A stretch of 64,000 nt of DNA from Deltaproteobacteria bacterium. Its GTDB lineage: Bacteria; UBA10199; SBBF01. Within the stretch, counting starts at the first letter, position 1, and the number at the start of each line of letters is the position of its first letter. Position numbers and translations under genes: made by a program. This document shows, in pieces, positions 1 to 64,000 of this stretch. The stretch is taken from contig JACPFC010000026.1 in the NCBI GenBank assembly GCA_016183175.1, positions 41,907 through 105,906 of the forward strand, read 5' to 3'. The notes below the pieces were generated by a model. It searched no databases. It saw nothing but the letters and a program-made list of their open reading frames with translations, and was not told the DNA's origin.

Positions 1-295
1 AGTCCATCAGCGCCGCGACTTCCGAGGCGTCAAAGGGGATATCCATCGTTGCCGCCTGGATCAGCCGCATGACCTCCAGCTTGTGGTCAAAGTAATAGTA
101 CTCGTCCAGCGGCGCCTCCCAATCATGACAGGGGGCTTTGCCCGAGCGTCTGATCAGGGTGTTGCGAAACGACTTCAAAAGCGGCAGGTAGGGGTTCTGC
201 GCAACGGTGACCTCCGGATGGACGCTTAAGATCATGTCCAGGAGGTTGGTCCCGCCGCGCGGGGTGCCGCTGATAATCAGGGGTCTTATTGGCAT
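1..295 (-). CDS. Sulfotransferase family protein, partial (C-terminus beyond window start)
   Basis: Minus-strand ORF starting at ATG 293-295 and running off the window. N-terminus MPIRPLIISGTPRGGTNLLDMIL carries the PAPS 5'-phosphosulfate-binding loop typical of sulfotransferases. Paralogous to the 13246..14445 gene. Confidence 0.6.
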   Translation of the reverse strand, partial: MPIRPLIISGTPRGGTNLLDMILSVHPEVTVAQNPYLPLLKSFRNTLIRRSGKAPCHDWEAPLDEYYYFDHKLEVMRLIQAATMDIPFDASEVAALMD

Positions 296-301
296 TGTGC
301 C

Positions 302-2212
302 CTACCTGACATCCCTCAAGTAGTCGCTGGCCCAATCCAGCATGCAGAGGGAAAAGAGGTCGTTTCGTTCCGATCCGGTTGCCTCTTTCCCGTCGAGATA
401 GTTCTTGGTCACGGTATTGATGTGGTTCATATCGAAGATCTCCGGGTCCAGCATCCGCTCGTAGAAACGACCGGCCAGTTGTTTCTTGTGATAGGAGGTA
501 AAGGAGGATCCGTACAGAATTTCGGCCGAATGGTTGAAGTTCGGGTCCACGTCATAGAGATAGGAATGGGGACCGACCTGGAGATGTAGAGGATAATCGA
601 TCTTGTTCTTGAGCATCCACTTCAGGGGGTATTTGGTCGGCCGGATGTCCAGGCCGCGGCCCCAATCTTCCGGCATCGCCGACAGAAAATCAATGAGGCG
701 GCTGTCCCGGAACGGTGTTTGGACATTGATCCCATACTTGTCTCCGGCAAGATCGATGCAGGCCACGGTGGATCCCTGCCAATGGAATGAATTGTACAGG
801 TGGAGGTACCAGGCATAGAGGGTTTCAGGGGTTGCCTCCCGGGAGGCCCTGGCCAGGTAAACCCCCATTGTTTCGTTGTGATGGTCCTGGCCTTTTTTGG
901 TGAGGAGTTTTACGTTCCGTCGGGAAAAGAGGGGGATTCGGCTGTTTCTCAAAAAGAAGCTTTCCAAAACCTGTCTCCGGATGGAGCCTCCACCCGCCGG
1001 TTCGTCGAATTCACAGCCTTTTGCGTTGGAGCGAATGAGGTTATAGATGGGGTCATTTTTAAAGGTTCCCTTTTCCAACAAACCGAGGAAGGTCGGTCCA
1101 TACAAATAGCTTGCCATTTTATCGGCATATTCACGAAATCCCAGATCGGGGTGAAAGACGGTGACGAATTGGCTGAACCCCAGATTGTGCGCCCCGTCGC
1201 TGATTTCACCGACAAACGCCGATTCGCCGCCGTCGGAGGTCTGGGCGATTTTTGCCGCCAGGCGCATGTGGTTCAAAGCGGTAATGCTTGAAATATGTTG
1301 CGATCGGAAGGCGCCGCGGCACTCCTCAAGGTATTCCGGCCCTTTTTTCCAATAGTCGAATTCCGCAATGTCCAGACGCACTCCAAAATAGTCCGCGACC
1401 TTTTTCGCGCGGTCCAGTTCGAACTGGTTGATGATGCCGCTCCGTTCGTTGTAGTTCATCCGTCCGATGACCGCGCGGACCTTCCGGGCGCCGAAAAGAT
1501 GAACGAGACAGGCGAGCAGAGAGGTCGAGTCCCATCCCGAGGAGAGATAAACGACGTTGCCGTAACGGGACCCCCGCTTTTCCACCGCATCGAGGAGCGT
1601 CTCCGAGTATTCCTCCAGTTCCCGATCGCCGTAAAGGCCGATGGGGGTCCCTTTGAATTCCGATTCCCCTATTTCAAGGGAGGTTCCCCGGAGGCGCGCG
1701 GTCTGTCCCACGCCGAGCCGGCTGATACCCGAGTAGAAGGTATGTTGCTTGGGGGGACGGTAGCCGTAGACGGTGAGAAAATGGGCGATCGCCTCCTGGT
1801 TGTATCGGCCGCACTTTCGAACCGGGAGAAGGTCAAGGTCGTTGGCCAGAAGAACCCCCTCCGGAGATTTCACGATGAAGAGATCCGACTGCGCAAACTG
1901 ATCGAGCGTTGTCTCACAGCCGCCCTCCCGGACGACGGCAAGGAGATAGCGTCCCTCGAAAACATTGCGGCACTCTTCCACGGAATGCGAAGAGATATAA
2001 TCCTGAAGAGAGCCCGGCGAGGCCCCCTCGAGGGCTCCGGAGGCGCTACGAATGCCGATAACCCGCCCCGCCAAAAAAGCGGATCGGCCGTCGGGGAAAT
2101 TCAGGCGGGTCACATCGGGATCGGCCTCAATGGTCAGATCGCCGGATTGGTATACTGCCGCAAGCGGGCTCTTCTCAAACCCCTTGCCTTTTCTGATTCT
2201 TAGTTTTTGCAT
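302..2212 (-). CDS. Asparagine synthetase-like amidotransferase (AsnB/WbpS/PseA-like), glycan-modifying
   Basis: 636-aa ORF with the SSGWDSTSL PP-loop (SGGxDS) motif of the asparagine synthase C-terminal domain. It sits in a nonulosonic-acid cluster. No Cys at position 2, so the class-II glutaminase nucleophile is apparently absent. Confidence 0.75.
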   Translation of the reverse strand: MQKLRIRKGKGFEKSPLAAVYQSGDLTIEADPDVTRLNFPDGRSAFLAGRVIGIRSASGALEGASPGSLQDYISSHSVEECRNVFEGRYLLAVVREGGCETTLDQFAQSDLFIVKSPEGVLLANDLDLLPVRKCGRYNQEAIAHFLTVYGYRPPKQHTFYSGISRLGVGQTARLRGTSLEIGESEFKGTPIGLYGDRELEEYSETLLDAVEKRGSRYGNVVYLSSGWDSTSLLACLVHLFGARKVRAVIGRMNYNERSGIINQFELDRAKKVADYFGVRLDIAEFDYWKKGPEYLEECRGAFRSQHISSITALNHMRLAAKIAQTSDGGESAFVGEISDGAHNLGFSQFVTVFHPDLGFREYADKMASYLYGPTFLGLLEKGTFKNDPIYNLIRSNAKGCEFDEPAGGGSIRRQVLESFFLRNSRIPLFSRRNVKLLTKKGQDHHNETMGVYLARASREATPETLYAWYLHLYNSFHWQGSTVACIDLAGDKYGINVQTPFRDSRLIDFLSAMPEDWGRGLDIRPTKYPLKWMLKNKIDYPLHLQVGPHSYLYDVDPNFNHSAEILYGSSFTSYHKKQLAGRFYERMLDPEIFDMNHINTVTKNYLDGKEATGSERNDLFSLCMLDWASDYLRDVR

Positions 2213-2829
2213 CGTGACTCCTTTTTTGTGTTGGTTTTTTCCCAGCGCATGGGCAAAACAGGGATATCGTTAATTTCCGCAAAGGGGGGAATCCACTCCT
2301 CTTTCAGGGCGCTGTAAATCACTTCATCCGCAAACCGGTTCTCGGCCGGAAGATACGCGTTCCCGCGCAGTTGGGCGTCTTTGCGCATCCGCAGTTTTTC
2401 CATGACGCGGATGGAGGCCCTGTTTTCGACAATCGCGCCGGCCTGAACCCGGTGGTACTCCCTTCTTTCAAAAAGATATCTCATGGCCGCCCCCACGGCC
2501 AAAGTGGCAATTCCCCTTCCCTGAACGTTTCTATCGCCGATGAGGTAAGAGATGTCAATCCACCTGTTCTCACGACTCCAGGCGGAGCAGGAGACATTGC
2601 CGATATGCCGCCCCTGATAATAAATCCCCCAGTGGTGGCGTTTTTTGGACTCGCAGTCCTCCAGAAACCGGATTACGTCCTCCTGCTTCAGCGGTTCGCG
2701 GCGATGACGGATCCCGAGATATCGGCGAATTTCAGGGTTGTTCAGCCAGGAGACATAATCCGGCGTCACCTCTTTATCCGTGAGAGGATTCAACCGGATT
2801 TCTTTTGCTATTGTTCCAGGCTGGTCCAT
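2200..2829 (-). CDS. GNAT family N-acetyltransferase (RimL-like; PseH-like candidate)
   Basis: ORF 2200..2991. The GNAT fold motifs (QGRGIAT...A) start after the internal Met at 2829 (MDQPGTIAKEI). The upstream extension overlaps the neighbouring neuB-like gene and is Arg/Pro-rich junk. Confidence 0.7.
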   Translation of the reverse strand: MDQPGTIAKEIRLNPLTDKEVTPDYVSWLNNPEIRRYLGIRHRREPLKQEDVIRFLEDCESKKRHHWGIYYQGRHIGNVSCSAWSRENRWIDISYLIGDRNVQGRGIATLAVGAAMRYLFERREYHRVQAGAIVENRASIRVMEKLRMRKDAQLRGNAYLPAENRFADEVIYSALKEEWIPPFAEINDIPVLPMRWEKTNTKKESRCKN

Positions 2830-3878
2830 CGGATCACGTCCCCCCCGACAATCCTGTGAATCGTTTTGCGGCCCACGACGGCGTCGAGAGACGGGGGCTT
2901 GATGCTTCCTTCCGGCGCCGGGCGGAGCACGTCGATATCTTTGCGTTGCAACAGATGACCTGCGGGCAGGTCGCATTTTGCCCGGAGACAACGCTGCTGG
3001 ACAACAAGACTCTCCCTCTCGTTTTCTTCAACCCGTTTCACCCCGTCTCCCAGCGAGACCTCCAGAAGCCTTGTCAGCTCCACCATTTCCCGCCACGTTG
3101 TGGGATTCATGGCGAATTTGTGGTCCGGCCCCTCGCGATTATTGTCATCCGTGAAATGTTTTTCCACGACCCTTGCTCCAAGGGCCACGGCTCCTAGGGT
3201 CGTAGCCGGGCCGAATGTATGGTCCGAGAGTCCAAGGACAAGATCGGGATAGAGAGATCGGTAGGTTTGGAGGACACGAAGATTCACGTATTTGTAGTTT
3301 TCCGGGCTTGCGGTGTAATTCGTGTTGCACTGCATGAGTACAAGATGGGGATTGATTTTAAGAATAGATTCGACAGCCAACCGGACATCATCGGGCGAAG
3401 CGGCCCCGGTGGCGAGGAGTACAGGTTTCCCTTTTCCCGCAATGTATTGGAGCATCTCAATCCAGGTAATGTCCCCCGAGCCTATCTTGTAGACATCGAC
3501 AAAGGGATCAAGATGGTCGACGCTCTCGAAGTCGTAAGGCGAGGAGAAATAATCGATCCCGACCCGGGCGCATTCTTCCTTTAAAACGGGGGTCCAGTCC
3601 CGTGAAATACTGTAGTCTTGGTAGGCCTCGAAGACCGATTTTTTCCAGCCGGACTGATGGGCCTGCCGCCGGCCAAGGTTCCTGAATCCGTAATCGCTCA
3701 CGATTTTGGGGGCCTGGAAATTCTGGAATTTGGCGGCATCGGCCTTCGCCTCTTTGGCCAGACCGATCAGTTTTTTTGCCCGATCCAGGTCTCCGTCATG
3801 ATTGGCGGCGATGTCCGCGACGAAGTAGGTCGGATGATCGGCGCCGATCTCCCGGCCGCTGATTTTGATGGTTCCCAT
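2808..3878 (-). CDS. N-acetylneuraminate synthase family protein (NeuB/PseI/LegI-type nonulosonic acid synthase)
   Basis: 356 aa. Has the IGxxHxxxxxxAxxLIxxAKxxGADAxKFQ N-terminus, a TIM-barrel region and a C-terminal SAF domain. Confidence 0.85.
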   Translation of the reverse strand: MGTIKISGREIGADHPTYFVADIAANHDGDLDRAKKLIGLAKEAKADAAKFQNFQAPKIVSDYGFRNLGRRQAHQSGWKKSVFEAYQDYSISRDWTPVLKEECARVGIDYFSSPYDFESVDHLDPFVDVYKIGSGDITWIEMLQYIAGKGKPVLLATGAASPDDVRLAVESILKINPHLVLMQCNTNYTASPENYKYVNLRVLQTYRSLYPDLVLGLSDHTFGPATTLGAVALGARVVEKHFTDDNNREGPDHKFAMNPTTWREMVELTRLLEVSLGDGVKRVEENERESLVVQQRCLRAKCDLPAGHLLQRKDIDVLRPAPEGSIKPPSLDAVVGRKTIHRIVGGDVIRWTSLEQ

Positions 3879-5644
3879 CAGATTTTCAAACTCGTATCCA
3901 GTTCGCTTCGGGACAACTTCGGCCGGATGTGCGCGTTCATCCTCGCCGTCTCCGGATGTTGATCCATATAATTCAGCGCCTCCCTCAAGTCCACCGGTTT
4001 CCCGGGCCGGTACAAGGCTTCGTGGAGCGCCTTGAAGAGGTTGAGATCCTCCTCGGTGTCGAGGGTCAGCCGGTAGTCCCGCCGATATTCGGACGGGGCC
4101 TCAAATTTATTCACGACAAAGGCGGTCTCATCATCCAGATACCAGGTGAGATATTCGGTGTTTTCGGGGTAGCCCGCCCTTTCAACGATGGTTTCCAGGG
4201 CCCGCAGGCTGATAATCTCCGTATCGCAACTGTAGGTAACCCCGGTCATCGCCGTGTAATCGGCGTGATTCTTCAGGTGGGATTCGATTGCCCGATCGAT
4301 CAGGGGAACGTCCCGCAAGAGGTCGTCTCCGGTGACGCGAACCACATGGTCGAGGCCGAATTTTTGTCCGGCGAGGAGCAACCGATGGGCTACATTTTCA
4401 TCCGGTCCCCGAAAAACCCGGATCCCCTCCCGGGCGGCAATTTCTGCAAGGATGTCGTCTTCCGGTTTTTCCGTGGTGCAGAGGATGACCTGGTCTGCCC
4501 GGGAACAGTGTTTCATCCTCTCGATCAAGAGGGCAATCGTTTCCCTCCCGCAGATCTTTTTCAAGGCCTTTTGGGGGAGCCGGGTGGATTGGGTCCTGCA
4601 GTTGATGAGAATCCCGACATTCTGCCGGATATCGAGACCGTTGATGAGGCTGTTTTTTCCTATTCGCCCGGCGGTCCGCCGCCGGGAGACAAAGTCCGAG
4701 GGGAGGGGATTGGAAAATTTCGTGGGGCGAACGAATTTCAGCTTTTCACACTCAAGGGGTGCGCCGGCCTCCAGCGCGCCGGCGGAAAAGTATGTCTTGG
4801 CCGCCTTTTCCCGATACCTCTGCCGCCCTTCCGTCCAGACGGGAAATTTACGGCTGACGGCCTCGAGCCCCCGGACGAGAGAGACGAGTCGGGCAAAATC
4901 CTCCGGTTCCACAGCCGACTCATAGTCCTCCCAGCGCCGGGAGCGGTCAAGGGTCAGATGTTTTTCGATGACGACCGCCCCGGCCCCGATGGCCGCCAAC
5001 GGAAAGGCAACGGCCAAAGGGTCTCCTCCGTCAATGTGATCGGCGCAACCGACGATCACGCCCATATCTTTATAGGTTTGGGAAAACCACCTGATCTCAT
5101 CCAGGCTGTGCTCCGAGGGAGGGGTCGGGAATAACTGGTGCCCCGGCAGGAAAACAACGGGGCTGTCGGGGGAAAATGAACGGATCCGTTTGACCGTTCG
5201 GTAGATTTCAACGCGTTTGTGGCCGCCAATGCCCAAAAGAACCGGCTTTCCCGACTTTGCAACCGCCTCCACGAGACAGGCGTTGTCCAGATCCGCCGCA
5301 TGCAGTTTGAAGGCATCGGTCCCGAGCGTTCGGGCCTCTTCAAAGGAATCGGGGCCGAAAATATCGGCAAAGATTGCTACTCCGGCCTCGCGCAATCTCG
5401 CGAAGATCTTCCTCCATGTGTCCATTCCGAATTCCAGTTTCTTGAAAAGGGCGTAATCGGCGTGGTCGGGGTTGCAAAGTTCGTCCGCCTTGTAGAACTG
5501 GAATTTGACGGCGTCCGCACGGCACCGGATGGCCGCGAGAACGAGCTCCAGACACTGATCCGGCGAACCCATGTGGCCCCCGGCAATCTCGGCGATCACC
5601 GTGTATTTCCCTCCCAAAAAAGATTTTTCAAGGGATTGGATCAT
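3878..5644 (-). CDS. Fusion protein: NeuB-like nonulosonic acid synthase (with SAF) plus C-terminal acylneuraminate cytidylyltransferase (SpsE/SpsF-like)
   Basis: ORF 3878..5893. The likely start is Met84 (MIQSLEKS, coordinate 5644), abutting the stop of the GT4 gene. The N-terminal half has VIAEIAGGHMGS...AVKFQ (NeuB). The C-terminal half has GILINCRTQSTRLPQKAL...VRVTGDDLLRD (CTP_transf_3 cytidylyltransferase). Confidence 0.75.
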   Translation of the reverse strand: MIQSLEKSFLGGKYTVIAEIAGGHMGSPDQCLELVLAAIRCRADAVKFQFYKADELCNPDHADYALFKKLEFGMDTWRKIFARLREAGVAIFADIFGPDSFEEARTLGTDAFKLHAADLDNACLVEAVAKSGKPVLLGIGGHKRVEIYRTVKRIRSFSPDSPVVFLPGHQLFPTPPSEHSLDEIRWFSQTYKDMGVIVGCADHIDGGDPLAVAFPLAAIGAGAVVIEKHLTLDRSRRWEDYESAVEPEDFARLVSLVRGLEAVSRKFPVWTEGRQRYREKAAKTYFSAGALEAGAPLECEKLKFVRPTKFSNPLPSDFVSRRRTAGRIGKNSLINGLDIRQNVGILINCRTQSTRLPQKALKKICGRETIALLIERMKHCSRADQVILCTTEKPEDDILAEIAAREGIRVFRGPDENVAHRLLLAGQKFGLDHVVRVTGDDLLRDVPLIDRAIESHLKNHADYTAMTGVTYSCDTEIISLRALETIVERAGYPENTEYLTWYLDDETAFVVNKFEAPSEYRRDYRLTLDTEEDLNLFKALHEALYRPGKPVDLREALNYMDQHPETARMNAHIRPKLSRSELDTSLKI

Positions 5645-6774
5645 TGCACCGCGGAATTTTTTTCCGGTCGCCGGCTTTTCCTGTTCTGATAATGCTCCCG
5701 GGCCATACGGTAGGCTCGCGGGATGTTTTGGGCATGGCGTTCCCAGTCCGCCTCTTTCATGATTTTTTTCCGATTTGCCGTTCCCATCTCTTCCCGCCGG
5801 GTTTTTCCGGAAACGGCGTTCAGGACGGCCGCGCAAATATCCTTCGCGCTGGCGCAATCGACCAGCCAGCCGTTTTCCCCATCCCTGACCCATTCAAGAT
5901 TGCCGTGTTCCCGGTGGACGATAACCGGCAGGCCGCAGGCCATCGCCTCAAGCAGGGAGACGGAACTCCCGTCCCGCAATGAAGAGCTGATGTAAAAATC
6001 GGAGGCGCCGTACCATACGGGAAGCTCCTCCTCGTCGATCCACCCGGGGGAGTGAATACTTCCGTCCAATTTCAACTGTTTGATCTGCTTACGGATCTCG
6101 TCCCGCAACGGGCCGTCTCCGGCCAGGATCAGCCTGACTTTCGGAAGTCGCTCCCGAAGAAGGGAAAAGGCTTCAACGAGAACCGGAATTCCATAATGGG
6201 GCAACCACGATCGCGTGGAAATCAACACCGTATTGTCGGTCCATCCCAGGCCTTGTCGAAGCGCGCGGGAACGGGTTCCGGGCAGATCCCGGAACCGATC
6301 CAGCTCCACTCCCCATGGGAACCGCATGGTCGGAATGCGGAGATCGGGCATCCATCCATCGAGTTTTTTCAGAACGGACCCGCAATCGACAATCAGTGCG
6401 TTCACCTCAAGAAGATTTCGGAGCAATTGTTCTCTTGAATCCGCCGTTTCCGAATCCATGGCCAGGATGTCGCTTCCCCATGACATTCCGACCAACGGCC
6501 GATCGATCTGTCCGACGATCCGGGGCAACACGCTGTTTAAAGGACCCGCGTGGACGACGTGGACATCGTGGCGCTCTGCGAGTTCCTGCCACAGGCTCAC
6601 CGGCTGACCGATTCCGGGCCAGAGAGCGACGGAAGGGGGAAGGGTCAGATTCTTCAGGACTTGAGAACCATTGACGGGGGCAAACCATGTCTTCCCGATC
6701 TGCCGGCCGATCGCCTTCAAAAACCGCCTGTCGTGCGGGGTATAGGATTCCGAAACGTAGAGAACGCTCCTCAC
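5641..6774 (-). CDS. Glycosyltransferase family 4 (GT-B)
   Basis: 377 aa, with the C-terminal GT4 signature ...SLLEAMACGLPVIV...GENGWLV. Confidence 0.8.
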   Translation of the reverse strand: MRSVLYVSESYTPHDRRFLKAIGRQIGKTWFAPVNGSQVLKNLTLPPSVALWPGIGQPVSLWQELAERHDVHVVHAGPLNSVLPRIVGQIDRPLVGMSWGSDILAMDSETADSREQLLRNLLEVNALIVDCGSVLKKLDGWMPDLRIPTMRFPWGVELDRFRDLPGTRSRALRQGLGWTDNTVLISTRSWLPHYGIPVLVEAFSLLRERLPKVRLILAGDGPLRDEIRKQIKQLKLDGSIHSPGWIDEEELPVWYGASDFYISSSLRDGSSVSLLEAMACGLPVIVHREHGNLEWVRDGENGWLVDCASAKDICAAVLNAVSGKTRREEMGTANRKKIMKEADWERHAQNIPRAYRMAREHYQNRKSRRPEKNSAVQ

Positions 6775-8174
6775 GATGCTGTCCCCAGAAGACCTGCCTT
6801 GACCAGGGCCTCAATTTGAGGGGCAAAACTCCAGACCGGCTGATTGGCGGATGAAGCGATACTGATGAGGTCCCGCTCCCCATTCGAATAAGCCAGCAGA
6901 TATCTTGTTCTCTCAACATCTTTTGGTAAAAATTGTCCCGCCCCGATCGTGGGATACAATTTATGTTTGCTCAAATGCGGTTCACAATAAGGGGATCGGT
7001 TCAGAAAAGTGTCGTTCAGTTCAAGCGCCTGAATAATCCTTAGGCACATTCTTAATGAATCCGCCATGGCGTCCGGCTTGACAAAATTCATGTTGTCGAG
7101 CGACGAATGATACTCCGGAAATTTCTGGTATCGGGACCTCATCAGCGATCCCACCGGAAGGGCGAAGCCGGGAGAGCAGTATTGCGTTTCATCACTGCCG
7201 CTGGGGAAAAAATCGACGATGTTCACCCGGCCGTCCTTTCCAAGATGGCCCAGACAATGTTCGGCCGCCCGGTCCGCGATGGTGTCGGCCCGCAACGACC
7301 GTTTGTAGGTGTAGGGGCCCGGATCGCCGACGCAGGTGAGCACATAACCGGCATGGAGTTTCTTGCGCAGATGGTCTCCTTCCTGATGCAGGTAGACGAT
7401 GGCGCCGATTGTCTCCGGGACGAAGACAAAGCGATACGTGTAGCGCAGTTTCATCGGCGAGAGAATGTTGCAGAGAAATGCGGTGAGGACGACTCCCGAG
7501 AGGTTGTCGTCCGCCTGCGAGGGATGGCAGATATAAGTCGAAAAGAGAATTTCCCTGTCTGAAAAACCGGGAATCACCGCATCGGCCAGGGTCAGAGAGC
7601 CTTGGGACAAACGGCTGTCGATGAAGACTTCATAGACATCATCCGGGAGGGAATCGAGCTGTCTTTGACTTAAGCAGAACCCCCATTGCTCCCGGTAATA
7701 GCTGGTCACATAAGGGATGGCGTCAGGCTGATCCGGATTCGTAAAAAGATGAGGGCGCAATTCCTCAAGGGTCAGTCTCCCCGAATACGGAATACTGTAG
7801 TTCAGCACATGCAAATTTGAATTCTTTAAATCCACGATCGTCTCGCCCCGTGAATTCCTGATGGAAGCCCCCTGAATATTCCATTCCCTGGGGACCTTCC
7901 AATCGAACGCCTGATACCCTGTAGGGATCTCCCGTCTTTTTATTACCGCAACCTCGCTTAAGATATCGAAGGCTTGGCGAACCCCGTTTCCGGTGAGGCT
8001 TAAAGGTAACGGAAAGAGTTTTTTCATAAGGCTCATCATGGCCTCGCCGAGGTTCTCGTCCTCCACCCTTTTGACGGCGCGTTCCATATTGTTCCAAACG
8101 GCAAAGATATCCTCTCTCCCGATTGCAACTGTGCCGGTGTCGTGTCGAAGCGCCATTTTGTCCGCTGTGTTCAT
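6771..8174 (-). CDS. Aminopeptidase-like (DUF4910/M28-like) domain protein associated with nonulosonic acid clusters
   Basis: 467 aa. Assigned by family resemblance to aminopeptidase-like domain proteins found in Pse/Leg loci; no catalytic motif was verified. Confidence 0.4.
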   Translation of the reverse strand: MNTADKMALRHDTGTVAIGREDIFAVWNNMERAVKRVEDENLGEAMMSLMKKLFPLPLSLTGNGVRQAFDILSEVAVIKRREIPTGYQAFDWKVPREWNIQGASIRNSRGETIVDLKNSNLHVLNYSIPYSGRLTLEELRPHLFTNPDQPDAIPYVTSYYREQWGFCLSQRQLDSLPDDVYEVFIDSRLSQGSLTLADAVIPGFSDREILFSTYICHPSQADDNLSGVVLTAFLCNILSPMKLRYTYRFVFVPETIGAIVYLHQEGDHLRKKLHAGYVLTCVGDPGPYTYKRSLRADTIADRAAEHCLGHLGKDGRVNIVDFFPSGSDETQYCSPGFALPVGSLMRSRYQKFPEYHSSLDNMNFVKPDAMADSLRMCLRIIQALELNDTFLNRSPYCEPHLSKHKLYPTIGAGQFLPKDVERTRYLLAYSNGERDLISIASSANQPVWSFAPQIEALVKAGLLGTAS

Positions 8175-8178
8175 GAGA

Positions 8179-9252
8179 CTAAACGGTTTTCATCTCAACA
8201 AGATCGGCCGCAAGCGGAGTCCCGCGCCGCACATCCCGCGTGAATCTCCTGTTTACGACCTCGGGATAGCGCCGGGGAGGCAGACCGTTTCCCGGGCGGA
8301 TCGACCGAACATTTTCCGATGAGATCCTGTCCCCCGCCTTCACATCCTGAACCACGAAAAGGGACCGGCGGAAGACCCGGTTGTTGAGTTCTTTTGCCGT
8401 GGGGTGATACCGCACCTGGCCCATGGCCTTCTCCACGGTGCGAATACCGTCCACGAGATCCCTGAATTCATGCGGCTCCAGGGAAAACCCTGCATCCGGA
8501 CTTTCCATGCCCCGGGAGAGGGTGAAATGCTTTTCAACGATGGAGGCGCCCAGGGCGACGCCGGCCACCGCCACCGCATGGCCTAGGGTATGATCCGAAA
8601 GACCACATGGAACGCCAAAATCTTCGATCATCTGTGGGATCGTCTTGAGATTCATCTCCTCGGGAGGGGCAGGGTAGGCGCTGGTGCACTTGAGAAGGGC
8701 TATTTGCGAATTACCGGTAGCACGGATCGCCCGGACCGCTTCTTCAATCTCCGATCGCTCCGCCAATCCGGTTGACAGGATAATCGGCCTCCCTTTCCGC
8801 GCGATATATTGAATCAGGGGAATATCCACCAACTCGAACGAGGCGATCTTGTACGCCGGAACGCCGATCTCTTCCAGAAAATCGACCGCCGTGACATCGA
8901 AAGGGCTCGAAAAACAGTGCAACCCGAGCTGATCGGCCAGACGCTTCAGCCTGGGTTGCCAATCCCACGGGGTATAAGCCTTGCTATACAGCTGGTATAA
9001 GGTCTGGCCGGCCCAGTTGTTCCCCGCGCCGATCTGAAAATGGGCGTTATCGCAGTCAATGGTCATGGTGTCCGGGGTGTAGGTTTGCAATTTGACGGCA
9101 TCGGCCCCCGCCTCTTTGGCCGCATGGACCATTTTGACGGCGGTCTCGTAGCTCTGGTTATGATTGGCCGATATCTCTGCCACGATATAGGCCGGCCGCC
9201 CCGTTCCTATTTTTCGGCCCTGGATTTCTATAAAAGGCGACGGCGTCGTCAA
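8179..9252 (-). CDS. Pseudaminic/legionaminic acid synthase (NeuB family, second full copy)
   Basis: 357 aa. YIVAEISANHN...ADAVKLQT NeuB N-terminus plus SAF C-terminus (VFRRSLFVVQDVKAGDRI). Confidence 0.85.
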   Translation of the reverse strand: MTTPSPFIEIQGRKIGTGRPAYIVAEISANHNQSYETAVKMVHAAKEAGADAVKLQTYTPDTMTIDCDNAHFQIGAGNNWAGQTLYQLYSKAYTPWDWQPRLKRLADQLGLHCFSSPFDVTAVDFLEEIGVPAYKIASFELVDIPLIQYIARKGRPIILSTGLAERSEIEEAVRAIRATGNSQIALLKCTSAYPAPPEEMNLKTIPQMIEDFGVPCGLSDHTLGHAVAVAGVALGASIVEKHFTLSRGMESPDAGFSLEPHEFRDLVDGIRTVEKAMGQVRYHPTAKELNNRVFRRSLFVVQDVKAGDRISSENVRSIRPGNGLPPRRYPEVVNRRFTRDVRRGTPLAADLVEMKTV

Positions 9253-10034
9253 TGGAGCCCCCTCTCCCTTCTCATCTCTTCTTCTCTCAATAGGGAGATC
9301 CGTATGTAGATCTTCTCTCCCTTCTCCTCAAAATAGGCCCCCGAATAGGGCGCAAAGGTCCGGGCACGGAGCAGGTTGATCAAGTCCCTCGCGCGGTAGT
9401 GCTTGTCCAGATCGATAGGATCGAGGGTCTGCAGATCCCGGGCACGGTGGAACGTCCCTTCGCCTCGCTGTTGAGGGGTGGAGGGGAGTCTCTCTCCCCG
9501 CCGGATCCGGGGCCAGGTCTTTTGAAACAGGGAGAGGGAGGCCGCCTCCAATTTGCCGTATAACGATGCCCCGGTATCGGTCCAGGCCGCCTCAACCCGC
9601 TCCTTTGCGATAATCCCGCCCGTATCCATCCCTTCGTCCATGTAATGGAGGGTCACCCCGGCCGGTGTCCCTTCAACAAGGCTCCAGACATTGGGATGGG
9701 CCCCCCGGTTATAAGGGAGATAACCCGTATGAAGATTAAGGCACCCCAGGGGGAAGAGCCCGATAACGGCCGGTTGTAAACGATAGCCAAAATTGATGCT
9801 GATGCCGACATCGGGTCGGAGCTCCCGGAGACCGGCGATTGTCCGGGTCTCTTTGAGCGATGGAGCCGGCCAGATCCGGTCCTTGCCGAGCTCTGCCGTT
9901 CGGACAATATCCGATACATACCTTCCCTTTTCGTCGGGATGGATCACCAATCCCACAACCTCTTCCCTCATCTCTTTAAGCCAACGGAGGATGTTGAGGC
10001 CGTTCCGATTGTTGCCGAAATAGACGATGCGCAT
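9249..10034 (-). CDS. Formyltransferase (Fmt/PurN fold), probable amino-sugar N-formyltransferase
   Basis: 261 aa with the formyl-transferase catalytic motif NLHTGYLPYNRGAHP (HxSLLPxxRG type). Confidence 0.75.
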   Translation of the reverse strand: MRIVYFGNNRNGLNILRWLKEMREEVVGLVIHPDEKGRYVSDIVRTAELGKDRIWPAPSLKETRTIAGLRELRPDVGISINFGYRLQPAVIGLFPLGCLNLHTGYLPYNRGAHPNVWSLVEGTPAGVTLHYMDEGMDTGGIIAKERVEAAWTDTGASLYGKLEAASLSLFQKTWPRIRRGERLPSTPQQRGEGTFHRARDLQTLDPIDLDKHYRARDLINLLRARTFAPYSGAYFEEKGEKIYIRISLLREEEMRRERGLH

Positions 10035-10037
10035 CCT

Positions 10038-10793
10038 TTAATACCAGATCCTTCCCGCGCCCGAATCGATCCGGTTGTTGAGGGCGTTGATCTCCGGATG
10101 GGAGCGAAGATACGCGATAATCTTTTCTATGGAGACGGGCTTGTCGGGATTCAGCCGGAGATCTTCGTACACCCTGCGTAAAACGATCAGATCCTCGGGC
10201 CAGTCAACGGTCAGACGCACGTCCCCGCTTCGGACCTCCTCCGGGACACCCTGTTTTTTTATCTTGAACTGGTCGGGGTGTTCATGAATGTATGAAGTGC
10301 AAAACTCACTCCGGTGCCTCTTTTCCCCCAGCTCCCAGCTTTTCTTCAGGGCATCGTAACGGATAATTTCGTAGTAGGCCCCATCGGGGACTCCCAAAAT
10401 GACGGAATGGTCGAGGCCGTTGTCGCAATGATGCCGGTAGACCTCCTCAAGGTTATCGAGGTAGCAATACGGACTCTCCGTTGTCACACGGAACACCTGG
10501 TCGGCTTGCACCGATTCCGCGCCCCGTAACAGCCGGCCAAGGGCATCATGATCATCCCCGATGACAAAGGGAATCTCGTGGCGACGCGCGACTGTCCGAT
10601 AGACGGCATTTTCTTCCTTCTCGGAAATGGCCAGGACAATGCCTGAAAGGATGGGGATCTGCTTCAATTGACGGATCAGGAAATCGAGAATGGTCAGGCC
10701 CGTTTTGACATCCAGGGTTTGAAGCGGTTTCGCATACAGGCGAAGCGATTGATTGCGGCACGCCAGGACCGCCGCCATTTTTCCGGCTTTCAT
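10038..10793 (-). CDS. Acylneuraminate cytidylyltransferase family (CMP-nonulosonic acid synthetase, PseF/SpsF-like)
   Basis: 251 aa. N-terminal MAAVLACRNQSLRLYAKPL resembles the CTP_transf_3 P-loop-like segment. Confidence 0.65.
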   Translation of the reverse strand: MKAGKMAAVLACRNQSLRLYAKPLQTLDVKTGLTILDFLIRQLKQIPILSGIVLAISEKEENAVYRTVARRHEIPFVIGDDHDALGRLLRGAESVQADQVFRVTTESPYCYLDNLEEVYRHHCDNGLDHSVILGVPDGAYYEIIRYDALKKSWELGEKRHRSEFCTSYIHEHPDQFKIKKQGVPEEVRSGDVRLTVDWPEDLIVLRRVYEDLRLNPDKPVSIEKIIAYLRSHPEINALNNRIDSGAGRIWY

Positions 10794-11827
10794 GAAAATT
10801 CCTCCATGGCGGCCACTGCGCGGTCCGCCCCGGCGCCGTCCACAATCTCCCGGCCGCGTCGGGACATCGTTGTCCGCCGGGCGGGATCTTCCATCAAGCG
10901 GGAGACGGCCTCCGCGATTTGGGGGATGACGACCTCCTCATGCCGCCCCAGATGCAGGGCGCATCCCGAGGCGTGCAGGCTTGACGCAATAAACCTCTGG
11001 TTTGCCGCCGTGGAGATGAGAATGGCGGGCAGTCCCAAAAAACAGATCTCCCAACAGGTGCTCCCACCGGCGCTGACGGCCAGATCCGCCCATGTCATGA
11101 GCGTCGGCATATTACCGTTCGATCCGACCAATTCATTAGAACCGTTCAGGCCGGCGATCAGGCGCCGGAGAAGGCGTTCATTCGGATTCACATCACCCGC
11201 AACAATTTTCACGCGCCATCTTCCCTGATTCACGGTCGCTATCGCTTCGATGACCCTGGCGGCCTGGTTGTGACGATCTCCCGCACCCATCGTGATTAAA
11301 ATGTTCCGGTTTCGGGGCTTTGGGGGATGGACGGCGCGCCCCCGCCGGAGAAACTCTTCCCGCAACAACGCATAGCGACTGCCCAGGAGCAGAACGGCGC
11401 CCTGCTCCGTGTTGTACGTGAACAGGTTTTCGGCGTCATGGGTCTGATTCAGGACAATATCGGCCAATTGACGTCGGTCGGCCAGTTCATCGATGCAAAA
11501 GAGGAGCGAGCCGCCTTTCTTCAAAAGGCGTTGGTATTCGGTATCAAAAGAATAACCGTCCATCACGATCCACCGGCACGATTCCGCAACGGCCATCCGG
11601 CTTGTCGCCAAGGCATCCTCCCGTAGCGGCAGACCCGATTCAAGCCGCCTTACGGTCAATTTTTGCCGTTTGAGCCCGGCTACCAGACTGTCAGACAGGG
11701 CCTGTGACACAAAAAGGACATCATGGCCTTTCCTTCGTAGCGCCTGGGCGAGGGCCAGCGAGCGCATAAAATGACCGTAACCGGCAATCGGCCCGGCATC
11801 CACCCGCATGAGAACTTTAAACGACAT
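10790..11827 (-). CDS. pseG: UDP-2,4-diacetamido-2,4,6-trideoxy-beta-L-altropyranose hydrolase (PseG)
   Basis: 345 aa. N-terminus FKVLMRVDAGPIAGYGHFMRSLALAQAL matches the PseG (GT28-like nucleotidase) N-terminal signature. Confidence 0.8.
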   Translation of the reverse strand: MSFKVLMRVDAGPIAGYGHFMRSLALAQALRRKGHDVLFVSQALSDSLVAGLKRQKLTVRRLESGLPLREDALATSRMAVAESCRWIVMDGYSFDTEYQRLLKKGGSLLFCIDELADRRQLADIVLNQTHDAENLFTYNTEQGAVLLLGSRYALLREEFLRRGRAVHPPKPRNRNILITMGAGDRHNQAARVIEAIATVNQGRWRVKIVAGDVNPNERLLRRLIAGLNGSNELVGSNGNMPTLMTWADLAVSAGGSTCWEICFLGLPAILISTAANQRFIASSLHASGCALHLGRHEEVVIPQIAEAVSRLMEDPARRTTMSRRGREIVDGAGADRAVAAMEEFS

Positions 11828-11926
11828 TGTTCAGATGCTTACTTTGCAACTTCTTTGCGTTTTACAAAGAAGTCGGCGGACGGTTTGAAGTGCCATTCGG
11901 ATCATCTGGTTGGCGGCCCTGCCGCC

Positions 11927-13261
11927 TCAAGTCAATCGTTGGAAACCGGCCGCGGCCGGTGGACCCTTCAGGGACTCTTCAACCCGGTCGGATTGCAGGA
12001 GATCGGCCATTTCTTTAAAAACCTCATCGGCGGCCTTCAGGTATGAGGCGACCTGTTCCGCCTGGTGGGCATACATCGAGTAGAAGGCGGTGGAAGCAAG
12101 ATAACCTCTCTCCAGCATTCGCTGAACAAACAGGGCCTTGAGGGCAAGTTTCTTCGCATCCTGAAATTCAAGATGACCCATTGGCAGGATCCCTCCCACC
12201 TGGAGCGGCAACCGGCGCCTTTCGCCCAAAGTCCGCCAACCGGTTTGCACGGTTCCTCCGATCTCGGCCAAATGTTCCTGCACCCGGTAGCGGCGGTATT
12301 TTCGGATCATCGCTAGGGCCGCCGTGGGGCCGATCCGTTCGGTCCAGTAGGTGCTGCTGATGAAGGTATTCTGGGCCGCTTCCATGACTTCCGCCCGTCC
12401 AATGACCGCTCCGATCGGGTAGCCGTTCCCCAGGGCCTTGGAGAATACCGCCATGTCGGGGGTCACGCCCAGGACGAGGTGCGCCCCTCCGCACGCCAAC
12501 CGGAACCCGGATGAAATCTCGTCAAAGATGAGAACCGCCCCGACCTCGTCCGCTGTCGCCCGCACCTTCTCCAGAAAGCCGGGGAGGGGTTGGGTGTTGC
12601 GAATCGGCTCCATGACGATGGCGGCGATTTCCCGTTTATGTCGGGCCATGATCGTGTTTAATTCATCGGGACAATTATAGCGGAAGGGGAGGGCCGTCCC
12701 CTTCAAACCTTGCGGAACCCCCGCAGGTTTGAGGCCCGATAGAAGATGCTCCCCAAGGGCGTTTTCGGTCCCCAGGTTTGCCGCCAGATACCAATCGTGC
12801 CAACCATGATAACCGCAAAAGGCGATCTTGTCGCGGCCGGTATGGCATCGCGCAATGCGGACGGCGATCGCCATCGATTCTCCTCCGGTGCGCGCGAACC
12901 GCGCCATCTCCGCCCAGGGATGAAGTTCGCACAACAGTTCGGCCAACTCGACCTCTTCCGGGCCGTTGAGCGTGCAACTCGTTCCGGCCTCAAGGGTCTC
13001 TTTGACGGCGGCGTCGACATCCGGGTCGGCGTATCCGAGGACATTGGCGCCGATTCCGCCCAGACTCATGTCGATATAACGATTACCGTCCAGATCCCAG
13101 ACCTCGGCGCCCTTTGCGCGACTGAAGTACCCCGGCCACACTCCCGGCGCAAACTGATCGGGTCTCTTGGAGAGGAGCTGTGTCATGCCCGGAATTCTCC
13201 TCCGGGCCCGCTCCTGCATCCGGAGTCCTGCCGTAATCTTGCTTTTCAAGTCCGATGACAT
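11927..13261 (-). CDS. Class-III aminotransferase (glutamate-1-semialdehyde aminomutase-like)
   Basis: 444 aa with class-III PLP aminotransferase architecture (…FDEISSGFR…, HemL-like). Confidence 0.75.
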   Translation of the reverse strand: MSSDLKSKITAGLRMQERARRRIPGMTQLLSKRPDQFAPGVWPGYFSRAKGAEVWDLDGNRYIDMSLGGIGANVLGYADPDVDAAVKETLEAGTSCTLNGPEEVELAELLCELHPWAEMARFARTGGESMAIAVRIARCHTGRDKIAFCGYHGWHDWYLAANLGTENALGEHLLSGLKPAGVPQGLKGTALPFRYNCPDELNTIMARHKREIAAIVMEPIRNTQPLPGFLEKVRATADEVGAVLIFDEISSGFRLACGGAHLVLGVTPDMAVFSKALGNGYPIGAVIGRAEVMEAAQNTFISSTYWTERIGPTAALAMIRKYRRYRVQEHLAEIGGTVQTGWRTLGERRRLPLQVGGILPMGHLEFQDAKKLALKALFVQRMLERGYLASTAFYSMYAHQAEQVASYLKAADEVFKEMADLLQSDRVEESLKGPPAAAGFQRLT

Positions 13262-14445
13262 GAAGTCTTCAGCGCCGAATAAACTTCTTTATAGAGAAAC
13301 GCCTTTCTCACAAGGGGCTCCTCAAACATAAAGTCCGGTGAGAGCAGAAGTCCCCGCCGGAGGAATTCAAATCCATAATCTTTTTCAGGCAGACCGAAGT
13401 CGGTCCGCCATGACTTCGGCTCTTGTCCGTCTTTGATGAGGGCGGAAAGTATCCCGGGATCCAGCGGGGCGGATTCGGAATGATCCAGCGGTTCATATCC
13501 AAAGAACTCCATCTCAAACCCGCAAATAAAGTCGATCAACCGGACCTGGTCGTTTGGGAGGTGTTGGCGCCATCGGCCGATGCGATGCTCTTTAAAACCG
13601 TGGGCCACAGGCTCAAAACTGCTGTAACCATTGTAAGTCTCTCCCGTTGCGGGATCGACATACTTGTGGGTATCCAGCATATCCGGGTGAAAAGGGATCT
13701 CGAGAAAGCGGCACAGCTCTTTGCATTTTCCCTCCGGATCCCGGATGAGATCCTCATAGCGCAAAAGGACGAGCCGGTTTCGAAACACCGGAAGCGTTTG
13801 ATAGTAGAGGGCGCAGGCCATCTGTTTTCTGATGCACCGCGCGTAGGATGCAATATGCCCTCTCTCGGAAGAGTTCGAAACGTGCAGATTGGAAGCGATG
13901 ACGGCGCGCGGATCCCGGAGGATGATCAAAAACCGCCCCTCCGGGAAGGCGTTGGCGAGCGGCAAAAGAAATTCGACCGTCCAATTTTCGTGCAGTCCGA
14001 CCCATTGGGTTTTGGCGCCCTTTCGCGTCTTTTGAATGAGCCGCAAGCCGTTGAGAAAAAAATCGCGATAGGTGTCCCCGACAAGGGAATCCATCAGGGG
14101 GACAAGATCCCCCGAAGAGAGCCGCGCCCTCTGCCGGAGCAGGTCCAGCAGGGCGGGCCGCTCCTGGCGCTGAAACGGGACATCCAGGGGGGCATTCTGA
14201 ATGGCGTCCAGCACGTCAAGCTGTTCTTGGGAAAAATAGTAATCCGCGAAGGGCGCATCGGGGTTGTTGCAGGTTTGCCTCATTTTTTCCGAACCGTGAT
14301 GTCTGATAATGGCCGACCGGTAAGAACGGAAAAGGGGAAGAAAGGGATCCAGGGCGATATCCACCAGGGGACTGACGGACAACATACGGGTCACAAGACC
14401 CGTTCCCCCCCGCGCCGTTCCGGTTGAAAACAGGCAAGGAGTCAT
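13246..14445 (-). CDS. Sulfotransferase family protein
   Basis: 399 aa. N-terminal FSTGTARGGTGLVTRML is a PAPS-binding loop, paralogous to the partial gene at 1..295. Confidence 0.65.
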   Translation of the reverse strand: MTPCLFSTGTARGGTGLVTRMLSVSPLVDIALDPFLPLFRSYRSAIIRHHGSEKMRQTCNNPDAPFADYYFSQEQLDVLDAIQNAPLDVPFQRQERPALLDLLRQRARLSSGDLVPLMDSLVGDTYRDFFLNGLRLIQKTRKGAKTQWVGLHENWTVEFLLPLANAFPEGRFLIILRDPRAVIASNLHVSNSSERGHIASYARCIRKQMACALYYQTLPVFRNRLVLLRYEDLIRDPEGKCKELCRFLEIPFHPDMLDTHKYVDPATGETYNGYSSFEPVAHGFKEHRIGRWRQHLPNDQVRLIDFICGFEMEFFGYEPLDHSESAPLDPGILSALIKDGQEPKSWRTDFGLPEKDYGFEFLRRGLLLSPDFMFEEPLVRKAFLYKEVYSALKTSCHRT

Positions 14446-14450
14446 GGATT

Positions 14451-15170
14451 CTAGGTTTTCAGGTCCTCCGGCGTGTCAATTTCCCTCCATCCGCCGGAAA
14501 TCGGCACGGCCTTCACAGGCACGGAAAGATGGATGAGGTGCTGAATAAATGTCGTCATGTACATCTGATCGAATCGGGCGCCGTCATAGAGGCGATCACG
14601 GTCCATCCGGCGGTAAAGCGCGCGAATCCTATTCGTGATCGAGCGTCGGATTTTAAGAAGTCCTATATATTGCCCCTGGATTTCCTGATATGTCGCCGGC
14701 TTCTTCCCGATCTCCAAAATATACCCCTGTCGATTGAGCTTAAGCGTCTCGGCATCCTTGAGGGGGTCGAGCCCTCTTCTTGACCAGAGGGTTTTCCATT
14801 CCTTGTCGACAACAACGGCAAAGTCGGAAGGCTCGTCGATCAGCGTTTGAAGAATAGCAGGCTCGTAAACGATATCTGCATAAGAAATAATGACGTCATC
14901 ATCCATTTCCTGTTCCGCGCAGAATAACGTGGCGACCATGTTTGTTGCGGCATACCGCTCATTGAGGATGCTTTTTGCGCCGTCCGTTTTCAAGGCCTCC
15001 GCCTTATATCCCTTGACAACCGTAATATCGTCGATCCGGCAGTGTCGCAGGGTCTCCAAAATGCGGGTAATCATCGGCTTGCCGTTGTAGGCGACCATCG
15101 CCTTGGGGCGATCATCGGTCAGGGGACCGAGTCGCGACCCCCGACCCGCGGCAAGGATGATGGCCTTCAT
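14451..15170 (-). CDS. Sugar-phosphate nucleotidyltransferase (NTP_transferase; LicC/PtmE-like)
   Basis: 239 aa. N-terminal MKAIILAAGRGSRLGPLT is the nucleotidyltransferase G-rich loop. Confidence 0.75.
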   Translation of the reverse strand: MKAIILAAGRGSRLGPLTDDRPKAMVAYNGKPMITRILETLRHCRIDDITVVKGYKAEALKTDGAKSILNERYAATNMVATLFCAEQEMDDDVIISYADIVYEPAILQTLIDEPSDFAVVVDKEWKTLWSRRGLDPLKDAETLKLNRQGYILEIGKKPATYQEIQGQYIGLLKIRRSITNRIRALYRRMDRDRLYDGARFDQMYMTTFIQHLIHLSVPVKAVPISGGWREIDTPEDLKT

Positions 15171-15181
15171 CGATCAGGATT

Positions 15182-15778
15182 TCACCGGGTGTAAAATTCT
15201 CTCACGAACTCGATGTCCGGGGGCGCGAACGGGTGGATCCTTTCCGGGTGCCACATGAGTCCTTGAATGGGTCTCGTTTTATGCCGAACCGCCTTGACGA
15301 CTCCGTCAGGGGCCGCCGCCCATACATCCAAAACATCGGTTGTTTCAGTCGTCCCCATCCTGTGGTAGCTGGGAACTTCCCGCTCGGTTCCGTTCACGGT
15401 GATCTTGAGTGTTGGTGTTATGTGGCCCTCAACCTGGGTCAACCGGATTCCAAAGAAATGCTGGATCAGTTGCATTCCTCTGCAAATGCCGAGAAGCGGC
15501 AGATTCCTGTCCAACGCATGCTTGAGGAGAAACAGCTCGGTTTCGTCGCGCTCCGGGGCATCCCCCCCATAGTCAAGAAGGTTATTTCCACCCGTCAACA
15601 GGATTCCATGACAGGCGATCGATCGTACGAGCGACTCGGCCGATCTCACATGATTGGGAATGGGATAAGGAGTGAATCCGCATTGTAAAAGGAAGGCGAT
15701 CCATCGCTGATCCAGTTGATCGCGACGCTCCCTGTTCTCCGAGGTTCCCACGCGCTGGGTGACGCCGATGAACCTCAT
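15182..15778 (-). CDS. Class I glutamine amidotransferase (peptidase C26 / gamma-glutamyl hydrolase family)
   Basis: 198 aa with the GICRGMQL nucleophile elbow and a downstream WHPE histidine motif. Confidence 0.75.
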   Translation of the reverse strand: MRFIGVTQRVGTSENRERRDQLDQRWIAFLLQCGFTPYPIPNHVRSAESLVRSIACHGILLTGGNNLLDYGGDAPERDETELFLLKHALDRNLPLLGICRGMQLIQHFFGIRLTQVEGHITPTLKITVNGTEREVPSYHRMGTTETTDVLDVWAAAPDGVVKAVRHKTRPIQGLMWHPERIHPFAPPDIEFVREFYTR

Positions 15779-18132
15779 CGGATGACGGATACCCTCTTGT
15801 CGGAACAGTCGATATCAAGCATCTCGGCCTTTGCCCATCTTGAATAGAAAATTTCCCCGGCGCCGATCACCGCCGGAACGCCAAGTTCACCCGCCCGGAC
15901 AGCCATGTGGGAGTTGGCCCCGCCGTACATCGTAATCAACGCGGCGATGCGACGGGAGAAAACCCAGTCATAGCCCGGGTCCGCGCTCGGTATCATGAGA
16001 ATACTGCCGACGAGTTTTTGGCGGTTCTCATGGTGGACGTGGGCCACCGGGCCTCTGGCCTTTTGGAGGGTGATAAAATTCGGCGCGCTCTCGGGCAGGT
16101 GGAAATGCCATACATCCTCCGGTTTCGTAATCAGGGGGGGCAGGGACAGGCTTCTTGTGAGCGAATAATTTTCCTGTCCCGAGGCGATGCTTTTCTTCAA
16201 AACCGACGCGGCATCCGCGCTCGACGAATAAAGCTCCTTGATGCAGTTGATATCCGCGTAGGAGCATTGTTCAGGGCTGAATCCGTTTTCATTCCCCAGT
16301 TCCCTGAATAATTTGAGGATCTCGCTGACGTTGACGGTAAAGATAAATTTGGCATATTCCCTTGCCGCGACGGCCTTGCCGATGAAATCATAAAGCTCAT
16401 GGGCATCCAGTTGCAACGGGTGATGTTTCAGAAGTTTGCCGGTTTGCCGCAGTTGATCCGGAGACGGAATAAATCGGCGATTTTCCCGGCGGTTCTTTTT
16501 TGGGGAGGGGGCCCATGTGAAGTACTGATCGGGTTCCTCGTCGTACCGGGGGGACAGAATGTCGTAGGTCCCGGGCCTCAAGTGGCCGTATTTTTTTAAA
16601 AAGGTCTTGCGGCTTAAATATTGAAAGTCCTGATTCATCTGTGAGCCGATCGTATTCAAACTTCTTGTAAAGAGGTCATATTCGGACCGGTTAAGGATGC
16701 CGACACGCTGTAACGATTGAAGAAGTTGCACGGCAATGAATCCGGTGCGCGCCAAACCGGCGAAGGGAAGGGTTCCGTACCGCTTGCAATCTTCCAGGAG
16801 CCAGTAGATTTTCGAGACATTGTTCTGCGGGCTTTGCATGATGACGGAATGGCGCTTTTGAAGATCATTTATCTTCTCCAGGTCCTCATGCCATAGCCCG
16901 TCTTCGCCGTGAATAATTCTGTTGGTGAGCGCGCCAAGACTTTTTTCCAAACGGGCGCAATCCGGTTTGCTGAAGCCGTTTTTCCGGAGCTCTTCGGAAC
17001 GGGCGGTGAAATCAAAGGTGTAGCACGTATAAAGAATTTCAAATTCGACCTTGTCATGGTCGGTCGGAGACTCCAGAAGAGACTTGAGGTAGTAATTCAC
17101 CAAACGCTCCGAGAGCTCGGCGTCAATATCCGCGGGAACGAATGAGTTGAAGTCAACGCGGACGTCGATGTAAGGGAATCCGTGAAAACTGATCAATAAA
17201 GGGAAGCTTCGGAGGCTTTTATAGCCGTAGTTATCCCTCTGGTAGGCCCAAATGCTGTCCGTGATCAGTTCTTTATAGAGGGACAGGGTCAGGGGACGAG
17301 GCCGAACGCCGATCATCTCGGCCGGATTCCAGTCGGGCATGACGCCATAAATGGTTTTTGAGCCGTGGAGGTATGGGTGCGGTTGCATGGATTCTTTTAT
17401 CTTGCGGTAAATCATCCCCAGGGCCTTTTCGTGCCTTTCCGTCGAGATGTCGGGTTTGGGAACACCCACGAGAGGACGGGCCTGCAGGAGATAGAGATGA
17501 CCTTCGGCGCCGACGGCAAATTCGATATCAAGAGAATCCGTTTCCAGGAGAGATTCCAGCTCCCAAACCAGTTTGACGATCCTGCCCCATTGAGGAGAAG
17601 GCGCTTTTCTGTGCTTGTAACAGTAAAACATCTTCAGGTTGTTTGATCCGCCTGAAGTGACCGTGGATGTCCCCCGGCCGGCATCATCGTAATTAACGAC
17701 GATGTAGGGTCCGCCGGTATTCGGATCCCTGCTGAAGGCCACTCCGCTTAAGGCGACATCCTGCAACATCGGTTGAAGGAACACCTGGTCCCCGTCGTTC
17801 CCGATGCCGTAAGATTGAATGACCTTTGAGATTGCCTTGCGGACCGCCCTCTCTCCGCTCACATCCTTTACAGAAAGATGGCGGCCGGCCATGGATTCCT
17901 TGAAAGAATCCTCAACATACGCACTGCTTCGCACAATCAATGGAATCTCATCCAGCCACCCGGCCTCCCGAATCCGGTGGATCATTCGGGATGGCGATTC
18001 CTCCCATTCTTTCACCGTCATCCGGATTTGAGGGAGAACCCTTGCCGACTTTAGGACCGCCTCGAGGCGTTCCAGCGTTTCCGCCTTGGTTCCAAAGCGA
18101 ACCGTCATTGAAGTTTTTTTTGGACAGTCCAC
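15775..18132 (-). CDS. PEP-utilizing enzyme (pyruvate,water dikinase-like): N-terminal ATP/PEP-binding domain plus phosphohistidine mobile domain, no TIM-barrel
   Basis: 785 aa. The C-terminus YGGANSHMAVRAGELGVPAVIGAG is the PEP-utilizing phosphohistidine motif. The N-terminal ~350 aa resemble the PPDK_N nucleotide-binding domain. Confidence 0.7.
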   Translation of the reverse strand: MDCPKKTSMTVRFGTKAETLERLEAVLKSARVLPQIRMTVKEWEESPSRMIHRIREAGWLDEIPLIVRSSAYVEDSFKESMAGRHLSVKDVSGERAVRKAISKVIQSYGIGNDGDQVFLQPMLQDVALSGVAFSRDPNTGGPYIVVNYDDAGRGTSTVTSGGSNNLKMFYCYKHRKAPSPQWGRIVKLVWELESLLETDSLDIEFAVGAEGHLYLLQARPLVGVPKPDISTERHEKALGMIYRKIKESMQPHPYLHGSKTIYGVMPDWNPAEMIGVRPRPLTLSLYKELITDSIWAYQRDNYGYKSLRSFPLLISFHGFPYIDVRVDFNSFVPADIDAELSERLVNYYLKSLLESPTDHDKVEFEILYTCYTFDFTARSEELRKNGFSKPDCARLEKSLGALTNRIIHGEDGLWHEDLEKINDLQKRHSVIMQSPQNNVSKIYWLLEDCKRYGTLPFAGLARTGFIAVQLLQSLQRVGILNRSEYDLFTRSLNTIGSQMNQDFQYLSRKTFLKKYGHLRPGTYDILSPRYDEEPDQYFTWAPSPKKNRRENRRFIPSPDQLRQTGKLLKHHPLQLDAHELYDFIGKAVAAREYAKFIFTVNVSEILKLFRELGNENGFSPEQCSYADINCIKELYSSSADAASVLKKSIASGQENYSLTRSLSLPPLITKPEDVWHFHLPESAPNFITLQKARGPVAHVHHENRQKLVGSILMIPSADPGYDWVFSRRIAALITMYGGANSHMAVRAGELGVPAVIGAGEIFYSRWAKAEMLDIDCSDKRVSVIR

Positions 18133-18875
18133 GCGCGAGTCTTGTACGGCACAACAATGCGATCGAGGCCCGAAATTTCACTTTCAATCCGGTCGAGTAT
18201 TTCCTGAAATTTGAGTTCGCCGGCCTGCGCCTGCAGGTCATTCACCGACCTCCAAACGCCGAGGTATCTTTGCCGATCCATCGTTTCTTCGTGCGGGGCC
18301 TCCATAAAGATTGGATGATGAAAGTGGCCGGTGCCGATGAGCGTTTGTTCGAGGCCCCGGGTGTATTTTTCCGCACCGGAAGAAACCCTCTTCAAACCGG
18401 GCGCCATCGCACAGACAATTTCCTCGATCCGCTTCTGCAAGGGGCTTTTTTCCAGGTCACGCGGATTCCATAAGGCGCTAAAAAACCCTCCCGGTCTTAA
18501 AATGCGGTGAAACTCGGCGAGTGCGGCGATGGAATTCGTCCAGTGAAAAGACGAGGCCATCAAAATCCAGTCGACCGAGGCATCGGACAACCCCGTTTCC
18601 TCGGCGGTTCCTTTTGACCATTTGACCCGGGAGCGATCCCTGCAAAGACGCAACCCTTCTTCCCGCATCGCCTCATTGGGCTCGATGGCATAGCCGGAAA
18701 GACCAAGATCCATGAGGATCCCGGTCAACTTGCCGGTTCCCGCCCCGATATCGGCGACGAGGAACCCGTCACGGGCGGCGTCCATGTAAAGGGCAAGGGC
18801 CTTCAGGACCTGTTTGGAATAGCCGGGTCTGTGGAAATAGTGTTTGGCGAGTTCCGTATAATCACCCGGTTTCAT
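18105..18875 (-). CDS. Class I SAM-dependent methyltransferase
   Basis: 256 aa with the SAM-binding motif I VADIGAGTGKLT. Confidence 0.8.
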   Translation of the reverse strand: MKPGDYTELAKHYFHRPGYSKQVLKALALYMDAARDGFLVADIGAGTGKLTGILMDLGLSGYAIEPNEAMREEGLRLCRDRSRVKWSKGTAEETGLSDASVDWILMASSFHWTNSIAALAEFHRILRPGGFFSALWNPRDLEKSPLQKRIEEIVCAMAPGLKRVSSGAEKYTRGLEQTLIGTGHFHHPIFMEAPHEETMDRQRYLGVWRSVNDLQAQAGELKFQEILDRIESEISGLDRIVVPYKTRAWTVQKKLQ

Positions 18876-19432
18876 AATCGCCCGTCCTCAAAGGCCGAAA
18901 AAAGGAACCGCGCCAGGGAAGCGGGCGTTTGCGTCCCGTCGTTGTCGATGATGGCGTCGGGATTTTTTGGTTCTTCCGCCGGCAGGTCGATGCCCATCAC
19001 ATTTCTTATTTTTCCCCGCAAGGCCCTGCTGTAGAGCTTTTTTGCGTCTCTCTTGATGAGGACTTTCATGGGGGCCCGGACAAAGATTTCCCTGTAATTC
19101 CTGATATGGGCCCTGTTCCACGCATGCAATGCCCGAAACAGGGAAATGGTCGCGCAAACCACGTGAATTCCCTGATCCGAAAGGACCTTGCAGAGGCGCG
19201 CGTTTCTTGCCGCTATTTTTCTGCGGTGCGCGAGCGAATGGTCGAGAGGACTGTCGAAGACCCTCCGAAGGACATCGCCATCCAGGAAAACGGCATTTTG
19301 TCTGTTTTTCTTCAGGCGCCGGTAAAACAATTTTCCGATGGTCGTCTTGCCGGCCCCCGCCAAACCGGTGAACCAGAAAACGGTTCCATGTCGGCCGTTG
19401 ATTCGGGCCTCCTGTTTTAATGGGGAGGCCAT
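18872..19432 (-). CDS. cysC: Adenylyl-sulfate kinase (APS kinase)
   Basis: 186 aa. The Walker A segment VFWFTGLAGAGKTTIGK is diagnostic of APS kinase. Confidence 0.85.
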   Translation of the reverse strand: MASPLKQEARINGRHGTVFWFTGLAGAGKTTIGKLFYRRLKKNRQNAVFLDGDVLRRVFDSPLDHSLAHRRKIAARNARLCKVLSDQGIHVVCATISLFRALHAWNRAHIRNYREIFVRAPMKVLIKRDAKKLYSRALRGKIRNVMGIDLPAEEPKNPDAIIDNDGTQTPASLARFLFSAFEDGRL

Positions 19433-20346
19433 AGCGCGGGATTCAGGATCCGGTCGTCGACGGAACCGAAAACCATGTGGATCCGTTTTGGCAGGGAGGG
19501 GTCAACATCCCTTTTCCAACAGGAAATGTTTTGCTTCAGTTGGGACACGCTCTCCGCGCCGAAGACAACGGAAGCGCGAGGGGCCGCCGATTTGATATAG
19601 AGCAGGGCGAGTTCCGGGCGCTCCATCACCAGTTCACGGCAAACCGAATCGAGATTTTTCAAAATGGATTTTGCAAAGGCCATTTTCTCCGGCAACTCTT
19701 CCGGTTTCATGAGGAGGAGCCCCTGCAAAAAAATACTGCGGACATAGATGCCCTTCCCAAGCCTCTCCGCCAGGCCAAAAACTCCCTGGTCAAGAAAGCG
19801 GCGGTCGAAGAGGTTCATGGGAACCTGAACCAGATCGATCCCCTCTGTTTCAAGGGCTTGAAGGGCCCTCTCCGGCCGGTATACCGAGACCCCGATTTTC
19901 CGGACGACCTTTTCCTCCTTAAAACGAAGAAGGGTTTCTCCCAGGCCCCGGTTCCAGTGGTCGAGGAATTTCTCCCGGTGCAGGAGGATGCCGGAGAGTT
20001 GGGACAACCCGAGTCGTTCAAGGCTTTCGGAAAGGGCCTCTTTGAGGGCTTGTCCGTGAAGATGATTGAGTGAGGGATGAAATTTTGTAAAAACCCCAGC
20101 CTTTTGGGAAAGGCCCAGGGCTTTCAGGGCCTGCCCCAGAACCGTCTCGCTCGTTCCATAGTCCTGGGCCGTATCAAATTCCCGGATACCGTTCTCCCAG
20201 GCCTCTGCAACAATCTCCTCCGATTCCGACGGACCGGGTTGGCCCTTCCGGTTGGCGATTCCGTAAGGCATCCCGAGTTGCGCCGTGCCCAAAACAAGTC
20301 TCGTCGGACGGTCAGCCAACCCGCGAAATCCTTTCCGGCTGGACAA
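19417..20346 (-). CDS. Aldo/keto reductase family oxidoreductase
   Basis: 309 aa with an AKR TIM-barrel pattern (LVLGTAQLG...DTAQDYG...). Confidence 0.75.
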   Translation of the reverse strand: MSSRKGFRGLADRPTRLVLGTAQLGMPYGIANRKGQPGPSESEEIVAEAWENGIREFDTAQDYGTSETVLGQALKALGLSQKAGVFTKFHPSLNHLHGQALKEALSESLERLGLSQLSGILLHREKFLDHWNRGLGETLLRFKEEKVVRKIGVSVYRPERALQALETEGIDLVQVPMNLFDRRFLDQGVFGLAERLGKGIYVRSIFLQGLLLMKPEELPEKMAFAKSILKNLDSVCRELVMERPELALLYIKSAAPRASVVFGAESVSQLKQNISCWKRDVDPSLPKRIHMVFGSVDDRILNPALWPPH

Positions 20347-22525
20347 CCGATCGGATCGACTGAATCACCCTTTGAACGTCGCTGTCCAACATCGCGGGAA
20401 AGAGTGGAATCGAGAGGCACTGGTCGTAGTATTTTTCCGCATGGGGACAATCGCCCCGTTGGGTGCCGAACCGGTTCCTGAAGAGGGGCTGTGTATGGAC
20501 CGGGATGAAGTGGACCTGGGTTTTGACCCCCTTTTCTTCCAGTTGCGCCATCACGTCGGCCCGCGGCAGACCCCGTTTCTCGAAATCGATCAGGAGGACG
20601 TAAAGATGGAAGTTGTTTTGACAAAAGGCGGATTCGTAAGGCGTGATCGCCAGATCCAGTTTCTCAAAATGGGCGTTGTATTGGTCGACGATTTCACGCC
20701 TCCGCTTCATGAATCGGGGCAGTTTTCGGGCCTGGGAGATGCCGAGGGCGCACTGAATGTCCGTGATGCGGTAGTTGAAACCGAGTTCGACCTGTTCGTA
20801 ATACCAGGGAGGGATTGAGGCCTGAAAGTCGGACCTCAACTCCGGATTGACGAACTCGGCCGGATCGCTGGTCATGCCGTGGTTTCGCAATCGCTTGAGC
20901 CTCCGGTAGAGTTCCTCATCGTTGGTGAGAACGGCGCCTCCCTCGCCGGTGGTGATATGCTTGACGGGATGAAAACTCAAGACCGCCATATCCGAAAAGG
21001 AGCAGGAACCCACCTGCGTTCCCTTGTAGGTCGAGCCGAGGGCGTGGGCGGCGTCTTCAATGATGTATATTTTATGGCCAAACTTCTTCTCCGCCCGGTT
21101 TTTAATCCGTGTCATTGCCTCCATATCGCAACTCTGGCCGGCAAAATGCACGGGGATGACGGCCTTGACGCGCCCGGTTATTTTCATTTCCACGGTTTCC
21201 GGCGACAGATTATAGGTTCTCGGGTCGATATCGCCGAACACGGGTCTTGCCCCGCAATAGACAATGCAGTTTGCCGAGGCCACGAAGGTGTTGGGAGAGG
21301 TAATGACTTCGTCTCCGGGACCGATGTTGGCGGACAGACAGGCGATATGGAGGGCGGAGGTCCCCGAATTGACGGCCACCGCGAACTTTGAGCCGGTAAT
21401 CCGGCACAAGGCGTCCTCGAACTCGCCGACCTTTGGCCCCTGGGTCAAATAACTTGATTTCAGGACCGCGATGACGGAGCGGATATCGTCGTCGTCGATG
21501 CTTTGCCTCCCGTAAGGAGACATGGAACGCCTTGCGCTGTCGTCCGCGTAGGGTTTCCTCTTGATGATTTTTGGGAAGCCGCTTTTGTAATCCCCGTAAA
21601 ACTTCTCGATCGAATCATCGATGGTCGGCAGGGCGCAATCGAGCGCCTCTGCCAGCTTGCCGACGTTGAGGGTGAGGTCGGTTCCCCTCTTGGCGTCGAA
21701 GTTGAACTCTTCGATCGGCGTCGGCTCGACAAGAGACCGGTCCAGTCGAAACCGGTCGGCGAGCCTCACGGCGAATTCGTACTTCGAAATGCCGATGGGA
21801 CTCCCGCAATTGTAGATGCCGAGCAGGTCTTTCCGCGCCGCCAGTTCCAATACCCATGCCAGTTCCAGCGTGTAGATGGAAGAAAAGCGGGCATTGACAA
21901 AACCCTTGATCACTTGTCCCTCCTTAAGCCGATGGATAATCCATTCGGCGAGGCCTTCTTTTTCCTGAATGTTCCATCCAAAGATGTTTGTCCGGAAAAC
22001 GAGCGTATGGGGATGTTTAAGCGCTTCAAGCTCTCCTTCGTATTTGCTTTTCCCATAATAATTCGGAGGGCTGGGGGGGTCGGTCTCCGAGTAATCTCCC
22101 CTTTGACCGTCGTAAACGAGGTCGGTTGATATGTAGATGAGTTTTGCGTCGCAATCCTCAAGACTTTCGACAACGGCCTGCGTGCCCAGGATGTTCGTCT
22201 TTTTTGCAAGCTCCCGGTTCCTTTCGCACAAGTCGACATCCGCCAAAGAGGCGCAGTGAATGACGACATCGGGCTTAAAGCCCTTGACAACGGGCTTAAG
22301 GGAGTCCTGCGACAGGAGATCGACCCGTTGCGTTTCAACCCCGTCAATGGAAACGGGATGGGAACAATACAATCCGAGCAGGTCGAATTTCCCGCGAAAT
22401 GCGTGGGCGAGATTGCTCCCAAGCATGCCGCTTACGCCCGTAATGAGGATTTTTTCCCTATTGGGGAACGGCCTCGAGGCCCCAACGCGATTTTTCGATG
22501 GAATAGTCATCGGCGGTTTTTTCAA
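20312..22525 (-). CDS. Fusion: N-terminal RmlD-like NAD(P)-dependent sugar reductase/epimerase plus C-terminal DegT/DnrJ/EryC1/StrS aminotransferase (PseC-like)
   Basis: 737 aa. The N-terminus ILITGVSGMLG is a Rossmann fold (dTDP-4-dehydrorhamnose reductase-like). The C-terminal half has SGTSALHIA and SFHPVKHITTGEGG (PLP lysine) of sugar aminotransferases. Confidence 0.8.
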   Translation of the reverse strand: MKKPPMTIPSKNRVGASRPFPNREKILITGVSGMLGSNLAHAFRGKFDLLGLYCSHPVSIDGVETQRVDLLSQDSLKPVVKGFKPDVVIHCASLADVDLCERNRELAKKTNILGTQAVVESLEDCDAKLIYISTDLVYDGQRGDYSETDPPSPPNYYGKSKYEGELEALKHPHTLVFRTNIFGWNIQEKEGLAEWIIHRLKEGQVIKGFVNARFSSIYTLELAWVLELAARKDLLGIYNCGSPIGISKYEFAVRLADRFRLDRSLVEPTPIEEFNFDAKRGTDLTLNVGKLAEALDCALPTIDDSIEKFYGDYKSGFPKIIKRKPYADDSARRSMSPYGRQSIDDDDIRSVIAVLKSSYLTQGPKVGEFEDALCRITGSKFAVAVNSGTSALHIACLSANIGPGDEVITSPNTFVASANCIVYCGARPVFGDIDPRTYNLSPETVEMKITGRVKAVIPVHFAGQSCDMEAMTRIKNRAEKKFGHKIYIIEDAAHALGSTYKGTQVGSCSFSDMAVLSFHPVKHITTGEGGAVLTNDEELYRRLKRLRNHGMTSDPAEFVNPELRSDFQASIPPWYYEQVELGFNYRITDIQCALGISQARKLPRFMKRRREIVDQYNAHFEKLDLAITPYESAFCQNNFHLYVLLIDFEKRGLPRADVMAQLEEKGVKTQVHFIPVHTQPLFRNRFGTQRGDCPHAEKYYDQCLSIPLFPAMLDSDVQRVIQSIRSVVQPERISRVG

Positions 22526-23498
22526 TCAGGTCCCGGAGTTGTTCAACCGTGAGCCAGTCTTTGTTCTGATCGGAGGTGTATTTGAAATCGTTCCTGCAAA
22601 GTCCCGCATTTCCGTTGCCGGCCGACAATAATTCCTCCAGAGACCGCGGATGGCTTTGAATAATGAAATGTTCCCTGAATTCCACGGTATGACGGGCCTC
22701 TTCCCCGCTGATCAGCGTTTCGTGAAGCTTTTCGCCGGGACGAACCCCGATGATGTCAAATCGGCATTCAGGGTCGATCGCTCTCGCCAGATCGACAATT
22801 TTCATGGAGGGAATCTGGGGCACGAAGACCTCGCCTCCCCGGACGATCTTGAGCGCCATGAGGACGAAATGGACCGCCTGGTCGAGGGTGATCCAGAAAC
22901 GGGTCATGCGGGGATCGGTGATCGGTATAACGCCGGCCTTTGCCTTCTCTTTGAAGAAAGGGACCACGGAGCCCCTGCTCCCGAGAACATTTCCGTAGCG
23001 GACCACGGCGAACCGGACATTCTGGAATCCGCCATAGGCCTTGGCCGCGCAGAACAGTTTGTCGGCGCAAAGTTTGGTGGCCCCATAGAGATTGAGGGGA
23101 TTGCAGGCCTTGTCCGTCGAGAGGGCAATGACCCGCGACACGTTATTGTAAATGGCCGCTTCAATCACGTTCATGGCGCCGATGACGTTTGTCTTGATGC
23201 ATTCTGCGGGGTTGTATTCCGCGGCCGGGACCTGCTTCAAGGCGGCGGCATGGATGACGTAGTCAACCTGACGGAAGGCGAGCATCAGCCGGTCCTTGTC
23301 GCGCACATCCCCGAGAAAGTAGCGGATGCAGGGATATTTTTCGGCATCCCATCGCTGGGACATTTCGAACTGTTTGAGTTCATCCCGGCTGAAGACGATC
23401 AATTTGTTGGGCGCGTAGTTTTCCAGGATTATCTGCACCATCTTCTTGCCGAAAGAACCGGTGCCGCCCGTGATGAGGATGTTTTTGTTGTTGAGCAT
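22458..23498 (-). CDS. pseB: UDP-N-acetylglucosamine 4,6-dehydratase (inverting), PseB/FlaA1
   Basis: 346 aa. N-terminus NILITGGTGSFGK and overall PseB/CapD short form. Confidence 0.85.
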   Translation of the reverse strand: MLNNKNILITGGTGSFGKKMVQIILENYAPNKLIVFSRDELKQFEMSQRWDAEKYPCIRYFLGDVRDKDRLMLAFRQVDYVIHAAALKQVPAAEYNPAECIKTNVIGAMNVIEAAIYNNVSRVIALSTDKACNPLNLYGATKLCADKLFCAAKAYGGFQNVRFAVVRYGNVLGSRGSVVPFFKEKAKAGVIPITDPRMTRFWITLDQAVHFVLMALKIVRGGEVFVPQIPSMKIVDLARAIDPECRFDIIGVRPGEKLHETLISGEEARHTVEFREHFIIQSHPRSLEELLSAGNGNAGLCRNDFKYTSDQNKDWLTVEQLRDLIEKTADDYSIEKSRWGLEAVPQ

Positions 23499-23502
23499 CA
23501 GA

Positions 23503-24024
23503 CTACTCCTTGTTCACGTTGTTGATATATTCCATGATATTGACGACCTTTCCCGGCGCTTTGAGGGTGGAGCCGGTGAGGTTCAAGACCACCACATCGG
23601 GATCATCGCTCCTTTCCTTCAGGATAACGGCCGAATCGTTAAAATGCCTGCGCATGACGCGTTCGACGATATCCATCAGTTCGCCGTCGCCGTGAATGAA
23701 GAAATTCCTGTGGTTGTTGTCCACGTAATGGGAAATCAGAAATCCGATTTTGATTTCCAGCTCCCGATATCGGTGGATGGTATTCAGGACCGCCTGGTAG
23801 GAGCGTTGCGCCATTTGAACGGTTGCCTTGGGCGTCAAAAGATAATTCAGCTTCTTTTTGTTCAGGGCCTTCACCCGGATATAGCCCCGGCTGATCAATT
23901 TTTTCAAGATGGCATTGATCAAACCGATGGAGACCCCCGGTTTTTTTGCGAGCTCCCGCTGGGAGGTCTCCTCGTACGGCGAGGAAATATGGGACAACAG
24001 CTGAATTTCCCTTTGGGTCAGCAA
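23503..24024 (-). CDS. Winged-helix (MarR-like) transcriptional regulator
   Basis: 173 aa. The HTH segment SQRELAKKPGVSIGLINAILKKLISRGYI sits upstream and is divergent from the wzz/wza genes. Confidence 0.6.
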   Translation of the reverse strand: MLTQREIQLLSHISSPYEETSQRELAKKPGVSIGLINAILKKLISRGYIRVKALNKKKLNYLLTPKATVQMAQRSYQAVLNTIHRYRELEIKIGFLISHYVDNNHRNFFIHGDGELMDIVERVMRRHFNDSAVILKERSDDPDVVVLNLTGSTLKAPGKVVNIMEYINNVNKE

Positions 24025-24312
24025 AGGCAGGCTACCGCCCGCTCCCTGGAAAAAAGAGTCTGGAAATCAGGGAGATGAAAAGGCCGCCGGCAAAAAACCA
24101 CATACGAACAACACTGTTCACAAAATGTTCATTTATCGAATGTCCGGGAATATTCAAAAAACGCCGGGCTATATTCAAAATTTATCCGTCGACTGTCAAG
24201 AATAAACTCCGGGGCCCGAAAATATTTTTTGACAAAGGGGTTCTTTAAGAGTAGGGAAAAAACCCGCTTGGCGCTTGGACGCCGGTTTAAGCCGGTAAAG
24301 AGGTTTTAAATC

Positions 24313-25440
24313 GTGAGTGATACAGGGTACGAAGTGAATGTGCTTGACGGTTATCGGATTGTCCGAAAACGGATCCGGTTGATTGCCGCGGTGGTTTTCA
24401 TCACGACCTTTTCTTCGGTTGTCTGGAGTCTTGTTCTTCCCAAGATTTATCGGAGCGAGGCGCTGATCCTGGTTTCGGGCGGTTTATCGGGGGTGGGGGT
24501 CACCGAGCTCCTGGCTCTCCAGCTAAGCTTTGGCGGGGGCATGACGGGCGGAGGAGGCGCAGGGGGAAAACTGGTGGCGTTTTTTCACAGCCGGACGATG
24601 GCCGAAAGGATCATTACGCGGTTTGATCTTATGAAATATTATTATAAAGACGCCTGGGACGCGGAAAAAAACGATTGGAAGGCGGCGGATCCCGCCGACA
24701 AACCCTCCCTGCAGACGGCGGTCGTCAGTTTCAAACAATCGGCATCCTTCTCGGAAGACAGGAAAAAGGGGACGGTCAAGATCAGCGTGGAGTTTACCGA
24801 TCCCGTATTGGCTACCCAGGTGGCCAACGGCATCGTGGATGAACTGCAACGATTCGTCGATGAAAGCGAATTCACCGAGTCCAAAAGAAAGCGGGTTTTC
24901 ATCGGCAATCAGCTTTTGGCCAACCGGCGCGAACTTCTTGAGGCGGGAAAGGAACTTTCCGAATACTACCAGCGGAACCGGATATCGGCAACCCTGGCGC
25001 AGGTGGATGTGCCCCTGGAATTCTCCGAAACGGAGCGGAACATACCCACGCGCCTGGCGTCCTCTTCCGATGCGGTCATCCCGGAACAGATTCGGAATTT
25101 GCAGGAGACCGTGAAAAAGATGGATGCCGCGGCGCCAAAGGGGGAGGTGGTCCACGGAATTCCCCAGCAGGTGTATCTGGAGTATGTGGTCCAAAAGAGG
25201 GAAATTCTCAAGGTTCTGGCCGGCCTGCTTTCCCAGCAGTATGAGATGTCCAAGATTGAAGAGGCGAGGGAAAACATTTCTTTTGAGGTGCTGGATAAGG
25301 CGCTGGTTCCCGAAAAAAGGGTGAAGCCCCAGCGGCGCCGTATCGTGATGACCGCTTTTGTCTTCAGTATTTTTGCGGCCCTGTTTCTTGCCTTTGTTCT
25401 GGAGTATTTTCAGAAAATTCGGCCCCGGCAGGAACGATAG
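24313..25440 (+). CDS. Polysaccharide chain-length determinant protein (Wzz/PCP family, no kinase domain)
   Basis: 375 aa. N-terminal TM (LIAAVVFITTFSSVVWSLVL) plus C-terminal TM (IVMTAFVFSIFAALFLAFVL) with a coiled periplasmic region. Confidence 0.75.
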   Translation: MSDTGYEVNVLDGYRIVRKRIRLIAAVVFITTFSSVVWSLVLPKIYRSEALILVSGGLSGVGVTELLALQLSFGGGMTGGGGAGGKLVAFFHSRTMAERIITRFDLMKYYYKDAWDAEKNDWKAADPADKPSLQTAVVSFKQSASFSEDRKKGTVKISVEFTDPVLATQVANGIVDELQRFVDESEFTESKRKRVFIGNQLLANRRELLEAGKELSEYYQRNRISATLAQVDVPLEFSETERNIPTRLASSSDAVIPEQIRNLQETVKKMDAAAPKGEVVHGIPQQVYLEYVVQKREILKVLAGLLSQQYEMSKIEEARENISFEVLDKALVPEKRVKPQRRRIVMTAFVFSIFAALFLAFVLEYFQKIRPRQER

Positions 25441-25443
25441 AAT

Positions 25444-26583
25444 ATGCGGGGCAAAGGGAAAATGTTTAATCAGCGGAACAATATTGTCATCGCCTGTCTC
25501 TTCGGTTGCCTGTTGTTGATGCCTTTTTCCGCCTTTTCCCAGGAAGGCTTCGGTCAGGCCCTGGGCGTCCGAAAATCGCTTTCAGGCACGGCAGACAGTA
25601 AAGGCAGGGAAGTGCGGAGTTTTGGTTCGCAAAATCAGACCGTCGAGGTGGAGTCGAGTTCTATTCCGTTCAGCGCCCTGAATCCGGCGGGATCGGGAAC
25701 CGAAAGCCCTGTTTTTTACAATGTTCATGTCCTGGGAGAAGTCGGTCGTCCGGGCGTTTATAAAATCAGGCCTTCCGATCGGGTTACCGACGCCCTTCAA
25801 TATGCGGGGGGGCAGTTGCCGAACGGCTCGACACGCCGCCTGCAATTAAGGCGGGAAGGGTCGACAAGAATTCTCGATCTTTTTGCCTACAAATACAACG
25901 GCCTGCTCGACAATAATCCTTATCTGATGGAAAACGATGTGATCTTTGTGCCGGTCAAGAAGGGGGAAATTCAGGTTGAGGGACCGGTCAACCGCCCCGG
26001 AAATTACGAAATAACCCGCCCCATTTCTCTTGCAAAAGCCGTTGCGATGGCGGGGGGTTTTTCGGTCGGCCTTTCCGCAAAGACCCCGATCCGCATTGTC
26101 CGTTTCAACGGCGAGGAAAAAAAGGAGATTATCGAAGTGGAAAACAGCAGGGACGAAATGGCGGGATTTGAGGTCAAAAAGGGGGACGCCATCGTCGTTC
26201 CCCATATTTTGATCGCCGACAAGGAATTCGACTACAATTTGAAACGCATTCCCGGAGACAACATTTTTTATCCGACAATCGATGACAATGTCTATGTGAT
26301 CGGGGCGGTGTCCTTGCCCGGCGCCTACGAATTCAAGCCGCACTATACCTATAAAGAATATGTCAGTCTCGCGGGGCCGGTGCGGGATGCAAAAATGAGA
26401 AGCATCCGGCTGATCCGGAGCAATGGGAAAAAACTGCGCGTCAGGAAAAGCACCACAATTAATGCGGGCGATACCCTTGTTGTCCCCCAGCGTTACTGGA
26501 AACCGGAGGTAGTTGCCGGTTGGCTGGGAACCGTCACGAATCTTACTCTTTCCACGCTTGTCATTACCGACCGTTTTAAATAA
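25444..26583 (+). CDS. Polysaccharide export outer-membrane protein (Wza-like; Poly_export + SLBB domains)
   Basis: 379 aa. Signal peptide; the VHVLGEVGRPGVYKI and IGAVSLPGAYEF SLBB motifs. Confidence 0.8.
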   Translation: MRGKGKMFNQRNNIVIACLFGCLLLMPFSAFSQEGFGQALGVRKSLSGTADSKGREVRSFGSQNQTVEVESSSIPFSALNPAGSGTESPVFYNVHVLGEVGRPGVYKIRPSDRVTDALQYAGGQLPNGSTRRLQLRREGSTRILDLFAYKYNGLLDNNPYLMENDVIFVPVKKGEIQVEGPVNRPGNYEITRPISLAKAVAMAGGFSVGLSAKTPIRIVRFNGEEKKEIIEVENSRDEMAGFEVKKGDAIVVPHILIADKEFDYNLKRIPGDNIFYPTIDDNVYVIGAVSLPGAYEFKPHYTYKEYVSLAGPVRDAKMRSIRLIRSNGKKLRVRKSTTINAGDTLVVPQRYWKPEVVAGWLGTVTNLTLSTLVITDRFK

Positions 26584-26599
26584 GCGGATTATTTTTGCT

Positions 26600-29281
26600 T
26601 TAAAATTCGCGGCCCAGGATAAGATAGGCCGCTCCTGCATCGGAGCCGCCGCTGTCTTCGGCAGGAGCCCCCGCCAAAAAATCATCGATGGCATCACCGT
26701 CGACATCCCCCGCGGGAGCCACGGATCCGGCGGCATCCGAGGCCGCTTCTCCCGTGAATTTGACTTCTGCGTCGGAGAGATCCGTTGTGCCGGTCGCCGG
26801 GCCGTAGATGAGGTAGACGGCGCCGGCGTCGGCGGCAGACCCGTCATTTGACGGGGCCCCCACCAGAATATCCGGCGTGCCGTCGTCATTCGGATCGCCG
26901 GCGGAAGAAACAAAGGTGCCGGCGCTGTCCCCCGTGTTTTCACCCGTGAATCTTGCGTTGGCGCCTGAAAGAGAAAGGGAACCGCTTAAAGGGCCCAGGA
27001 CAAGATAGGCGGCCCCCGCACCACTGCTTTCTCCGGAGGCCCCCACAAGCATGTCATCATAGCCGTCGCCGTTATGATCGCCGGCGGGGGCGACAGATGT
27101 GCCGGCATAAGCATTGTCCTCCACCCCTTCCATTTGACCGTCGGCGGCAGAAAGGTCAACGGCGCCGGAAACAGGGCCATCGATCAGATAGGCCATCCCT
27201 GCCGCCAAACCGGCCGAATCGTTCCCGATGGCGCCGATTAAAATATCGCCGGTTCCATCGCCGTATACATCTCCCGCCGATGCGACCGCCCATCCGGCCG
27301 AATCAGAGGCGTCTTCCCCCAGCAATATCGCCTCCGCCCCGGAGAGGTTCCGGGTTCCACTGACGGGGCCGTGGACCAGGTAGGCCGCGCCGGCAGTGAT
27401 GCCTCCCGCATCATTGTAGATGGCTCCCACGAGCACATCATCATTGCCGTCCCCATCCATATCCCCGGCGGAGGAGGTGGAATACCCTGCCAGATCGCCA
27501 CCTGCCTCGCCGATAAGCTTTGCCCCCCCGGAAGAAAGATCGGCAGTCCCTGTGAGAGGACCATAGACGATATATGCGGCGCCGGCGTCGGAGCCGCCGC
27601 CATCCTCCTGATAGGCGCCGACGATAAGGTCGACATTTCCGTCCCCATCCACATCCCCGGCGGAGGAGACGGCATAACCGGCCATATCGCCATCCGCCTC
27701 GCCCAGAAGTTTGGCGCCGGCGGTCGAAAGGTCCACCGAGCCGCTGACGGGTCCGTAGACGACATAAACGGCGCCGGCCCCCGTTGCGGCGGAACTTTCG
27801 CCGTATGCACCCACCAGGATATCGTCAAATCCATCGGCGTCAAAATCGCCGGCCGGGGCCAGGGACCGTCCTGCATCGTTGTCGTCGGTTTCTCCAATCA
27901 ACTTGGCGTCGGCGTCGGCAAGACTGTTTGTGGCGGGTTCACAACCATCGGATGTCCCGTCGCAATTGCTGTCCATGCCGTCGAAACAGGTATCGGTTGA
28001 CGCCGGATGAGTGGAACTGTCCCCGTCATCACAGTCATCATTTGTTGCGGCCACGCCGGCCGGAGGGTCGCAATAATCAACCGCACTGGCGGTTTCGTCT
28101 CCGTAGCCGTCGCCGTCGATATCGGTGTAATAAGAGCTTTTTCCCGTTGCTGAAGAATCATCGTCATCGGCCAGGCCGTCGCAGTCTTCGTCGGTGTCGG
28201 AGGCATCACAGATCTCCGTGGCCGAGGGGTTAATCGAAGAATCGCTGTCGTCGCAGTCGGTGTTTGTTGCGGCATAGCCGCTTCCCGGATCGTCACAAAA
28301 CAGAGTGCCTGTTGTGTCCGACTCATCGCCGTATCCGTCCCCATCGCTGTCGGCATACCATGTGCCCTGGCCCGTAACGGATGAGTCGTCATCGTCGGTT
28401 GCGCCGTCGCAGTCGTTGTCGATGGTGTCACAGATTTCCGTGGCCACAGGATTAATGGCCGAATTGGCATCATCACAATCATCGTTCGTTGTCGAGACGC
28501 CGGAAGAGGGAGGGTCGCAGTAGTCGGTTCCTGTTGCATCGTTCGTGTCACCATATCCATCGTTGTCGGCATCGGTGTACCGGGTGACCTTGCCTTCAGC
28601 TCCATCCGGATCGGCATCATCAGCATATCCGTTGCAGTTTTCGTCAACGTCGTCGGGGTCGCACTCTTCGAAGGCAGAGGGATTAATGGATGGATCGGTG
28701 TCGTTACAATCCCCCTCGCAGGAGGCCAGACCATCCCCATCGCCATCGTCGATGTCGGCGATGTCGTCACAGTTTCTGTCTTCGGTGTCACACTCGGTGG
28801 GAGCGCCGGGGTAGTAATCGGCGGCGGAATCGTTGCAGTCGTCGTTGGTCGCGGCATAGCCGCTTTCCGGATCGTCACAAAACAGAGTGCCTGTTGTGTC
28901 CAACTCATCGCCGTATCCGTCCCCATCGCTGTCGGCGTACCAAGTGGTTGCATCGGTTACATTGTCGTCTTCGTCGTCAATCAGGGAGTTGCAGTCGTTG
29001 TCGATTTCATCGCAGACTTCGGCGGCCGAGGGGTTGGTGGCGGCATCGGCGTCATTGCAATCATCGCCGTTGTCCGCATATCCGGCCGTTCCGGCGCAGA
29101 CGCTTGCCAGAAGGTCGCTTGCGCCGTAGCCATCTCCGTCATCATCTACGAAGGCATCTATGGTGCCGCCAATTTTTGGATCGTTGGGATCACAGTCGTC
29201 ACTGTCCCAGTAGCCGTCTTCGTCGGCATCGTTGGCCTTGTAGCCGCAGGCGGACAACAAATATAAAAGAAGCGGGTTCAT
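26600..29281 (-). CDS. Giant acidic lipoprotein: 7 MopE-like Cys-rich 'putative metal-binding' repeats followed by ~8 FG-GAP (integrin-alpha beta-propeller) repeats
   Basis: 893 aa. Lipobox LLSAC at the N-terminus. Repeated DCDDxDxxINPxAxExCDxxDNDCDG units and WYADSDGDGYGDE motifs. C-terminal repeated D.DGDG..D..VGA...GAAY..GP units. The underlying DNA is highly repetitive. Confidence 0.8.
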   Translation of the reverse strand: MNPLLLYLLSACGYKANDADEDGYWDSDDCDPNDPKIGGTIDAFVDDDGDGYGASDLLASVCAGTAGYADNGDDCNDADAATNPSAAEVCDEIDNDCNSLIDDEDDNVTDATTWYADSDGDGYGDELDTTGTLFCDDPESGYAATNDDCNDSAADYYPGAPTECDTEDRNCDDIADIDDGDGDGLASCEGDCNDTDPSINPSAFEECDPDDVDENCNGYADDADPDGAEGKVTRYTDADNDGYGDTNDATGTDYCDPPSSGVSTTNDDCDDANSAINPVATEICDTIDNDCDGATDDDDSSVTGQGTWYADSDGDGYGDESDTTGTLFCDDPGSGYAATNTDCDDSDSSINPSATEICDASDTDEDCDGLADDDDSSATGKSSYYTDIDGDGYGDETASAVDYCDPPAGVAATNDDCDDGDSSTHPASTDTCFDGMDSNCDGTSDGCEPATNSLADADAKLIGETDDNDAGRSLAPAGDFDADGFDDILVGAYGESSAATGAGAVYVVYGPVSGSVDLSTAGAKLLGEADGDMAGYAVSSAGDVDGDGNVDLIVGAYQEDGGGSDAGAAYIVYGPLTGTADLSSGGAKLIGEAGGDLAGYSTSSAGDMDGDGNDDVLVGAIYNDAGGITAGAAYLVHGPVSGTRNLSGAEAILLGEDASDSAGWAVASAGDVYGDGTGDILIGAIGNDSAGLAAGMAYLIDGPVSGAVDLSAADGQMEGVEDNAYAGTSVAPAGDHNGDGYDDMLVGASGESSGAGAAYLVLGPLSGSLSLSGANARFTGENTGDSAGTFVSSAGDPNDDGTPDILVGAPSNDGSAADAGAVYLIYGPATGTTDLSDAEVKFTGEAASDAAGSVAPAGDVDGDAIDDFLAGAPAEDSGGSDAGAAYLILGREF

Positions 29282-29282
29282 A

Positions 29283-30593
29283 TTAAAAAGTGACTCCCAG
29301 TCCCAATTGATATGAGTTCACGGCAAAGGGGGCTCCGGAGGTCCATTCGGGATTCTCCGCGACTTCCCCTTCAATCCCAATCACGGCATGCTGAACGCCG
29401 AGCTCCAAAAATACCGACCTGTCCGAGGGGGATTTTTTTTCGATCAAAAACGAGGCCCCCAAAACCGGCGTCTGAATAATAGAGAGGTTTTTAAGTTCAA
29501 CGTCCGCGCTCCCGACGCCGATTCGCTGGTCGGCCGGCGCGCCAAACGGGGAATCAAAGTTGGCGCCGTGGCCTAAAGAGATTCCGGCGCCAAAGACCGC
29601 CGGCTTTGTCCGGAAAAGGGCATGGAGCCTTAAACTCCCCTGCAGATAAGAATTGTCCAGGGCGTACGGGACATCTTCCGTTCCCTGCTGGGTTGTGACG
29701 CCGTAGCCAAGCCGTCCCCCCGCTCGGAGACCCAGCTTCCGCGTCAACAACGTTTCGGCAAACGCGCCGGCGAAGAGAGACAGATCTCCCCCTCTCATGA
29801 CATAAGAGGGGCCGTAGGTGGGAGATGTTGTCCGGCCTCCTCCCATGAGGCCAAGTTCACCATGAATCTGCTGTTTTGCTTTTGTCAAAGGAGGAGCTGT
29901 TGCCGCCGCTTCCTTCCGGCCGTTGGTTTTGCCGAGTTTTACTTCCTGATAATTTTCAGAGCCGTTCTTTTCAATCGACTGGAACGTCCAGGTCCGCTGA
30001 TCTTCCGCGGAGAGAGAAGGCGCCCCTTCCGCGATGGGGACGAACCGGTAATCGATTTCCACAACAGGCAGAAGCCCTTTAAACGATCCTGTTGCCTTGA
30101 GTTGGGCATCGGCGGACTCGATGCTTTTTCTTTGATCGGGAGCTATAGGCATTGCGGAAGGGACAAGGGAGTAAGACGATCCCGCGGGGGAAGTGATGTC
30201 GACACAACCATACTCTCTTTCGATATAGGCGATGTCCCCCTCCACTTCGGTTTTTACGGAGCCGATCGGATTGCTCTGAAGGGCCAGTTGTTCCCTCCGG
30301 TAGAAGGCAAGGGAATCGCCGCGTTCCCTGGCCGCCAAGGCCCCCCAGTGGTGGACCTCCGCATCAATGGGGACATTCAGCGCGAGGATGTCTTGATAAT
30401 TGTCCTCGACGCCGTCCCATTTGCCTGTCCGCACCAGTTTTTTAACTTCTTCCTTGAGACGGACATATTCGGCCCCTTTCCTGGTGGGCCTCTCCTTTTC
30501 CTCTGGAGCCATGGCGATGCCGTCATCTTCCAGCAAATACCAAGGTTCCGTGGCAGAGGGAGCGGTTAATGGCGGTAAATAAGGGGTGTCCAT
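29283..30593 (-). CDS. Hypothetical protein (possible beta-barrel/outer-membrane-like C-terminus), co-transcribed with the lipoprotein
   Basis: 436 aa. A 1-nt gap to the downstream lipoprotein gene. The Gly/aromatic-rich C-terminal half ends ...LGLGVTF. No family recognised. Confidence 0.4.
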   Translation of the reverse strand: MDTPYLPPLTAPSATEPWYLLEDDGIAMAPEEKERPTRKGAEYVRLKEEVKKLVRTGKWDGVEDNYQDILALNVPIDAEVHHWGALAARERGDSLAFYRREQLALQSNPIGSVKTEVEGDIAYIEREYGCVDITSPAGSSYSLVPSAMPIAPDQRKSIESADAQLKATGSFKGLLPVVEIDYRFVPIAEGAPSLSAEDQRTWTFQSIEKNGSENYQEVKLGKTNGRKEAAATAPPLTKAKQQIHGELGLMGGGRTTSPTYGPSYVMRGGDLSLFAGAFAETLLTRKLGLRAGGRLGYGVTTQQGTEDVPYALDNSYLQGSLRLHALFRTKPAVFGAGISLGHGANFDSPFGAPADQRIGVGSADVELKNLSIIQTPVLGASFLIEKKSPSDRSVFLELGVQHAVIGIEGEVAENPEWTSGAPFAVNSYQLGLGVTF

Positions 30594-30665
30594 AGGTATT
30601 CAACGGTTGTTATCGGCTGATTCTTAAAAAAGTTGCGTTAATAATTATAAAAACAAAAATAATTA

Positions 30666-31055
30666 TTAAGAAAGGGTTTGAAGCCAGTTGGCCTTCAGGA
30701 GATTCATGTCCATGGTAGCCAGGGGGATATCGTAGACAAGGGATGTGGCCGCCAAAAAGCGGTCGGCGGGGTCCTGGTGGGGGAGATCGACCTCGCGGCT
30801 TTTAATGGCGACCTCGGTGTTTAGGGGGGCCTCATGCAGAGGCGCTTGTTCCAGGCACCTGCGCACCCACCTGACCGGGTCGGTATTAACGCCAAATTTC
30901 CCCTTTTGGATCAAAATGATTGTTTCCCAAATTGAAATGGGGGAAAGCCAGAGATCTTCGGTGTGATGATCGAGGGTGTTACGCAAGGAGGCCGGCATGT
31001 TTGGAGAGGTCGACACATACCAAAGCCAGATATGCGTATCGAGGAGAATTTTCAT
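30666..31055 (-). CDS. vapC: Type II toxin VapC (PIN domain)
   Basis: N-terminus MKILLDTHIWLWY is a typical PIN/VapC. The start at Met7 of ORF 30666..31073 abuts the antitoxin stop. Confidence 0.8.
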   Translation of the reverse strand: MKILLDTHIWLWYVSTSPNMPASLRNTLDHHTEDLWLSPISIWETIILIQKGKFGVNTDPVRWVRRCLEQAPLHEAPLNTEVAIKSREVDLPHQDPADRFLAATSLVYDIPLATMDMNLLKANWLQTLS

Positions 31056-31291
31056 TCCTTGAATACTTCCCAATCATCTGTTCCCAAAGGGCTGACAATA
31101 TCGCCAATGAATGTGACACTATCTTTCATGCACCCGTACGAGGATCTCTTGACAGGAGGTTTTGGAGGAGGGGCGACCATGGCAATCGGAACCCCCTTTT
31201 TTGTGACAACCAAAGACTCTCCCGTATTCTTCACTCGTTCCAATAACTTAAGGCATGTAGCCTTAAATTGAGAGATCGCAATGGTTTCCAT
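31052..31291 (-). CDS. Type II antitoxin, Phd/YefM family
   Basis: 79 aa, ISQFKATCLKLLERVKNTGESLVVTKKGVPIAMV, directly upstream of vapC. Confidence 0.75.
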   Translation of the reverse strand: METIAISQFKATCLKLLERVKNTGESLVVTKKGVPIAMVAPPPKPPVKRSSYGCMKDSVTFIGDIVSPLGTDDWEVFKE

Positions 31292-31304
31292 TTAATAGTA
31301 GATT

Positions 31305-31320
31305 ACCATGGTCAATGACT
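31305..31320. promoter_or_regulatory. Perfect palindrome TGACTATAGTCA in the TA promoter region (likely antitoxin operator)
   Basis: Sequence ggtcaatgactatagtcaacactgtcatg, immediately upstream of the Phd-VapC module. Confidence 0.4.
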
Positions 31321-31333
31321 ATAGTCAACACTG

Positions 31334-31840
31334 TCATGCGACCTTCAGTTTTTCCACCTCTGTCCAATGTACCGTGGCGTGCATTTCGTAGTTGATCAGT
31401 TTCAAAAGGACCTGCACCCGCCCACAGGCGGGAACCGGTTTTTCGATGATTCCGATCAGTTCTTTAAGCATCCCTTTCCGCACCCGAATCCGGTCGCCCC
31501 TCTTTAAAAATGTCTGCCGTTCGATGATCCCGTTGTCATTGGCGTGGGAGCGGATGGTCTGGATAATCTCATCCGACATCGGGACCGGCCTGTTTTCGAA
31601 CGTGATCACTTTGTTGACGCCGCGCGTGTATTTGACGAGATGGAAATTCCGGTCCTCGCCGAAGTCGGTGTGAACGAACAGATAAGAGGGGAAGAGGGGG
31701 GCGGTCCGGAAAAAGGAGGTTGTCGACCGGTACATCAGGTCTTTGATGACGGGATAAAAAGTTTCAAATCCCCCCTGTTTGAGGAGTCGGCAGACATCGT
31801 TTTCGCGCCGGGGTTTGGCCTGGACGACATACCATTTCAT
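31334..31840 (-). CDS. NusG-family transcription antiterminator paralogue (RfaH/UpxY/LoaP-like)
   Basis: 168 aa. NGN domain KWYVVQAKPRRENDVCRLLKQGGFETFYP...PLFPSYLFV and C-terminal KOW (GDRIRVRKGMLKELIGII). Confidence 0.75.
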   Translation of the reverse strand: MKWYVVQAKPRRENDVCRLLKQGGFETFYPVIKDLMYRSTTSFFRTAPLFPSYLFVHTDFGEDRNFHLVKYTRGVNKVITFENRPVPMSDEIIQTIRSHANDNGIIERQTFLKRGDRIRVRKGMLKELIGIIEKPVPACGRVQVLLKLINYEMHATVHWTEVEKLKVA

Positions 31841-31842
31841 AT

Positions 31843-33147
31843 TTATACCCCAATCCCATAATAAGTGAACCCCAACTCCTTCAGATGGCTGGCATTCAGA
31901 ATATTCCGCCCGTCAAAAACCACCGGTTGTCCCATTATTTTTTTCATCCGCTCGTAATCGGGGCTCCGGAATTCATTCCAGTCGGCGGCGATGACAAGGG
32001 CGTCGGCGCCGGTCAGGCAATCGTAGCTTGATTTTTCACAGGAAATTTTCGGACCGTAGATTTTTTGGGCGCGGGACATGGCCTGCGGATCGAAGGCCGA
32101 AACGCGGCAGTCCGCTTCCAGCAACTGTTCAATCAAAACCAGGGCGGGTGATTCGCGGATGTCATCGGTCTTGGCCTTGAAGGCCAGCCCCCAAACGGCC
32201 ATTTTGAGCCCTTTCAATTTTTCTTTCCCCCCAAAGTGGCGGATGATTTTTTCAGGCAGAACCTTTTTCTGCCTCTTGTTGGCCTCGCCCGCGGAATGGA
32301 CGACTTCAAGGGGCACGCCCCATTCCCGCCCCATGTTCAAAAGCGCGGCCACATCCTTGGGAAAGCAGGAGCCTCCGTAACCCATTCCGGGAAAAAGAAA
32401 GGCGGAGCCGATGCGCGGGTCGCTTCCGATCCCCTGGCGCACATCATTGATATTTGCCCCCGCCCTTTCGCACAGATTGGCCATTTCGTTCATAAAGGAG
32501 ATGCGTGTGACCAGCATGGCGTTGGCGGCATACTTTGTCAGCTCGGCGCTCCGCCGGCTCATGACGATCAAACGATCCCTCCGCCGCGTGAAGGGGGCGT
32601 ACAATTCACGGAGGAGAGGTTCGATAGGGTCGTGATCGAGCCCCACGACAATCCGGTCGGGCTTCATGAAGTCGTTGACCGCATCCCCCTCTTTCAAAAA
32701 TTCCGGATTCGAAAAGACGACAAAAGGATGGCTTAATTTTTCCCGGAAGACCGCCTCGATCTTTTCGCCGGTCCCCACAGGCACGGTGCTTTTGGTGCCG
32801 AGGAGGATCTTCTTTTTGGCGACCCCGGCAATGCCGAAGGCGACATCCAGCACATGCGAAAGATCGGCCGAACCGTCTTCGTTGGGGGGGGTTCCGACGG
32901 CGATAAAGCAGACCTCCGATTTGTTGACCCCTTCGGACAAATCGGTGGTAAAGCGGAGACGCCCCTCGCGGCGGTTGAACCGGACCATCGGTTCCAGTCC
33001 CGGCTCGAAAATAGGGATGCGCCCCTCATTGAGGTCGGCAACCTTTTTTTCGTCGACATCCACGCAGATGACATCGTTTCCCGCTTCCGCAAAACAGGCG
33101 CCGGTGACAAGTCCCACGTAGCCGGTTCCGATGATGCAAATTTTCAT
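31843..33147 (-). CDS. ugd: UDP-glucose 6-dehydrogenase
   Basis: Start at MKICIIGTGYVGLV (ORF 31843..33210 trimmed to Met22). Has the GGSCFPKD catalytic Cys motif. Confidence 0.9.
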   Translation of the reverse strand: MKICIIGTGYVGLVTGACFAEAGNDVICVDVDEKKVADLNEGRIPIFEPGLEPMVRFNRREGRLRFTTDLSEGVNKSEVCFIAVGTPPNEDGSADLSHVLDVAFGIAGVAKKKILLGTKSTVPVGTGEKIEAVFREKLSHPFVVFSNPEFLKEGDAVNDFMKPDRIVVGLDHDPIEPLLRELYAPFTRRRDRLIVMSRRSAELTKYAANAMLVTRISFMNEMANLCERAGANINDVRQGIGSDPRIGSAFLFPGMGYGGSCFPKDVAALLNMGREWGVPLEVVHSAGEANKRQKKVLPEKIIRHFGGKEKLKGLKMAVWGLAFKAKTDDIRESPALVLIEQLLEADCRVSAFDPQAMSRAQKIYGPKISCEKSSYDCLTGADALVIAADWNEFRSPDYERMKKIMGQPVVFDGRNILNASHLKELGFTYYGIGV

Positions 33148-33254
33148 GGCAGGGTTCTTATATTGAACCTCATGGAGAGAAGCAAGAAAGGAATAGACTG
33201 CCGGCAACATTCGGTTGACAGCAAAGGAGGCTTTAGTTTAATCATGCAAATCCA

Positions 33255-34031
33255 ATGTCTTGGGGCCTTCAAAATCGTCTCTCGCAGATCATCAGGCCGG
33301 ACACAGGCAGAACGGTGATGCTGGCGGTGGATCACGGTTATTTTCTGGGGCCGACTTCCGGCCTGGAAAATCCGGGCAAGACGATCGCACCGCTTCTCCC
33401 TTACGCCGACAGCATGATGCTGACCCGCGGGGTCTTGCGCACCTCGGTGGATCCACGCCTTGCCAAGCCTGTTATCTTAAGGGTTTCCGGGGGCTCCAGC
33501 ATTTTGAAGGAGCTTTCCAACGAAGAGATCACCACCACCATCGAAGAGGCGATTCGTTTGAATGTGTCTGCCGTCACCTGCTCCATCTTTGTCGGCGCCG
33601 AGTACGAAAAACAGACGCTCCTGAATCTGGCCCATCTGGTGAACGAGGCTGAAGCCTGCGGCATTCCGGTCCTTGCCGTCACCGCAGTCGGGAAAGAAAT
33701 GGTCCGCGATGCCCGTTATCTGGCCCTTGCCTGCAGGATCGCGGCCGAACTGGGGGCCCATTTCGTCAAAACGTATTATTGCAAAGACTTTGATCAGGTT
33801 GTCGGTTCCTGTCCGGTTCCTGTCGTGATCGCCGGCGGGAAAAAAACGCCCGAACGGGAGGCCCTTGAGTTAAGCTGGAACGCCGTCAACGAAGGGGCCG
33901 TGGGGGTCGACATGGGGCGCAATATTTTTCAGTCCGAAAATCCGGTTTCCATGATTCAAGCCGTCAGAGCCATTGTCCACGAAAAAGCCACGGTCGATAA
34001 GGCCTATCGATTGTTTTTCTCCCGTCCATGA
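33255..34031 (+). CDS. Class I aldolase, DhnA/FbaB (DeoC/LacD superfamily) type
   Basis: 258 aa. MLAVDHG...HFVKTYY pattern of DhnA-type aldolases / ADH synthase. Confidence 0.65.
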
Positions 34032-35056
34032 AAGTTGCCGTCTATTATAACAATCGGGACATCCGCATTGAAGAGCGTCCGGTTCCCTCCGTGAAAGAGG
34101 GGGAACTCCTGATCAAGATCCATTCCGCGAGCATCTGCGGAAGCGACGTTACGGAATGGTACCGTGTGGAAAAGGTCGGCCGGGTCCTCGGCCATGAGAT
34201 AGCGGGCGAAGTTGCGGAAGTGGGCGCTGGGGTTGCCGCCTACAAAAAGGGGGACCGCGTTGTCGCCTCCCATCATGTCCCCTGCTATCAATGCCACTAC
34301 TGCCGGCTGGGGCACCACACCTTGTGCAGTACGCTCAAGACGACCAATTTCGATCCCGGCGGTTTTGCCCAATTAATCCGTCTTCCCGCCATTAATGTCC
34401 GCCATGGCGTGTATCGTCTTCCGGATCATGTGTCGTACGAGGAGGGAACCTTCACCGAACCGCTGGCCTGCGCCATCCGCGGCCAGCGAAAGGCCGATGT
34501 CCGAAAGGGGCAAACGGTGCTCATCATCGGGAGCGGGATTTCCGGACTTCTTCACCTTCTCCTGGCCAGGGCCAATGGAATCGACCGCATCAGCGCCGTG
34601 GATATCGATGAATCGAGGCTTAAGGCGGCCGGGGATTTCGGCGCCGACCAAGTTTGGCACGCCTCGGAGGACATCGGCAAAAGGCTTCTTGAGTGGAACG
34701 AAAACCGCCTTGCCGATTGCGTCATCGTCTGTTCGGGGGCAGAGACCTCGATCAGGCAGGCGCTCGACTGCGTCGGCCTTGGCGGAACCGTTTTGTTCTT
34801 TGCACTTATCGGCCCCGACTGTGTTTTTCCCATGCCGATGAACCGCATTTTCTGGCAAAAAGGGGCGACCCTCATGAATTCCTACGCCGCGAGCCCGGAA
34901 GACCACCATGAGTCCCTTGAACTCATCGGTTCCGGAAGGATCCCCGTCAGGAAGATGATCACCCATCGTCTGCCGTTGGGCCGGATCGGGGAAGGTTTTC
35001 AACTTGCGGCGGAGGCCAAAAAATCGCTGAAGGTGATTATTGATCCGAATAATTAA
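34028..35056 (+). CDS. Zinc-dependent alcohol dehydrogenase (MDR family, threonine/sorbitol DH-like)
   Basis: 342 aa. GHEIAGEV zinc motif, CxxCxxC structural zinc, GSGISGLL Rossmann. Confidence 0.8.
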
Positions 35057-35127
35057 ATCGGGGGCTTTGCCGCTGGCGCCCCCGTACCCCCCGTTCGCTC
35101 GCGCTTCATTACTCCGACGCTTGCTCA

Positions 35128-36156
35128 CTAAGGTATAATTGCGATCTTGAGCGGATTGGTGGGCATCCCTTTTCTGAAGATCTGATGGAGTTCGCCGAGC
35201 CTCTTTTCTCCCTGAATCAACGCTTCGATGTTGATCTTTCCCTCCGCGATCAACCCCAGCGATTTTTCAAAGTGGTAAGGGGTGTGGTGAAAGACGCCAT
35301 GGCAGGAAATTTCATCGTAATGAAGCCGGTGGGTATCCAGGGAAACATGCGTCCCTTTGGCGCATCCGCCGTAAAACCAGACGCTTCCCCCTTTTCGGAC
35401 AAGTTCGGCGGCCAGCTCCCATGTTGCCGGTTGACCCGCGGCGTCAATGACGATATCGGGCCCCCGGTTATCGGTGAGCTTGAGGATTTCCTTTTGAAAT
35501 CCCTCCTGCAAAATCGAAAAGGTGTGATTGGCCCCAAGCCTGTGTGCCAGGTTCAATTTTTCTTCGCCCCGTCCGATGACGATCAATTTGATGCTACGGA
35601 GTCTGCACAACTGGGTGAACAGGAGGCCGCAGGTGCCGGCGCCGATGACACACAGGGTTTGCCCCTCTTTTAGCGGAAGACGGTCAAAGCAATGCAGGAC
35701 GCAGGCCAGCGGTTCCGTTAATGCGGCCTCCTTGAAGGAAAGTGGGCCGGGAATTTTGTAGAGATTTTTTTCAACAATTTGGGCGGGAACGCGGATGTAT
35801 TCCGCATAGGCCCCGTTTAAAAATTCAAGGTTTTCGCACAGGTTCCACCTTTGTTCCCGGCAGAAAAAACATCCACCGCAGGGGGCCGAATTGGCCGCCA
35901 CGACGCGATCCCCTTCCCGAAAGCCTTTAACCGCCGGACCGATCTCCGCAATCGCGCCGGCAAGCTCGTGCCCAAAAGGAGAGGGGAGGTTTTTGACCAG
36001 AACCGGATGCCCCTGGCGAAAAAGCTTGAAGTCGGTGCCGCAGGTCAGCGCCGTGCCGACTTTGATCAAGACCTCTCCCGGACCGACGCGGGGCACATCG
36101 ACTTCTTCAATCCGGATTTGTTCGGGGCCGTACCAGAGGGCCGCTTGCATTTTCAT
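35128..36156 (-). CDS. Zinc-dependent alcohol dehydrogenase (MDR family)
   Basis: Start MKMQAALWYG (ORF 35128..36273 trimmed). GHELAGAI, CGGCFFC, GAGTCGLL. Confidence 0.8.
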   Translation of the reverse strand: MKMQAALWYGPEQIRIEEVDVPRVGPGEVLIKVGTALTCGTDFKLFRQGHPVLVKNLPSPFGHELAGAIAEIGPAVKGFREGDRVVAANSAPCGGCFFCREQRWNLCENLEFLNGAYAEYIRVPAQIVEKNLYKIPGPLSFKEAALTEPLACVLHCFDRLPLKEGQTLCVIGAGTCGLLFTQLCRLRSIKLIVIGRGEEKLNLAHRLGANHTFSILQEGFQKEILKLTDNRGPDIVIDAAGQPATWELAAELVRKGGSVWFYGGCAKGTHVSLDTHRLHYDEISCHGVFHHTPYHFEKSLGLIAEGKINIEALIQGEKRLGELHQIFRKGMPTNPLKIAIIP

Positions 36157-36301
36157 AATTTTGCATGTTTTCTTCTGCGGCGTTGCACCACACGTCACAT
36201 GATTTGGATCCGCCACGCCGTTGTAAATTACTTGAGCAGGTGTTCTTTTAAATCTTTCGGCCTTGCTTGTCAACGACGGAGTCGGAGGATAGAATAGGCC
36301 C

Positions 36302-37924
36302 GTGCCTCCCCTTTCCCCCCGCCAGGAACTTCTTCGGCTTCAGAAGCGGATTTTTCTCAAGAACAGGCAAATCATCGGGGCCTCCGTCATTCATTCCGAC
36401 CGGTCATTTACGGCTTACGAAGAGCGATACTTGAAAGGAGTGCGAAATTTCAAGTCGGCCGCGGGCGTGGAAGAGGTTGTCGAGGCGATGGCGAAGGCCG
36501 ACATCATCTACGTGGGGGATTACCATACGCTCAACCAGTCACAGAGGTCTTTTTTGCGCGTGCTCCGGTCGTTTATCCCGAGGACGCGAAAATTTTGCAT
36601 CGGGTTGGAGGTCATCGGGTGGCGGCATCAGGAGTTTTTGATGCAATATGTGCAGGGCCGGATCGGCGACCGGACCTTCCTGAAAAAAATCGGTTTCCGG
36701 GAACACTGGTTTTTCGACTTGTGGGATCACTTCCGCCCGATATTCGATTTTGCCCGGTATCACCGGATTCCCCTCTACGGCATCGAGGCTTATCCCCAGG
36801 ACGGAGCCGGGCTTCAGAGGCGGGATGCCGGTTGTGCGCGGCTCATTCATGAGATTTACCGGGAAGACCCGACGCGAAAGATTTTTGTGTTCATCGGCGA
36901 TTTGCACCTCGCCCGGGCGCACCTCCCCGCCGAGGTCAACCGGGTTTTCAAAAGGGAGGGGATTCGGCCCAAAACCGTCACGCTGTTCCAAAACAGCGCA
37001 TCCATCTACTGGAAGCTGGCCGAAAAAGGGATGGAGCATCAGGCGCAGGTCGTCAAAATTTCGGAAAACGAATTTTGCCGGATGCACACCCCCCCGATTA
37101 TCGCCCAGCAGTCGTATCTCAACTGGCTGGAGCATGAGGAGGGGGTGTTCGACTATGCCGACGCCAAGCAGACTTTTATGGACTATGTCGACCAGATCGC
37201 CGGTTTTTTGGGCCTTTCTGCCGGCCCCGAAAAGGAGAATGTGGAGGTTTTTACCTGCGGCGATTTGAGTTTTTTGAGGAAACTTGGGGAGTCGGGGCAA
37301 TTTTCCCCCCGCGAACTGCGGGAGATCAAGCGGCAGATATTGCGATCGGAGAGCTATTACATTCCCCGGATGAAATATGTCTATCTCGCCGATGTCTCCA
37401 TCAACCACGCCTCCGAGGAGGCCTCGCACTATCTCAAGAACCTGTGCTCCGGCGAGGAATTCGCGCGGCCGATGCAGGACGCCTTTTACGCCAATGCCCT
37501 CCACGAGGCGGTCGGTTTTTTCGGCTCCCGGATCATCAACCACCGCCGAAAGTGCCGCCGCCCCTCGGAGTACGTAAAACTGATCCGTTATTTAAGCCGC
37601 AACCGCCGGGCCTTGAAGGGGAGAGAGCTGGAATTTCAGACCGCGATTCTTTTTCTGGATCATGAGCGAAAGGCGAAGAAGGGCGTTGCCTTTCACCCCA
37701 ACACAATCAAGTCTCTGTCCACCGACCTGTTTTTATCGGTGACCCACGCGATTGGGTATTCTCTCGGGGAAAGGATGTTCCACGGACTTTTGGGAGGGCA
37801 GTTGACCAAGGGCTATGCCCGCGAGCTTTTTTACGATCCCATGGAGGAGGAGGGGGAGCCGGTGAGGAGATATTTTGAATTGCTGAAAAAATTGAAGGGG
37901 GTGAAACTGCCGAAGAGGGTTTAG
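36302..37924 (+). CDS. ChaN/Tiki-family (DUF399-like) protein
   Basis: 540 aa. IIYVGDYHTLNQSQRSFLRVL resembles the ChaN GxxH-containing N-terminal motif. Weak assignment. Confidence 0.4.
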   Translation: MPPLSPRQELLRLQKRIFLKNRQIIGASVIHSDRSFTAYEERYLKGVRNFKSAAGVEEVVEAMAKADIIYVGDYHTLNQSQRSFLRVLRSFIPRTRKFCIGLEVIGWRHQEFLMQYVQGRIGDRTFLKKIGFREHWFFDLWDHFRPIFDFARYHRIPLYGIEAYPQDGAGLQRRDAGCARLIHEIYREDPTRKIFVFIGDLHLARAHLPAEVNRVFKREGIRPKTVTLFQNSASIYWKLAEKGMEHQAQVVKISENEFCRMHTPPIIAQQSYLNWLEHEEGVFDYADAKQTFMDYVDQIAGFLGLSAGPEKENVEVFTCGDLSFLRKLGESGQFSPRELREIKRQILRSESYYIPRMKYVYLADVSINHASEEASHYLKNLCSGEEFARPMQDAFYANALHEAVGFFGSRIINHRRKCRRPSEYVKLIRYLSRNRRALKGRELEFQTAILFLDHERKAKKGVAFHPNTIKSLSTDLFLSVTHAIGYSLGERMFHGLLGGQLTKGYARELFYDPMEEEGEPVRRYFELLKKLKGVKLPKRV

Positions 37925-37931
37925 GGTTTTT

Positions 37932-38489
37932 ATGAAACTTACCGTCTCTTCAATTCCGCTCGAAGGCCAAACCATCGAGCTGACACCTCGTTTAAGCTGG
38001 TTATGCGAGATCGTCGCCGAGGCGCTCTCCGGGTTAAACGGCTCCGCCGAAAGCCTTGCGGGAAGTTTGAGCCTGAACCGCGTGGACAGGATTGTGAGCC
38101 TCCGGGGGGAGATGGGTGTCGACATCAATCCGGCCTGCGACCGCTGTCTGACGGCGTTTGTTCAAAGACTGCATGTGCCTCTGCATATCGATTTGTCTCC
38201 CCGGACGGAAATCGGCGATTCCGCCGGCTCCCCGTGGAGTGATGAAGAAATGGAGACGAGCGCCGCCGACCTCGATTTCAGCTTTTACCAGGAGCCTGAA
38301 ATAGATCTTAAGGAGATCATCCGCGAGCAGGTGGTCCTGGCCCTTCCGCTTCAATTTCTTTGCGCCGAAAATTGCCGCGGTCTCTGCCCCCGGTGCGGCG
38401 CGAATCTCAATGTCGAGCTGTGCCGTTGCCTGCCCGACAATCCGGCCGATCCGCGATGGGGCCCCCTCAAAAAATGGAAGCAGGCTTGA
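37932..38489 (+). CDS. yceD: YceD/DUF177 family protein (23S rRNA accumulation protein)
   Basis: 185 aa, immediately upstream of rpmF. C-terminal CxxC...CxxC (CAENCRGLCPRCGANLN). Confidence 0.75.
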   Translation: MKLTVSSIPLEGQTIELTPRLSWLCEIVAEALSGLNGSAESLAGSLSLNRVDRIVSLRGEMGVDINPACDRCLTAFVQRLHVPLHIDLSPRTEIGDSAGSPWSDEEMETSAADLDFSFYQEPEIDLKEIIREQVVLALPLQFLCAENCRGLCPRCGANLNVELCRCLPDNPADPRWGPLKKWKQA

Positions 38490-38541
38490 CACCAAACCGG
38501 GGGCGTAGTAATCGGTTCAGCTTCTTTTTTTGGAGTAGAAA

Positions 38542-38724
38542 ATGTCAATTCCCAAGCGCCGTGTCTCCAAGTCCAAACGAAATATGCGCCGTTCACACGA
38601 TGCCTTGAAGGCGATTTCGCTGTCGGTCTGCCCCCGGTGCCGGTTGCCCAAACCTGCACATCGCGTCTGTATTCACTGCGGTTATTACCGCGACCGTGAA
38701 GTCATCAAAATGGACCAGGTATAG
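38542..38724 (+). CDS. rpmF: 50S ribosomal protein L32
   Basis: [23 protein letters not shown]...CPRC..HRVC. Canonical L32. Confidence 0.9.
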
Positions 38725-38735
38725 CGAGGATGGAT

Positions 38736-38990
38736 ATGTCTACCAGAAAACGCGCCCAGGCGATTGAAACGCGAATCAAGGAAATCATCGCCGAACAGCT
38801 CGGATTAAAGGAAGAAGAAATCAAAAACGAGGCCTCCTTTTTGGACGACCTTGGCGCCGATTCGCTGGACATCGTGGAACTGGTGATGGCGATGGAAGAG
38901 GAATTCGAGATGGAAATCCCCGACGAAGACGCCGAAAAAATTCTCAAGGTGCAGGACGCCGTCGATTATGTGGTTAACAAGAGTCAGTGA
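38736..38990 (+). CDS. acpP: Acyl carrier protein
   Basis: The [20 protein letters not shown] phosphopantetheine-attachment motif. Confidence 0.9.
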
Positions 38991-38996
38991 GTTTTT

Positions 38997-39446
38997 ATGA
39001 AACTCATCATCGCCTGCGACCATGGCGGTTACCTCCTCAAGAAAGAAATTCTCAACGCCCTGAAAGAATCCAAAATCGCCTTTGAAGATCTGGGTTGCGA
39101 TTCCGAAAATTCGGTCGATTATCCCGATTACGCCGGCCTTGTCGCTTCGAGGGTTTCCAGGGGGGAGGCCGACCGGGGGATCCTGGTCTGCGGCACCGGC
39201 GTCGGCATGGCGATTGCCGCCAACAAGTTCAGGGGGGTGCGGGCGGCGGCCCTGACCGATCCGTTTTCCGCCCGGATGGCCCGTGAACACAACGATCTGA
39301 ATGTCCTCTGCCTCGGTGGGCGGGTGATGGGGCCCGGGCCGGCCAAAGAACTGGTGGAGATATTTTTGAACACGCCGTTTGCGGGGGGGAGGCACGAGGC
39401 TCGAATTTCGAAAATCAAGAAACTGGAGCAGAAGAATTGTAAATAA
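38997..39446 (+). CDS. rpiB: Ribose-5-phosphate isomerase B
   Basis: MKLIIACDHGGYLLK...GILVCGTGVGMAIAANK. Canonical RpiB/LacAB. Confidence 0.9.
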   Translation: MKLIIACDHGGYLLKKEILNALKESKIAFEDLGCDSENSVDYPDYAGLVASRVSRGEADRGILVCGTGVGMAIAANKFRGVRAAALTDPFSARMAREHNDLNVLCLGGRVMGPGPAKELVEIFLNTPFAGGRHEARISKIKKLEQKNCK

Positions 39447-39536
39447 TTGTGCCCGCGGGCCCGCGTTCCCGTGTAAACACGGGCACCCAGGCACCCGGGC
39501 ACACAGGCACACAGGCACTTAAGACACCCAGGCACG

Positions 39537-40778
39537 ATGAACCGTCAGTCTTTAAAACAATTCGACCCCGAAATTTACGACGCGATCCAAAAAGAAATCG
39601 ACCGGCAGTCGTCCACGCTTGAGATGATCGCCTCGGAAAATTTTGTATCCCCGGCGGTGCTGGAGGCGCTTGGTTCCGTCATGACCAACAAGTATGCCGA
39701 GGGGTATCCGCACAAGCGCTACTACGGCGGATGTGAATTTGTCGACCAGGCCGAGGATCTGGCGATCGAACGGGCCAAAAAACTCTTCGGCGCCGACCAT
39801 GCCAATGTCCAGCCGCACAGCGGCTCGCAGGCCAACATGGCGGTCTATCTGGCGGCATGCAAACCGGGAGACACGGTGATGGGGCAGAACCTGTCCGAGG
39901 GGGGGCATTTGACCCACGGCTCGCCGGTTAATTTTTCCGGTCAACTGTTCAAGGTCGTTTCCTACGGCCTGCATCCCGATACGGGGCGCCTCGACTACGA
40001 CCGGATTCGCGATTTGGCCAGGGAGCACCGCCCCAAGCTTATTGTCTGCGGCGCCTCCGCCTACCCGCGCCAAATCGATTTCAAAATCTTTCGCGAAGTA
40101 GCCGACGAGGTGGGGGCCCAGGTGATGGCGGATATCGCCCATCCGGCCGGTCTTGTGGCGGCCGGTCTCCATCCCAACCCTATCCCCCATTGCGAATATG
40201 TCACCACCACGACGCACAAAACTCTCCGCGGTCCCAGAGGGGGGATGATCCTCTGCCGCGAGGCGGCGGCCAAAGAGGTGAACAGGAAAATTTTTCCCGG
40301 CATTCAGGGGGGGCCGCTCATGCATGTCATCGCCGCCAAGGCGGTGGCCTTTAAGGAGGCGCTGGAGCCTTCGTTCAAAGAATATTGCGGACAGATCATC
40401 AAAAATGCGCAAGCCCTCGCCAAAATATTTCTCGATTCCGGCTACAACCTCGTTTCGGGGGGGACCGACAATCATCTCATCCTTGTCGATCTGAAGAAGA
40501 GGACCATTTCCGGAAAAGACGCGGAAGAGGCGCTGGGGAAGGCGGGCATCACCGTCAACAAGAACACCGTCCCCTTTGATCCCCGTTCCCCCTTTGTCAC
40601 CAGCGGCATTCGTGTCGGCACACCGGCCTTGACCACCCGCGGCATGAAGGAGGCCGAGATGAAACAGATCGGCGCCTGGATGGTCGAGGTTTTAAACGAT
40701 ATTGCCGACGGGAAAAAACTCGCTGAGGTGCATAAAAACGTCGAAGAATTGTGCAAGAGGTTCCCGTTGTACCGATGA
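39537..40778 (+). CDS. glyA: Serine hydroxymethyltransferase
   Basis: 413 aa. ...[31 protein letters not shown]...[14 protein letters not shown] (PLP lysine). Confidence 0.95.
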
Positions 40779-40891
40779 TAATTAAGCGAACAATCCGGCT
40801 TTGCCGGTTGTGAGCGCGGGGGCATTGTGAGGCCGAGCCGTAACAGTAATGCGAGTAGCCACCATCGAGGCCGAACAGGGCCCCCATTATA

Positions 40892-41350
40892 ATGAAATGC
40901 CCCTTTTGCAACCACCCCGAAAGCAAGGTCATCGATTCCCGTGAATCGGGGGAGGGGGACATTATCCGCCGGCGGCGCGAATGCGAGGCCTGCCAGAGGC
41001 GCTATACAACCTACGAACGAATCGAAGAGATTCTGCCGCTGATCGTCAAAAAAGACGGCCGGCGCGAGCCGTACGACCGCCTGAAAATCGTGAACGGCCT
41101 TAAAAAGGCGTGCGAAAAAAGGCCGGTTCCGGCGGAGGTGATCGAGGGGATCGCCGACGAGATCGAACAGGCCCTCCAGGAAAACGGCGAAAAGGAGGTT
41201 TCCTCCCGTTTTATCGGCCAGAGGATCATGTCGTCCCTGCAAAAAATCGACCCCGTGGCCTATGTCCGTTTTGCCTCCGTCTACCGTTCGTTCAAGGATG
41301 TGAATGAATTCATGGAGGAGTTGAAGGGGATTGTGGAGGGAAAAAAGTAA
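40892..41350 (+). CDS. nrdR: Transcriptional repressor NrdR
   Basis: [18 protein letters not shown]...RRRECEAC zinc ribbon plus ATP-cone. Confidence 0.9.
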
Positions 41351-41467
41351 AATGACAAAGTTCAAATGTCAAAGGAAACTCCAAAAAAACAATGTCAAAA
41401 AAAACCTTTGTTGTTTGCTTTTTTGGCATTCCTTTGGAATTTGAACTTTGAACTTTGACATTTTAAT

Positions 41468-42607
41468 ATGGTTAAGCGCGATGTTTATTTCATGTCCCGG
41501 TGCCTCCAGTTGGCCCAAAAGGCCGCTGGACACACATCCCCCAATCCTTTGGTCGGCGCTGTCATCGTCAAAAATGGCAAACTCCTCGCCGGAGGCTACC
41601 ACCACAAAGCGGGTCTGCCTCACGCCGAGATTGAAGCCCTGAAAAAAATCAGCTTTAGGGCGGAAGGCGCTACCCTCTATTGCAACCTCGAACCCTGTTT
41701 TCACCACGGCCGGACGCCGCCGTGCGTTCATCCGATTATTAAGAGCGGCATCAAACGGGTGGTGATCGCCCACCGCGACCCGAATCCGCTGGTTGCTGGA
41801 AGATCGGTCCGCCTCCTTAAAAAATCGGGGATTCAGGTCACCGAAGGGGTTTTGGAAAAAGAGGCGCGGCATTTGAACCGGTTTTTTCTGACTTGGGTGA
41901 CAAAGAAAAGGCCGTATGTGATTTTGAAGGCAGGGGTGAGCCTCGATGGAAAAATTGCAGGAGGGAAAAAATGGATCACCAGTCCCCCCTCCCGCCGCCG
42001 TGTCCATCAACTCCGTTCCCAAGTTGACGCTATTCTGGTCGGCGCACACACAATCAGAACCGACAACCCGCGTTTAAACGTTCGGGGAATCAAGGGAGCG
42101 AAACAGCCCTTAAGGATTATCTTAGGGAGTAGGCGTCAGATTCCTGTAAATGCAAGAATTTTTGCGGGGATCCAGCCATGTCCCCCTGAAAATCTGGATT
42201 CCCGCTTGCGCGGGAATGACAGATTGATGTTTTTTAGAGGTGCCCTACCGACCCTTATGCGAAAACTGGCCCGGCGAAACGTAACCTCGATTCTGGTAGA
42301 AGGGGGGGCCAAGGTTTTTGCCTCGTTTATCAAAAATAGCCTTTGCGACGAGCTCATCCTCTTTATCGCCCCGAAAATTTTGGGACCAAGTGCCCTTGAT
42401 GTCTTTCCGCCATCACTGCTGAAAAAATTTCCATTTAAGATTTCCTCAATAACCCCTTCCGGCCCAGACTTGGAGGTTCGGTTTGGGACAAAGAAAAAAG
42501 GGGCTATTGCCAAGGCCTGCCAAAATGCCAATAAGGATGCGAAAACCAATCGGTTGATCCGGGAGTGGCAGGGTTTTGACGAAAAAGCGGATGGTGAATG
42601 GAAATGA
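41468..42607 (+). CDS. ribD: Bifunctional riboflavin biosynthesis deaminase/reductase RibD
   Basis: CMP/dCMP deaminase zinc motif HAEIEAL...NLEPCFHHGRTPPC plus a C-terminal RibD reductase domain. The 3' end or an alternative start may differ slightly. Confidence 0.85.
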   Translation: MVKRDVYFMSRCLQLAQKAAGHTSPNPLVGAVIVKNGKLLAGGYHHKAGLPHAEIEALKKISFRAEGATLYCNLEPCFHHGRTPPCVHPIIKSGIKRVVIAHRDPNPLVAGRSVRLLKKSGIQVTEGVLEKEARHLNRFFLTWVTKKRPYVILKAGVSLDGKIAGGKKWITSPPSRRRVHQLRSQVDAILVGAHTIRTDNPRLNVRGIKGAKQPLRIILGSRRQIPVNARIFAGIQPCPPENLDSRLRGNDRLMFFRGALPTLMRKLARRNVTSILVEGGAKVFASFIKNSLCDELILFIAPKILGPSALDVFPPSLLKKFPFKISSITPSGPDLEVRFGTKKKGAIAKACQNANKDAKTNRLIREWQGFDEKADGEWK

Positions 42608-42773
42608 CCGGAAAATTTCCAAGACGGGGAGATATCCGGGGACATTGTCAGCTCGTAAGGTTTACTTTCCATAAAATTTATTAATTAAAAAACCGCGCAA
42701 CTTTTTCGGCGTTGCGCCGATAATCGGATTAAATCCCTGGCAGGTTGCCGTTTTTTGATTTAGGGCACAAACA

Positions 42774-45617
42774 ATGGCCGACTTATTTTCACCCCTTTCC
42801 TTTGCGGGCTCTGCCGTTTCCGCTCTTGCTACTTATGCCCGTGCAGAGGTCGCTGAATATCTCGACGAAAACCTCTCTCCGGCAAAACTTGCCGGCGAGG
42901 CGCTCCGTAACGGCAAAGAATATCTCGATCTCATCGGAGACGCCGCGCGTTTTCTTCCGGCGCCGTTTAGCCCCTCTCCCATCCTTGCCTCCACCTCAAC
43001 AGCGGGCGACGGCTCCGTCACAGGAGGGGGCGGTGTCGAGGAGGCAGGGCCGACTTCCGGCGTTACTGAAGCCCCTCCGGCAGACGTGGCAGACCCACCG
43101 GCCGCGGCGCCGGAAGATCCGGCGCTTACGGATGAGGTAATTGGCCAGCGCCTCCAACGTTACGGCCTCCAAAACAATGAGTTTAACCGAAGGGCCTACC
43201 GTCAGGCCTACAACATCGGCAAAAGGGATGTCCCGCTCGATCTGACCGACGCGCAGATAAAAAAAATGGGGCTGACCGATCTCCCCAAGACAGTGAAGGG
43301 TGTTCCCGTCTGGGACATCGACCATACCAATTTCTTCTGGCGGCAATCGATTCCCACCACGGCTCTGGACTATGTCATCGGACAAATTGACGGTTTCCTG
43401 GAAAGAATGCATTCCCCCCTTCGCTGGAAAGGCGAAGCCCCCATTGTTGTCAATAATCAGTGGGGGGCGGGGCGCCAGGCCATGTTGCTGGGCTTTGCCG
43501 ACGGTTCCGAAAAAGTCATTCCCGTTGACAGCCGCGGATTTCCTTGGCGGCTGGCCGATCTCTCCATGCAATCGCCCGCCTTTGCCAAAGCCCTTTTGGG
43601 GATCGAACCCGAAGAGATGAACCGGATGAAAATCGAACGGGGGCATGACGCCACCCGTGAGGAGCTGATTCGAAAAGTCCGGACGGCGCCCAATATTTTC
43701 ACGTATGAGAATCTGCCGGCCGTGGTCAAGGAGGCCTTCGACCAGTATACGCGCAATCCCGAAGAGATGACCCCGGCCGAGTGGCTTGTCGTCGCATTGG
43801 AAACCAGAAAACCGGGAAGTTCCAAGACCAAACCGTGGTATTATCACGTCGTTGGCGAAAGGGTGATGGTAGCGCTTCACTCTCTGGGAGTGGGCCATGT
43901 GGACGACCGGCGGGAAACAGCCAGAAACGTCACGACGCCCGCCGCGCGAAGCCGTATTGTCCTCCTCACAAACCCCGAAGAGGTGGGAGAATTTGCCTGG
44001 GGAGGGGCCGCTACGATTCAGGCCGACCTTGTCAGGGGGACCTCGACGCATCAGACTTCCCTCATCCTTCAGGCGGTGGAACGACTCACACTCCCGTTGA
44101 CGGGGGAAGATGCCTCCTCCGGGGAGACTGCACAGGATGCGTTGCGCACCGGGGAGCAGGTGATCCAGATCCCCCTTTCACGCGGTGCAGGGGAGAAAAG
44201 CGTCATTGTCCTGCGCGTGCCGAAACCGCTTCCGGAAGGATCCTACGACTCCTCGGCTGACACGGTAATCATGTATGTCCCGTCTGTTGATTTTAATAAA
44301 CAGTATTTCGGTTCGAAAAGTCAGGCCCGCGGAACCATGGTCCGGGCGCACCTGGATGGCGCTACCCCTCCCATGAGGTTGTCGACGGAATATATCCGTT
44401 ATCTCGCCTCCAAGGGGGGATTTTCCATGCTGGAGATGGGGGGTTCTCTTTATCTCGCAAAAAGCCTGGTTGGAGAGGAGATGGATTGGCGGGAGGTGGG
44501 GCCGGAGGTCGGCATTTTTTCGGCCTTTGGGTTAGTGGGGGGTGCGATGGGGGAGCTCCGTTTTTACCGGGGACCTTTCGCCAACATCCTGACCCCCTTT
44601 GCCGCCATGTCGGCGGTGCAGGTCTATTACCACCGCGAGGTGACGCCGGTGGCCAACGCCGGAGTGGCCGGCGGTTTTGCCTTGGCGCACTGGGGGGCCC
44701 ATCGCTTCATCACCCAGCCGTTCATTGTCCAGCCGCTGGGGGCCCGTGCCATCCGTGCCATGCAAGCCGGCGAAGCGGGCAAGGCGCGTCTGGTGCAGAT
44801 GGGCATGAGGGGAGCCGCCGGCGCGGTGAGCTTTGGCCTTTCCACCGTCCTTTTTACCGGTTTGGAGTGGTGGGCCCGCGACAGCAGGATTGAATATTAT
44901 GAAAATTTCCGCCAAAACATAACCGACCGTCTCCTGAACAGTTATGTTGATTACCGCAAAAAGGCCTCTGTTCTGGAGGCAAAGGCCGCACGGGGAGAGG
45001 CAATATCGTCGGGAGAATCTGGGGAAGTCGATCGCCTCTTTAGCGGCTTTGAAGAAAATTTGGGGGACTCCGCCAATACCCCCTATCTGGTTGCAGGCGA
45101 TTTTCCCGACATTGAAGGGAAACACTACATCGAATCGCAGATTCAATATGCAACGCTCGGCAGAGAACTGGAACAGGAGGGGGATGAATATGTCCGGACC
45201 ACCCTCTATGAAAAGGGGTTTTCGGTCGGCCAAACCGACCTGATCAAGGCGGAACTGGACAAATATTTTAAAGACTCTGGAAAATTGGAAGAATTAAACC
45301 GCGCCAAACAGACTGCCGAGCGGGCAACAAAGGTGCTGGAGGCAAGACGGATGCAGAAGGTGATCGTGGATCAGGAACATCTGGAAGAGGCGGGAAACGA
45401 AATTTTAGGCCGGCTTGAGGGGAAGGTTTCCCTCGAAGAGGTCAAGGCCGTTTTTGAAGGGCTTAAAGGATACGAGCTGGCCTATGTCTGCGCCATGCTC
45501 CTTGAAAAGGAGCGCGGGAGAAGGGGGGAGTTTTTGAAGAGCCTCCCGGAGCGACCGATAGGGCCGGAACTGCCTGCTCAAGAGGTCGAGCCGAAGAAAG
45601 GATTGGAAGGAGAGTAA
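42774..45617 (+). CDS. Large hypothetical protein (947 aa), first gene of the inserted island
   Basis: Long ORF with ATG start. Has a Gly/Ala-rich hydrophobic segment (GIFSAFGLVGGAMGELRFY...GLSTVLFTGLEWW) and a C-terminal coiled-coil-like region. No family recognised. Confidence 0.6.
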   Translation: MADLFSPLSFAGSAVSALATYARAEVAEYLDENLSPAKLAGEALRNGKEYLDLIGDAARFLPAPFSPSPILASTSTAGDGSVTGGGGVEEAGPTSGVTEAPPADVADPPAAAPEDPALTDEVIGQRLQRYGLQNNEFNRRAYRQAYNIGKRDVPLDLTDAQIKKMGLTDLPKTVKGVPVWDIDHTNFFWRQSIPTTALDYVIGQIDGFLERMHSPLRWKGEAPIVVNNQWGAGRQAMLLGFADGSEKVIPVDSRGFPWRLADLSMQSPAFAKALLGIEPEEMNRMKIERGHDATREELIRKVRTAPNIFTYENLPAVVKEAFDQYTRNPEEMTPAEWLVVALETRKPGSSKTKPWYYHVVGERVMVALHSLGVGHVDDRRETARNVTTPAARSRIVLLTNPEEVGEFAWGGAATIQADLVRGTSTHQTSLILQAVERLTLPLTGEDASSGETAQDALRTGEQVIQIPLSRGAGEKSVIVLRVPKPLPEGSYDSSADTVIMYVPSVDFNKQYFGSKSQARGTMVRAHLDGATPPMRLSTEYIRYLASKGGFSMLEMGGSLYLAKSLVGEEMDWREVGPEVGIFSAFGLVGGAMGELRFYRGPFANILTPFAAMSAVQVYYHREVTPVANAGVAGGFALAHWGAHRFITQPFIVQPLGARAIRAMQAGEAGKARLVQMGMRGAAGAVSFGLSTVLFTGLEWWARDSRIEYYENFRQNITDRLLNSYVDYRKKASVLEAKAARGEAISSGESGEVDRLFSGFEENLGDSANTPYLVAGDFPDIEGKHYIESQIQYATLGRELEQEGDEYVRTTLYEKGFSVGQTDLIKAELDKYFKDSGKLEELNRAKQTAERATKVLEARRMQKVIVDQEHLEEAGNEILGRLEGKVSLEEVKAVFEGLKGYELAYVCAMLLEKERGRRGEFLKSLPERPIGPELPAQEVEPKKGLEGE

Positions 45618-45619
45618 TT

Positions 45620-46411
45620 ATGGGAGACACACGACCCCCTGTTATTTATTTTGATCCCGTGGACAAGAATCTCTTTGAAGAATGCGGGGCCATTTTTCCA
45701 AGCGATCAGAAACCGGGGACGCTCAAACCGGATAATTTCGATGTCACGAATCTTCGTCCGGAACTGCGGAAGCTGTACGCGGGGGAAAATCCTTATTCTT
45801 TTTTTGTGCAGGAATTCCGAACGGGAGGGGGTCACGTCAGCCGGGAACGGATGGAGGAGCTGGCCCCAATCTGCCGCGATCCCGAGGCCTACCTCGATGG
45901 AAAGAAAGGGTTCCCATGCTACTGGTTAGAAGAAAAAACCGGTTTTCCGGGGTGGGTCTGCGAGGCAGGCGCTTGGACGGTGGGAGGGGCGGTGGTCGCC
46001 GAAGGGGTGCGAAGAGGGATCAAATATGTCCGCCAAAAGCCCGGTGGCGGGGATCCTCCCACGGAACCGCCGGCCGGTTCGGCTCCGGCGGGAGAACCGG
46101 CTCCTGCGGGTGCTCCTCAAGGAGATGGGCCAGCCGTGGTCCCTCCCGAGGCGCCGCCGGTTGAGGGGGATCAACAGGCCGAATGGTCGGTTCCTTCCAT
46201 CGACTGGGCGACCGCCGGCTACATCGCGCTCGGCACGGGGCTTGCTGTGGGGGCGGTGGTGCTTTTTTGCATCCCTTTTGACGGTCCATTTGGCGAGGGG
46301 GCGGCGGGGGCCGGATCGATCGCCAGCTTTACCGCCGCCGCGGCGCGGCTGGGACTTTTTTCCTCCCCGATGACGGCCCCTGTGTTGGCCTACGCCCGTA
46401 CCCTGCGATAA
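45620..46411 (+). CDS. Hypothetical protein (263 aa), Pro-rich linker plus C-terminal transmembrane helix; translationally coupled to the 947-aa gene
   Basis: GGAGG Shine-Dalgarno sequence and ATG 2 nt after the upstream stop. C-terminal AGYIALGTGLAVGAVVLFCIPF TM segment. Confidence 0.55.
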   Translation: MGDTRPPVIYFDPVDKNLFEECGAIFPSDQKPGTLKPDNFDVTNLRPELRKLYAGENPYSFFVQEFRTGGGHVSRERMEELAPICRDPEAYLDGKKGFPCYWLEEKTGFPGWVCEAGAWTVGGAVVAEGVRRGIKYVRQKPGGGDPPTEPPAGSAPAGEPAPAGAPQGDGPAVVPPEAPPVEGDQQAEWSVPSIDWATAGYIALGTGLAVGAVVLFCIPFDGPFGEGAAGAGSIASFTAAAARLGLFSSPMTAPVLAYARTLR

Positions 46412-46495
46412 TTTATCTCGCAATTCACCCTGCTCGCCGACGCCGTTTGATTAGGTTGACAATTTGGAATATATATTCTATTATTTGGAATAATT

Positions 46496-46726
46496 ATGAA
46501 AACAACCTTGATGATCGACAACTTTCTTTTCAAGGAGGCGCGGAAGGAGGCCGTTAAAACGGGGCGTTCCCTAAGCGAGACAATCAGCCTGTGGGCACGG
46601 GCCGGGCATGCGGCGATGTCCCGCGGGAAAAAAAGACCCCCCGTGTTAAAAACCGTCGACCTCGGAGGGCCGGCCGCCATCGACATCAACTCCCGCAGAA
46701 ACTGGATGGATGCGCTCGATTCATGA
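46496..46726 (+). CDS. Type II antitoxin (VapB-like)
   Basis: 76 aa, MKTTLMIDNFLFKEARKEAVKTGRSLSETISLWARAG. Its stop overlaps the vapC start (ATGA). Confidence 0.65.
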   Translation: MKTTLMIDNFLFKEARKEAVKTGRSLSETISLWARAGHAAMSRGKKRPPVLKTVDLGGPAAIDINSRRNWMDALDS

Positions 46727-47142
46727 TCGCCCTCGACACCAATGTCATCATTCATCTTCTGGTCCGCTCGCAGGCGGAGCATCCGCGGGCCAAGGCATGG
46801 TTTGGGCAAAATGACGAACCATTGGCCACCACGTCAACCAATGTGGGGGAGGTCTTGCGCCTTTTGTCGCATCCGCGGGTCTTTTTGGCCCCTTTAACGC
46901 TCGCAAAGGCCGTCGATCTTTTGAAAAGTTTCGTGGAAGACCGGGAGATTTCTGTTCTCGATGAGGCCGAGGCCTGGTGGTCCGATCTGGGCGAGCTTGC
47001 CCGGGAACTGCCGACGGTGGCCGGCAATGAGGTCTTCGATGCCCGCATTGCCCTCTGCCTCCGTCACCACGGGGTACGGCATATCTGCACCCTCGATGAC
47101 GATTTTTTAAAATATCCTTTTTTGAAACAGGTGAAGATTTAA
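46723..47142 (+). CDS. vapC: Type II toxin VapC (PIN domain)
   Basis: MIALDTNVIIHLL... PIN motif. The listed ORF 46591..47142 is the same frame with an upstream read-through start. Confidence 0.75.
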   Translation: MIALDTNVIIHLLVRSQAEHPRAKAWFGQNDEPLATTSTNVGEVLRLLSHPRVFLAPLTLAKAVDLLKSFVEDREISVLDEAEAWWSDLGELARELPTVAGNEVFDARIALCLRHHGVRHICTLDDDFLKYPFLKQVKI

Positions 47143-47331
47143 TCCGGCAGGAAAGCCCCACGATTGCTTTTACTACTCTCCCATTTTTTATTAAAAAAAC
47201 CACGCAACTTTTCTTGAAAAGACCGGGAGGTCACACAGTGTCTGCCGAAGGCAAGAGGGCTAGGCCCAGGCCTTTAGGCCGGGGAGATTCACTTGTGGGC
47301 GCCGAGGCCGTTTTACGGATTAAATAAATGT

Positions 47332-47360
47332 TTGACAAAAAATTATTTCGTAATACAATA
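47332..47360 (+). promoter_or_regulatory. Sigma-70-like promoter (TTGACA -16/17- TACAAT) for the AbrB-VapC module
   Basis: tttgacaaaaaattatttcgtaatacaataaag lies ~35 nt upstream of ATG 47398. Confidence 0.5.
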
Positions 47361-47397
47361 AAGTCAGCATAATAAATCTGTATTTCTTTTTTAAGTT

Positions 47398-47613
47398 ATG
47401 ACATACACTTCGGTTTCTCCCAAATTTCAGGTGGTCATCCCCAAGGCAATACGGCAAAGGGTTGCCATGCGCCCCAGACAAAAACTGATGGTCATGGAAA
47501 AGAGGGGGATTATCCACCTGATCCCCGAGACGCCCCTTGTCCAAATGAAGGGCCTGTTCAAGGGGCGGGGCCTGACCACGGCCAATCTGCGTGAAAAAAA
47601 GGATCGGCTATGA
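47398..47613 (+). CDS. Type II antitoxin, AbrB/MazE/SpoVT fold (VapB)
   Basis: 71 aa, KFQVVIPKAIRQRVAM. Its stop overlaps the vapC start. Confidence 0.7.
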   Translation: MTYTSVSPKFQVVIPKAIRQRVAMRPRQKLMVMEKRGIIHLIPETPLVQMKGLFKGRGLTTANLREKKDRL

Positions 47614-47978
47614 AGGTCGTGGTCGATTCTTCCGGATGGATCGAGTTTTTTGCCGGTCTCCCCAAGGCGGACAAGTTCGCCAAATACCTGCTCGGGTCTC
47701 ATTCTCTTTTTATTCCCGCCGTGGTCATTTACGAAGTCTACCGGAAAACGAAAAAAGAACTGGGCGAAGAGGAGGCAATCATGTGCATGGGCCAGATGCA
47801 AAAAGGAACCATTGTCCCCTTCGATTCGGATATGGCCCTTTATGCGGCCGATTTGTCCCTGCAACACGGATTGCCGATGGCCGACTCGCAGGTCTACGCC
47901 GCGGCCCTTTTCCATCAGGCCCAACTGGTGACCTCCGATAACGACTTCCGGGGCCTTCCGGGGGTGGTGTTGATCTGA
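47610..47978 (+). CDS. vapC: Type II toxin VapC (PIN domain)
   Basis: MKVVVDSSGWIEFFAG...VTSDNDF PIN signature. Confidence 0.75.
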   Translation: MKVVVDSSGWIEFFAGLPKADKFAKYLLGSHSLFIPAVVIYEVYRKTKKELGEEEAIMCMGQMQKGTIVPFDSDMALYAADLSLQHGLPMADSQVYAAALFHQAQLVTSDNDFRGLPGVVLI

Positions 47979-48106
47979 ACGCCTTTTTTACTATCCCCCC
48001 ATTTTTTTATTAAAAAAACCACGCAACTTTTCTTGAAAAAATCCGATAAGACGTGTAAGGAACCCGAAATTTTGGCCCAAAATTTTTCCGCCGGGAGACC
48101 GATTCC

Positions 48107-57148: not shown

Positions 57149-57678
57149 CACTCCACATCAAATTCACCTCCAAACCGTTCGACAAAATCGAAACGCGGTG
57201 CGCCGCGATGACGGTCTATTCCGATTTCCGTCCGCTAAAGGGGGTTTCGTCGCTGGTCGACTGGCGGCTGAACGGCCGGCTCTCGCAGGTTTTAAAGACC
57301 AACCGGTTTCAGGGAAATTTCGGCGAGTGCCTCCTCATGCCGGCCGAAAGGCGCATACGGGCGCAGACCATTCTGGTGATGGGGCTGGGGCCGCGCGGGG
57401 TTTTCAACGAGTCGCATGTCGGGGCGACCACGCAACTGCTTCTGGAAAAAATGGCGCAGAAAAAGATCGGCGACTTCCTGGTCTCCTATTCCGATTTCAT
57501 CGCCGACCGGTTCGAGTGGCGGAACGGCGTGAGACTGCTCGTCTCGAAACTGCACGATTTTTCAGAAATCGGGGCGGTCACCCTGTGCGAACCGGACGAC
57601 TGCGTCCGCGACGCCAAGAGGCGGCATATGGATTTTGGGGGGAATGTGGATGTCGCCTTTGAGATGATGGGTTCATGA
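57145..57678 (+). CDS. Hypothetical protein, co-transcribed with nusB
   Basis: 177 aa; ATGA overlap with the nusB stop. No family recognised. Confidence 0.45.
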   Translation: MTLHIKFTSKPFDKIETRCAAMTVYSDFRPLKGVSSLVDWRLNGRLSQVLKTNRFQGNFGECLLMPAERRIRAQTILVMGLGPRGVFNESHVGATTQLLLEKMAQKKIGDFLVSYSDFIADRFEWRNGVRLLVSKLHDFSEIGAVTLCEPDDCVRDAKRRHMDFGGNVDVAFEMMGS

Positions 57679-58296
57679 GTGTCTACCAAACTGCGAGTTC
57701 TTGGCAATGACGAAGCGGCTTCTGACGAGGCATTGATGGCCTCCTACCAGAAAGGGGACCTGCATGCCTTTGAGGTTTTGCTCACCCGCCATCAAAAGGG
57801 AATTTATAATTTTCTTTACCGGTTTTTGGGGCACAATCAGAACACGGAGGAGGCCTTTCAGGAGGTTTTTGAGAGGGTGATCCGCGGGGCCTCCTCCTAT
57901 GCCCCCACGGCGCGGTTTTCCACCTGGCTTTATACCATCGCGAGAAACTACTGCATCGATCTGTCCCGAAAGGGGCGTTTCAGAAAAACCGTTTCGCTGG
58001 ACGACGCGCCCTCTGAAGAGAAGGCTCTCCCCTTGAGTGAACGGGTCGTCTCCGCAGAGCCGAATCCCGACGAAATAGTCTCTGCCTCCAATCTGGAACA
58101 AAAACTGGAAGAGGCCCTGGCCCGGATCAACCCCGATCAGCGGGAGGTGTTCCTCCTGCGCGAAAGGCAGGGGCTTCCTTTCGAGGAGATCGCTCAAATC
58201 GTGGAGGTTTCGGTCAATACGGTAAAAAGCCGGATGCGGTATGCCCTTTCGGCCCTTCAAAATGAGTTTAAAAAATTGGGGATAACAGATCATTAA
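57679..58296 (+). CDS. ECF-type RNA polymerase sigma factor (sigma-70 family, group 4)
   Basis: GTG start. Region 2 FEVLLTRHQKGIYNFLYRF...FSTWLYTIARN and region 4 LPFEEIAQIVEVSVNTVKSRM. Confidence 0.85.
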   Translation: MSTKLRVLGNDEAASDEALMASYQKGDLHAFEVLLTRHQKGIYNFLYRFLGHNQNTEEAFQEVFERVIRGASSYAPTARFSTWLYTIARNYCIDLSRKGRFRKTVSLDDAPSEEKALPLSERVVSAEPNPDEIVSASNLEQKLEEALARINPDQREVFLLRERQGLPFEEIAQIVEVSVNTVKSRMRYALSALQNEFKKLGITDH

Positions 58297-58320
58297 GGAA
58301 ATTCATGCGTTGAATAAGGG

Positions 58321-59253
58321 GTGACAATGGACTGCCCGAAGATTCAAGACAATCTGCTCGATATCATCTACGAAGAGGCCTCTTCCGCTGTCCGCGAAAA
58401 GGTAGAGGCCCATTTGACCTCATGCCGGGCCTGCCGAGAGGAGATAAATCAACTCATTGAAATAAGGTCAGTTTTCAGCAAACTCCCCGATTGTGAGCCG
58501 GCTTCTCGTCTTGTGAGCAATGTCATGGCTTTGGCCCGGTATACCCCCGGCACCGGCCCTGCCGGCAAGGCCCGTTACCCGTTACTTGTTACTCGTCACT
58601 CGTCACTCGTTGGGCGGTTTTTGGATGCTTTTTTTGTTCTCCGTCCGGTCCCCTTGATGGTTGCGGCGTCGATGATTTTGGCGGTAACCCTCCTTTTTAA
58701 TTCAAGGGCCCCTTTGCAGTCTCCTTCCTATTCCTCCCTTCCCGATCATGATTTGTTTGTCGTCAACGAGGCGGCCCTTCGGGAGCGGGTGCTGGAAAAT
58801 CCTTTTGAAATCGAAAACCCCGCCTTCGATCTGAAATATAGGGATCCTTCGGGCAGGATGCAGGCGGTTTCTCCCGGCTTCAACATGGAAATTCTTGACG
58901 ATGGGGCTTCTCTTGCAGGCATCGAGAAGATTCTGATGGAGAGGCGAAAGATGCTTGTGGAGGCCGACGCCGACAGCCTGATGATGCGCGGAAGGCGCCT
59001 GAAGGCGATGGGGAGGGTCGATATGGCCCTCAAGGATTTTGAGACGATCTACCGTTTTTATCCCGACTACACCTACATCGGCGATGTCCTTATCTATCGC
59101 GCGCAGTGCCATGCCGTTTTGGGGGAGTACGACAGGGCCCTCGAAGGCCTCGATGTCTATTCCGCCAAATTCCCGGAGAAGGCCTCTTTTGTCCGGTCGA
59201 TAATCGAACAGGTCGAAGGCCGGAAGACAAAAGAAAAACCTCCTTTACAATAA
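58321..59253 (+). CDS. Anti-sigma factor (zf-HC2 zinc-finger type) with TM helix
   Basis: N-terminal [11 protein letters not shown] zinc motif; TM segment [16 protein letters not shown]. Directly downstream of the ECF sigma gene. Confidence 0.7.
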
Positions 59254-59281
59254 AGAAAACGGTGTGTTAAAAGCGTCGGCC

Positions 59282-59551
59282 ATGCCTTTATACGGACCCC
59301 GAAAACAGGAAGTGATCGCGCATTACCGGCGGGACGAAAAAGACACCGGTTCGCCCGAAATTCAAATCGCCCTGCTCACCCGGAAAATCGGCGATCTGAC
59401 AAAACACTTCGAGGCGCACAAGAAAGACCACGCTAGCCGTCGGGGCCTCCTTAAAATGGTGGGGCAGAGGCGGAGGCTTTTGCGGTATTTGCAGAAAAGC
59501 CGGAAGGATCGTTATTCAAAACTGATTGAGGAGCTTGGAATCCGGAAGTAG
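59282..59551 (+). CDS. rpsO: 30S ribosomal protein S15
   Basis: ...[13 protein letters not shown]...[25 protein letters not shown]... The 89-aa version starts at ATG 59282. Confidence 0.9.
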
Positions 59552-59584
59552 CGAAGATTCAGGGCATGATTGAAACGGGCGTGA

Positions 59585-59670
59585 ACTGATAATTTAGTCG
59601 GTCCCGTAGGGGCGTACAGCCGTACGCCCGTACTGAACAGCCTAGATTATCAGTCCGAAAAAGCGCCCGG
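59585..59670 (+). promoter_or_regulatory. rpsO terminator / pnp leader stem-loops
   Basis: Inverted repeats ctgataatttag...ctagattatcag enclosing ggggcgtacagccgtacgccc. This is the typical RNase III-processed rpsO-pnp intergenic hairpin. Confidence 0.55.
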
Positions 59671-59719
59671 CTTTTCTCCCTTGAGTTTTCCTCTTTCAAT
59701 TTTCAGGCCTGATCCATTT

Positions 59720-61804
59720 ATGTCAACACGTGTATCCACGCAACTGGGCGGGCGGGAGATTTCAATTGAAACAGGAAAACTGGCGCGGCAGGCGGGGGGT
59801 TCCGTCACGGTGCAGGCCGGCGACACGATTGTCCTTGTCACCGCGACCGGATCGGCCGAACCGAAGAAGGTCGATTTTCTCCCTCTGACGGTCGATTTCA
59901 TCGAAAAAACCTTTGCCGCGGGCAAAATTCCCGGCGGATTTTTCAAGAGGGAGGGGAGACCGTCGGAATTCGCCACACTGATTTCCCGTTTTATCGACCG
60001 GCCGATCCGCCCCCTTTTTCCCGAAGGGTATCGTTACGAAACGCAGGTGATCGCCACGGTCCTCTCGGTGGACCCGGTCAACGACCCCGATACGCTGGCG
60101 ATCATCGGCGCCTCGACGGCCCTCTGCATTTCGGATGTCCCCTTTGTAACGCCGGTGGCGGGATGCCGCGTCGGCAGGGTTGATGGAAAATTTGTCATCA
60201 ATCCGGCCGCCCCCGACATGGAAAAAAGCGACATCGATCTCATCATCGCCGCCACCGAGTCCGCCGTGGTGATGGTGGAAGGGGGAGGGGACGAGGTGCC
60301 TGAAAAAGACCTGGTCGACGCCATCCAGTTTGCGCATGAGTCCCTGCAGGCGGTGATCCGGATTCAAAAAGAGTTGATGTCAAAGGTGGGAAAACCGAAG
60401 CGGGAGGTTGCAGAGCCGGTCAAAGACGAAACGATCTTGAAAGCCCTTAAAGGGGTGGAAAAAAAGGTGCGCGAGGCGATCACCATCAAGGCAAAACAGA
60501 AACGCTACGACGCCTTGGCCGGCATCAAGGATGAACTGGAGGCCTCGTTGATCAAGGAGGACGATCCGGATGGGGAGACGAAGAAAACTCTGTTGGACAA
60601 TGAATACGAGGAACTCAAAAGCCGGATCATGCGCGGGATGATTTTGTCGGAATCCAAACGGATCGACGGAAGAGGCTTGAAAGAGATTCGCCCCATCACG
60701 GCGGAGGTGGCGGTTCTGCCGCGGACGCATGGTTCCGGCCTCTTCACCCGCGGCGAGACGCAGGCAATGGTCGTGGCCACGCTGGGAAGCTCCGAGGACG
60801 AGCAGATCATCGATTCGATCATGGGCGATGCCAGCAAGACCTTCATGCTTCACTACAATTTCCCCCCCTTTTCGGTGGGGGAGGTGAAGCCGCTCCGTTC
60901 GCCGGGGCGCCGCGAGATCGGCCACGGGGCGCTGGCCGAACGTTCGATTGTCCGCATGCTCCCCCCGCACGAAAAATTTCCCTACACCATCCGGGTTGTC
61001 TCCGAAATTCTCGAATCGAACGGTTCTTCTTCCATGGCCACCGTCTGTGGGGCCTCGCTTTCGCTGATGGACGCGGGCGTTCCGATCAAGGCCCCGGTGG
61101 CGGGGATTGCGATGGGGCTGATCAAAGAAGACGACCGCGTGGCGGTCCTCTCCGATATTCTGGGGGACGAAGATCACCTGGGGGACATGGATTTCAAGGT
61201 GGCGGGGACCGAAAAAGGGGTGACCGCTTTTCAGATGGACATCAAAATTTCCGGACTGACGGTGGAGCTGATGACAAAGGCGCTTGCGCAGGCGCGCGAG
61301 GGGCGTCTGCATATTTTGGGAAAAATGAGCGAGGCGATTGCCGAGCCGCGCACCTCGCTGTCCAAGCATGCGCCGAAAATCGTCTCGATGGTTGTCGCCA
61401 AGGACAGGATCAGGGATGTCATCGGTAGCGGCGGAAAAAATATCCGCGGCATCATCGAGGCCACGGGATGCAAAATCGACATCGAAGACGACGGGACGGT
61501 GAAAATCTTCTCCTCGGATGACGCGGCGATCCAGCAGGCGATGAAGATGGTGAAGGAGTTGACGGCCGAGGCGGAGATTGGGCAGATCTACGAGGGGACG
61601 GTGAGAAAGATCATGGACTTCGGGGCCTTCGTGGAAATTCTCCCCAAGACCGACGGCCTTGTCCACATCTCGGAGCTTTCGCAGGAGCGGGTCCGCCGTG
61701 TGGAAGACGTGGTCCGCGAGGGGGACCGCGTGACGGTGAAATGCATCGGGATCGATGACCGCGGCAAGATCCGGCTTTCGATGAAACAGGCGCCGAAGGA
61801 ATAA
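59720..61804 (+). CDS. pnp: Polyribonucleotide nucleotidyltransferase (PNPase)
   Basis: Two RNase PH domains, KH ([12 protein letters not shown]) and S1 ([20 protein letters not shown]). ATG at 59720. Confidence 0.95.
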
Positions 61805-61810
61805 CCATTT

Positions 61811-61936
61811 CTCAAACAAAAAGGGTCCCTTTGTCTTCGCAATTTTCGTAAGCCGCTTAAGAGTCGGCCTGTCTCGCCGGAGATGTAGCTGGCGGGAACG
61901 AAAATTGCTTCGTCAAAGGGACCCTTTTTGTTTGAG
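61811..61936. terminator. Very long imperfect palindrome (~39-bp arms, ~48-nt loop) acting as probable bidirectional terminator
   Basis: ctcaaacaaaaagggtccctttgtcttcgcaattttcgt ... acgaaaattgcttcgtcaaagggaccctttttgtttgag, between convergent pnp and 61938..63401. Confidence 0.6.
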
Positions 61937-61937
61937 G

Positions 61938-63401
61938 TTATTTCTTTTTTCCGCCGCCGGGCGGAGTTGCCGGCGGACCGCCGCCGCCGCTGTTTCCGGG
62001 CGAGGTATCCGTCGTAGAAGTATCCGTTGTAGAGGTGTCGGTACTGCTGTTGGTCGTCGTCGTTGTATTGTCCACCACCGCCCCGTTGCCGCTGTCGACA
62101 TACACCGAATGAGTCACGGTGGTGGAATGGTCGGTTGTGTGGCCGCCGCCGTTGCCGTTGTTCTCCACGGTGGATGTCGTCTCGGTGGTCGTACTGCCGG
62201 TCTTATCCAGGATGATTCCCCCTTCGTCCTTGTACTCGATTGTCATGCTCCCTTCAATCGACGTTGAATGTTCAACTTCGGCGGTAGCTCCGTCTGTCGT
62301 CTCCCCCTTGGGTTTGCCTTTCTTGTTTCCCTTCTCGGCGATGGCCGATGACTCGTCCGCCGTGAATTCTCCCTCAAATTCGCTGTCCTCCACGGCGCCC
62401 GATTTGATGTTTTTCATCGAGGTGTTCCCCTTCACATGCGAGGAGGTCATTGTGAGGTCTTCGATGGTATCCAGGGCGAGGTTGGCATCCACGGTGAGTT
62501 CTTCAAGAACCACCTTCGCGCAGTCGGCAATGGAGAGGTCCGATATCGTTGTCGGGTCGATAAAAACATAGGCGGAGCCGCTGATGGTCACACGGCCGTT
62601 GATGGTGGAGTCGATGATCGTGATTTCATCCAGATCGGAAAGGTCCACGTCCCGATTGAGCGTTTTTCCTTCCATGGTGAAGGAGCGGACCAGCGTGCCT
62701 GTTTCGTCATAGTATTCGGAAAAGAAGTCTACAAAACCGTCGCCATCTTCATCGGTTTCATTCACGTCGAGGATGCCGTCGTTGTCGTCGTCCAAATCTT
62801 CCAGATCGTTGTATCCGTCGTTGTCGTCATCCGTAAGTTCGAGCGGGTTCACTTCGGGAACCGCCCACTGGTCGCGTTGAGCCACCACCCCCAGATCCAT
62901 CTCTTCCGTGGCGTTGTCGAGAAGGAGGGTATCGGTCGTCCGCGAGTTCTTTGTATCCAAGCCGAACACCATCGTTGCCAGATATTCCCCTCCCGCGAAA
63001 AGCTCCACGCGCGAGGCGGTCTCTTTTCTCGCCTTCACGGCGAACGAGCCGTCGTCGTTGGTGACCGTTGAGAAGGAATCCCCCATCGAATTGGTCAGGA
63101 CGACAAGAACATCGCCGTCCCCATCGGCCGACTCATCTCCATCGGCGCTTAAATTTACGTGAAGGGCGGGGATTGAACTGCCGCCGGATGAAGCAGGGAG
63201 CTGGAGCGAAGAGAATGCGGAAGAATCGTCGGAATTCAGATCGACCTCGCCGGTGATCAAACCGAATCCCGGTGTCGGTCTTGTGGCCGGGTTTGTGCTC
63301 AACGGTCCCACCGTCTGGTCGGTCCCGCAATGATTCAAGAGGACCCCCAAACCGATAAGGGCAACTGTCGACAACAACCCTCTTTTCGCCCCAAGAAGCA
63401 T
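61938..63401 (-). CDS. Secreted acidic protein with thrombospondin-type-3/Ca-binding-like Asp-rich repeats and Thr/Ser-rich C-terminal tail
   Basis: Signal peptide MLLGAKRGLLSTVALIGLGVLLNHC; DDDNDGYNDLEDLDDDNDGILDVNETDEDGDGFVD; C-terminal STTDTSTTDTSTTDTS and GGGGPPATPPGGGKKK. Confidence 0.6.
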   Translation of the reverse strand: MLLGAKRGLLSTVALIGLGVLLNHCGTDQTVGPLSTNPATRPTPGFGLITGEVDLNSDDSSAFSSLQLPASSGGSSIPALHVNLSADGDESADGDGDVLVVLTNSMGDSFSTVTNDDGSFAVKARKETASRVELFAGGEYLATMVFGLDTKNSRTTDTLLLDNATEEMDLGVVAQRDQWAVPEVNPLELTDDDNDGYNDLEDLDDDNDGILDVNETDEDGDGFVDFFSEYYDETGTLVRSFTMEGKTLNRDVDLSDLDEITIIDSTINGRVTISGSAYVFIDPTTISDLSIADCAKVVLEELTVDANLALDTIEDLTMTSSHVKGNTSMKNIKSGAVEDSEFEGEFTADESSAIAEKGNKKGKPKGETTDGATAEVEHSTSIEGSMTIEYKDEGGIILDKTGSTTTETTSTVENNGNGGGHTTDHSTTVTHSVYVDSGNGAVVDNTTTTTNSSTDTSTTDTSTTDTSPGNSGGGGPPATPPGGGKKK

Positions 63402-63465
63402 GAACCCCCCTTCCCCCTAAAGGCGGACTACAGGCATTATTACTATACTTCTAATATAGTTATTA

Positions 63466-63481
63466 TGCAAGATTCGTTCCA
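63466..63481 (-). promoter_or_regulatory. Candidate sigma-54 promoter (TGGAAC-N5-TTGCA) for the secreted acidic protein gene
   Basis: Minus-strand reading TGGAACgaatcTTGCA, ~65 nt upstream of start codon 63401. Confidence 0.5.
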
Positions 63482-63562
63482 CTTTTTGTAATAATAATCC
63501 GTTTAAATTTCAGCTTGTTATGGATAGTAACCCATCCAGTAGTTATTTAATAGAGGTAAAAA

Positions 63563-63589
63563 TTACCCATAAAATATAAAAATGGGTAA
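63563..63589. promoter_or_regulatory. Perfect palindrome TTACCCAT-N11-ATGGGTAA (candidate enhancer/UAS for sigma-54 activator)
   Basis: ~100 bp upstream of the putative -24/-12 element, in the AT-rich intergenic region. Confidence 0.4.
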
Positions 63590-63638
63590 CATTGGTTGAT
63601 AGGATTTTGACAAAGGCTTAACAGAATTTTGACAAGCG

Positions 63639-64000
63639 CTATTTTTCTATCTGGTAGCGTTTGATGAGGCGGGAGACCTGCGGGCGGGGCATCTGGAGAT
63701 GTTCCGCCGCCTTTCCCACGCGCCCTTCGTGAAGCTTCAGCACCCGCAGAATCTGCTTTTTTTCAAAGGCCTGCTTGGCCTCGGGGAGGGTTATTTTTCG
63801 TTCGTCGATGGCCTTCGCCAGGTCATCGGGGGTCGTGTCCGCCGGGAACTGTGATGGAGGCAGAACCGCGGGGGATCCGCTCCCGTCAAAAAGGTCCTTT
63901 CTCGCTTCCACCTCTTTTAGGGTGATCCGTTCCGCCTCGGAAAAGACACAGAGGTTATAGAGGGTGTTTTCCAGCTGGCGGACATTTCCCGGCCAGGTCT
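63639..64000 (-). CDS. Sigma-54-dependent Fis-family transcriptional activator, partial (N-terminus beyond window end)
   Basis: In-frame continuation to the window edge encodes ...TWPGNVRQLENTLYNLCVF... (the AAA+ sigma-54 activator signature) followed by a Fis-type HTH, AAEHLQMPRPQVSRLIKRY. Confidence 0.8.
   Translation of the reverse strand, partial: TWPGNVRQLENTLYNLCVFSEAERITLKEVEARKDLFDGSGSPAVLPPSQFPADTTPDDLAKAIDERKITLPEAKQAFEKKQILRVLKLHEGRVGKAAEHLQMPRPQVSRLIKRYQIEK

What the first reader, a model, noticed from the sequence alone, without database searches (positions are those of the whole stretch)
42661..48042. Three copies of a ~50-bp element (TTTACT...CCCATTTTTTATTAAAAAAACCACGCAACTTTTCTTGAAAA) placed right after gene ends at cassette boundaries
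Near-identical copies lie at 47167-47221 and 47985-48042, bracketing the second VapBC module. A degenerate third copy lies at 42661-42710, just after ribD and before the 947-aa gene. Each copy sits immediately 3' of a stop codon and 5' of the next unit. That pattern could mean cassette-like modular assembly (recombination sites or target duplications) or a re-used promoter/terminator unit.
Basis: seen in the sequence. Interest (0 to 1): 0.6.

Follow-up and report, generated by a model that had tools for sequence, protein, structure and literature searches.

The report
Reused alternative-sigma promoter, one broken copy
The repeated ~55-bp element is a lineage-wide promoter for an alternative sigma factor (AT-rich upstream tract, -35 CCACGCAAC, -10 GCCGATAA) that drives large hypothetical genes, and one of the three copies is a truncated leftover from a recent rearrangement next to a toxin-antitoxin module, not a recombination site.

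Summary
Copies A (47168-47221) and B (47986-48049) share 37 identical bases, and copy C (42661-42723) is related. A fourth copy, D, lies on the minus strand (30610-30672).

The element is a two-part promoter: an AT-rich upstream tract, an extended -35 (C/T)(C/A)(A/G)CGCAACTTTT, an 11-nt variable spacer, then (G)CCGATAA. B, C and D have the whole motif. A stops inside the spacer and has no -10.

The same motif with the same spacing occurs in 81 metagenome contigs and about 19 genome loci, in groundwater "Deltaproteobacteria" MAGs and Bdellovibrio-like MAGs. An ORF start follows within 60 nt at 45/74 sites in the forward direction, against 11/73 in reverse and about 10% at random positions. C, B and D are conserved at orthologous positions in a related MAG (JACQOY) that has no toxin-antitoxin modules there.

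The -10 and the geometry match sigma-28 (FliA) promoters. The -35 (GCAAC) does not, so an ECF-type sigma remains possible.

Copy A's right edge cuts a hairpin that is intact in another assembly of the same population. It is therefore a rearrangement scar. There is no conserved hairpin and no integrase in the window, so the attC reading is not supported. Interest is modest.

The parts
47986..48049 (+). Copy B: complete promoter of the 1516-aa acyltransferase-like gene. AT-rich UP-like tract 47986-48018, extended -35 CCACGCAACTTTT 48019-48031, spacer, -10 TCCGATAA 48042-48049. Predicted start of transcription about 48057; ATG at 48107.
   Evidence: Sequence; exact two-part match. The orthologous gene in JACQOY (74% aa identity) is preceded by TTTAGCAACATTT-N11-CCGATAA.
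42661..42723 (+). Copy C: complete promoter of the 947-aa gene. TTTACTTTCCATAAAATTTATTAATTAAAAAA 42661-42692, -35 CCGCGCAACTTTT 42693-42705, -10 GCCGATAA 42716-42723. Predicted start about 42731; ATG at 42774.
   Evidence: The ortholog downstream of ribD in JACQOY keeps TTTACTTTaATAAAATTTATTAA...TCACGCAACTTTT-N11-CCGATAA although RibD is only 63% identical. L145 and L146 also have TAGCAAC-N15-CCGATAA after ribD.
47168..47221 (+). Copy A: truncated copy with the UP-like tract, -35 CCACGCAAC (47200-47208) and most of the spacer. It has no -10: CCGGGAG/CGGGAGG lies where CCGATAA should be. Probably inactive.
   Evidence: Orphan -35 halves are rare in related loci.
30610..30672 (-). Copy D, not in the finding: a complete promoter on the minus strand. 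AT-rich palindrome, TAACGCAACTTTT, N11, GCCGATAA. The ATG of the 436-aa ORF (29283-30593) lies only 16 nt after the -10.
   Evidence: An orthologous promoter lies after the NusG-like gene in JACQOY (L144 minus strand, 196).
47219..47313 (+). 3' part of a long imperfect hairpin. Its 5' arm is missing here but present in Logan contig L001. It marks the rearrangement junction at the right edge of copy A.
   Evidence: L001 matches window 47219-48615 at 100% but its first 48 nt differ. L001 1-165 folds at -72 kcal/mol, z -3.15; the window version has z -0.33. No Rfam match.
47332..47978 (+). VapBC2 module with its own sigma-70 promoter (TTGACA-16-TACAAT, 47332-47359). Antitoxin 47398-47613, PIN toxin 47610-47978.
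46456..47142 (+). VapBC1 module with its own sigma-70 promoter (TTGACA-17-TATTAT, 46456-46484). ParD-like antitoxin 46496-46726, PIN toxin 46723-47142.
48107..52657 (+). 1516-aa gene with a PlsC-type acyltransferase domain, driven by copy B. Conserved between ribD and ribE in relatives.
42774..45617 (+). 947-aa gene with no Pfam domain, driven by copy C.
29283..30593 (-). 436-aa gene with no Pfam domain, driven by copy D. Its C-terminus ends ...GVTF (outer-membrane-barrel-like; my inference). An FG-GAP/MopE 893-aa gene follows.

Best explanation
The element is a promoter for an alternative sigma factor, reused across a large regulon in this uncultured groundwater lineage. Its parts are an AT-rich tract 30-35 nt long (an inferred UP element for the RNA polymerase alpha subunit), an extended -35 block (C/T)(C/A)(A/G)CGCAAC(TTTT), an 11-nt spacer that is not conserved, and a -10 block (G)CCGATAA. 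Copies B, C and the newly found D are complete. They drive the 1516-aa acyltransferase-like gene, the 947-aa gene and the 436-aa gene. The -10 and the geometry (7-mer at -36..-30, 14 nt, 8-mer at -15..-8) are those of sigma-28 (FliA/SigD/WhiG) promoters. I therefore infer a sigma-28-family factor whose region 4 reads GCAAC instead of TAAAG, about 50-55% likely; an ECF-type sigma is the main alternative. Copy A is not an independent unit. It is the upstream half of the acyltransferase-gene promoter, fused at 47219-47221 to the middle of a hairpin that precedes VapBC2. The most likely cause is illegitimate recombination (homology-facilitated insertion or a deletion) at a 2-nt AA microhomology when VapBC2 and its flank were joined to a chromosome that already had PIN1 followed by the promoter. 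Shown: the motif, its spacing, its orientation bias, its orthologous conservation, the missing -10 in A, and the alternative junction in L001. Inferred: promoter activity, the identity of the sigma factor, the UP-element role, and the recombination route. The confidence of 0.8 is for 'alternative-sigma promoter with one truncated copy'. The sigma-28-family assignment alone is about 0.5, and the recombination route alone about 0.6.
For: (1) Of 54 genome loci found with only the -35 half, about 19 carry CCGATAA-like -10 boxes exactly 11 nt after CAACTTTT. All 19 are groundwater 'Deltaproteobacteria', Pseudobdellovibrionaceae or similar MAGs, with several hits per MAG. (2) The full pattern, with 20 specified bases, hits 81 metagenome contigs. 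My rough estimate, assuming about 1 Tb of even base composition, is that chance would give only a few. (3) Positions the search did not fix still show signal: G before CCGATAA in 56/76 sites, an A-tract before the -35, and a GGAGG-like ribosome-binding signal 7-14 nt after the -10. (4) 53 further sites with 1-4 mismatches occur in the same loci, against 0 in reversed-sequence controls. (5) An ORF of at least 100 aa starts within 60 nt in 45/74 sites forward, 11/73 reverse and 140/1472 at random positions. (6) JACQOY (RibD 63% and acyltransferase 74% identical) has the motif after ribD, before the acyltransferase gene and after the NusG-like gene. The upstream TTTACTTT-ATAAAATTTATTAA is conserved while the spacer is not. 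More distant relatives L145 and L146 have TAGCAAC-N15-CCGATAA after ribD. (7) GCCGATAA at -15..-8 and a 7-mer at -36..-30 are the published sigma-28 layout (PMC12784957). Bdellovibrio FliA promoters are TTAAG-N16-CCGATA and drive a large non-flagellar regulon of surface proteins and proteases (PMC3627812; PMC12622784). (8) Among 270 CCGATAA sites in 1.03 Mb of fetched DNA, 112 pair with GCAAC and none with TAAAG or TTAAG. (9) The 30 nt upstream of the -35 are 60-97% A+T in a 55% G+C genome. (10) Copy A: no -10. L001 is 100% identical from 47219 onward but has a different, hairpin-completing 5' flank.
Against: There is no transcription data, so promoter activity is inferred. The -35 GCAAC matches only 3 of 7 positions of the sigma-28 TCTAAAG. 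No sigma-28 gene and no flagellar or chemotaxis genes were seen in the window or in about 1 Mb of related loci. Conservation inside the searched pattern is by construction; only the unforced positions, the secondary sites and the orthologous sites are independent evidence. ORF calls are naive. The recombination route for copy A rests on one 1445-nt Logan contig, and what lies upstream of its 48 distinct bases is unknown.
Confidence: 0.8

Rival explanations
1. It is the same kind of promoter, but read by an ECF (group 4) sigma factor rather than a sigma-28-family (group 3) factor.
For: The -35 GCAAC followed by T's resembles ECF -35 boxes (GGAAC/TGAAAC/TGCAAC types; from my own knowledge of the ECF literature). 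AAC-N16-CGA fits ECF spacing. The window encodes an ECF sigma plus a zf-HC2 anti-sigma at 57679-59253. No flagellar genes lie downstream of the motif.
Against: The 8-nt -10 GCCGATAA is the sigma-28 signature, not the short CGT-type ECF -10. No sigma gene sits directly downstream of a motif copy, so there is no sign of the autoregulation typical of ECFs. The two ECF genes in the loci and the one in the window lack the motif upstream. The density is 3 sites in this 64 kb and 3 in 11 kb of JACQOY. That suggests a regulon far larger than typical ECF regulons, although the related loci were selected for carrying the motif.
Confidence: 0.35
2. A and B are attL/attR-like direct repeats or a target-site duplication left by site-specific insertion of a mobile VapBC2 cassette into the promoter.
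For: A 37-bp identical core flanked by diverged arms brackets an 0.8-kb module. The related genome has no toxin-antitoxin module at this position.
Against: No integrase, transposase or recombinase is present in 64 kb. The left junction falls in the middle of a hairpin that is intact in L001, so it is not a natural element end. C and D are the same motif without any flanked insert. The TA module upstream of D has no flanking repeat. No similar DNA was found in the plasmid collection.
Confidence: 0.07
3. The copies are attC-like integron recombination sites at cassette boundaries.
For: ACGCAAC loosely resembles the inverse core RYYYAAC. In copy C only, GCGCAAC...GTTGCGC forms a 7-bp hairpin.
Against: The hairpin is absent from A, B, D and from the roughly 100 related sites, because the spacer is not conserved. 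There is no GTTRRRY partner and no intI gene. The motif has a fixed-distance CCGATAA box and points at downstream start codons.
Confidence: 0.02
4. It is a binding site for a transcription factor or nucleoid protein, or a terminator/insulator, rather than a promoter core.
For: The conserved -35 block is long (13 nt or more). An AT-rich palindrome sits upstream in each window copy. B begins with a T-run after a weak stem.
Against: Two conserved blocks at a fixed 11-nt spacing, one of them identical to a known -10, with strong orientation bias towards start codons, is promoter anatomy. Folding energies do not differ from shuffles. Terminator-like hits in the region are at the chance level.
Confidence: 0.05
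5. Copy A and its junction are an assembly artefact of a co-assembled MAG.
For: The 37-nt exact repeat and strain variation could confuse de Bruijn graphs: L001 differs at the junction, and L137-L139 are 99.9% identical to the window.
Against: A's upstream arm differs from B's, so A is a distinct sequence. The A|GACCGGG junction shares no k-mer path with either alternative arrangement, so it needs direct read support (inference).
Confidence: 0.05

Closest known systems
Sigma-28 (FliA / SigD / WhiG) promoters, consensus TCTAAAG/TAAA-N15-GCCGATAA
   Same: Identical 8-nt -10 (GCCGATAA in C and D, TCCGATAA in B). Identical geometry, with the conserved -35 7-mer at -36..-30 and the 8-mer at -15..-8.
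   Different: The -35 is (A/T)(C/A)GCAAC, not TCTAAAG/TAAAG (3 of 7 positions match). The sampled downstream genes include no flagellar or chemotaxis genes. The sigma factor itself was not found.
Bdellovibrio bacteriovorus attack-phase FliA regulon (TTAAG-N16-CCGATA; Karunker et al. 2013, PMC3627812)
   Same: A CCGATA -10 used well beyond flagellar genes, in front of surface proteins, proteases and many hypothetical proteins. Some motif-bearing MAGs are labelled Pseudobdellovibrionaceae.
   Different: The -35 box differs (GCAAC against TTAAG). The organism here is an uncultured 'Deltaproteobacteria' MAG of unknown lifestyle. Regulon size and growth-phase dependence are unknown.
ECF sigma factor promoters (-35 GGAAC/TGAAAC, 16-17 nt, -10 CGT..)
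   Same: An AAC-containing -35 followed by T's, and AAC-N16-CG spacing.
   Different: The -10 is an 8-nt GCCGATAA rather than CGTC/CGTA. No autoregulated sigma/anti-sigma operon was seen downstream of a copy.
UP elements of strong sigma-70 promoters (rrnB P1 type)
   Same: An A/T-rich tract directly upstream of the -35. In A and B the distal ATTTTTTTATT and proximal AAAAAAA resemble the two UP subsite consensus sequences (from my knowledge of Estrem et al.).
   Different: It is attached to a non-sigma-70 core promoter. Only A+T richness and an A-tract are conserved across the wider set.
Homology-facilitated illegitimate recombination scars / att-site direct repeats
   Same: Direct repeats with an identical core bracket an acquired module. 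The junction has 2-nt microhomology.
   Different: No recombinase is present, and one junction cuts an otherwise intact hairpin. The repeat is a functional promoter of the host, not an element end.

Membership tests
Sigma-28 (FliA-type) promoter | -10 element GCCGATAA with the essential CGA | tested here: met
   GCCGATAA in C and D, TCCGATAA in B. G precedes CCGATAA in 56/76 related sites although the search did not fix that position. Consensus taken from PMC12784957. Copy A fails this test (CCGGGAG).
Sigma-28 (FliA-type) promoter | -35 element TAAA / TCTAAAG | tested here: not met
   ACGCAAC/TAGCAAC occupies -36..-30, matching 3 of 7 positions. None of 270 CCGATAA sites in 1.03 Mb pairs with TAAAG or TTAAG.
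Sigma-28 (FliA-type) promoter | Spacing: 14 nt between the -35 7-mer and the 8-nt -10 | tested here: met
   Fixed in all window copies and in about 100 related sites.
Sigma-28 (FliA-type) promoter | Transcription depends on a sigma-28-family sigma factor | not testable with these tools
The rest of the MAG could not be read.
ECF sigma promoter | -35 with AAC and -10 with CGT, 16-17 nt apart | tested here: inconclusive
   AAC-N16-CGA: the -35 and the spacing fit, but the -10 is CGATAA rather than CGT.
ECF sigma promoter | The motif precedes its own sigma/anti-sigma operon (autoregulation) | tested here: not met
   The window ECF operon (57679-59253) has only a -35-like match inside an ORF and no -10. 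The two ECF genes in the loci are not downstream of a motif. Of 46 first downstream proteins, one gave a weak Sigma70_r4 hit (7e-05). I attribute it to a multi-HTH protein but did not identify which member matched.
Integron attC site | Imperfect inverted repeats (R''/L''...L'/R') folding into a conserved hairpin with a GTTRRRY core | tested here: not met
   Folding of A, B, C and D does not differ from shuffles, and the only stem (in C) is not shared. The spacer is unconserved across sites.
Integron attC site | An integron integrase, or an array of such sites, nearby | tested here: not met
   A Pfam scan of nearly all the larger ORFs in the window found no integrase, transposase or recombinase.
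Target-site duplication / att core of an inserted element | Direct repeats flank the insert, and both repeat edges coincide with the element's natural ends | tested here: not met
   Repeats do flank VapBC2. However, the left edge (47219-47221) cuts a hairpin that is intact in L001.
Intrinsic terminator | G+C-rich stem-loop followed by a T-run | tested here: not met
   There is only a weak 6-bp stem before B. The count of terminator-like sites in the region is at the chance level, and there is no stable fold.
UP element | A/T-rich tract from about -40 to -60 that raises transcription by binding the alpha C-terminal domain | tested here: inconclusive
   The composition criterion is met: 60-97% A+T in a 55% G+C genome, with an A-tract at -6..-2 from the -35. 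Binding and effect on transcription cannot be tested here.

The most novel reading that the evidence does not exclude
The motif marks a large, non-flagellar regulon of giant, surface-type and unannotated proteins in an uncultured groundwater lineage. It would be controlled by a sigma-28-family factor that has changed its -35 specificity from TAAAG to GCAAC. That would parallel, and extend, the way Bdellovibrio turned FliA into a global life-cycle switch. A less likely addition is that toxin-antitoxin modules insert preferentially next to these promoters.
Probability: 0.35. Interest if true: 0.5.

Novelty: new variant of a known kind. Interest (0 to 1): 0.3.

Why it matters
The result gives an easily searched promoter signature (GCAAC-N15-CCGATAA) for a clade known only from metagenomes. 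With it, one can list a probably large regulon of giant, unannotated genes directly from sequence. It also predicts a sigma-28-like factor with altered -35 recognition, which can be tested from the MAG's sigma genes and by in vitro transcription. In addition, it shows a recent rearrangement in which acquiring a toxin-antitoxin module left a dead half-promoter. That is a useful caution against reading every repeated intergenic element as a recombination site. For the scan itself, the finding is explained and largely ordinary.

Tried and rejected
- **Rfam and tRNA/tmRNA:** Rfam at gathering and at permissive thresholds, and a tRNA/tmRNA scan, found no known RNA and no tRNA-type integration target.
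- **Structure:** DNA and RNA folding of the four copies gave no significant or shared structure, so attC and terminator readings were dropped.
- **Sigma-70 reading:** the sigma-70 scan found only the TA modules' own promoters. By my own alignment the element scores 1 of 6 against TTGACA at the right spacing, and the final T of a putative GATAAT is not conserved.
- **Gene duplication:** the 947-aa and 1516-aa proteins are unrelated, so the promoters were not duplicated along with their genes.
- **Source and homologues:** the 1516-aa protein has only itself as a detectable homologue, and the source contig is not indexed. Exact-protein look-ups for PIN1, VapB1 and the 263-aa protein found nothing. 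VapC2 and VapB2 exist only on L001. The DNA upstream of L001's 48 distinct bases, and any 'empty site' strain, could therefore not be recovered.
- **Synteny:** tblastx of the window against the motif-bearing loci found no synteny except FG-GAP repeats.
- **Literature:** searches for the motif strings returned nothing relevant.
- **Plasmids:** no match for the VapBC2 region.
- **In-ORF match:** the -35-like match at 57427-57450 lies inside an ORF and has no -10, so I judged it chance.
- **Shared sequence upstream of the TA modules:** local alignment of the upstream regions of all five modules found nothing significant beyond a 14-nt 13/14 match.

Full report
**Observation**

A 23-nt core with up to 3 mismatches hits only 42683, 47190 and 48009, with none in 100 shuffles. 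Copies A and B share 37 identical bases (47184-47220 = 48003-48039). They also share a diverged 16-17-nt stretch upstream that begins TTTTACTA. All genes around them are on the + strand:
- ribD 41468-42607
- a 947-aa gene 42774-45617
- a 263-aa gene
- VapB1/PIN1 46496-47142
- VapB2/PIN2 47398-47978
- a 1516-aa gene with an acyltransferase domain, 48107-52657

Both VapBC modules have their own near-consensus sigma-70 promoters (46456 TTGACA-17-TATTAT; 47332 TTGACA-16-TACAAT).

**What the element is**

I scanned one genome per species for only the shared left part, AAAAAACCRCGCAACTTTT. This returned 54 loci. About 35 are scattered chance hits in unrelated phyla. The other roughly 19 come from groundwater 'Deltaproteobacteria' MAGs (JACQOY x3, JACQMB, JACQOX, JACQMA, JACPFG, JACPFF), a Pseudobdellovibrionaceae MAG (x3), a 'Pseudomonadota' MAG (x3) and two unnamed MAGs. 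All of these carry CCGATAA, or a one- or two-base variant, exactly 11 nt after CAACTTTT.

Copy A has CCGGGAG there. A fourth complete copy (D) lies on the minus strand at 30637-30610, in front of a 436-aa ORF.

The full pattern CCRCGCAACTTTT-N11-CCGATAA then hit 81 metagenome contigs.

Evidence that does not depend on the search patterns:
- In 76 unique sites, unfixed positions show G before CCGATAA (56/76), an A-tract before the -35, and a GGAGG-like signal 7-14 nt after the -10.
- 53 extra sites with 1-4 mismatches occur in the same loci, against none in reversed-sequence controls.
- An ORF of at least 100 aa begins within 60 nt downstream at 45 of 74 sites, against 11 of 73 in the opposite orientation and 9.5% at random positions.

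This is the anatomy of a promoter: two conserved boxes, a fixed but unconserved spacer, one orientation, and a short distance to start codons.

**Orthologous conservation**

The source is an NCBI MAG labelled 'Deltaproteobacteria bacterium' (contig 114,835 bp). Its relatives are RIFCSP/ACD/NC-groundwater MAGs.

A contig of JACQOY (L144) is syntenic with the window: NusG-like, UDP-glucose dehydrogenase, ChaN-like, YceD, glyA, nrdR, ribD. RibD is 63% identical and the acyltransferase-like protein 74% identical. The motif appears there in three places:
- After ribD: TTTACTTTaATAAAATTTATTAA...TCACGCAACTTTT-N11-CCGATAA, almost base for base the upstream part of window copy C, while the spacer differs.
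- Before the acyltransferase gene: TTTAGCAACATTT-N11-CCGATAA.
- After the NusG-like gene, minus strand: TCACGCAACTTTT-N11-CCGATAA.

Two more distant relatives (L145, L146) have TAGCAAC-N15-CCGATAA between ribD and a giant gene. So C, B and D are inherited promoters, and the true core of the -35 is GCAAC.

JACQOY has no toxin-antitoxin modules at these places. VapBC1, VapBC2 and the VapBC upstream of D (30666-31291) are therefore later insertions, each with its own sigma-70 promoter.

**Which sigma factor**

Published sigma-28 promoters have (-36)TCTAAAG(-30) and (-15)GCCGATAA(-8) (PMC12784957). Here the -10 is identical, and the conserved ACGCAAC/TAGCAAC occupies exactly -36..-30, but only 3 of 7 bases match.

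In Bdellovibrio, FliA promoters (TTAAG-N16-CCGATA) drive two-thirds of mapped attack-phase promoters, including surface proteins, proteases and many hypothetical genes (PMC3627812; PMC12622784). The genes downstream of the motif here look similar. Few of the 46 first downstream proteins have any Pfam match. The families found are TSP_3 repeats, TPR, a subtilase, an SLT domain and a VgrG-like domain, with no flagellar families.

In 1.03 Mb of fetched DNA, CCGATAA pairs with GCAAC 112 times and never with TAAAG or TTAAG.

The -35 GCAAC plus T's and the AAC-N16-CG spacing also fit ECF promoters. However, no sigma gene lies directly downstream of a copy, and the window's own ECF operon lacks the motif.

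I favour a sigma-28-family factor with altered -35 reading (about 50-55%) over an ECF factor (about 35%). This step is inference.

The 30 nt upstream of the -35 are 60-97% A+T in a 55% G+C genome, and in A and B they resemble the two UP-element subsites (plus my knowledge of UP elements). A role in binding the RNA polymerase alpha subunit is inferred.

**Copy A**

A carries the upstream tract, the -35 and about 10 nt of spacer, and then stops. Orphan halves like this are rare in the related loci.

A Logan contig from the same population (L001, SRR12113422) is 100% identical to the window from 47219 to 48615: VapBC2, copy B and the start of the 1516-aa gene. Its first 48 nt are different. Those 48 nt pair imperfectly with 47282-47310 to close a long hairpin (-72 kcal/mol, z -3.15). 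The window version of the region folds no better than shuffles.

Other contigs from the sister samples are collinear with the window at 99.9%.

The window's junction between copy A and GACCGGG therefore truncates a structure that is whole elsewhere. An imperfect stem is not a fold-back artefact, and the junction shares no k-mer path with the alternative arrangement, so I take both arrangements as real.

The simplest history is as follows. A chromosome had PIN1 - promoter - acyltransferase gene. It recombined with DNA carrying hairpin - VapBC2 - promoter - acyltransferase gene. The recombination was homologous on the right and illegitimate on the left, at an AA microhomology. A deletion between two promoter copies would give the same product. 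Either way, A and B are two versions of one promoter, and A is probably dead because it lacks the CGA of the -10.

**Rejected readings**

attC/integron:
- There is no shared hairpin.
- There is no GTTRRRY partner.
- A Pfam scan of nearly all the larger ORFs found no integrase or transposase. Positions 1-23 kb hold a nonulosonic-acid/polysaccharide cluster.

att sites or target duplication: the left edge is not an element end, and C and D have no flanked insert.

Terminator: no stable G+C stem.

Known RNA: none found.

**Verdict**

As far as my searches reach, the motif is an undescribed variant of a well-known kind of promoter. It is useful for annotating an uncultured lineage, but it is not a new kind of system.

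Noticed in passing
window 42608-54219: The usually contiguous nrdR-ribD-ribE-ribBA-ribH operon is split between ribD and ribE. The gap is about 11.6 kb and holds two giant hypothetical genes, a 263-aa gene and four toxin-antitoxin modules. Relatives (L142, L144-L146) also have a giant acyltransferase-like or unannotated gene after ribD or before ribE, so the split is old and only the TA modules are recent.
   Followed up: partly
window 30666-31291(-), 46496-47142, 47398-47978, 52702-53361, ~53454-54110(-): There are five type II toxin-antitoxin modules in 24 kb: three VapBC/PIN, one MazE-Fic/Doc and one Phd-PIN. Each has its own TTGAC(A/T/G)-type sigma-70 promoter. None is present at the orthologous intergenic sites of JACQOY.
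   Followed up: partly
L001 1-140; window 47219-47313: A roughly 140-nt imperfect hairpin lies upstream of the VapBC2 promoter (-72 kcal/mol, z -3.15, no Rfam match). It is intact in a Logan contig and truncated in the window. Its function is unknown, and no other copy was found in the window or the loci.
   Followed up: partly
window 56055-56175 and 56660-56750: Two very stable hairpins are built from heptad repeats, (GTGGATA/GTGGATG)n ... (CCATTCA)n, and flank ribH (56167-56679). Their z-scores are -6.9 and -5.8. They rely on G-U pairs, so they fold only as + strand RNA.
   Followed up: partly
window 46435-46448 and 47300-47313: CGCCGA(C/G)GCCGTTT (13/14 identical), preceded by ATTCAC, lies 10-20 nt upstream of the TTGACA box of both VapBC1 and VapBC2. 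In VapBC2 it is the 3' end of the hairpin. This could be chance or a shared cassette flank.
   Followed up: partly
window 30593-30616(-); L144 150-180(-): The ATG of the gene driven by copy D lies only 16 nt after the -10 (12 nt in JACQOY). That implies a nearly leaderless mRNA with no ribosome-binding site. Many related sites instead have GGAGG starting 7-8 nt after the -10.
   Followed up: no
window 57679-59253; 57427-57450: An ECF sigma (NCBIfam PRK12513-type, above its cut-off) and a zf-HC2/TPR anti-sigma lie just upstream of rpsO-pnp, as in relative L142. An ACCACGCAAC match 250 nt upstream lies inside an ORF and has no -10; I judged it chance.
   Followed up: partly
window 26600-30593(-); L050: The gene driven by copy D is followed by an 893-aa FG-GAP/MopE-repeat protein. 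In JACQOY locus L050 a motif-driven small gene is likewise followed by FG-GAP repeats, which suggests that FG-GAP surface proteins belong to the regulon.
   Followed up: no
window 302-23498(-): A long minus-strand cluster for nonulosonic-acid and polysaccharide synthesis. It has three NeuB paralogues, CMP-transferases, a sulfotransferase, an APS kinase, a formyltransferase and a DegT aminotransferase.
   Followed up: no

Follow-up and report, generated by a model that had tools for sequence, protein, structure and literature searches.

Near the end of the window, by which we mean the whole 64,000-nucleotide stretch of DNA that was analyzed, the minus strand carries in coding order the 3′ end of an activator gene (63639..64000; stop codon TAG at 63641-63639), a 238-nt spacer with 34% G+C, and the gene for a probable lipoprotein of 487 aa (61938..63401), whose ATG at 63401 is preceded by a G-rich Shine-Dalgarno stretch. 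The lipoprotein gene converges with pnp, and their 3′ ends are separated by a 39-nt inverted repeat (61811..61936, with arms 90% complementary and 48 nt apart), which would probably serve as a bidirectional terminator and leave the lipoprotein gene monocistronic.

The adjoining partial gene, which extends past the end of the window, had been recognized in a preliminary description as encoding a sigma-54 activator of the WPGNVRQLEN/Fis-HTH type, and our analysis confirmed this: the part within the window comprises the last 119 codons, contains the string TWPGNVRQLEN and matches AAA_lid_14 and HTH_8, corresponding to the AAA+ lid and the helix-turn-helix (HTH) of a sigma-54 enhancer-binding protein. 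In an identical Logan contig (L001) the gene reaches 373 codons, which brings the GSFTGA loop into view, and the full-length protein P0007 (MBI2339425.1; 563 aa; annotated "sigma 54-interacting transcriptional regulator") consists of GAF, Sigma54_activat, lid and HTH_8 domains. P0007 matched Sigma54_activat (PF00158) in Pfam at 4.8e-69 and has the motifs GESGTGKE, TLFLDEIG and GSFTGA of an AAA+ sigma-54 interaction domain, and its C-terminal Fis-type HTH was matched by HTH_8 at 3e-07 on the window fragment and at 3.3e-06 on the full-length protein. Its best NCBIfam match is nifA (TIGR01817; 2.9e-103), but the score of 346.5 bits lies far under the cutoff of 528.85 and no NCBIfam equivalog cutoff was reached by P0007, so that we regard it as an unnamed GAF-type activator. 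An orthologue at locus L017, reached via the lipoprotein profile search, is 1,227 aa long and carries GAFTGA; its last 560 residues share 69% identity with P0007, all 563 aa of which are covered, and it has an added N-terminal Ser/Thr kinase and TPR region. The start of P0007 coincides exactly with the corresponding internal MEYQ of the L017 protein. Neither rpoN nor IHF genes were seen among the sampled open reading frames of the window; the presence of sigma-54 (rpoN) in the organism is implied by that of an enhancer-binding protein gene.

The product of the downstream gene is MBI2339424.1, annotated "hypothetical protein." Its hydrophobic N terminus and a Cys25-Gly26 pair that is invariant in all six aligned sequences point to a probable lipoprotein; the homologues have a canonical lipobox (LTC, FSC, FAC), the window protein an atypical one (LNHC). 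The protein had been described as secreted, and its N terminus would fit a signal peptide, but with the invariant Cys25 it is better described as a probable lipoprotein than as simply secreted. It had also been called Ca-binding-like, a label that no family model confirmed: it stems solely from the acidic DxDxDG-type repeats at residues ~187 to 225, and neither TSP_3 nor any other calcium-binding Pfam model matched at E ≤ 0.1. A profile of the acidic-repeat region matches many long repeat proteins. The tail is Thr-rich, and no family in Pfam or NCBIfam matched the protein. Its AlphaFold model has a mean pLDDT of 51 and is confident only at residues ~240 to 360, which are all-beta; given this low confidence and a fold search of the PDB with the model that returned nothing below E 0.1, we make no functional assignment.

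A -24/-12 element upstream of the lipoprotein gene

The preliminary description placed a TGGAAC-N5-TTGCA element on the minus strand at 63466..63481, ~65 nt before the start codon of this gene. The element, TGGAACGAATCTTGCA, is present there on the same strand as the lipoprotein gene, with 64 nt between the motif and the ATG, and thus lies in the orientation and within the distance (-50 to 300 nt) used for sigma-54 sites by Francke et al. (PMC3162934). It agrees with TGGCACG-N4-TTGCW at 15 of 16 positions, and its doublets (GG at 63480-63479 and GC at 63468-63467) keep the GG-N10-GC arrangement intact. For the promoter scan proposed earlier we scored mismatches to the consensus and compared them with shuffled sequence instead of using a weight matrix, and when the 238-nt spacer was shuffled 20,000 times with dinucleotides preserved, only 4 of the shuffles had a coding-strand match that equaled or bettered the single-mismatch site. 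Across the whole window and both strands, 0.43 sites with at most one mismatch were expected and two were found. The second, at 46231-46246, was rejected as a promoter; it is intragenic and looks like a chance match.

The existence of that coding-region site is what a chance origin of the -24/-12 match in AT-rich intergenic DNA has in its favor, and we hold such an origin to be very improbable in view of the rarity of equally good matches in spacer shuffles, of the activator gene that adjoins the spacer, and of four more upstream regions, belonging to other organisms, in which the element recurs at a similar distance from the start codon. These regions belong to a very small lipoprotein family, of which a word-indexed search found 5 proteins and an exhaustive profile search 2 more full-length-like members; profile scans returned only the already known L005 and L007 from a genome collection and nothing from a metagenome collection, and all loci compared here come from metagenome assemblies. 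Of the five upstream regions that could be evaluated, four have a -24/-12 element 35 to 64 nt ahead of the start codon, and two of these elements are perfect: TGGCACGCATTTTGCT in L006 (no mismatch, 48 nt ahead of the start codon, 2 of 20,000 shuffles as good or better) and TGGCACGCCATTTGCA before the first lipoprotein gene of L017, L017a (0 mismatches, 35 nt, 0 of 10,000). The second gene of that locus, L017b, is preceded by TGGCACCAATCTTGCG (2 mismatches, 63 nt, 37 of 10,000), and the weakest case is TGGCATAAATATTGAT in L003 (3 mismatches, 55 nt, 273 of 20,000). No such element was found before the second gene of the tandem pair in L004 (encoding P0003), which has a sigma-70-type promoter instead, and the L005 sequence starts 75 nt upstream of the gene and gives no promoter support. 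The more distant relatives sit in DUF4423 operons that lack an activator, and their best sigma-54 matches have 4 to 5 mismatches. Recurrence within the family together with absence from these distant relatives suggests that the -24/-12 element is conserved and specific to the clade.

The same comparison brings up a second alternative, namely that the lipoprotein gene is mainly read from a sigma-70-type promoter on the same bases and that the -24/-12 likeness is secondary. A -24 box of the TTGGCA kind also looks like a -35 box, and the GC doublet at -12 is nearly invariant in sigma-54 promoters; in L003, the closest orthologous locus, this doublet is changed to GA and a TTGGCA-18-TATAAT promoter (11/12) overlaps the -24 box. 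L004 has TTGAAA-17-TACAAT (10/12) ahead of P0003, L005 has TATAAT at the aligned position, and in the window itself TGGAAC-17-TATATT and TTGCAT-17-TATAGT can be picked out by eye (8/12 each). It may therefore be that sigma-70 is used by some family members, or that they have changed over to it; the window sequence is two substitutions away from an L003-like sigma-70 state. For the window we nevertheless prefer sigma-54, since a sigma-70 promoter search of its minus strand gave no site above the tool threshold and since the promoters of L017 and L006 combine perfect or near-perfect sigma-54 elements with no sigma-70 sites above background. Moreover, AT-rich DNA after the -12 element is expected in the melting region of any promoter, and the -10-like hexamers lie at varying distances from the -12 element across loci. 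We consider transcription mainly from sigma-70 to be improbable here, and TGGAACGAATCTTGCA to be, with high confidence, the predicted sigma-54 promoter of the lipoprotein gene; the earlier proposal of such a promoter has thus held up, with the elements in L006, before both genes of L017 and, more weakly, in L003 now beside it. From the usual distance of 12 nt after the GC, transcription would start at ~63455 and leave a 5′ untranslated region of ~54 nt.

One further structure overlaps the promoter. A 14-nt inverted repeat, GCATAATAACTATA-N7-TATAGTAATAATGC (63434..63468; 86% complementary; fold z-score -1.6), covers the -12 element and the predicted start site, and may serve as an operator or simply reflect chance in AT-rich DNA; by eye, no counterpart was seen in L003. 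Rfam gave no matches to the whole window or in a permissive scan of 63300-63750, so that no known riboswitch or sRNA is indicated.

Palindrome, dyad and half-sites in the spacer

Upstream of the promoter lies a perfect palindrome of 27 bp, TTACCCAT-N11-ATGGGTAA (63563..63589), centered at ~-121 and 96 bp upstream of the promoter GG. The preliminary description saw in it a perfect enhancer-like palindrome, and it is indeed perfect, ~100 bp upstream, and unique: no further copy with up to 3 mismatches was found in the whole window, where 0.14 were expected. What did not stand is the palindrome as the conserved unit, a role that falls to a shorter dyad overlapping it. L003 retains the palindrome approximately: one arm is imperfect, and the TTACCC and GGGTA cores are separated by N14 where the window has N15. 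Neither L017 nor L006 has the palindrome, and its left arm is not conserved beyond L003. In an exhaustive k-mer comparison, the window element best shared with L017a, L017b and L006 was AATTTTTACCTCT / GGTAATTTTTACC at 63567-63552 (0 to 2 of 200 shuffles as good), which takes in the palindrome's right arm and the 10 nt that follow, with a T-tract and ACC. We take ATGGGTAATTTTTACCTCT (63552..63570, minus strand), as the best shared 11- to 13-mer, for the candidate activator-binding core; inside it lies the dyad GGTAA-TTT-TTACC (GGTAATTTTTACC, 63555..63567), centered at ~-106, with no second copy in the window.

The shared element is centered at -106 in the window, -86 in L003, -75 in L017a, -86 in L017b and -88 in L006, so that its offsets mostly differ by ~10 to 11 or 20 bp, or approximately whole helical turns. 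Five sequences enter this comparison of a T-rich element whose dyad is degenerate in L017a and L006. The activators of the window, L003 and L017 have an identical recognition helix, HLQMPRPQVSRLIKRY, and with the same recognition helix a common binding site is to be expected. We put the chances that the dyad overlapping the right arm is the predicted core binding site at about even; we know of no described binding site with a sequence such as GGTAA-TTT-TTACC or TTACCCAT.

Further half-sites surround the core. A third copy, ATGGGTTAC (reverse complement GTAACCCAT; 63527..63535, minus strand), was found by half-site matching; it sits within a small palindrome, TGGAT-N8-ATCCA, and falls in a stretch that is missing from L003 (a 20-nt alignment gap). 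Matches to TTACCCAT with at most 1 mismatch number 25 in the window, 3 of which lie within the 62 bp of 63528..63589, and between 63589 and 63527 four half-sites of the TTACC(C/T) type alternate in orientation, an arrangement that could accommodate more than one dimer. The third half-site also overlaps an IHF-like string, TAACTACTGGATG. IHF-like sites occur at ~-50 in L006, L017a and L017b; we do not claim one in the window, where the string is weak, with 2 mismatches, and lies at ~-82 rather than -50.

The location of the palindrome also invites a different reading, in which it serves the activator gene as an intrinsic terminator and nothing more, and the activator binds elsewhere (at the T-tract dyad, at the TTGTCAAAAT repeats described below or at a site beyond the window) or does not regulate the lipoprotein gene. 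As RNA, the palindrome would fold into a hairpin with 9 bp in the stem and 11 nt in the loop (-9.9 kcal/mol; z -2.5) followed by UUUUUA, 50 nt past the activator stop codon. In L017a another inverted repeat (ATGAC...GUCAU) stands ahead of the same T-tract although the HTH is identical, which looks like conservation of structure and not of sequence, and retention of the palindrome's left arm ends with L003. Against a terminator role alone, a terminator scan of the window did not call the hairpin, which has an 11-nt loop and only 3 G-C pairs in its stem; the minimum-energy fold of L003 is a different one; and the T-tract/ACC element occurs with neither hairpin nor upstream activator gene in L017b and at a second L006 site. 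Terminating and binding roles can, besides, coexist. We judge a terminator-only palindrome to be unlikely, though it may act as a weak terminator, given the hairpin with its five U residues and the different L017a repeat before the same T-tract. According to the preliminary description, its proposal would fall if the palindrome were part of the upstream gene's terminator only; the palindrome may indeed terminate transcription, and such a role would leave the promoter untouched. That the palindrome as such is the candidate enhancer seems to us somewhat doubtful; it may instead be an extra activator site or form a weak terminator hairpin behind the activator gene, and could do both.

The two direct repeats reported earlier are present as copies inside a longer unit. 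A 22-nt tandem direct repeat (63596..63639, minus strand; 77% identity, spacing 22) begins directly after the activator stop codon and has TTGTCAAAAT (ATTTTGACAA on the plus strand) in each copy, at 63604-63613 and 63626-63635. L003 carries a single TCTCAAAAT, and TTTTGAC-type strings are also found in L017 and L006. The tandem repeat may be a second protein-binding element.

The neighboring activator and its candidate target

Gene order links the activator to the lipoprotein gene. The sequence of activator, sigma-54 promoter and lipoprotein gene is found in three organisms, represented by the window, L003 and L017: in L003 the C terminus of an activator whose last 21 HTH residues are identical to those of the window protein precedes the lipoprotein gene, and in L017 the activator gene stands ahead of the two lipoprotein paralogues. 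The original suggestion of a sigma-54 unit with an adjacent activator thereby gains comparative support, both from gene order and from the recognition helix shared by the three organisms. Outside the family, TGG-N8-TTGCW occurs just downstream of the activator gene in 6 of 9 unrelated loci, all of which were retrieved only via a similar activator C terminus. A metagenome scan with the HTH peptide yielded only activators of 38 to 50% identity, and none of these loci had TTACCC...GGGTA sites. Activator genes commonly share the transcriptional neighborhood of their targets, and sigma-54 regulons are enriched for functions of the cell exterior, lipoproteins included (PMC3162934). On this comparative footing we consider the neighboring activator to be probably the cognate one for this promoter.

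It could alternatively be that the promoter is real and answers to another enhancer-binding protein, the neighboring activator controlling, for example, genes past the window end. L006 gives this some weight, as it has a perfect sigma-54 promoter before a family member without an adjacent activator gene, as does the fact that the activator gene, with its upstream region, starts beyond the window. Yet L006 and L017 derive from one sample and have the GTCAATTTTT-type element in common, so that the L017 activator may act on L006 in trans, and the order of activator and lipoprotein genes is kept in three organisms, each of which has a sigma-54 promoter in the spacer. We see only a small chance that a different protein activates this promoter, and the 238-nt spacer is likely to be the control region of a single-gene sigma-54 transcription unit with its activator encoded next door.

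Proposed mechanism and known sigma-54 systems

We propose a mechanism in which the start site, the DNA element bound, the role of this activator and any involvement of IHF are what we infer; what we observed are the motifs and their statistics, the domains of the proteins, and a promoter, gene order and recognition helix that are conserved in other organisms. Sigma-54 RNA polymerase would bind TGGAACGAATCTTGCA, with GG at -24 and GC at -12, as a closed complex. The GAF-AAA+-HTH enhancer-binding protein, encoded by the gene immediately upstream on the same strand, would bind the cluster of TTACC(C/T)/GGGTAA half-sites at ~-85 to -125, with the conserved core GGTAA-TTT-TTACC at ~-106, form an ATPase ring, reach sigma-54 via its GSFTGA loop by DNA looping and open the promoter, presumably in response to a signal sensed by the GAF domain. 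The activated polymerase would then start transcription near 63455, and the product would be an acidic, beta-rich surface lipoprotein.

This model gives a testable regulatory assignment to two generically annotated proteins, MBI2339424.1 and MBI2339425.1. It also delineates a small activator-lipoprotein module that is conserved in uncultured bacteria from groundwater, and puts forward a DNA element that GAF-type activators of an unnamed class may recognize; the general understanding of sigma-54 regulation is unchanged by it. A more far-reaching view would make the module the output of a lineage-specific pathway, combining a GAF-type activator (kinase/TPR-fused in at least one relative), a new T-tract-centered dyad that doubles as the terminator hairpin and U-tract of the gene for the activator itself, and a private family of acidic beta-solenoid surface lipoproteins, which strikes us as rather unlikely. 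The kinase/TPR extension of the L017 orthologue and the possible dual use of the hairpin and T-tract as terminator and enhancer are mildly unusual.

Among known systems, glnAp2/NtrC and nifH/NifA are similar in their GG-N10-GC promoters, in dyad activator sites (candidate ones here) ~75 to 125 bp upstream, in having several half-sites about three helical turns apart, and in an AAA+ activator with a GAFTGA-type loop and a C-terminal Fis-type HTH; the IHF-like sites near -50 in the related loci L006 and L017 add to the likeness. They differ in that the target here is a single lipoprotein gene and not a metabolic operon, and that the present system is described from sequence. P0007 has the same domain order (GAF, AAA+ and HTH_8) as activators of the NifA/FhlA type, but unlike NifA it scores 346 bits against a cutoff of 529 and has the L017 orthologue with the N-terminal Ser/Thr kinase and TPR region. 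Control of the cell exterior and its lipoproteins by sigma-54 (Francke et al. 2011, PMC3162934, who cite the Rrp2-RpoN system of Borrelia) offers a parallel for a surface lipoprotein gene with a sigma-54 promoter and an adjacently encoded activator. It is set apart from the window by the GAF domain found here instead of a receiver domain, by an unrelated lipoprotein family, and by the host, here an uncultured metagenome organism labelled Deltaproteobacteria. The module is thus a previously undescribed but ordinary example of the well-known sigma-54/enhancer design.

Sequence elements around the lipoprotein gene

The predicted start site and the -12 element of the putative sigma-54 promoter preceding the probable lipoprotein gene (window 61938..63401, minus strand) are overlapped by a 14-nt inverted repeat (63434-63468; arms 63434-63447 and 63455-63468, 86% complementary), of which inspection by eye found no counterpart in L003, a contig carrying homologues of both the lipoprotein and the neighbouring activator. 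This repeat could function as an operator or have arisen by chance in AT-rich DNA. Sites resembling the IHF consensus (0-1 mismatch) occur in two contigs with lipoprotein homologues, L006 (1698-1710) and L017 (4005-4017 and 5523-5535), centred about -50 from the starts predicted for three sigma-54 promoters, all of them from one sample, and in the window an IHF-like match appears only with 2 mismatches (63531-63543, centre at about -82).

At the other end of the gene, the gap separating it from the convergent pnp is occupied by a 39-nt inverted repeat (61811-61936), whose arms (61811-61849 and 61898-61936) are 90% complementary and 48 nt apart. This repeat could be a terminator acting in both directions, or else an element of REP/MITE-like type. 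A palindromic block nested in like manner was seen by eye in L004 (1437-1560), downstream of the first of two lipoprotein-gene paralogues. Upstream of rpsO and pnp, the window carries an ECF sigma factor gene followed by a gene for a TPR-containing protein (57679-59253), probably an anti-sigma factor; the order TPR-rpsO-pnp-lipoprotein is common to the window and L005, another contig with a lipoprotein homologue.

Activators and further sigma-54-like sites

The orthologue of the window's activator encoded by L017 (250-3933) is 1227 aa long, with a Ser/Thr protein kinase and TPR region at the N-terminus fused to GAF-AAA+-HTH, whereas the NCBI protein of the window organism has 563 aa. The start of the latter coincides exactly with the corresponding internal MEYQ of the L017 activator. 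In the window organism the gene, which continues beyond position 64000, may therefore be split, encode a shorter protein or have been assigned a wrong start.

Unrelated loci (L010, L011, L012 [about 4296-4314], L013, L015 and L016) also encode large activators of the TPR-GAF-AAA+ type that contain the helix RLIKRYQI, and in each of them TGG-N8-TTGCW occurs within ~180-300 nt 3' of the activator gene on the same strand. As no sizeable ORF follows this element on that strand in L010 and L012, its product there may be a small protein or RNA.

Within the window, a second sigma-54-like site, CGGCACGGGGCTTGCT (46231-46246, plus strand, 1 mismatch), is internal to a G+C-rich ORF (45620-46411) and is probably a chance match. 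About 250 nt downstream lie a short upstream ORF and then a PIN-domain gene, possibly a toxin-antitoxin pair, with a TTGACA-type promoter of their own.

Other regulatory settings of the lipoprotein family

L004 carries a tandem pair of lipoprotein-gene paralogues (3-1433 and 1737-3158), the second of which is preceded by a sigma-70-type promoter (TTGAAA-17-TACAAT) and lacks an upstream -24/-12 element; different sigma factors could thus control paralogues of one locus. Shorter proteins related to the lipoprotein's N-terminal half are encoded in L019 (564-2104), L020 (1676-4624) and L021 (293-1875), where their genes share a gene run with DUF4423 (PF14394) genes and are positioned downstream of these; in L019 and L021 the two genes abut directly. 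With both sigma-54 activator and sigma-54 promoter absent at these three loci, they are a different regulatory context within the wider lipoprotein family.
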